DNA of 24,000 bases from assembly GCF_001719125.1 (NCBI RefSeq), contig NZ_CP017006.1, forward strand, positions 1,912,384 to 1,936,383, written 5' to 3'. Below, in pieces: positions 1 through 24,000 of this stretch; position 1 is the stretch's first letter, and the number at the start of each line of letters is the position of its first letter. The notes below the pieces were generated by a model. It was not told the DNA's origin and searched no databases. It was given only the letters and a program-made list of their open reading frames with translations. Origin of the DNA: Saccharolobus sp. A20 (GTDB lineage Archaea; Thermoproteota; Thermoprotei_A; Sulfolobales; Sulfolobaceae). The translations under genes were made by a program, and so were the position numbers.

Positions 1-126
1 GCCCTGTACAAACTCAACTTCCATGGCGTTAAGCCCAAGTTCCTTAACAGTCTTTATACCATCAATAGTATTCTTCTTTTTAGCTGAATGAGGAACTCCA
101 GCAGGTCCAAGATAAATTTTTACCAT
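1..126 (-). CDS. 5' end (42 codons) of a gene continuing beyond the window; tentatively AP-endonuclease family 2 / xylose-isomerase-like TIM-barrel (endonuclease IV-like)
   Basis: Reverse complement of 1-126 reads from ATG (126-124) as MVKIYLGPAGVPHSAKKKNTIDGIKTVKELGLNAMEVEFVQG with no stop. The GxAGxP...LGLxAxExxF pattern recalls N-termini of endonuclease IV-type TIM barrels. Absent from the ORF track because it is truncated. Confidence 0.35.
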   Translation of the reverse strand, partial: MVKIYLGPAGVPHSAKKKNTIDGIKTVKELGLNAMEVEFVQG

Positions 127-353
127 ATAATATATCTAAATTATAACCATTTTTAAAGAGTAACCTAGTGAAGGTGAGCGATAAACTTGCGTACCCTTAC
201 AAAATAAGAAAAGTCTTGCTATTTATGGTGGGCAGTTTTCGATTAGCCCATCCAAGGATATTCTTAAATTTTTACTTACGCGGAACATTTGACTCTATTG
301 TTTATACGAGGTAAATGAGGAAATATTAATATAACTTAAATTATTAATTAATC

Positions 354-971
354 TTGTTGATTAAGGGAATCATCAGAGTACTTAGTTATAAGGGCGGGGT
401 AGGTAAGACTTCCATTTCACTTGCTCTGGCAAGAATAATTTCTCTCTCAAGTTATAAAGTATTAGTTTACGATATGGATAATTTATTTACAATATCGAAA
501 CTGACTGAATCTAAAGAATGTGAAATTAATAGACATTTAACTTTTGATGTATATCACTGTAATAAGCATGATAATAAGTTTTTAACCTTAGACTATGATT
601 ATGTTATTGTAGACACTTATCCTGGAATTTTGACAAATGAATTGCCAAAAATGGAAAGCGAGAAAATATTTAATATCTTTATTACAGACTACTTCTCTCT
701 TGTTGATACCCTAGAATATATTAAGCTTTGGGAGGATGTTAAAGTAACAAATTTGTTAGTTGTAAATTTAATAAGTTTAGATGAGGAGGATCAGAATTAC
801 ATTAATCAGACACCTTCCTTGAGTTATAATAATGTTATCAGAAGTATAGTAAAGAACAAAAATGTAAAGGTTGATCATATTACAATAATACCGTTTATAA
901 AGGATTATTATGGCTCATACAAGATTGATTTCCCCAAAGTTGAATCGCTAGTTGGTCGAATATTGTTTTAA
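354..971 (+). CDS. ParA/MinD-family P-loop ATPase (deviant Walker A), orphan
   Basis: 205-aa ORF with a TTG start. N-terminal IRVLSYKGGVGKTSISLALA is a deviant Walker A with the signature lysine (KGGxGKT). DYVIVDTYPG is Walker-B-like (hhhhD). Confidence 0.75.
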   Translation: MLIKGIIRVLSYKGGVGKTSISLALARIISLSSYKVLVYDMDNLFTISKLTESKECEINRHLTFDVYHCNKHDNKFLTLDYDYVIVDTYPGILTNELPKMESEKIFNIFITDYFSLVDTLEYIKLWEDVKVTNLLVVNLISLDEEDQNYINQTPSLSYNNVIRSIVKNKNVKVDHITIIPFIKDYYGSYKIDFPKVESLVGRILF

Positions 972-1044
972 TTAGAGCTAATGTTTGTATATAATCCTTA
1001 CTTTGACTCGTTGCTATTTATAGTCAAGTATAAATCATATAAAC

Positions 1045-1052
1045 TTTTTAAA
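1045..1052 (+). promoter_or_regulatory. TATA-box candidate for the CBS gene (leaderless-type spacing)
   Basis: TTTTTAAA is centred about 26 nt upstream of the ATG at 1075, the usual archaeal TATA-to-TSS distance. No SD-like motif lies between them. Confidence 0.4.
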
Positions 1053-1074
1053 CAGCTGAAAAAGATATGAATTT

Positions 1075-1461
1075 ATGATTAAGGATATAATGTCCAAAAA
1101 AATTTTAGTAGCATATGAGGAAGATCCATTAGTAAATGTTGCTGACTTTATGAGAAAAAATAATATTGGCGCTGTAGCAGTAATTGATAAGAATGGTAAA
1201 CTTATTGGTATTTTAACTGAGAGAGATATTGTAAGAGCAGTAAGTGATGGAAATCTAGATGCAAAAGTAAAAGACTACATGACTAGGAATGTAATAGGGG
1301 TAAAAAGCGAGATTTCAGAAGCTGAAGCTGGAGAAATAATGTTGGAAAATCATTTTAGACACCTACCAATAGTTGATGACGATAATAAGGTAATAGGAAT
1401 TGTCTCAATAAGGGATATTGCAAAAAGTCTTCTTTATCTAGAAAAAAGTAAATTTTCATAA
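1075..1461 (+). CDS. CBS-domain pair protein (stand-alone Bateman module)
   Basis: 128 aa with two CBS-like repeats (IMSKKILVAY...AVAVIDKNGKLIGILTERDIVRAV and YMTRNVIGV...HLPIVDDDNKVIGIVSIRDIAKSL). T5 and T6 tracts follow the stop at 1477-1481 and 1491-1496. Confidence 0.85.
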   Translation: MIKDIMSKKILVAYEEDPLVNVADFMRKNNIGAVAVIDKNGKLIGILTERDIVRAVSDGNLDAKVKDYMTRNVIGVKSEISEAEAGEIMLENHFRHLPIVDDDNKVIGIVSIRDIAKSLLYLEKSKFS

Positions 1462-1659
1462 TGTACTGCAATATTATTTTTGAATTTTAATTTTTTAATA
1501 ATAAACCTTATTATTAACTTAATATTTTAGAGCGGAATAAGAAGTATATTTCTTTAGATTATCTTACACTTATATCTCTTCTTGATAGCTTAATATTTCA
1601 GTCTATTCGTAACCGTTTATCCCTACACTGTCATTCATATCATTTGACAATAAAATGTC

Positions 1660-1680
1660 AAGCCTCGCCCTTTAGGGCGG
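1660..1680. repeat. GC-rich hairpin repeat, copy 1 (AAGCCTCGCCCTTTAGGGCGG)
   Basis: 21-nt string identical to 17685-17705. Stem CGCCC/GGGCG with a TTTA loop. The flanks are also related (ACAATA 6-7 nt upstream, AGT(T)AAGGT downstream). Confidence 0.6.
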
Positions 1681-1987
1681 AAAAGGAGATCAGTTAAGGT
1701 GAAATATATGGACTTAGTTATCAACCACCTACTTAGGGCAGGTTATACAGTTATTTGTCGCATAGGATTTTGCCTAAATTTAAGTCTTATAGCGCACTAA
1801 AGTTTTTTATAAAATCACGATTTGTAAGGTCAAAAAGCAAAAAATTACGAGATGCTAAGATAACTAAATATAAGCGAAAAATTTCATCAGTGTTGTTTGT
1901 TTTTCAACCGATTATATATTATTCAAACAACTGTGCCAATAAGACGATTAAAGAAAATAATAAATCTAACACGTATACATTTTTTGT

Positions 1988-2359
1988 ATGGAGGCAATTA
2001 GGAGATTTGTAAATGATATTGAAAAATCAAAGGATCCATATGAGATAGAGATCCTAAAAAACTTATGGAGGAATAAAACAATGGTAATAAGTCAAAATTT
2101 AAACGTAGCAGAGGAAGAGGAAGGAGATAGATTAAAACTGCTTGTCTTAAAGGGAGCTGAAGCTATAATAATACATAAGCCTACCGATGTGTTCATCTAC
2201 ATAGAGAATATTTCGTCAGTGGAATTAGAGACATTAAGATATCTAGTAATAAAGAAAAAAGGAGTAGAGGCAGATAACGATTTCGTTAGTTTGGCATATG
2301 AGTACCTTAGCGTGAAAAATAAAGGAAAAATAGGTATTATTAATAAAATAAATAATTAA
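1988..2359 (+). CDS. hypothetical protein (123 aa, acidic centre, no motif recognised)
   Basis: Clean ATG-initiated ORF in an otherwise stop-dense AT-rich region. No family recognisable by eye. Confidence 0.5.
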   Translation: MEAIRRFVNDIEKSKDPYEIEILKNLWRNKTMVISQNLNVAEEEEGDRLKLLVLKGAEAIIIHKPTDVFIYIENISSVELETLRYLVIKKKGVEADNDFVSLAYEYLSVKNKGKIGIINKINN

Positions 2360-2404
2360 TAAATCTTAGATAGTTATTTAAGCTAGTCTGTTCTCTTAAA
2401 TTCT

Positions 2405-3397
2405 GTGAAAGCCCTAGTTTTCGATAAAAGTGGATTAGATAACTTAAAGGTAAGAGAATTAGAAACACCTCAATTAGGTCCTCATGACGTGTTAATAAGA
2501 GTTGTTGAATCTGGCGTAAATCCAATAGATTATTTCGTAGTGAATTATATCCCTGTAAAGCCAATGCCACATATCCCCGGAGCTGAAATAGCAGGAACTG
2601 TAGAAAGAGTTGGTGATCACGTCAAAGGCCTAAATCCAGGAGATAAGGTAGTTGTTTATAATAGAGTATTCGATAATAGTTGTGATTTGTGCCTAGCTGG
2701 AAAGGAAATGTTATGTAGAAATGGAGGAATAATGAGTGTGGTAACAAATGGTGGATGGAGCGAATATTTTGTAGTGCCAGATAAAAATTTATTTAAGATT
2801 CCAGAAAATATGAGTTGGGATATTGCTGCTAGTTTACCTGTTGCCGCTCTAACTTCGTACCATGCATTGAAAGAGTTAGAAGTCAGTCCTAATGATATAG
2901 TAGTTGTGTTTGGAGCAAGTGGAAATACGGGCATTTTTGCAGTTCAACTCGCTAAAAAATTTGGCGCAACTGTTATAGCAGTATCCAGAAAACAATGGCT
3001 AAAAGAATTTGGCGCTGACCATGTTGTAGGATATGATGACGTCTCTGAGAAGGTAAAGCAGTTAACCGACGGAAAACTGGCTACTGTAGTAATAAATTCG
3101 TTAGGTTCATCGGTGTGGAGTAAGAGCTTGGAGGTTCTAGGTTATGACGGAAAACTAGCATTTTTCGGAACGTTAACAGGGGGCAATATAAATCTAGATC
3201 TTGGATCACTTTATGGTAAGCACGTGAAGTTAGTTGGAACTACTGGAGGGAGTAGAAAGGAGTTAATAGAACTTATTCAATTATGTAAAGACTGTAAAGT
3301 GAAAGTTTGGAAAACGTACAAATTAGAAGAGGGTGCAGAAGCACTTAAGGAGGAAATGGGTTCAAATAGAGATGGTAGGATAATGATCAAGATATAA
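2405..3397 (+). CDS. medium-chain dehydrogenase/reductase (zinc-ADH / quinone-oxidoreductase-like) NAD(P)-dependent oxidoreductase
   Basis: 330 aa, GTG start giving MKALVFDK. Has the GroES-like N-domain (GVNPIDY, PGAEIAGTVERVG), a structural-lobe motif DNSCDLCLAGKEMLC, and the Rossmann motif VFGASGNTG. Confidence 0.85.
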   Translation: MKALVFDKSGLDNLKVRELETPQLGPHDVLIRVVESGVNPIDYFVVNYIPVKPMPHIPGAEIAGTVERVGDHVKGLNPGDKVVVYNRVFDNSCDLCLAGKEMLCRNGGIMSVVTNGGWSEYFVVPDKNLFKIPENMSWDIAASLPVAALTSYHALKELEVSPNDIVVVFGASGNTGIFAVQLAKKFGATVIAVSRKQWLKEFGADHVVGYDDVSEKVKQLTDGKLATVVINSLGSSVWSKSLEVLGYDGKLAFFGTLTGGNINLDLGSLYGKHVKLVGTTGGSRKELIELIQLCKDCKVKVWKTYKLEEGAEALKEEMGSNRDGRIMIKI

Positions 3398-3400
3398 AGG

Positions 3401-4171
3401 CTAAAAGACTACTGATGTAGGTTCTCTAATAATACTTTTAACATATTCCACAAGCTGTGAAATTTCTTTGGGTTGTTCTATATCTTTGAAATGTTTTTGT
3501 ATGAATAGGGGATAGAAAGGAACAATAAATTTAGCAGGTTTCTGTAGAATTTCGTCACCTTTTAAAAGTTCGTTGATACTATTTTCTTGTTCCTTAATCA
3601 CCTTATTTAGTACAATAGCCCATATTCTTAAGAATCTTGCATTTTCTGGTAAGTTAAGGTGTAGAAGGTCTTCTACTTCATGCTTTATGAAATCATTTAG
3701 TAATGAAGTGTAATTTAAGTATCTCTTAATTGATAGTTCATCACTACTTAAAATTAAAATTACGTTATAAGTATATGCTTTAAAGCTTTCGATAAAGGCT
3801 TTTAGTTCGATCTCGATGGCAAAGTCATGGGGTAGAGAAGAATGATCTACTATGACAATATCTGAATCGTCTAGCAACTTCTTATATAGATATTTAAACC
3901 CATTAAGATCTACTTCTTCAAGATTTGTATCAGTTGAAAAGCTCATATTTATTACATTTAAATTTCCCTTGGTAGTGTAAAATGATTCATTTTTTCCTCT
4001 TAGAAAGGAGAAGATACTATTATTTAAATTATATATTTTACTTATAGTACCAGAGAATGTCTTGTCCACTAATGTTACAGCATAATATTGGCTCAATTCC
4101 TTAGCAAGATAATAAGCTATCATTGATTTTCCGGAACCGCCTTTGAATCCTAGCACATTTATTCTCAGCAT
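3401..4171 (-). CDS. ParA/MinD-family P-loop ATPase with extended C-terminal region, orphan
   Basis: 256 aa. MLRINVLGFKGGSGKSMIAYYLA is a deviant Walker A (KGGSGKS). SDIVIVDHSS is Walker-B-like. About 100 aa of C-terminal extension with no recognisable motif. Confidence 0.7.
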   Translation of the reverse strand: MLRINVLGFKGGSGKSMIAYYLAKELSQYYAVTLVDKTFSGTISKIYNLNNSIFSFLRGKNESFYTTKGNLNVINMSFSTDTNLEEVDLNGFKYLYKKLLDDSDIVIVDHSSLPHDFAIEIELKAFIESFKAYTYNVILILSSDELSIKRYLNYTSLLNDFIKHEVEDLLHLNLPENARFLRIWAIVLNKVIKEQENSINELLKGDEILQKPAKFIVPFYPLFIQKHFKDIEQPKEISQLVEYVKSIIREPTSVVF

Positions 4172-4804
4172 TTCTATTTATCCTTAACCAATTCTAGCTT
4201 ATAAAATTATATTATAAATTATAAAGATAAAGACTGATCCATTTGATAAACCTATATAAACTTTATATGTTTATACATTCATGTATTTGAGCGTTTTATC
4301 AAATTACTTAATACCTTATTCTTTAGATAGGTTTTAACTATTATTAACAGATTAGATGAGTTTCCAGTGAATTATTAGTTATACAAATTCTAAGTAAAAT
4401 TAATGTCGATTTATCAGCCCATTATTTTAACCTAAGACGACGCCTTTTGTTGACCTATAATAAATAATATTATATTTACATATGTGTGAATAGTAATTTC
4501 GTTTATTTGTAGAATAAGCTTATCAAGCGCTTTTATCTTAAATGGAACCTTATTTATCGAAAATTACTCATTATATTATATCTTACTGAACTTCTGTCAA
4601 TAAACATCACTTTTGACATTTTATATTAAAGTAGAAATTATTCTTATATATATTGTACAAAAAATCCTTAAAAATATTACATATTTTTCTAACTAAACTG
4701 ATACCATTTAGTTATAAATATCTTAAAATTTTTTAACTCAATATTTTATATCAGTGATAATGTTTTAAAAGAAAAGCCAATTATTAGTGTAGATCTAATA
4801 TAAA

Positions 4805-5029
4805 TCATGAAATAGCATTATAAGCGTTTTTCTGTTTTAGGTATTTTAGGTACTCATAAATTGCCTCTCTGATTAAATCACTTCTACAGTTGTAATTAAA
4901 TTTACTAACTAAATAGTCTATTATTTCCAAAAGATTATCGTCGAGCTTAAAGCTTACTACTGTTGATTTTTCTATGTCAATGATGAATGTAGTATCATTG
5001 ACTCGAGTTATTTTTTCCATGACTTTCAC
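4805..5029 (-). CDS. ribbon-helix-helix (CopG/Arc/MetJ-type) DNA-binding protein
   Basis: VVSFKLDDNLLEIIDYLVSKFNYNCRSDLIREAIYEYL fits beta-strand / helix / helix of RHH proteins. The track start at 5029 is a GTG. An ATG at 5020 (MEKITRV...) is an equally plausible start. Confidence 0.65.
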   Translation of the reverse strand: MKVMEKITRVNDTTFIIDIEKSTVVSFKLDDNLLEIIDYLVSKFNYNCRSDLIREAIYEYLKYLKQKNAYNAIS

Positions 5030-5220
5030 TGTAATAATATATATAAAATTCCCTTATATATATTTATATTTTATCCCATTATGTGATGTACGATAGAAGG
5101 AGAATAATATTCATGATTTCTGTAAGAATGACTTAGATTTCTAAATCTTGAAAAAACAATGAATTAAAATCATTAGTATGAAGATCGAATATTTCCTTTA
5201 TTCATATAATATAAATGATT

Positions 5221-5400
5221 TTAGTTTTTTTCAAAGTTAAGAGATATAATTATAAGTAACGTGCCAAGTAAGAGGCAGTAAAACGTATAATCACCTAATA
5301 CCTCCGTTAAGATGTTATTTTTAGTATAAAGTATTGATGATATAATTAACTCTATTATTCCAGTCAGCACGAACGATCTTCCGAGATTATAAATTTTCAT
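5221..5400 (-). CDS. unannotated small membrane protein (59 aa, two hydrophobic segments)
   Basis: Hand translation of the reverse complement gives MKIYNLGRSFVLTGIIELIISSILYTKNNILTEVLGDYTFYCLLLGTLLIIISLNFEKN, then TAA. Its ATG (5400-5398) overlaps the TGA (5399-5397) of the upstream 164-aa ORF as ATGA. It is below the ORF-track length cutoff. Confidence 0.45.
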   Translation of the reverse strand: MKIYNLGRSFVLTGIIELIISSILYTKNNILTEVLGDYTFYCLLLGTLLIIISLNFEKN

Positions 5401-5891
5401 TTTTTACTCACCTTCTGTAATATCAAATAAAATGATGCTACCAAAGTTATCGTAAGAGCTAATGTTTCATACTCGTACTTATTATAATTCTTCGTTCCGG
5501 TATGTAGGATATAATAGGGTATAGTCCTATATATATTCGGACCTAATTGGATAGTTGATCCTATAAGAGTAATATTTTCTCCATTTCCTATTGCATGTAT
5601 GACTATTCCGTTATAGACATCGATGTAGACAGTAAAGTTATTAATTGACATAGTAGTTACGAGGATTCCATCATAAGTAGTTAAGTTGTTTGCAGTATAG
5701 TTAGGAATAAATATTAAGAAAGAGGGATATGAAACGATATATGACAAATAGATATTGTTACTTATTTGTGTTACATTTGCTAATATTGAATTATTTTCAA
5801 TACTAATTATTTTTATTAGCAGATAATAACTTATATGATTGCCGGTAACCAAATAAAGCAATGTAGCATTAATTATATCCATTTTTATCAC
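5397..5891 (-). CDS. hypothetical beta-rich protein with a single C-terminal TM anchor (paralog of 8688-9167)
   Basis: 164 aa. C-terminal TLALTITLVASFYLILQ followed by KVSKK. It starts immediately after the stop of the ArnR-like gene (5892). It shares the spaced motifs NxI(S/T)YY(L/I)(L/I)xx(I/F)IS and (V/A)YNG(I/L)(V/I)(I/L) with the 159-aa ORF. Confidence 0.6.
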   Translation of the reverse strand: MIKMDIINATLLYLVTGNHISYYLLIKIISIENNSILANVTQISNNIYLSYIVSYPSFLIFIPNYTANNLTTYDGILVTTMSINNFTVYIDVYNGIVIHAIGNGENITLIGSTIQLGPNIYRTIPYYILHTGTKNYNKYEYETLALTITLVASFYLILQKVSKK

Positions 5892-6698
5892 CTATTTCAT
5901 CGAAATATATGCGAATATACCTAATAGAGTAGAAAAAATCAGCATAAAGAGCCAAATTATCGCAATTAAGTGAACAACATCATAATTTTTAAAATATATT
6001 AATATAGGGGACGTTAAAGACAGTATTGCCATTAATTTTAACAATGAAGTCTCGTAATTTATACTAAAAGTCATTTTTAACAATATTTTTAGAAATACAT
6101 TTCTTCTTAATTTCACTAAAATCGGTATTTTATATGCTATTTTTTTGCCTTCAACATTTAGTACATAAATTTGATAACTCTTGCCAAGTAGATTCTTTTT
6201 ACTTACTCTCTTAAACATTTTTCTTTCAGTGAATAGATCTAAATAGTATTTTAATGTTTGTGTTGATACCCCTAGTTCTTTTGATACTTTACCAGGATTT
6301 ACCTCTCCGTTATTTAGTAGAGATATCTTAACTAGTTCAATAAGGTAGAAGAGCTGAACCAGATTCTCCCCAAGGGACGATAAGGGGTTATTTAATTCCT
6401 GCTTTATACTTCTATCATCGTTGATAAGAAGTTTATTCAAAATACTTACTAGTTGTCTGCCTTTTTCTGATAAATCGTATATATCATATTTAACCTTGAT
6501 AACTAGCTCTTTCTCTATTAATTTTCTAATAGCATCAGTAACAGATTTTTTACTGTTACCAGTTATGTTGGCGATTTCAGAGACGGAACAAGGACCCTTA
6601 GAATTGATTGTAAACAGTATATCCCATTGTAACTTTGATCTAGAGAAGTCTATTATAGAATCTAATTGCTTCAAAGTATTAAATATGTTAGTGTCCAT
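5892..6698 (-). CDS. arnR: ArnR-like membrane-anchored transcription regulator (two winged-helix domains plus two C-terminal TM helices)
   Basis: 268 aa. wHTH 1: CSVSEIANITGNSKKSVTDAIRKLIEKELVIKV...LSEKGRQLV. wHTH 2: NPGKVSKELGVSTQTLKYYLDLFTERKMFKRV. C-terminus: LLKLMAILSLTSPILIYF and VVHLIAIIWLFMLIFSTLLGIFAYI. The architecture and the position next to the archaellum operon match ArnR of Sulfolobus acidocaldarius. Confidence 0.65.
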   Translation of the reverse strand: MDTNIFNTLKQLDSIIDFSRSKLQWDILFTINSKGPCSVSEIANITGNSKKSVTDAIRKLIEKELVIKVKYDIYDLSEKGRQLVSILNKLLINDDRSIKQELNNPLSSLGENLVQLFYLIELVKISLLNNGEVNPGKVSKELGVSTQTLKYYLDLFTERKMFKRVSKKNLLGKSYQIYVLNVEGKKIAYKIPILVKLRRNVFLKILLKMTFSINYETSLLKLMAILSLTSPILIYFKNYDVVHLIAIIWLFMLIFSTLLGIFAYISMK

Positions 6699-6760
6699 GC
6701 CTGTATAACATTATAGTTTGTATCTATTTAAACATTTGATATAATTAGACAAAATGCCAC

Positions 6761-7165
6761 TCAGTTGCAAATATTTACATTCCTTTTCATCATGGTCGCT
6801 AAGAAATCTATTCCCTCATACTTATCCAAAATCATAACATCAGAGTTAATTTTTAGAATTAAATTTTCATTTGATATAACTATACTACACTCATTTAGGG
6901 TTGTAGGAAAATATGCGGAAGTTAAGCTTTGTTCAAAAACTTTGAATTTTTTCATTATTAGTGATGCGATGTCTTTGCCATATATCTTCTTAACGTACTC
7001 ATATAATGTTTTCTCGTTTTTAATTTCTGGTATCTTGGACTCATAAGCTAAGTATGATGATAAAAACAACGTTGGAATTATCAATATGTATAATCTAATT
7101 GTTACTATTAAAGTGATTAACGAGGAAATTATCAAGAGTAAGGAAATCTTGTAACTCTCTCTCAC
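6761..7165 (-). CDS. hypothetical membrane protein (N-terminal TM hairpin plus about 90-aa soluble domain)
   Basis: 134 aa, GTG start. ISLLLIISSLITLIVTIRLYILIIPTLFLSSYL is hydrophobic and the remainder is charged/soluble. Same strand as, and 35 nt downstream of, the 491-aa ORF. Confidence 0.55.
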   Translation of the reverse strand: MRESYKISLLLIISSLITLIVTIRLYILIIPTLFLSSYLAYESKIPEIKNEKTLYEYVKKIYGKDIASLIMKKFKVFEQSLTSAYFPTTLNECSIVISNENLILKINSDVMILDKYEGIDFLATMMKRNVNICN

Positions 7166-7200
7166 AAGTATATTAACTTGAAGTGAAATATATAAATTTT

Positions 7201-8676
7201 TTAGTATAACAGTGGGACACTATTGATACTCATATATATTCCCCATAGTATAAACGCTAACATTAATAGGACAGAGAGATCGTATCTAAAGTTCTTTAAG
7301 GCATATGCTAATGGAATAAATAGGGGTAGGTCAATGATTAGGTTAGTAGCAGAACCAATAAACAGTGTTCCTATAACTGAAATAATATATAGTATGTTCA
7401 CCATTTCATTCTTTAAATATCTATTACCGAGTGCAGAGATTAGAAAATAAAGTAATGCATTATTAGAACCCCAGCTAACTACAGCTATCTGATAAATTAG
7501 TTGGTTATAATTAAGGATGTTTAGAGAGAATGGAACAGGGAATTTGCCAATAAATATCATTATTAGTCCGAAGGAAAGGAAAGGAAGTATTGTACTTATA
7601 TATATTTTTTCATATTTATCTAAATTATATTTTTTCATTATTCTTCTAAAAGCATAATAAATCAAGATTCCACCGGCTAGTTGTGCCCATGCATAAATAT
7701 GAGATAACATAGCTAGAAAGGATAGTAACATTGCTAGTCCTAATTTTTCTCTCTTTATAAGATAAGACATTGATAAAAACATTAGTGATATTGAAAAAAG
7801 GTTAGCATCTAAACCTGAATAAAGGAATGTGATTAACATAGGGGATACTACGGCTAATAGTGAAGACAAAGGTGCTATTGACTTATCTATAGAGGAGGAT
7901 AATTTGTATGCAGAAAATGTGTACAACAACGAGAGGAATACGAATTGGTAGAATGTAGTTAAGTACGGTTTAAATAAAAAAGACAAAATGAGAAGAAATA
8001 TTAAATAAAAAGGTCTTGTGTCAAAAAACCATCCACTAAATTGAGGATTCATTAACCATGAAAAATAATATCTAAAATCTACAGTTTCAGGAATTTTGGA
8101 GGGATTTAGGCTAGGCAAGTAAGGCAGCAAAGATATACATAAAACGACGATAAACGGTAAGATAGGATTGATATTTATTGCATTATTGTTTGTTTTTTTG
8201 TGAGGAATTAAGGCAAATATAATACCAATAAACCATACAATTGGTATAATAGTGGGTAATCCGATTTGAAAGATCATTAATGGTATAGATAAGTATGTAT
8301 TGATATTGAATATTAAACGTATTAATATCCATGAAATCATAGAAGAATCCAATATTATAAGTAATAATAATAAAAGTGATGAGGGATACTGTTTTCTCCT
8401 AGTTATTTCGAAGAGAAGAATAAGGATAGCGGAGATTGATTGAATGACGTAAGGGTAAAAGAATGATAATAATGATACCGGGATTAAGAAAACATATTTT
8501 TTATGATCATAGAATGCCAATAATGCGGATGACAGTATTATCAGTATAATTGATAGAAAGTCAGATTTAAAAATTGGATAATAAGTAATTCTATTAATTG
8601 TAAGATATATACCAGAGGCTAAAATATAGGAAATAAAAATGAGAAGTAGTGAGATCCATGGAATGTGAACTTTCAA
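7201..8676 (-). CDS. polytopic integral membrane protein (roughly a dozen or more TM segments, no large soluble domain); family not recognised
   Basis: 491-aa uninterrupted ORF, almost entirely hydrophobic segments separated by short loops. Starts 11 nt after the stop of the 159-aa ORF. Confidence 0.75.
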   Translation of the reverse strand: MKVHIPWISLLLIFISYILASGIYLTINRITYYPIFKSDFLSIILIILSSALLAFYDHKKYVFLIPVSLLSFFYPYVIQSISAILILLFEITRRKQYPSSLLLLLLIILDSSMISWILIRLIFNINTYLSIPLMIFQIGLPTIIPIVWFIGIIFALIPHKKTNNNAININPILPFIVVLCISLLPYLPSLNPSKIPETVDFRYYFSWLMNPQFSGWFFDTRPFYLIFLLILSFLFKPYLTTFYQFVFLSLLYTFSAYKLSSSIDKSIAPLSSLLAVVSPMLITFLYSGLDANLFSISLMFLSMSYLIKREKLGLAMLLSFLAMLSHIYAWAQLAGGILIYYAFRRIMKKYNLDKYEKIYISTILPFLSFGLIMIFIGKFPVPFSLNILNYNQLIYQIAVVSWGSNNALLYFLISALGNRYLKNEMVNILYIISVIGTLFIGSATNLIIDLPLFIPLAYALKNFRYDLSVLLMLAFILWGIYMSINSVPLLY

Positions 8677-8687
8677 ACTTTTGATTG

Positions 8688-9167
8688 CTATAATTTTCTA
8701 TCACCTCTAGTTACAATTCTAAATAATATTAGAGAAAATAATAGAGCCATAACTGATCCTAGAACTGTATAACTATTATTAAAAAGCGATATACCAGCTA
8801 ATTTATCTAAATTTGGAAACGTCGAGTTTGAAATTCCTGGATAGTGTGCACTAACAAGGCACATTATGGAATTATAATTTTCCTTCTTTAAAATCAACCC
8901 ATTATAAGCGACAATTATTTTTCCATTATCGGACGAATATGCTAGTATTTTATTTCCATTTAAATGATAATATATAGCATTTCCAGAAACATTTGAAAAT
9001 ATTTGTTCCGGTTCTATGGAAGCATTATAATTTAATATGGTGTGAGAATATGGATTTATAACATATACTGAAACTATTTTTAAGGAGATATTTGATATAA
9101 AAACATAAATTATATAGTATGTTATGTTATTGTCTATCACTTTATACTCTAAAAAGAAAGGATTCAT
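8688..9167 (-). CDS. hypothetical beta-rich protein with a single C-terminal TM anchor (paralog of 5397-5891)
   Basis: 159 aa. C-terminal YTVLGSVMALLFSLILFRIV followed by TRGDRKL. Divergent from arlB across a 124-bp intergenic region. Confidence 0.6.
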   Translation of the reverse strand: MNPFFLEYKVIDNNITYYIIYVFISNISLKIVSVYVINPYSHTILNYNASIEPEQIFSNVSGNAIYYHLNGNKILAYSSDNGKIIVAYNGLILKKENYNSIMCLVSAHYPGISNSTFPNLDKLAGISLFNNSYTVLGSVMALLFSLILFRIVTRGDRKL

Positions 9168-9245
9168 GCTATTTCTTTAATAGAATAATGTTCTTAAAAA
9201 ACTCCTTATTTTATCGGTGACTGGTAGTCGAAAGTAATGGAGAGG

Positions 9246-9253
9246 TTTTTAAA
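9246..9253 (+). promoter_or_regulatory. TATA-box candidate of the archaellin (arlB) promoter
   Basis: TTTTTAAA is centred about 42 nt upstream of the ATG at 9292. A GGTGA Shine-Dalgarno-like motif at 9277-9281 would lie in the short leader. Confidence 0.4.
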
Positions 9254-9291
9254 GACCAAAGGACAGTTTTCTTTTAGGTGAGTGAAAAGAT

Positions 9292-10212
9292 ATGGGATTT
9301 AAAAAAGTAATAAAAGAATATAATAAAAAAATGAAAAGAAAAGGATTAGCTGGTTTGGACACTGCGATAATATTAATAGCTTTTATAATAACTGCTTCAG
9401 TATTAGCATATGTTGCGATAAATATGGGATTATTTGTGACACAGAAAGCAAAATCAACAATAGATAAAGGTGAGGAGACAGCATCTACAGCATTAACTCT
9501 GTCTGGGTCGGTGTTGTATGCAGTTAATTATCCATCTAATTCCAGAAGTTATTGGATATACTTTACTGTTTCTCCAAGCTCTGGAGTATCAAGTGTAGAA
9601 CTATCGCCTGCAACTACTGCAATATCATTCACTGCCTCCGCATTAGGAGTAGCATATTCCAATATTTATAAATATACTTTACTTACTGTATCTCCCTCAG
9701 AGGTCAACGGAGTAGTGTATGCTGCACCTCAATATCTAAGCCTAGCTGATCAAGAATCAAGTGGAGGGCAAACTTACGTATATTATCCTAATCCGTACTA
9801 TGCTTTACTAGCCCTCAATTATAGCTTATATCAAATGGTGCTTAGCAAGCAAATAAAATATTCACCGCTGTATATAACGACTACCAAGTCGACTTCGACT
9901 CAAACATGGCTGACATCTGATAACGTGTTTCAATTCACATTAAACATTAGCGGAACACTCGAGATATTTTATGCGTATGTTAATCAGACTTTTGCCTTTA
10001 CTTATCCAGTCGCAGGAGACCCATTAATTGGTAGTGCTATAGCACCGGCTGGTTCAGTAATAGGTGTAATGATTCTGTTCGGACCAGACCTAGGAAGCCA
10101 TGTATTCCAATACCAGACCATAACCATACAAATATCTCCTAATATTGGATCGCCACTAACCCTATCAGAATATGTATATCAACCAGAAGGAAATGTGACG
10201 GTAATAGGATAA
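9292..10212 (+). CDS. arlB: archaellin ArlB (FlaB), the only archaellin gene in the window
   Basis: 306 aa. The basic leader ...KKMKRKG is followed by LAGLDTAIILIAFIITASVLAYVAI, a class III (type IV pilin-like) signal peptide plus hydrophobic N-terminal helix. The predicted PibD-type cut after G18 puts the mature protein at nt 9346. First gene of the arl cluster. Confidence 0.95.
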   Translation: MGFKKVIKEYNKKMKRKGLAGLDTAIILIAFIITASVLAYVAINMGLFVTQKAKSTIDKGEETASTALTLSGSVLYAVNYPSNSRSYWIYFTVSPSSGVSSVELSPATTAISFTASALGVAYSNIYKYTLLTVSPSEVNGVVYAAPQYLSLADQESSGGQTYVYYPNPYYALLALNYSLYQMVLSKQIKYSPLYITTTKSTSTQTWLTSDNVFQFTLNISGTLEIFYAYVNQTFAFTYPVAGDPLIGSAIAPAGSVIGVMILFGPDLGSHVFQYQTITIQISPNIGSPLTLSEYVYQPEGNVTVIG

Positions 10213-10224
10213 AATATTAAATAA

Positions 10225-10232
10225 TTTTTTTT
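10225..10232 (+). terminator. T8 tract between arlB and arlX; candidate partial (attenuating) archaeal terminator
   Basis: TTTTTTTT lies 13 nt after the arlB stop. Archaeal termination commonly uses oligo-T tracts. Confidence 0.3.
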
Positions 10233-10264
10233 AACAAAATAAAAATTAGAACTGAGGGTTATCT

Positions 10265-11002
10265 ATGATAATTCCCAATTTTACACAGTCACCAATATTT
10301 GTAATATTAGTTGGTATAAGTCTCCCTTTAGCAATGTTCTTCCTCTTTATATTTAGGATCGTTATTCCTAGAGTGTCTAGACCTAAACCTAACCAGCAGC
10401 AGACTAGTCAGCAGGCACCTCAAAGGGAATCCCCGCACAGTAATAATCAGCAAAATAATAATCAAGAGTTAATCGAAACGTTAAAGAGTCTCGCAAATAA
10501 AATGGATAAATATCAGGGCGATTTAGCATCAATAATTAATAGTTCTATGGAGGAGATGAAGAGACTTATAAAGGACTTGAATACTTCAATAGAGGATATG
10601 GCATTATCTCTAAAGGCAACTCAGTCAGATTCTTCTTCTCCGTTTAACGTGATATCATCAGAAACTCAGAAAAACGTTGATAACCCAAGTAAAAACCTTA
10701 AGGCTGTAGCTGAAATAGTCGGTACAACAAATATCGACTTATCTAGCTTCATAAGAGGTTGCGTATTACTAGAAGTTTTAGATTATGATGAAATTAAGCT
10801 CAATTCCCTTTATGAGCTCGGGTATATATCAGCTGACGATATGTATGTTATTCTTAAAATACAAGCCTATATTAGGTCAAATAATGGAAAAATGAGAGCT
10901 AGGGACTTAGCATATGTGGCAATGAATGTGGCTGAAAGTTATTCTTCAGCATCTGCAGAAATGAAGAAATATTTATTATTGTTGGAGGGCGAAAAAAGAT
11001 GA
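10265..11002 (+). CDS. arlX: ArlX (FlaX), crenarchaeal archaellum scaffold protein
   Basis: 245 aa. N-terminal TM (IFVILVGISLPLAMFFLFIF), a Q/N-rich linker, then a helical/coiled-coil-like C-terminal part. It sits between arlB and arlG as in crenarchaeal arl operons. Confidence 0.8.
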   Translation: MIIPNFTQSPIFVILVGISLPLAMFFLFIFRIVIPRVSRPKPNQQQTSQQAPQRESPHSNNQQNNNQELIETLKSLANKMDKYQGDLASIINSSMEEMKRLIKDLNTSIEDMALSLKATQSDSSSPFNVISSETQKNVDNPSKNLKAVAEIVGTTNIDLSSFIRGCVLLEVLDYDEIKLNSLYELGYISADDMYVILKIQAYIRSNNGKMRARDLAYVAMNVAESYSSASAEMKKYLLLLEGEKR

Positions 11003-11463
11003 CAAGTGAGGTAATAAGTGAATCCATTATGTTAATTGTTGCTATAACGTTAATTGGAGTATTAGCAGGCATAGTATTCTCAGTCGTCTCATCAATCGCT
11101 ACTAGTATGTCATCTAATTCAATCTTAGAATCACAAAGGCTTCTCACAGATCTTCAAATAGATTATGCTACAAACACCAGTCCAACTATCATAGTTGTCT
11201 ATTTACATAATGTTGGGGAGGTTACAGTTTATAATCTTCAAGATGGAGTACTTTATTTTGGTGCTGATGGAAACTTGCAACAAATAGGCTTTAATTCTGG
11301 TATCAAGCCATATTGGATTGTAAGTACAAATACATTAAATCCCGGTTCCGTAGCTGAAATTACTATTTACCTATCGTCTCCTTTATCCTCAAGTCAATAT
11401 TACACTATTGAGTACGTTACCTCATATGGTTATATAGTAACATATGCTCTTAAGGCGAACTGA
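10999..11463 (+). CDS. arlG: ArlG (FlaG)
   Basis: 154 aa. N-terminal TM helix (IMLIVAITLIGVLAGIVFSVV) plus a beta-rich domain. Its ATG overlaps the arlX stop as ATGA (10999-11002). Confidence 0.8.
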   Translation: MTSEVISESIMLIVAITLIGVLAGIVFSVVSSIATSMSSNSILESQRLLTDLQIDYATNTSPTIIVVYLHNVGEVTVYNLQDGVLYFGADGNLQQIGFNSGIKPYWIVSTNTLNPGSVAEITIYLSSPLSSSQYYTIEYVTSYGYIVTYALKAN

Positions 11464-11464
11464 G

Positions 11465-11953
11465 ATGGCTGTCTCACAAGTTGTAACTTATTCTCTATTG
11501 GCAATGATAGCTTTATCGTTATTCATAATCTTTCTGACCTCATATATAAGAGGTCAACAAGTTTTAACTGATGCAGAAGAATATAAACAAGAGCTTCAAA
11601 TGGATCAATTGCAAACTAAAATTTATATTAAATCGGTATCCATTTCACAAAATTTTATGTATGTAACAATAACTAACAATGGTTCAACTAATTTATATAA
11701 ATTTAGTGAATTTTCTGTTATAGTTAAGTATTATGCTAATATTAGTAATGTGTCTACCCTATTAGTTAGTGAATATAACTACTCTAAATCACTAAGTCCT
11801 TATCTATGGACTACAAACTCAGTGTTAATAAATCCAGATAATGACGCAACGTTTATCATAGATCTGCCTTATCCACCTTATCCTAATACCTTAGGTACCA
11901 TTATTATTGCGACTAATTATGGGCCGGAAGCTATATGGAGGGGGATATTATGA
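11465..11953 (+). CDS. arlF: ArlF (FlaF)
   Basis: N-terminal TM (VVTYSLLAMIALSLFIIFLTSYI) plus a beta-rich domain. The track ORF starts at 11444. I prefer the ATG at 11465, 2 nt after the arlG stop, which gives MAVSQVV... Confidence 0.8.
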   Translation: MAVSQVVTYSLLAMIALSLFIIFLTSYIRGQQVLTDAEEYKQELQMDQLQTKIYIKSVSISQNFMYVTITNNGSTNLYKFSEFSVIVKYYANISNVSTLLVSEYNYSKSLSPYLWTTNSVLINPDNDATFIIDLPYPPYPNTLGTIIIATNYGPEAIWRGIL

Positions 11954-12636
11954 TAGTAAGTACTGGAAATGAGGATTTAGATAGAAGATTAAGCGGGATA
12001 CCATTTCCCTCCTTAATAATGTTAGAGGGAGATCATGGAACTGGAAAAAGTGTATTATGCGCTCAATTTATCTATGGGCTACTTTTAGCCGGTAAAAAAG
12101 GGTACATAATTACTACAGAGCAGACAACTAGAGATTATCTGAAGAAGATGAGGGAAGTGAAGATTAACCTTATACCATTTTTTATGAAAAATTTGATAGG
12201 AGTAGCCCCATTAAATACTTCAAGGTTTAATTGGAATTCAGATATAGCTAATAAAGTGTTAGATGTAATTATTGACTTCACTAAACGTAAAAAAATAGAT
12301 TTTATTGGCATAGACAGTTTGTCAGTAATTGCTACTTTTGCTGAAGAAAAACAAATCCTTCAATTCATGAAAGAATCAAGGGTTCTAGTTAACTTAGGAA
12401 GGCTTATAATGTTTACAATTCATCCAGATGTGTTTAATGAAGAACTTAAAAGTAGGGTAACAAGTATTGTTGACGTCTATTTTAAATTGTCATCTACAAG
12501 TATAGGAGGTAGAAGGATAAAGGTTTTAGAAAGAGTTAAGACAATAGGTGGGATTCAAGGCAATGATGCCATTTCATTCGATATTGATCCAGCTTTGGGA
12601 GTTAAAGTAGTACCATTATCATTATCGAGGGCGTGA
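11950..12636 (+). CDS. arlH: ArlH (FlaH), RecA/KaiC-like ATP-binding protein
   Basis: Walker A GDHGTGKS. The track ORF starts at 11935, but the ATG at 11950 overlaps the arlF stop as ATGA and gives [14 protein letters not shown] (228 aa). Confidence 0.9.
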
Positions 12637-12638
12637 TC

Positions 12639-14180
12639 ATGTCTTTCCTAGGCGACTACTTATCCAATTTTGTAGAGAAACCGTTACTCGTTAATGATCC
12701 AATCTCTCTAAAAGGTAATAAGAATTATAATGCAATATACAAAGTTGATGAATACATTTACATTCATGTAATGAGTATTAAATCAGAAGATGGATATAAC
12801 CAATACAACGTGATTGAACCGCCAAGACCTAAGAGTGAAGAAATGGAACGTATTGAGGAAAGATTTGCTAGAGAAATTGGAGATAAAGAGCCTCCACTTA
12901 AGATCGAAGAAAAAGAAAAATTGATGAAAAGAATATTGGAAAAAATTCTAGCGAAGACAAAATTATCGGTACCTAAAGATTATGCTATTTATCATTTTAT
13001 TAGAGATAAACTTTATCATGGTCCTCTAGAACCATTAATTAGAGATCCTTATATTGAAGATATTTCAGTTCCAGGTTTAGGTCATATCTATATCGTCCAT
13101 AAAATTTTTGGACCAATGCGCACGTCAATTGTCATCAATAATTATATGGAATTAGATGAGCTTATAGTGTCATTAAGTGAAAAGTCACAAAGGCCAGTAT
13201 CGCATAATCATCCTATAGTCGATTCTAGCTTACCAGATGGCTCAAGAGTAAACTTCGTCTATGGTATAGATATTAGTAGAAGAGGTTCTAATTTAACGAT
13301 AAGGAAGTTTAGTAAAGTACCGACAAGTATTACTCAATTAATTTCTTTCAAGACATTTTCTCCACTTCTTGCAGCATATATTTGGATGATGCTAGATGAA
13401 GGCATGAATGTTTTTGTCTGTGGTGAAACAGCTTCCGGAAAGACGACCACTCTTAATGCAATAACCGCATTTATCCCTCCTAATCTCAAAATAGTCACTA
13501 TAGAAGATACACCTGAATTGACTGTCCCTCACTCAAATTGGGTTGCAGAGGTAACGAGAGAAACGTCCGGGGAGGGCACTATAAAATTGTTTGATTTACT
13601 TAAAGCGGCGTTAAGGCAGAGACCTAACTACATTTTGGTTGGGGAGATAAGGGATAAAGAAGGTAATGTGGCATTTCAAGCAATGCAGACTGGGCATTCT
13701 GTGATGGCAACATTTCATGCTGCAAACATAAGGACCTTAGTCCAAAGGCTAACTGGTTATCCAATTGAGGTACCGAAGAGTTATATTAATAACCTAAATA
13801 TAGCGTTATTTCAGACGGCTCTTTATGATAACAGAGGAAATCTAATAAGACGAGTAGTAGAAGTGGATGAGATAATTGATATTGATCCTGTAACTAATGA
13901 CGTGGTTTATATCCCTTCATTTAATTATGACCCGGTTGAGGATAAGATCATATTTGCTGGAAGAGGTTCTTCATATCTAATAGAAAATAAAGTGGCTATA
14001 AGAAGGGGAATAGATAGAAAGAATATTAATATTTTATATGACGAGTTAAACTTAAAAGCAGAATTTCTTAAACTTCTTGTAGAAAAGAAAGTTTTTAATT
14101 ATTTTGATGTATGGTCGTATATATTGAAAGCAAGACAAGTAGGTATAGAGGAGGTTGTGAAATATGTCAGAAATATTTAG
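12639..14180 (+). CDS. arlI: ArlI (FlaI), type II/IV secretion-family archaellum motor/assembly ATPase
   Basis: Walker [10 protein letters not shown], Walker B/Asp-box region [15 protein letters not shown], His-box [10 protein letters not shown]. The track start is GTG 12633. ATG 12639 (MSFLGDYL...) is more likely. Confidence 0.95.
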
Positions 14181-15585
14181 CAGAAAAAGTGAAATAGATT
14201 CAAAATATATTTTTATGTTAGCTTTTATGTTAGCTTTATTTTCGTCTGGTGTTCCTCCTGAGATTGTAATACTTCATCTATCAGAGGAGAGATCTTTTTA
14301 CCCATATACAAGAATTATCAGGAAAATTAAGAATTTATTGACCGGATATAGATATAAATTTTCATCCAGCATATCTTATACTGTAAGAAATGTTAAAATT
14401 AAATATATGAAAGAATTTTTGATAAGATTATCACAAGCTATAACTTTCGGAGATAATATGATTCAGTTCTTATCTAGAGAAATTGACTTCACGTTATCAG
14501 AGTACTCTGCTTCATCCGCTAGGCTTATAGAATCTATGAACAATTTCCTCACTGTATATGCGACTTTAAACAGTTCATTAACGTTTTTGATTGCTGATAT
14601 GACGATATTATCACTGATATATAATGGTGGAACTCAGTTGATATTTCAACTAACAATAATGTCGGTAATGATACTCGGAAATGTAACATTAGTGATGTAT
14701 ATAATCTATAGACCAGAAACGTATATGCAATATAATAAGTTTGACAAGTCGTTAATAGCCTTATTAATGTTAACTGGCATTACGATTTCAGTGATATTTA
14801 CGTCATATCTATACATATTATTATTAGGTATAATTTTTGTCATAGTAGGGCTAAGATATAGGTTATATGAAAATAGGATAAATAGAATTGAAAGATATTT
14901 TATATTATTCATAAGGTACTTTTCCCAAAATTACTTTATAGTAAACAATTTAAGGGATTCTTTAATGGCTGTATTAAGAGGTGACCTAGGAGATATTAGA
15001 CCTTTAATAAGAAGGGCATTAAACAGATTATTGATGGGAATAAACAAAAAGATTATTTTTGAGCTTATGGGTATGGAAAGCAAAAGCGTGCTAGTATCTA
15101 TGCTAAGCAAAGCGTTATATGAAACTATAAATATGGGAGGCAACGTATTGACTGTTGGAGAGGTAATAAGTAAAATTGGTGACGTTATATTGAACATTAG
15201 AGCTAGAAAAGAGCAGAATGGTAGAGCATTCGAAGCTTCTATATATGCGTTACAAACAGCTTCTGCTGGAGTGTCAGCGGCTTTAATATCGATAGTTGGT
15301 ATGCTCGATAGTATATTTTCTACAAGTAATGTGTCCACAATATTTAGTTTCAACCAAGTTAGTATAGATTCGATTTCAAGAATATTCTTAATTATACTAC
15401 TGATTCTAAGTTTTTCTAATGGGATAGCGATCACGTTGGCTTATGGTAGATCAGTATATGTTAGCTTGTATTTCATTGGGATATTACTAATACTAAGTTC
15501 TATAACCTACCATTTGGTTCTATTATTGACAGGTAATATCTTTAGGGCATTCAGCGGTCCTTCCGGTTTGCTTCAATTGCCTTGA
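14164..15585 (+). CDS. arlJ: ArlJ (FlaJ), polytopic membrane platform protein of the archaellum
   Basis: 473 aa with multiple TM segments and two cytoplasmic-looking domains. Overlaps the arlI end by 17 nt. Last gene of the operon. Confidence 0.9.
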
Positions 15586-15742
15586 TGAATCGGTATTAAC
15601 CATTATTTAAACTTTAGAAGAACCTGTGTTGTATGGATTGTTATTTCGAATTATATAAAATCTTTAACTCTACTAATGAGATTCTATGTAGGAATATAAA
15701 CTGTAATTAATATTCAAATCCTGAAATTCCGTTTGCGAATGT

Positions 15743-15890
15743 ATATGTGAACAACAATTTAATTTACTCTATAAAATTCAATTTTATTCTGAATTATGCC
15801 AATAGATTTCGAATAGGTCGTGTTAAGGAAGAATGTTTTTAACCATTTCCTTATTGTGTCTTTCGTTAAGTTCGAAGGTAAGTCCATGCT
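15743..15890 (-). mobile_element. degenerate second copy (inverted orientation) of the MITE at 17960-18215
   Basis: ATATGTGAACAACAATTT (15743-15760) matches the MITE terminal repeat GTGTGTGGACAACAATTT at 15 of 18 positions. The following ~130 nt align with the reverse complement of about 18058-18215, for example ATAAAATTCAATTTTATTC, CAATAGATTTCGA, TTATTGTGT. Beyond about 15890 the similarity fades, and the far end near 16007 is not clearly recognisable. Confidence 0.55.
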
Positions 15891-16803
15891 TGCCAGCCTA
15901 AGCTTCTGAATACTTGCTAAACTTACTCTTGTCGAAAGTCTCTGTGCTTTGCAAGAGTATATTATAAACTGATGTCTTATCATGCATAATGACGATGTTG
16001 TATCTCCAATTATCTAGTTCAGTCCCTTTTAACATTACGTAAACGTGAAATTAACTCTCTTAGGGCATGAAGACTCGTAATGCTTAACAATGTATCTCGC
16101 CTTAAACTAAAAACAAAGAAATGATTACGATCCTCAACATTAATCCTGTTAACTAAGATTAGTTAACTTGTAAAAAGCAAATTACTATGAGGCAAAAGTT
16201 CTCCGACCGGATAGAACCCAAGAGGTTGAGCTAAGGCAATATAAAGGATTAAACCTAGGTTTAAAAAGGGAAGAATTAGAGCATGAATGAGGAAATTAAC
16301 TTTCGTGTTTTCATCCCAATAAATAACCTCACTCAAAACTTTTCTGTAACAAAGAAAATACAATTTATACAAAATAACTAACCAAATTATCGTCTACACA
16401 TTGTATGACTGCACTATATTCATCAACTATTTATCTCCATTGATTACACTACTTATAGCTTAGAACTTTTAAGTTATTTGGCTATAAGTTTATGTTCAGG
16501 TATAAACCTGATATACGAAAAATAATAACGTAGCCATAAAGGTACAAATCTTGATTACATCTCCATTTCAAACATATTAACGTCCTACAGTGTTTTAAAA
16601 CTCCTATTTATAGCCTTTGTTGCCTTTACTAGCACGTGCTAATTTAATGTCATTATAGAAAGTTCAGAACCTATAGCTAATATAAAGTCCATTGATGTAA
16701 TGGTGAAGTCTAACTTAAATAGGTACTATATTTGTATGTTATAATTGTTGCTAAAAATTATAATTAGCAGAGAATGTTTCCTAGGTAAAGGCGGAAGTTT
16801 TTC

Positions 16804-17619
16804 TTAGTGCTTTCTTTTTCTGAAAACTAGTCCATTGGTTTTTACTTCGTACTCAATATTATCTAAACCTAAAAGTAAAGACTTTATAGTAATGGTATTA
16901 AGTAAGATATTAGTAGGTGAGATATCTGGCTTTAATTTAACAGCTATTTGTTCAGCTGTTAACTCTTCCATGGAAATTAAGTCCAAAATTTTATTGACTA
17001 TATTGTGAAGATAATTTATGTTATGTTCTAATAACGTAATCATTTTATTTTTGTTGTAAATAGGACCATGACTAATTACTATATTTTGTACGCTTTTTGC
17101 TAGTTCTTTGATTTTGTATAAACTCTGTTCAGCTTCCCAGAAATCGATATAGAAAGGAACTGAATAACCTTCTAATACCTTATCACCAAAAAATGCATCA
17201 CCAGCGTACAATACATCTCCTATGATATAGCCAGAGTGCCCAGGCGTATGTCCCGGTAGTTTGATTACTTCTACTTCTGAAATTCGAATGTTATTATCCA
17301 AGAATTCGAGGTTATCTTTTATGTAATCATACATAAAAATATCGGAATTCTTAGAACTAAACCCATATACCAATGCTCTTCTTCCAATGATATTTAATGT
17401 CCAGTAATCTTCTATAGGTAAATATCTAATTTTAGCATCTTTTTTGAATAATCCGGCTATATGATCAGCGTGACCATGAGTAGCTAATTGAACCTCAGCG
17501 TTAATATCTATAGACGAATTTTTTCCGCCTTGATCTACGATTATTCGATTGTCAAAAACTAAGGTATTTGGACTGCCTGATATAACTGAGACATCCTTGG
17601 TTAATTTAATAGTAGGCAT
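16804..17619 (-). CDS. MBL-fold metallo-hydrolase (beta-lactamase superfamily) with a C-terminal extra domain
   Basis: 271 aa with the HxHxDH motif (THGHADHIAG), downstream PGHTPGH, GDAFF and ISHGP metal-ligand motifs, and about 70 additional C-terminal residues. Confidence 0.85.
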   Translation of the reverse strand: MPTIKLTKDVSVISGSPNTLVFDNRIIVDQGGKNSSIDINAEVQLATHGHADHIAGLFKKDAKIRYLPIEDYWTLNIIGRRALVYGFSSKNSDIFMYDYIKDNLEFLDNNIRISEVEVIKLPGHTPGHSGYIIGDVLYAGDAFFGDKVLEGYSVPFYIDFWEAEQSLYKIKELAKSVQNIVISHGPIYNKNKMITLLEHNINYLHNIVNKILDLISMEELTAEQIAVKLKPDISPTNILLNTITIKSLLLGLDNIEYEVKTNGLVFRKRKH

Positions 17620-17684
17620 TGTGGTATACTTTGATCAATAACGTATTAAACTTGTTTTTAAAAATTAAGTTTACAATATGAGGA

Positions 17685-17705
17685 AAGCCTCGCCCTTTAG
17701 GGCGG
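17685..17705. repeat. GC-rich hairpin repeat, copy 2; probable subterminal (left-end) hairpin of an IS200/IS605-type element
   Basis: Identical to 1660-1680. Here the stem extends to 8 bp (CCTCGCCC/GGGCGGGG, one G-U pair). It lies 78 nt upstream of the TnpB-like N-terminal remnant. Confidence 0.55.
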
Positions 17706-17782
17706 GGATAGTAAGGTATTTAAGTTCCTTTCTCTCCTTTTTGTGAGTATGGGGTCTATTAGTAAAGGTTAGATTAGGAATT

Positions 17783-17959
17783 ATGGCTACTATTAGCCTT
17801 ATGATTCCTCCACCTTCCCTACTCAACCTTGTTCAAAGATATGAGAAAAGGTTAAGATATGTAGTTGATTGGTTAAGGGAAAGTAGACTAGAAAAACCTA
17901 GTTAAGGAAGTTCATAAGGCAACTTATGAAATTTTAAAGGAGAAGTTTAACCTTCATGG
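17783..17959 (+). pseudogene. frameshifted, truncated N-terminal remnant of a TnpB/OrfB (IS200/IS605, IS1341-group)-like gene
   Basis: From ATG 17783: MATISLMIPPPSLLNLVQRYEKRLRYVVDWLRESRLEKPS, then a stop. One frame over it continues LVKEVHKATYEILKEKFNLH and is then interrupted by the MITE. The pattern resembles N-termini of Sulfolobus OrfB proteins as I remember them. No full-length gene follows. Confidence 0.45.
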
Positions 17960-18215
17960 TGTGTGGACAACAATTTGGTTGTTTTAAAATAAATTGAATT
18001 TTGTCTATTGTGGAAAAGTATTTTGCATGAGGCAACTCATCTATTGGGACGAGTAGATGCATGGGTTTGATTTCCTAACACTCACCTAACTCAACAAGAA
18101 ACACAATAACGAGATGGCTAAAAATATTCTTCAATACAATTTACTCGAAATCTATTGACATAAGTTGGAATAAAATTGAATTTTATGGAGGTGGATGAAA
18201 TTGTTGTCCACACAC
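17960..18215 (+). mobile_element. 256-bp MITE (non-autonomous DNA transposon) with perfect 18-bp terminal inverted repeats and an 8-bp target-site duplication
   Basis: GTGTGTGGACAACAATTT (17960-17977) is the exact reverse complement of AAATTGTTGTCCACACAC (18198-18215). The direct repeat CCTTCATG lies immediately outside both ends (17952-17959 and 18216-18223). No ORF inside. Confidence 0.8.
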
Positions 18216-18360
18216 CCTTCATGCAAAGTTACTCTTTAAATGGCGTTTCATTTTTACAACACTCTTAGGCATCTCCCATATCTTTTTTATCATGAATAAA
18301 AGTTAAAAAGATAAATTTTGAAAGAAGGCTAATAAGGTACAAAATAGTATAGAATATATT

Positions 18361-19374
18361 GTGTCTAAGGCAAAACCTCTACTACTAGGAAATGTAAAAA
18401 GGGCTTTCAAAGGTTTAGGAGTTAAGAAGTTGCCGTTAATTGCAGGCCATAAGTTACTTTATTCATGTAATTTAAGATGTAGGATGTGTCCCTTCTGGAG
18501 AAGAAAAGATGAGAAATTATTAACGGTTGATGAAGAAGTATTAATCTTTAAATCGCTGGAGAAGGCTGGTGTCTTATTTATTGGATTTGAGGGAGGAGAG
18601 CCTCTTCTAAGGAGAGATATAGATCAAATATTAGAGGAAGCATATAAAAGATTTCACACTTCCTTAGTAACGAATGGTTGGCTATTGAGAGAAAAGGCTA
18701 AGAGTATAAGTGAGCATTTGGATTACCTTTTTGTCTCAATTGACGGAATAGCTGAGGCTCATGATAAAATTAGGGGAATTCCTGGATCGTTTGATAAGGC
18801 TATTGAAGGAATTAGAGAAGCTATAAAGTACATCCCAGTCTCAATTAGCTTCACTATAACTAATGATAATTATGATCAGGTATTAGGAGTTGTTGAATTG
18901 GCTAAAAAATTAGGTATTACAGTAAGTGTTCAAGTATCATATGATTATTCTACAGCTGAGAAATTGAGTCCGGAAAGGGAAAAATTGTTTAATACGTTGA
19001 ACCTTCTGATAGAGCTGAAGAAAAAAGGTTATCCTATTGTAGAATCTATAAACTATTTTAATGCTATTAAAAATTCTTGGTATTATGGTATTTTATGGAA
19101 ATGTAAGCCATGGTTAGTGATAAATATAGATCCGCAAGGTAAGGTAGTCCTGCCTTGTTACGTTTTAAATGAGTATAAGGGTTTTGAAAAAGTGTGGGAG
19201 GTTGATTTAGTGAAGCTATGGAATAACTATCCGTGGGAGAAGTATGAGAATTGTAATAGGTGCGCTTTGGCTTGTCATCTTGAACCCTCATTATTTAGCT
19301 GGAAGAATTCAAGTGAGATTAGGGAGAAAATAATTAACAATATTGTAAGTTACATATATGATCTTATACCGTAA
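18361..19374 (+). CDS. radical SAM enzyme with a C-terminal SPASM/twitch-like cysteine cluster
   Basis: 337 aa, GTG start. CNLRCRMC is the CX3CX2C motif (C36, C40, C43), and FEGGEPLL is a SAM-binding GGE motif. The C-terminus has CKPWLVINIDPQGKVVLPC ... CNRCALAC, consistent with an auxiliary Fe-S cluster. Confidence 0.9.
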   Translation: MSKAKPLLLGNVKRAFKGLGVKKLPLIAGHKLLYSCNLRCRMCPFWRRKDEKLLTVDEEVLIFKSLEKAGVLFIGFEGGEPLLRRDIDQILEEAYKRFHTSLVTNGWLLREKAKSISEHLDYLFVSIDGIAEAHDKIRGIPGSFDKAIEGIREAIKYIPVSISFTITNDNYDQVLGVVELAKKLGITVSVQVSYDYSTAEKLSPEREKLFNTLNLLIELKKKGYPIVESINYFNAIKNSWYYGILWKCKPWLVINIDPQGKVVLPCYVLNEYKGFEKVWEVDLVKLWNNYPWEKYENCNRCALACHLEPSLFSWKNSSEIREKIINNIVSYIYDLIP

Positions 19375-19410
19375 AATTTTAATGTTAGATATTGAAAAAA
19401 TATATTAAAA

Positions 19411-19572
19411 ATGTTTTGCTACAAACTAGTATTTATAGAAGACAAATATTTCATGTATGTTTATAATGGAGAGAAAGTAATAGGTGTGATTCCATTAGAT
19501 AAAAACCAGTCTACTTCGCTTAATAAAGCTAAAGAATATGAGGAGAGATTTGGTTGGAAAAAATGTGTTTAA
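19411..19572 (+). CDS. unannotated 53-aa ORF directly downstream of the radical SAM gene (candidate small protein or precursor peptide)
   Basis: Hand translation gives [53 protein letters not shown], then TAA. It fills 162 of the 194 nt between the two flanking genes, in DNA where stop codons are frequent. AAATTTTAAT lies about 30 nt upstream of the ATG. Confidence 0.35.
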
Positions 19573-20099
19573 GAAAACTCTTTGTCGAATATTTGCTTAA
19601 ACGTATTATATGCATCTTTCGTATATAAAACTACTATAACGTTCCTCAGAGTTTTAGGCTTAAAGGATTTTATCACATTTGCCATTATTCTAGCACATAC
19701 CTCAAAAGGATAACCAAAGATACCTGTAGATATTGCAGGTAGTGCAATACTTGTTAAACCTAATTCTTCAGCTTTCTCTAGCGACTTCCTAATAGCTGAT
19801 TCCAACTTATCATCACCTTCTATACCGTATCTAGGACCTACCGCATGAATTATATATTTGGCCTTTAATTTTCCTGCACTTGTTACAGCTACTTCTCCAA
19901 CGGGCACTGGTCCGTTTTTTCTAATGTATTCATCACTCTCCTTTTGTATTTCATATCCACCCTTCTTTACAATTGCATAAGCTACTCCTCCTCCATGTTG
20001 AAGGTAAGAATTAGCAGCGTTAACTATTGCATCTGCTCTAATTTCTGTAATATCTCCTAGAATTAGGTCGACCTTTAGACCATTTTCTAATTGATACAT
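19569..20099 (-). CDS. macro-domain protein (ADP-ribose binding / O-acetyl-ADP-ribose deacetylase-like, Af1521 type)
   Basis: 176 aa. [31 protein letters not shown] and [13 protein letters not shown] are the hallmark macro-domain motifs. Confidence 0.9.
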
Positions 20100-20136
20100 A
20101 CAAAATTATATTAGTTGTTATTGCTTAAGAAAGTAA

Positions 20137-21246
20137 GTGGATTCAAGAGTAAAACTGCTTTTTCTTGCTCTAGTCATAATGTTATTTAACTCTATTTATC
20201 AGTATTCGTGGAATTCCATATCTCTTCTAGTGTCAAGGACCCTTAACTCTTCTGTCACAGCTATTGAAGTCGCATTTACGTTATATGCTATATTATCTTC
20301 GTTTTCTCAAATAGGAGGAGGGTATATAATTGATACTATTGGTCCGAGATTAGTTGGAGTAATATCCGCAATTTTCTTTTCCCTAGGATTTCTTATTCCA
20401 GTTATTTTTCCAAATATTATCCTCTTTTACATTTCCTGGTCTTTAGGCAGCATAGCTGAGGGAATACTATATGGTATAGCAGTGAATGTAGCGTTAAAAT
20501 GGTACGAGAATAAGAGGGGGTTCGCCACTGGTATAGTATCATTAGGATTTGGTATTGGAGGGGCTATTTTTAATCCTTTTATTTCAATTTATAGATATTA
20601 TTATGATCCATTCATCATAATAGGTATATTATCTTTATTTTGTCTATTACTTATTTCATTTAACGTGACATACCCTCCAAGGGATAAGCTTAAGGGAAAT
20701 TCTCCTAAGAAAATTATAAGAGGCAAGGATTGGTGGTTAATTTATTTTTCATATTCTTTTGCGATAATTCCACTTCTTTCTTTTTCCTCCTCTTTATCTT
20801 TTTTGGGATCAGAATTACCTAGATGGTTACTTCTACTTTCTATAACCATATTTCCTGTGACGAGTGGGCTGGGCAGACCATTATTTGGAATGTTATCAGA
20901 TAAGATGAATAGATTTCATAGCGTTATAATATTAAATTCACTAACGCTTCTAGCTTCTTTACTTTCTCTTCTCTCTCTCCCCTTATCAGCAATATTAGTC
21001 GGTTTGTTTGGGGGTTCTACCCTTACGTTATATCTATCATTATTAGGTGATATTTATGGTAACAAATTTTCTGGTACTAATACTGGTATTTTATATACGG
21101 GAAAAGCTTTCGCTGGAACTTTAGGTAGCATTTTATTAGGGTATTTTATCACGATAAGCAAATCAATAGCTTTACTGTTTATAATAGTTTCTCCACTTAT
21201 TTCTATAATATTACTTTTAGCCGCAAGTAAAGTTCTATCCTATTAA
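20137..21246 (+). CDS. MFS transporter (oxalate/formate-antiporter-like subfamily guess)
   Basis: 369 aa, GTG start, about 11-12 TM segments. MFS loop motifs [11 protein letters not shown] and GMLSDKMNR occur in the two halves. Confidence 0.8.
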
Positions 21247-21981
21247 TTCCAAGGTTATTGGCGCATGATCAGACCCTTGTATGTTATCTAAAATGTCAGC
21301 ACTTTTAATCCTGTCTTTTAGCTCATTTGAAACCAAACAGTAGTCTAATCTCAATCCAAGGTTCTTTTCTCTAGCGTGCATCATGTAACTCCACCAAGTA
21401 TATTTCCTTTTATTAGGATAAAAATACCTAAACGTATCAATATATCCTAACGACAGAAAGTGTGTAAGCCATTGTTTTTCTTGTGGTGTTAAACCCGGAA
21501 TTGAAGGATCATGATAGGCTGCGTCTATATCTTGATGTGCTACATTGAAATCTCCACACAGTATTACTGGTTTATTTTTTCTTAATTTTTCTGAAAAATT
21601 TTCTATAATCTCATCAAATTTTAATTTATAGCTTAATCTCTCTAGCCCATCTCCTGCTCTTGGAAAGTAAGAATTTATAACGTAAAAATCGTTAAGTTCT
21701 ATTGTAATAACTCTCCCCTCCTCGTCAAATTCAGTTTTACCTAGCCCTTTTATGACGTTGATTGGTTTCTCTTTACATAGTGTCATTACTCCACTATACC
21801 CTTTTCTTTTAGCAGGAAATGTGAAAATTTGAAAGCCTAGTGTAATAAAATCTAAGGGTACTAAATCTCCTCTAATCTCTTGAAATAATATTATATCGAA
21901 ATTATTATTTTTTATAAAATCCAGTAGATTTTTCTTTAAAGCTGACCTTAATCCGTTAATATTCCAGCTTACGATCTTCAC
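21235..21981 (-). CDS. xth: exodeoxyribonuclease III (ExoIII/APE1-family AP endonuclease)
   Basis: 248 aa. Has [28 protein letters not shown] and [11 protein letters not shown], the canonical EEP-fold ExoIII motifs. Its 3' end overlaps the convergent MFS gene by 12 nt. Confidence 0.9.
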
Positions 21982-21991
21982 ATGAATACTC

Positions 21992-22756
21992 TTATAGGGA
22001 ATGGGTTAAATTATCTATCCTTCCACCATCAGCAACAATTACTTGTCCAGTAATATATCTGGCCTCCTCACTCGCTAAAAATAGTACCACATTAGCTATA
22101 TCTCTTGGCTTAGCGGTAATGCCTAATACAGTTTTACTTCTAAATATTTCCCTTAACTTTTCCGCTTCTTCCTCGGATTTGTTTCCTAACGTCATATCCG
22201 TCTCAGTCCAGCCAGGCGCAACTGCGTTTACCCTTATTCCATATCTACCTAATTCAAAGGCTAATCTTTTAGTAAGTATTATTACTCCGGCTTTGGTTAT
22301 AGCGTAAAACGTAGTACCATTAGCTGATGTTCCAATCCCCGCATTTGATGCCATATTTACAATTGATGGACTCTTTCCCCTTTTTAGCAGTGGCAAAAAT
22401 TCATAAGTTACGTAAATGGTTCCGTTTAAGTTTACGTTTAACATTCTCTCGTAATTAGTTTGGTCAAATTCCTCAAATGGCATTAACAACATAATACCAG
22501 CGTTATTTACTAAAATATCAATTCTGGTAAACTCCTTTTCTACCATTTCCTTAGCTCTTATGACGTCAGCTCTATTACCTACATCACACTTAACTGTATA
22601 AACGCCCTTATTTTTTAGTTCTAAAGCTTCCTTCTCTGCAGAGTTGTAAAGAACTATTACCTTTGCCCCTTCTTCTAAGAACCCTTCAGTGATAGCTCTG
22701 CCTATTCCTCTCGTTCCACCTGTTACAAGAACTACTTTATCCTGGAATCTCATCAT
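21992..22756 (-). CDS. short-chain dehydrogenase/reductase (FabG-like 3-oxoacyl reductase family)
   Basis: 254 aa. Cofactor motif [14 protein letters not shown], and catalytic YAITKAG (YxxxK). Confidence 0.9.
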
Positions 22757-22809
22757 CTGAAATATACCATTTGCCTTATTAACGTTTTCTTCATGTATCT
22801 TTTATTAAC

Positions 22810-23910
22810 GTGATAAGAAGATTCATCGGACAGTTCTTCATAGTCGATGGGTTCACGATGATAGGGTTATTATTTCCAGTGGAATTTTATAGTGAAACAA
22901 AATCATTATTTCTTTTAGGGGTAATTTCTGGGATCTATAATTTGCTAAACGCTTTAGGTTCCTATATTTGGGGATACTTAATAGATAGGACGAGGCTTAG
23001 AAAGGAATACGCCATCTTACTCTCACTTTTGGGTATATGTGTTGGTGTAATTTACCACCAAAATAAGTTAATAGCTTATGAATTAAGTGGATTTGTCTCC
23101 GCCTTAGACGGTCCTATATACTCTGCTATAATACTTGAAACTATACCTCAAGAAAGGCTTCTGATAGAGAATACAAGGTTTTCTCAAATTTCATTAGCTG
23201 GAAACATTACTGGTTCTCTCTTGTCTGCTTTTTATCCCAACGACTACATGATAATTGGATTTTTTACTATATCGTTATTAGTCAATGTGATCCATATACC
23301 TAAGTATGATGGTGGAATAAACTTTGATGCAGCTGATAGAAATAAGATGTTAAAACTGTTGTACATTCCCGTGATATCTTTCTTTTGGTTTAATTTAGCT
23401 GCTGAAATATTCTACACGTTATACGTTCCGTTAAATTATCTAATGGGAAATCCCTCGTTTATTGTATTTATCAGTTATTCTTTATTATATTTTATCGAAG
23501 AATTAACTTATAGTAAGGGTCTTGAGTTAGTCAAAGGCAAGGAGGAGTATTTTATGTTTTTAGTAATATTCTTGAGATCATTAATAATATTGACCTTAAT
23601 ATTTATAATAATAACGGGGTTTAAGATACATTACTTCGTCATGTTGTTCTTTTTAACTTTTGGACCGCTATTTCCCATTTATAATATTTCGTTCTTTTCA
23701 GTATTGATAAAAGGCCTAAGAAGAAATAAGGCTACTATTATAGGTATTTTTAATGCCAGTGAAGACGTTGCGAACATTGCAGGAGGTTTCTTAGCCGGTT
23801 CTACTAATAATATAGCTGTAAATTATCAGATAGCTTTTTACTCCTTTGCATTGTCAATGTTCTTACTATATATTTACTTAGCTAAACCTCTTCGCACTAA
23901 GGCCTCTTGA
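22810..23910 (+). CDS. MFS-like transporter / polytopic membrane protein
   Basis: 366 aa, GTG start, about 10-12 TM segments. MFS-type loop GYLIDRTRLRK after TM2. Confidence 0.7.
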   Translation: MIRRFIGQFFIVDGFTMIGLLFPVEFYSETKSLFLLGVISGIYNLLNALGSYIWGYLIDRTRLRKEYAILLSLLGICVGVIYHQNKLIAYELSGFVSALDGPIYSAIILETIPQERLLIENTRFSQISLAGNITGSLLSAFYPNDYMIIGFFTISLLVNVIHIPKYDGGINFDAADRNKMLKLLYIPVISFFWFNLAAEIFYTLYVPLNYLMGNPSFIVFISYSLLYFIEELTYSKGLELVKGKEEYFMFLVIFLRSLIILTLIFIIITGFKIHYFVMLFFLTFGPLFPIYNISFFSVLIKGLRRNKATIIGIFNASEDVANIAGGFLAGSTNNIAVNYQIAFYSFALSMFLLYIYLAKPLRTKAS

Positions 23911-24000
23911 TACAGAGACTTCTCTTTTTCCGTTTCTGGATTGTACTCTGGCATTTTTATTGGTTTGCCTTGGTAATTTACTCTAACGTATGTAAAGTAT
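23874..24000 (-). CDS. 3' end (41 codons plus stop) of a gene entering from beyond the window; function unknown
   Basis: The reverse complement reads ...YFTYVRVNYQGKPIKMPEYNPETEKEKSLYQEALVRRGLAK, then TAA (23876-23874). Open to the window edge. Overlaps the 3' end of the convergent MFS-like gene by 37 nt. Confidence 0.3.
   Translation of the reverse strand, partial: YFTYVRVNYQGKPIKMPEYNPETEKEKSLYQEALVRRGLAK

Follow-up and report, generated by a model that had tools for sequence, protein, structure and literature searches.

A composite archaellum-linked accessory neighbourhood divergent from arlB in Saccharolobus sp. A20, with a putative GT-C-like glycosyltransferase

Genes and regulatory spacer beside arlB

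We analysed a stretch of 24,000 nucleotides from Saccharolobus sp. A20 (hereafter, the window), in which the archaellin gene arlB is followed by arlX-G-F-H-I-J and stands head-to-head with six minus-strand genes (Table 1). The window ArlB shares 68–84% identity with Sulfolobales ArlB proteins. All six open reading frames were found exactly as listed in a first-pass annotation of this DNA, as were the 124 bp between arlB and w159 (9168–9291), the 11 nt between w159 and w491, the abutting arnR and w164 frames, and the ATGA overlap (read directly at 5400–5397) through which w59 is translationally coupled to w164. Homologues of w164 begin at an ATG three codons further in, a start that would leave 9 nt after arnR. 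Chance ORFs are excluded for all six, as each has homologues of similar length (27–67% identity) in other Sulfolobales arl neighbourhoods. Hydropathy finds membrane segments in each of the six products, in line with the predicted membrane location of the whole set. The same annotation recognised no family apart from the regulator. This holds for Pfam and NCBIfam, but w134 is the orthologue of a published protein and w491 can be placed by fold (both below).

Table 1 Features of the arlB neighbourhood (positions within the window)
Feature	Position	Strand	Remarks
ParA/MinD/CbiA-type ATPase	3401-4171		window copy
w59	5221..5400	-	59-aa two-TM micro-protein
w164	5397..5891	-	164 aa; immediately 3' of arnR
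arnR	5892..6698	-	268 aa; membrane-bound one-component activator
w134	6761..7165	-	134 aa; Saci_1179 orthologue
w491	7201..8676	-	491 aa, TTG start; BFU36_09950
w159	8688..9167	-	159 aa; first gene of operon divergent from arlB
TATA-like element TTTTTAA	9194..9200	-	~30 nt upstream of w159 ATG; predicted w159-w491 promoter
ArnR box GTGACTGGTAGTCGA	9217..9231	.	single; predicted; found by pattern search of window
arlB TATA box TTTTTAAA	9246..9253	+	46 nt upstream of arlB ATG
arlB (archaellin)	9292..10212	+	Pfam Arch_flagellin, E 4e-18; presumed partner of the block in function

The gene annotated as ArnR-like matches the NCBIfam ArnR model NF041016 over residues 1–268 of 268 with 362.9 bits, just below the curated cut-off of 400. 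Its product also matches Pfam HTH_24 and MarR, has an N-terminal wHTH, and carries two C-terminal TM segments by hydropathy (218–236 and 244–262). It shares 44–46% identity and a common domain layout with ArnR/ArnR1 of S. acidocaldarius. Unlike in that system, no arnR1 copy comes after arlJ in the window, and arnR is followed by w164–w59, which S. acidocaldarius does not have near arlB.

Within the spacer, the ArnR box lies 16 nt from the leftward TATA-like element and 14 nt from the arlB TATA box. It agrees with the consensus TCGAC-N5-GTCGA (PMC6396743) at 8 of the 10 specified bases, and the match is perfect at the equivalent position in S. tokodaii and in lineages L008 and L025. A box upstream of the arlB BRE/TATA is common to A20 and the S. 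acidocaldarius ArnR system, although A20 and its relatives have a single box and not two. The leftward TATA and the arlB TATA region are inverted repeats of each other, and the TTAAAA core of the leftward element is invariant across seven aligned intergenic regions. At the arlB TATA, the AGGTTTTTAAA block is essentially invariant in seven species, S. acidocaldarius among them, and the order TATA, ArnR box, TATA is kept in six species with a spacer of 121–124 nt; S. acidocaldarius has this order too. A pair of mirror-image TATA boxes that flank a single ArnR box predicts co-activation of arlB and w159–w491, and from this geometry we infer that ArnR controls the leftward promoter.

Both w159 and w164 combine a beta-rich, sequon-rich domain (N-terminal in w159) with a C-terminal TM segment. 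For w159, hydropathy places this segment at 134–152, in agreement with the C-terminal anchor annotated earlier, which had passed over a second, weaker hydrophobic stretch at the N-terminus (19–37). Six N-x-S/T sequons are found in w159 (3.8 per 100 aa, compared with 0–1.6 in the window's cytoplasmic proteins) and 4–6 in every homologue, while w164 has seven and its homologues 5–10. Sequon density in both proteins exceeds that of ArlB and ArlF, which is a hint at topology. No signal peptide is recognisable in w159, so its outward orientation is taken from sequon density and the positive-inside rule only, and its poor AF2 model (pLDDT 46) gives no more than a hint of secondary structure. That w164 is a paralogue of w159 was confirmed by profiles, as a remote relationship: hhalign gave a probability of 94.7% (E 6e-8, 135 columns) and the two family HMMs cross-hit each other. 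Pairwise BLASTP of the two proteins did not support paralogy (E 0.18), and hhalign controls against ArlF, ArlG and ArlX all stayed below 1%, indicating no homology to these.

Linkage, expression and distribution in Sulfolobales

Conserved linkage to arlB and arnR had been set as a test beforehand, and it proved strong across many Sulfolobales, the order to which w491 orthologues are restricted. Specifically, w159 and w491 lie directly beside arlB and point away from it in all 12 Sulfolobales lineages whose gene context could be read, including S. islandicus, a Saccharolobus MAG, S. tokodaii, a Sulfolobaceae MAG, M. yellowstonensis, Ca. Aramenus and four uncultured lineages, as well as M. sedula and M. 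prunae, for which linkage was read from consecutive accession numbers. Homologues of w159 are directly upstream of those of w491 in all lineages, and everywhere the two genes either overlap or are separated by no more than 13 nt. The other genes vary in order and strand between lineages. The first-pass view of one uncharacterised six-gene block was not upheld, given that w159 and w491 alone are fixed beside arlB. The block is instead a composite archaellum-linked accessory neighbourhood of three units: w159–w491, w134 and arnR–w164–w59.

The w134 product has one or more N-terminal TM segments and a C-terminal domain without sequons. Its family HMM matches the 125-aa S. acidocaldarius gene between arnR and arlB (E 6.7e-25), and by this match w134 is the orthologue of Saci_1179. 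Both genes adjoin arnR and their family is conserved in Sulfolobales arl loci. They differ in that in S. acidocaldarius it is Saci_1179 itself that diverges from arlB, whereas in A20 this place is held by w159–w491 and w134 is third in line. Co-expression with arl genes is published for Saci_1179, a member of the ArnRAB iModulon of S. acidocaldarius (PMC8578740), and the passage of PMC4307647 that cites Lassak 2013 reports that its deletion did not deregulate archaella. It is therefore as a small membrane protein co-expressed with arl, and lost without visible regulatory phenotype, that w134 may be viewed. With regard to w159 and w491, their S. islandicus REY15A orthologues are SiRe_0125 and SiRe_0126 (by position and 56–60% identity; SiRe_0125 was assigned by gene order), and RNA-seq found both down-regulated along with the fla cluster (PMC10465181). 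That study presents the pair as hypothetical, fla-co-regulated genes between the fla cluster and arnR that are absent from S. acidocaldarius; it contains no analysis of their fold, family, paralogy, promoter or distribution.

In S. acidocaldarius, w159, w491, w164 and w59 are absent within 10 kb of arlB. The archaella of this species are nonetheless working and N-glycosylated, which counts against a glycosylation role of w159–w491. Since its ArnR and archaellum work without these four genes near arlB, they are not general requirements for ArnR signalling or assembly.

This distribution bears on the possibility that the membrane proteins form a signal-input module, which would pass an envelope or membrane cue to the TM or sensor region of ArnR. 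Every product of the block is a membrane protein, and the input signal of ArnR is unknown (PMC10117864). In addition, w164 adjoins arnR in most lineages having both genes; arnR, w164 and w59 abut or overlap; and w164–w59 neighbour arnR, either downstream of it or divergent from it, in A20, Saccharolobus, S. tokodaii, the L003 MAG, M. yellowstonensis, Ca. Aramenus and L039, with w59 kept directly 3' of w164 in S. islandicus, S. tokodaii, M. yellowstonensis and Ca. Aramenus. We nonetheless consider such a module unlikely. ArnR of S. acidocaldarius responds to starvation without the four genes nearby, deletion of the only small gene shared with that species, Saci_1179, is reported to have left archaella regulation intact, and w164 lies apart from arnR in L004 and is absent in L019. 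Moreover, the pair fixed beside arlB is w159–w491 and not the arnR-adjacent one, and the largest protein, w491, resembles an enzyme rather than a sensor. A sensory-partner role is possible only for w164 and w59 (two TM segments by hydropathy), the usual companions of arnR.

Fold of w491

No Pfam or NCBIfam family matches w491, the Pfam GT-C families included, and sequence searches with it recovered no solved GT-C structure. Its AF2 model has a pLDDT of 83 and a pTM of 0.84, and Foldseek comparison with the PDB returned probabilities of at least 0.85 only for STT3, ArnT, PglB, ALG9 and Pmt4, which are GT-C proteins (TM 0.29–0.45, with weak E-values of 0.02–0.5). The remaining matches had probabilities below 0.15 and TM of ~0.1. 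We found 135 remote relatives, and the sole recurring Pfam families among 60 superfamily members were PMT_2 (6/60) and STT3 (2/60), the best PMT_2 score being 26.8 bits against a cut-off of 26.1. Five PMT_2 matches were located individually and all start within 2 residues of the equivalent of the invariant R221-P222; PMT_2 and STT3 are matched in one consistent register. Residues D200, R221 and H326 are invariant in 60/60 sequences and are predicted to face outward on the same face. Gene context fits as well: one remote relative shares a cluster with two GT4 genes, a GT2 gene and a predicted polytopic membrane protein that is flippase-like by inspection only, and a GT2 gene comes after the block in lineage L019. 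Judged from the model and from its relatives, w491 looks like a new GT-C-fold (PMT_2/STT3-like) family of putative glycosyltransferases for which there is no Pfam family.

A polytopic, all-helical membrane fold is shared by w491 and GT-C enzymes of the PMT_2/STT3 type (ArnT, PglB/AglB/STT3, PMTs, ALG). Unlike these, w491 has no soluble domain and no Pfam match of its own, its activity is putative, and its orthologues are tied to arlB within Sulfolobales. In classical GT-C enzymes the catalytic Asp sits in the first outward loop, whereas in w491 no acidic residue of that loop is conserved. D200 is in an outward loop just before the conserved core, which is preceded by ~170 residues (roughly six TM segments). 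Because D200 thus follows about the sixth TM segment, a GT-C placement requires us to assume an additional membrane domain at the N-terminus. M. sedula DSM 5348 has a split w491 gene and one S. solfataricus record a truncated one, which indicates that w491 is dispensable in the laboratory.

The invariant residues also bear on the ParA/MinD/CbiA-type ATPases that every lineage carries inside the block or next to it (in L003, L006, L012 and L039, between w491 and arnR). Together with such ATPases, the membrane proteins could be a non-catalytic platform that sets the site or number of archaella or aids passage of the filament through the S-layer, and in the L003 MAG the first TM segment of w59 is fused to a ParA/MinD-like ATPase. 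This fusion is a single observation on one MAG contig, however, and S. acidocaldarius lacks all these genes near arl. Given also the absence of homology to ArlF, ArlG and ArlX, and three invariant residues (D, R, H) on one face of a GT-C-like fold, which argue for catalysis, we regard a platform of this kind as very improbable.

Proposed function of the neighbourhood

The first-pass annotation suggested a sensory or assembly accessory module. Its link to the archaellum is retained, with published co-expression in its favour, but the GT-C-like character of w491 points to glycosylation rather than sensing. We assign a probability of about 45% to an accessory neighbourhood of three units in which w159–w491 is an archaellum-linked GT-C glycosylation operon under the shared ArnR box. 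Glycosylation genes linked to pilin genes are known from Pseudomonas aeruginosa (TfpW with TfpX, and TfpO/PilO), where pilin is modified outside the cytoplasm by a membrane-bound glycosyltransferase and a small accessory protein of the membrane, both encoded beside pilA. By description, w159–w491 resembles the TfpW/TfpX layout, with a glycosyltransferase-like membrane protein and a small partner beside the gene for the major subunit of a type IV filament. The P. aeruginosa genes follow pilA and are read in its direction, whereas w159–w491 diverges from arlB across a shared activator site.

It is also conceivable that w491 and w159 serve general envelope glycosylation or glycan assembly (S-layer, other pili, glycolipids) and are merely co-induced with starvation or motility. 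Remote relatives of w491 occur in generic glycan-biosynthesis clusters and not in filament loci. No sequence feature of ArlB tracks with the pair: lineages that have w159–w491 and lineages that lack it show no difference in ArlB sequon number or Ser/Thr content, a result that also weighs against the archaellum-linked operon. In S. acidocaldarius, moreover, ArnR binds promoters of further type IV pili (PMC6396743). Nevertheless, all orthologues with readable context lie directly against arlB despite heavy rearrangement around them, and the pair shares the arlB regulatory spacer. Such positional fixation is unusual for housekeeping envelope enzymes, and a general envelope role seems quite unlikely to us.

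For the archaellum-linked glycosylation operon, we propose that starvation would lead to ArnR binding at the shared box and switch on archaellin and w159–w491 together. The arnR–w164–w59 unit is probably a single transcript, and w164 with its two-TM partner w59 would be the likeliest membrane proteins to associate with ArnR. In the operon itself, w491 would act as a GT-C-fold membrane glycosyltransferase with its conserved D, R and H facing outward. The sequon-rich beta domain of w159, on its C-terminal anchor and translationally coupled to w491, would probably serve as the soluble extracellular part missing from w491 and aid substrate recognition or stability. With a lipid-linked donor as the source, the two proteins would most likely add sugar to archaellin, or to a different component of the archaellum or envelope, outside the membrane, in a manner that may parallel the GT-C enzymes that bacteria encode next to their pilin genes. 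Archaellum-linked glycosylation outside the membrane is thus the most likely, though putative, function.

Gene block and its linkage to arlB

The six minus-strand genes divergent from the archaellin gene arlB (w159, w491, w134, arnR, w164 and w59; see the table) were all found where the first-pass annotation had placed them. Its spacings were also confirmed: 124 bp to arlB, an 11-nt gap between w159 and w491, arnR and w164 directly abutting, and an ATGA overlap between w164 and w59, which is preceded by a GGTGAG motif. Hydropathy agreed with its view that every product is membranous, with membrane segments in all six, and arlX, G, F, H, I and J lie downstream of arlB. The best reading of the block is a set of three units: w159-w491, w134 and arnR-w164-w59. 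No paralogues of the block genes were found elsewhere in the window, scanning the window against Rfam yielded no match, and a bacterial-type promoter and terminator scan was uninformative, the host being archaeal. Two stretches hold no ORF of at least 80 aa, and neither has an Rfam match. One corresponds to the place of an extra 242-aa ParA-like gene of S. islandicus that A20 lacks, and no remnant of that gene was detected; the other follows arlJ, which is the position of arnR1 in S. acidocaldarius, and no arnR-like sequence or arnR1 remnant was found there in A20.

Coordinates of block genes, spacer elements and associated features (window positions unless a neighbourhood on another contig, L-number, is named)
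Feature	Position	Strand	Remark
w59	5221-5400	-	59 aa
w164	5397-5891	-	164 aa
arnR	5892-6698	-	268 aa
w134	6761-7165	-	134 aa
w491	7201-8676	-	491 aa
w159	8688-9167	-	159 aa
Left TATA-like element	9194-9200	-	TTTTTAA, ~30 nt from w159 ATG
Central element	9217-9231		GTGACTGGTAGTCGA, ArnR box
arlB BRE/TATA	9246-9253		arlB core promoter
arlB	9292-10212	+	archaellin gene
Ribbon-helix-helix gene	4805-5029	-	74 aa, just after the block
ParA/MinD/CbiA-type ATPase	3401-4171	-
ParA/MinD/CbiA-type ATPase	354-971	+
ParA/MinD/CbiA-type ATPase	L003 11538-12290
ParA/MinD/CbiA-type ATPases	L006 11458-12168		four more copies
ParA/MinD/CbiA-type ATPases	L012, L039
Stretch without ORF >= 80 aa	4172-4804
Stretch without ORF >= 80 aa	15586-16803		follows arlJ
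328-aa gene	L003 13686-14672	+	follows w164 homologue
Two ArnR boxes, S. acidocaldarius	L081 9859-10000
ArnR-like gene	L015 779-1687		beside arlB
ArnR-like gene	L016 1332-2237		beside arlB

When compared with other arl neighbourhoods, the w159-w491 pair stayed beside arlB across Sulfolobales, but the remaining block genes were shuffled in order and strand, so that the linkage raised by the first-pass annotation is strict for the pair and looser for the rest of the block. Specifically, S. islandicus has the same six genes in the same order after arlB (products of 161, 489, 147, 269, 161 and 60 aa), followed by a ribbon-helix-helix (RHH) gene and ParA/CbiA-type ATPases, and this arrangement recurs in S. 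tokodaii, a Saccharolobus MAG and the metagenome contigs L023-L025. Among more distant lineages the first pair alone stays fixed, as a 154-168-aa gene overlapping or almost touching one of 471-490 aa, with the pair divergent from arlB in every case (a Sulfolobaceae MAG, two uncultured lineages, M. yellowstonensis, Ca. Aramenus and lineage L039). The place of the pair beside arlB in M. sedula and M. prunae was judged by consecutive accession numbers; in M. javensis the pair is intact and the contig stops before arlB. Homologues of w134, w164, w59, arnR and a CbiA-type ATPase occur in nearly all these neighbourhoods, and w164 and w59 stay together, usually adjoining arnR.

The pair was absent from the arl loci of S. 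acidocaldarius and of lineage L032, and from further loci not of the Sulfolobales type, including two whose ArlB falls in a Marsarchaeota cluster. We note that the genome scan with an ArnR alignment gave 10 loci, S. acidocaldarius not among them, and that its locus was recovered via its ArlB cluster; the linkage survey does not include Acidianus and Sulfodiicoccus, for whose ArlB (Acidianus sp. HS-5, Sulfodiicoccus) there was no contig. The L032 locus (metagenome contig Ga0081529_120164) has a Sulfolobales-like arl operon with arlX and an arlB at 59% identity. No block gene lies within 10 kb upstream, the sole ArnR-like gene follows arlJ, as arnR1 does in S. acidocaldarius, and a site resembling the ArnR box remains upstream of arlB.

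Regulator, w134 and the arlB spacer

The regulator was correctly recognised as ArnR-like. Its product matched the NCBIfam ArnR model NF041016 over residues 1-268 of 268 (362.9 bits; cut-off 400), with HTH_24 and MarR matches in the N-terminal wHTH (21-68) and two C-terminal TM helices (218-236, 244-262), and is 44-46% identical to ArnR and ArnR1 of S. acidocaldarius. The gene lies 2.6 kb from arlB, the promoter of which contains an ArnR box. ArnR-like genes (~27% identity, ~300 aa) were also seen beside arlB in Methanomethylicia and other Thermoproteota MAGs (L015, L016), beyond the Sulfolobales/Desulfurococcales range given for ArnR in the literature; these loci have no other block gene.

No family had been proposed for the other five proteins, and Pfam and NCBIfam searches on all six indeed matched ArnR alone, but w134 turned out to be a known protein. 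In S. acidocaldarius a 125-aa gene stands next to arlB, and beyond it come arnR and then a 611-aa protein-kinase gene, which we take to be that of the kinase ArnS. An HMM of the w134 family retrieved the 125-aa gene, Saci_1179, almost at full length (hmmsearch, E 6.7e-25), and tblastn gave 33% identity over 126 aa; by these comparisons, w134 is a member of the Saci_1179 family, located beside arnR in the arl locus. Homologues of w159, w491, w164 and w59 were undetected throughout the 21-kb S. acidocaldarius locus. According to Lassak 2013, as relayed in PMC4307647, Saci_1179 is a small membrane protein conserved in the fla loci of Sulfolobales, and archaella were not deregulated on its deletion. 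It belongs to the ArnRAB iModulon (Saci_1172-1179; PMC8578740). In the three-unit reading, w134 is this known gene, the deletion of which has no visible phenotype.

The spacers proximal to arlB were aligned for A20, S. islandicus, a Saccharolobus MAG, S. tokodaii, two metagenome lineages and S. acidocaldarius, and three conserved blocks emerged. The central element fits the published ArnR box TCGAC-N5-GTCGA (PMC6396743) in 8 of 10 bases in A20 and perfectly in three close relatives. The left and right TATA regions are inverted repeats of each other, and gaps of 16 nt and 14 nt separate them from the ArnR box in between. This mirrored geometry predicts ArnR activation in both directions, and we infer that ArnR may activate both arlB and w159-w491. 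The S. acidocaldarius spacer has the same layout plus a 21-nt insertion bearing a second box, and the leftward gene there is Saci_1179, whose co-regulation with the arl genes (PMC8578740) gives indirect support for two-way activation. With regard to box number, the arlB spacer holds one ArnR box in A20, Saccharolobus and Sulfurisphaera and two in S. acidocaldarius, both reportedly required for in vitro ArnR binding. The arl genes of S. islandicus REY15A are SiRe_0118-0124, so SiRe_0125 and SiRe_0126 are the 161-aa and 489-aa genes orthologous to w159 and w491; a 2023 paper noted their co-expression with the fla genes and their odd position and suggested a motility role (PMC10465181), which lends further indirect support. 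A literature search with S. solfataricus locus tags found no paper.

A putative GT-C protein and its proposed beta-rich partner

The w491 product has the sequence of Sulfolobus sp. A20 BFU36_09950, at 100% identity. Neither it nor its orthologues matched any Pfam or NCBIfam family, and a word-indexed search returned 15 relatives, without exception from Sulfolobaceae. An AlphaFold2 model (from 14 orthologues; pLDDT 83, pTM 0.84) was compared with the PDB using Foldseek. GT-C enzymes alone (yeast STT3, ArnT, PglB, ALG9 and Pmt4) reached probabilities of 0.85-1.0, with query TM scores of 0.29-0.45 and weak E-values (0.02-1.0) that indicate resemblance at the level of the fold; the remaining matches had probabilities <0.15 and TM scores of ~0.1. 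The model suggests that w491 is a polytopic protein with a GT-C fold resembling that of solved members.

An exhaustive HMM search added 135 remote relatives, mostly of 560-600 aa. Only PMT_2 (6/60) and STT3 (2/60) recurred as Pfam families among 60 relatives, and one PMT_2 match, in a remote relative, passes the curated cut-off (26.8 vs 26.1 bits). The PMT_2 model begins within 2 residues of the invariant R221-P222 in the five members where it was located, and this consistent register argues for true homology over chance transmembrane matches. When PDB sequences were searched with profiles of the orthologue (A1) and superfamily (A3) alignments, no GT-C protein was found, the output being empty or rhodopsin/GPCR transmembrane noise.

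Across the 60 sequences D200, R221 and H326 are invariant, and R29, N191, Y204, G288, A291 and P451 nearly so. Judging from a topology deduced from model helices, hydropathy and the Lys/Arg distribution, we infer that the conserved residues probably face the outside of the membrane. The first outward loop (residues 22-38) has conserved T26 and R29 and no conserved Asp or Glu; D200 lies in a later loop predicted outward, ~20-30 residues before the PMT_2-like core, and its fit to the catalytic position typical of GT-C enzymes requires that the ~170 residues at the N-terminus be an added membrane domain.

The neighbours of one remote w491 relative are a pair of GT4 genes, one GT2 gene and a gene for a polytopic membrane protein that looks flippase-like, and a GT2 gene follows the block in L019. 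A 163-aa ORF beside a remote relative was considered as a w159-like partner and rejected, being valine-rich and of low complexity, with no HMM match. The orthologue of the M. sedula type strain DSM 5348 (Msed_1332/1333) is split into fragments of 193-251 aa, the gene being intact (484 aa) in other Metallosphaera, and S. solfataricus record P0009 has a truncated one of 356 aa; these cases suggest that the gene is lost in strains kept in the laboratory.

The products of w159 and w164 had been called paralogs. BLASTP between them was not significant (E 0.18); hhalign of the two family alignments gave a probability of 94.7% (E 6.3e-8, 135 columns), the HMMs matched each other's families reciprocally (1e-9 to 4e-3), and control comparisons with the w134 family, ArlF, ArlG and ArlX all stayed <1%. 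On these profile data, w159 and w164 are judged to share ancestry. Both are beta-rich with a C-terminal TM helix, and contain 3.8-4.3 N-x-S/T sequons per 100 residues, compared with 0-1.6 in cytoplasmic proteins of the window and 1.3 in ArlB; every homologue has 4-10. This density suggests glycosylated domains outside the cell, an orientation that is tentative considering that neither has a recognisable signal peptide and that the w159 AlphaFold2 model is unreliable (pLDDT 46, shallow alignment). Archaellin- or type IV pilin-like identity was rejected, with no PF01917 or TIGR02537 match; the N-termini, MNPFFLEYKVID... and MDIINATLLY..., read directly, show no charged-then-hydrophobic signal, which also counts against it. 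Neither w159, w164 nor w134 has profile similarity to ArlF, ArlG or ArlX.

Interpretation and significance

Taken as an operon linked to an ArnR box, w159-w491 would encode a new enzyme of GT-C type together with a partner that is probably extracellular, most likely modifying archaellin, or another archaellum or envelope component, outside the membrane with sugar from a predicted lipid-linked donor. Pseudomonas has glycosyltransferases linked to pilin genes (TfpW/TfpX, TfpO), and these are the closest functional analogy. A less likely rival is that the pair is a general envelope glycosylation enzyme, merely co-induced. In its favour, no sequon or Ser/Thr differences in ArlB were found to track with presence of the pair; against it, the pair keeps its divergent place at arlB where the other block genes move. 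An essential role is disfavoured since S. acidocaldarius lacks four block genes near its arl locus, the M. sedula DSM 5348 copy of w491 is split and that of one S. solfataricus record truncated, and no change of ArlB composition accompanies the pair.

The first-pass annotation had offered the block as a plausible sensory or assembly accessory module for the archaellum. Another rival reading is thus a sensory module for ArnR, a role that would best suit w164-w59, our best candidate for an ArnR-associated membrane partner, alongside the modifying role proposed for w159-w491. A structural or positioning role of the block proteins is another alternative, alongside the ParA/MinD/CbiA-type ATPases, which were seen repeatedly, within the block or next to it, in all lineages examined, sometimes between w491 and arnR. 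Five copies occur in the M. yellowstonensis-type locus, and S. acidocaldarius has none near arl; these ATPases could control archaellum position or number. In one Sulfolobaceae MAG (L003), the first 26 residues of a 328-aa product are 73% identical to w59 and the remainder is ParA/MinD-like ATPase sequence with 43% identity to the 242-aa S. islandicus ParA-like protein. This is possibly a natural w59/ATPase fusion, although on a single contig it could be an assembly or frameshift artefact. The 74-aa RHH protein is aCcr1-family-like (36 bits; cut-off 60) and by gene order the orthologue of SiRe_0131, the sole non-essential aCcr1 paralogue, which has very low expression and does not bind the cdvA promoter; its conserved place by the arl/arnR block suggests a local target.

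Combining the modifying pair with an ArnR input gives a bolder reading, to which we assign a probability of roughly one in four. Here w159-w491 would be a dedicated filament-modifying system, induced by ArnR together with archaellin, in which a new GT-C family and a trans-acting extracellular subunit add sugar to exported archaellin (perhaps O-linked, or added late to the N-glycan); in parallel, w164-w59 would be the long-sought membrane input of ArnR. Its loss from the model species S. acidocaldarius would explain why such a system went unnoticed.

ArnR and Saci_1179 were already known. In the searchable literature we found no earlier report of the putative GT-C assignment of w491 and its invariant D, R and H, the w159/w164 paralogy, the mirrored promoter around a single ArnR box, or the breadth and strictness of the linkage to arlB. 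A GT-C enzyme linked to a filament locus would be new for archaea, and its family is covered by no curated model. What is known of crenarchaeal archaellum assembly and regulation comes almost entirely from S. acidocaldarius, which lacks four of the six genes near arl, and most other sampled Sulfolobaceae have a conserved enzyme-like membrane pair apparently tied to the promoter of archaellin, so that the components now accepted for the Sulfolobales archaellum are probably not the full set. The whole block is present in the genetically tractable S. islandicus REY15A (SiRe_0125-0130 by gene order), with w164 and w59 as candidates for ArnR input and w159-w491 as a concrete candidate for filament-specific glycosylation in archaea. 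If the combined reading were true, w491 would be the first archaeal glycosyltransferase tied to one specific surface filament.
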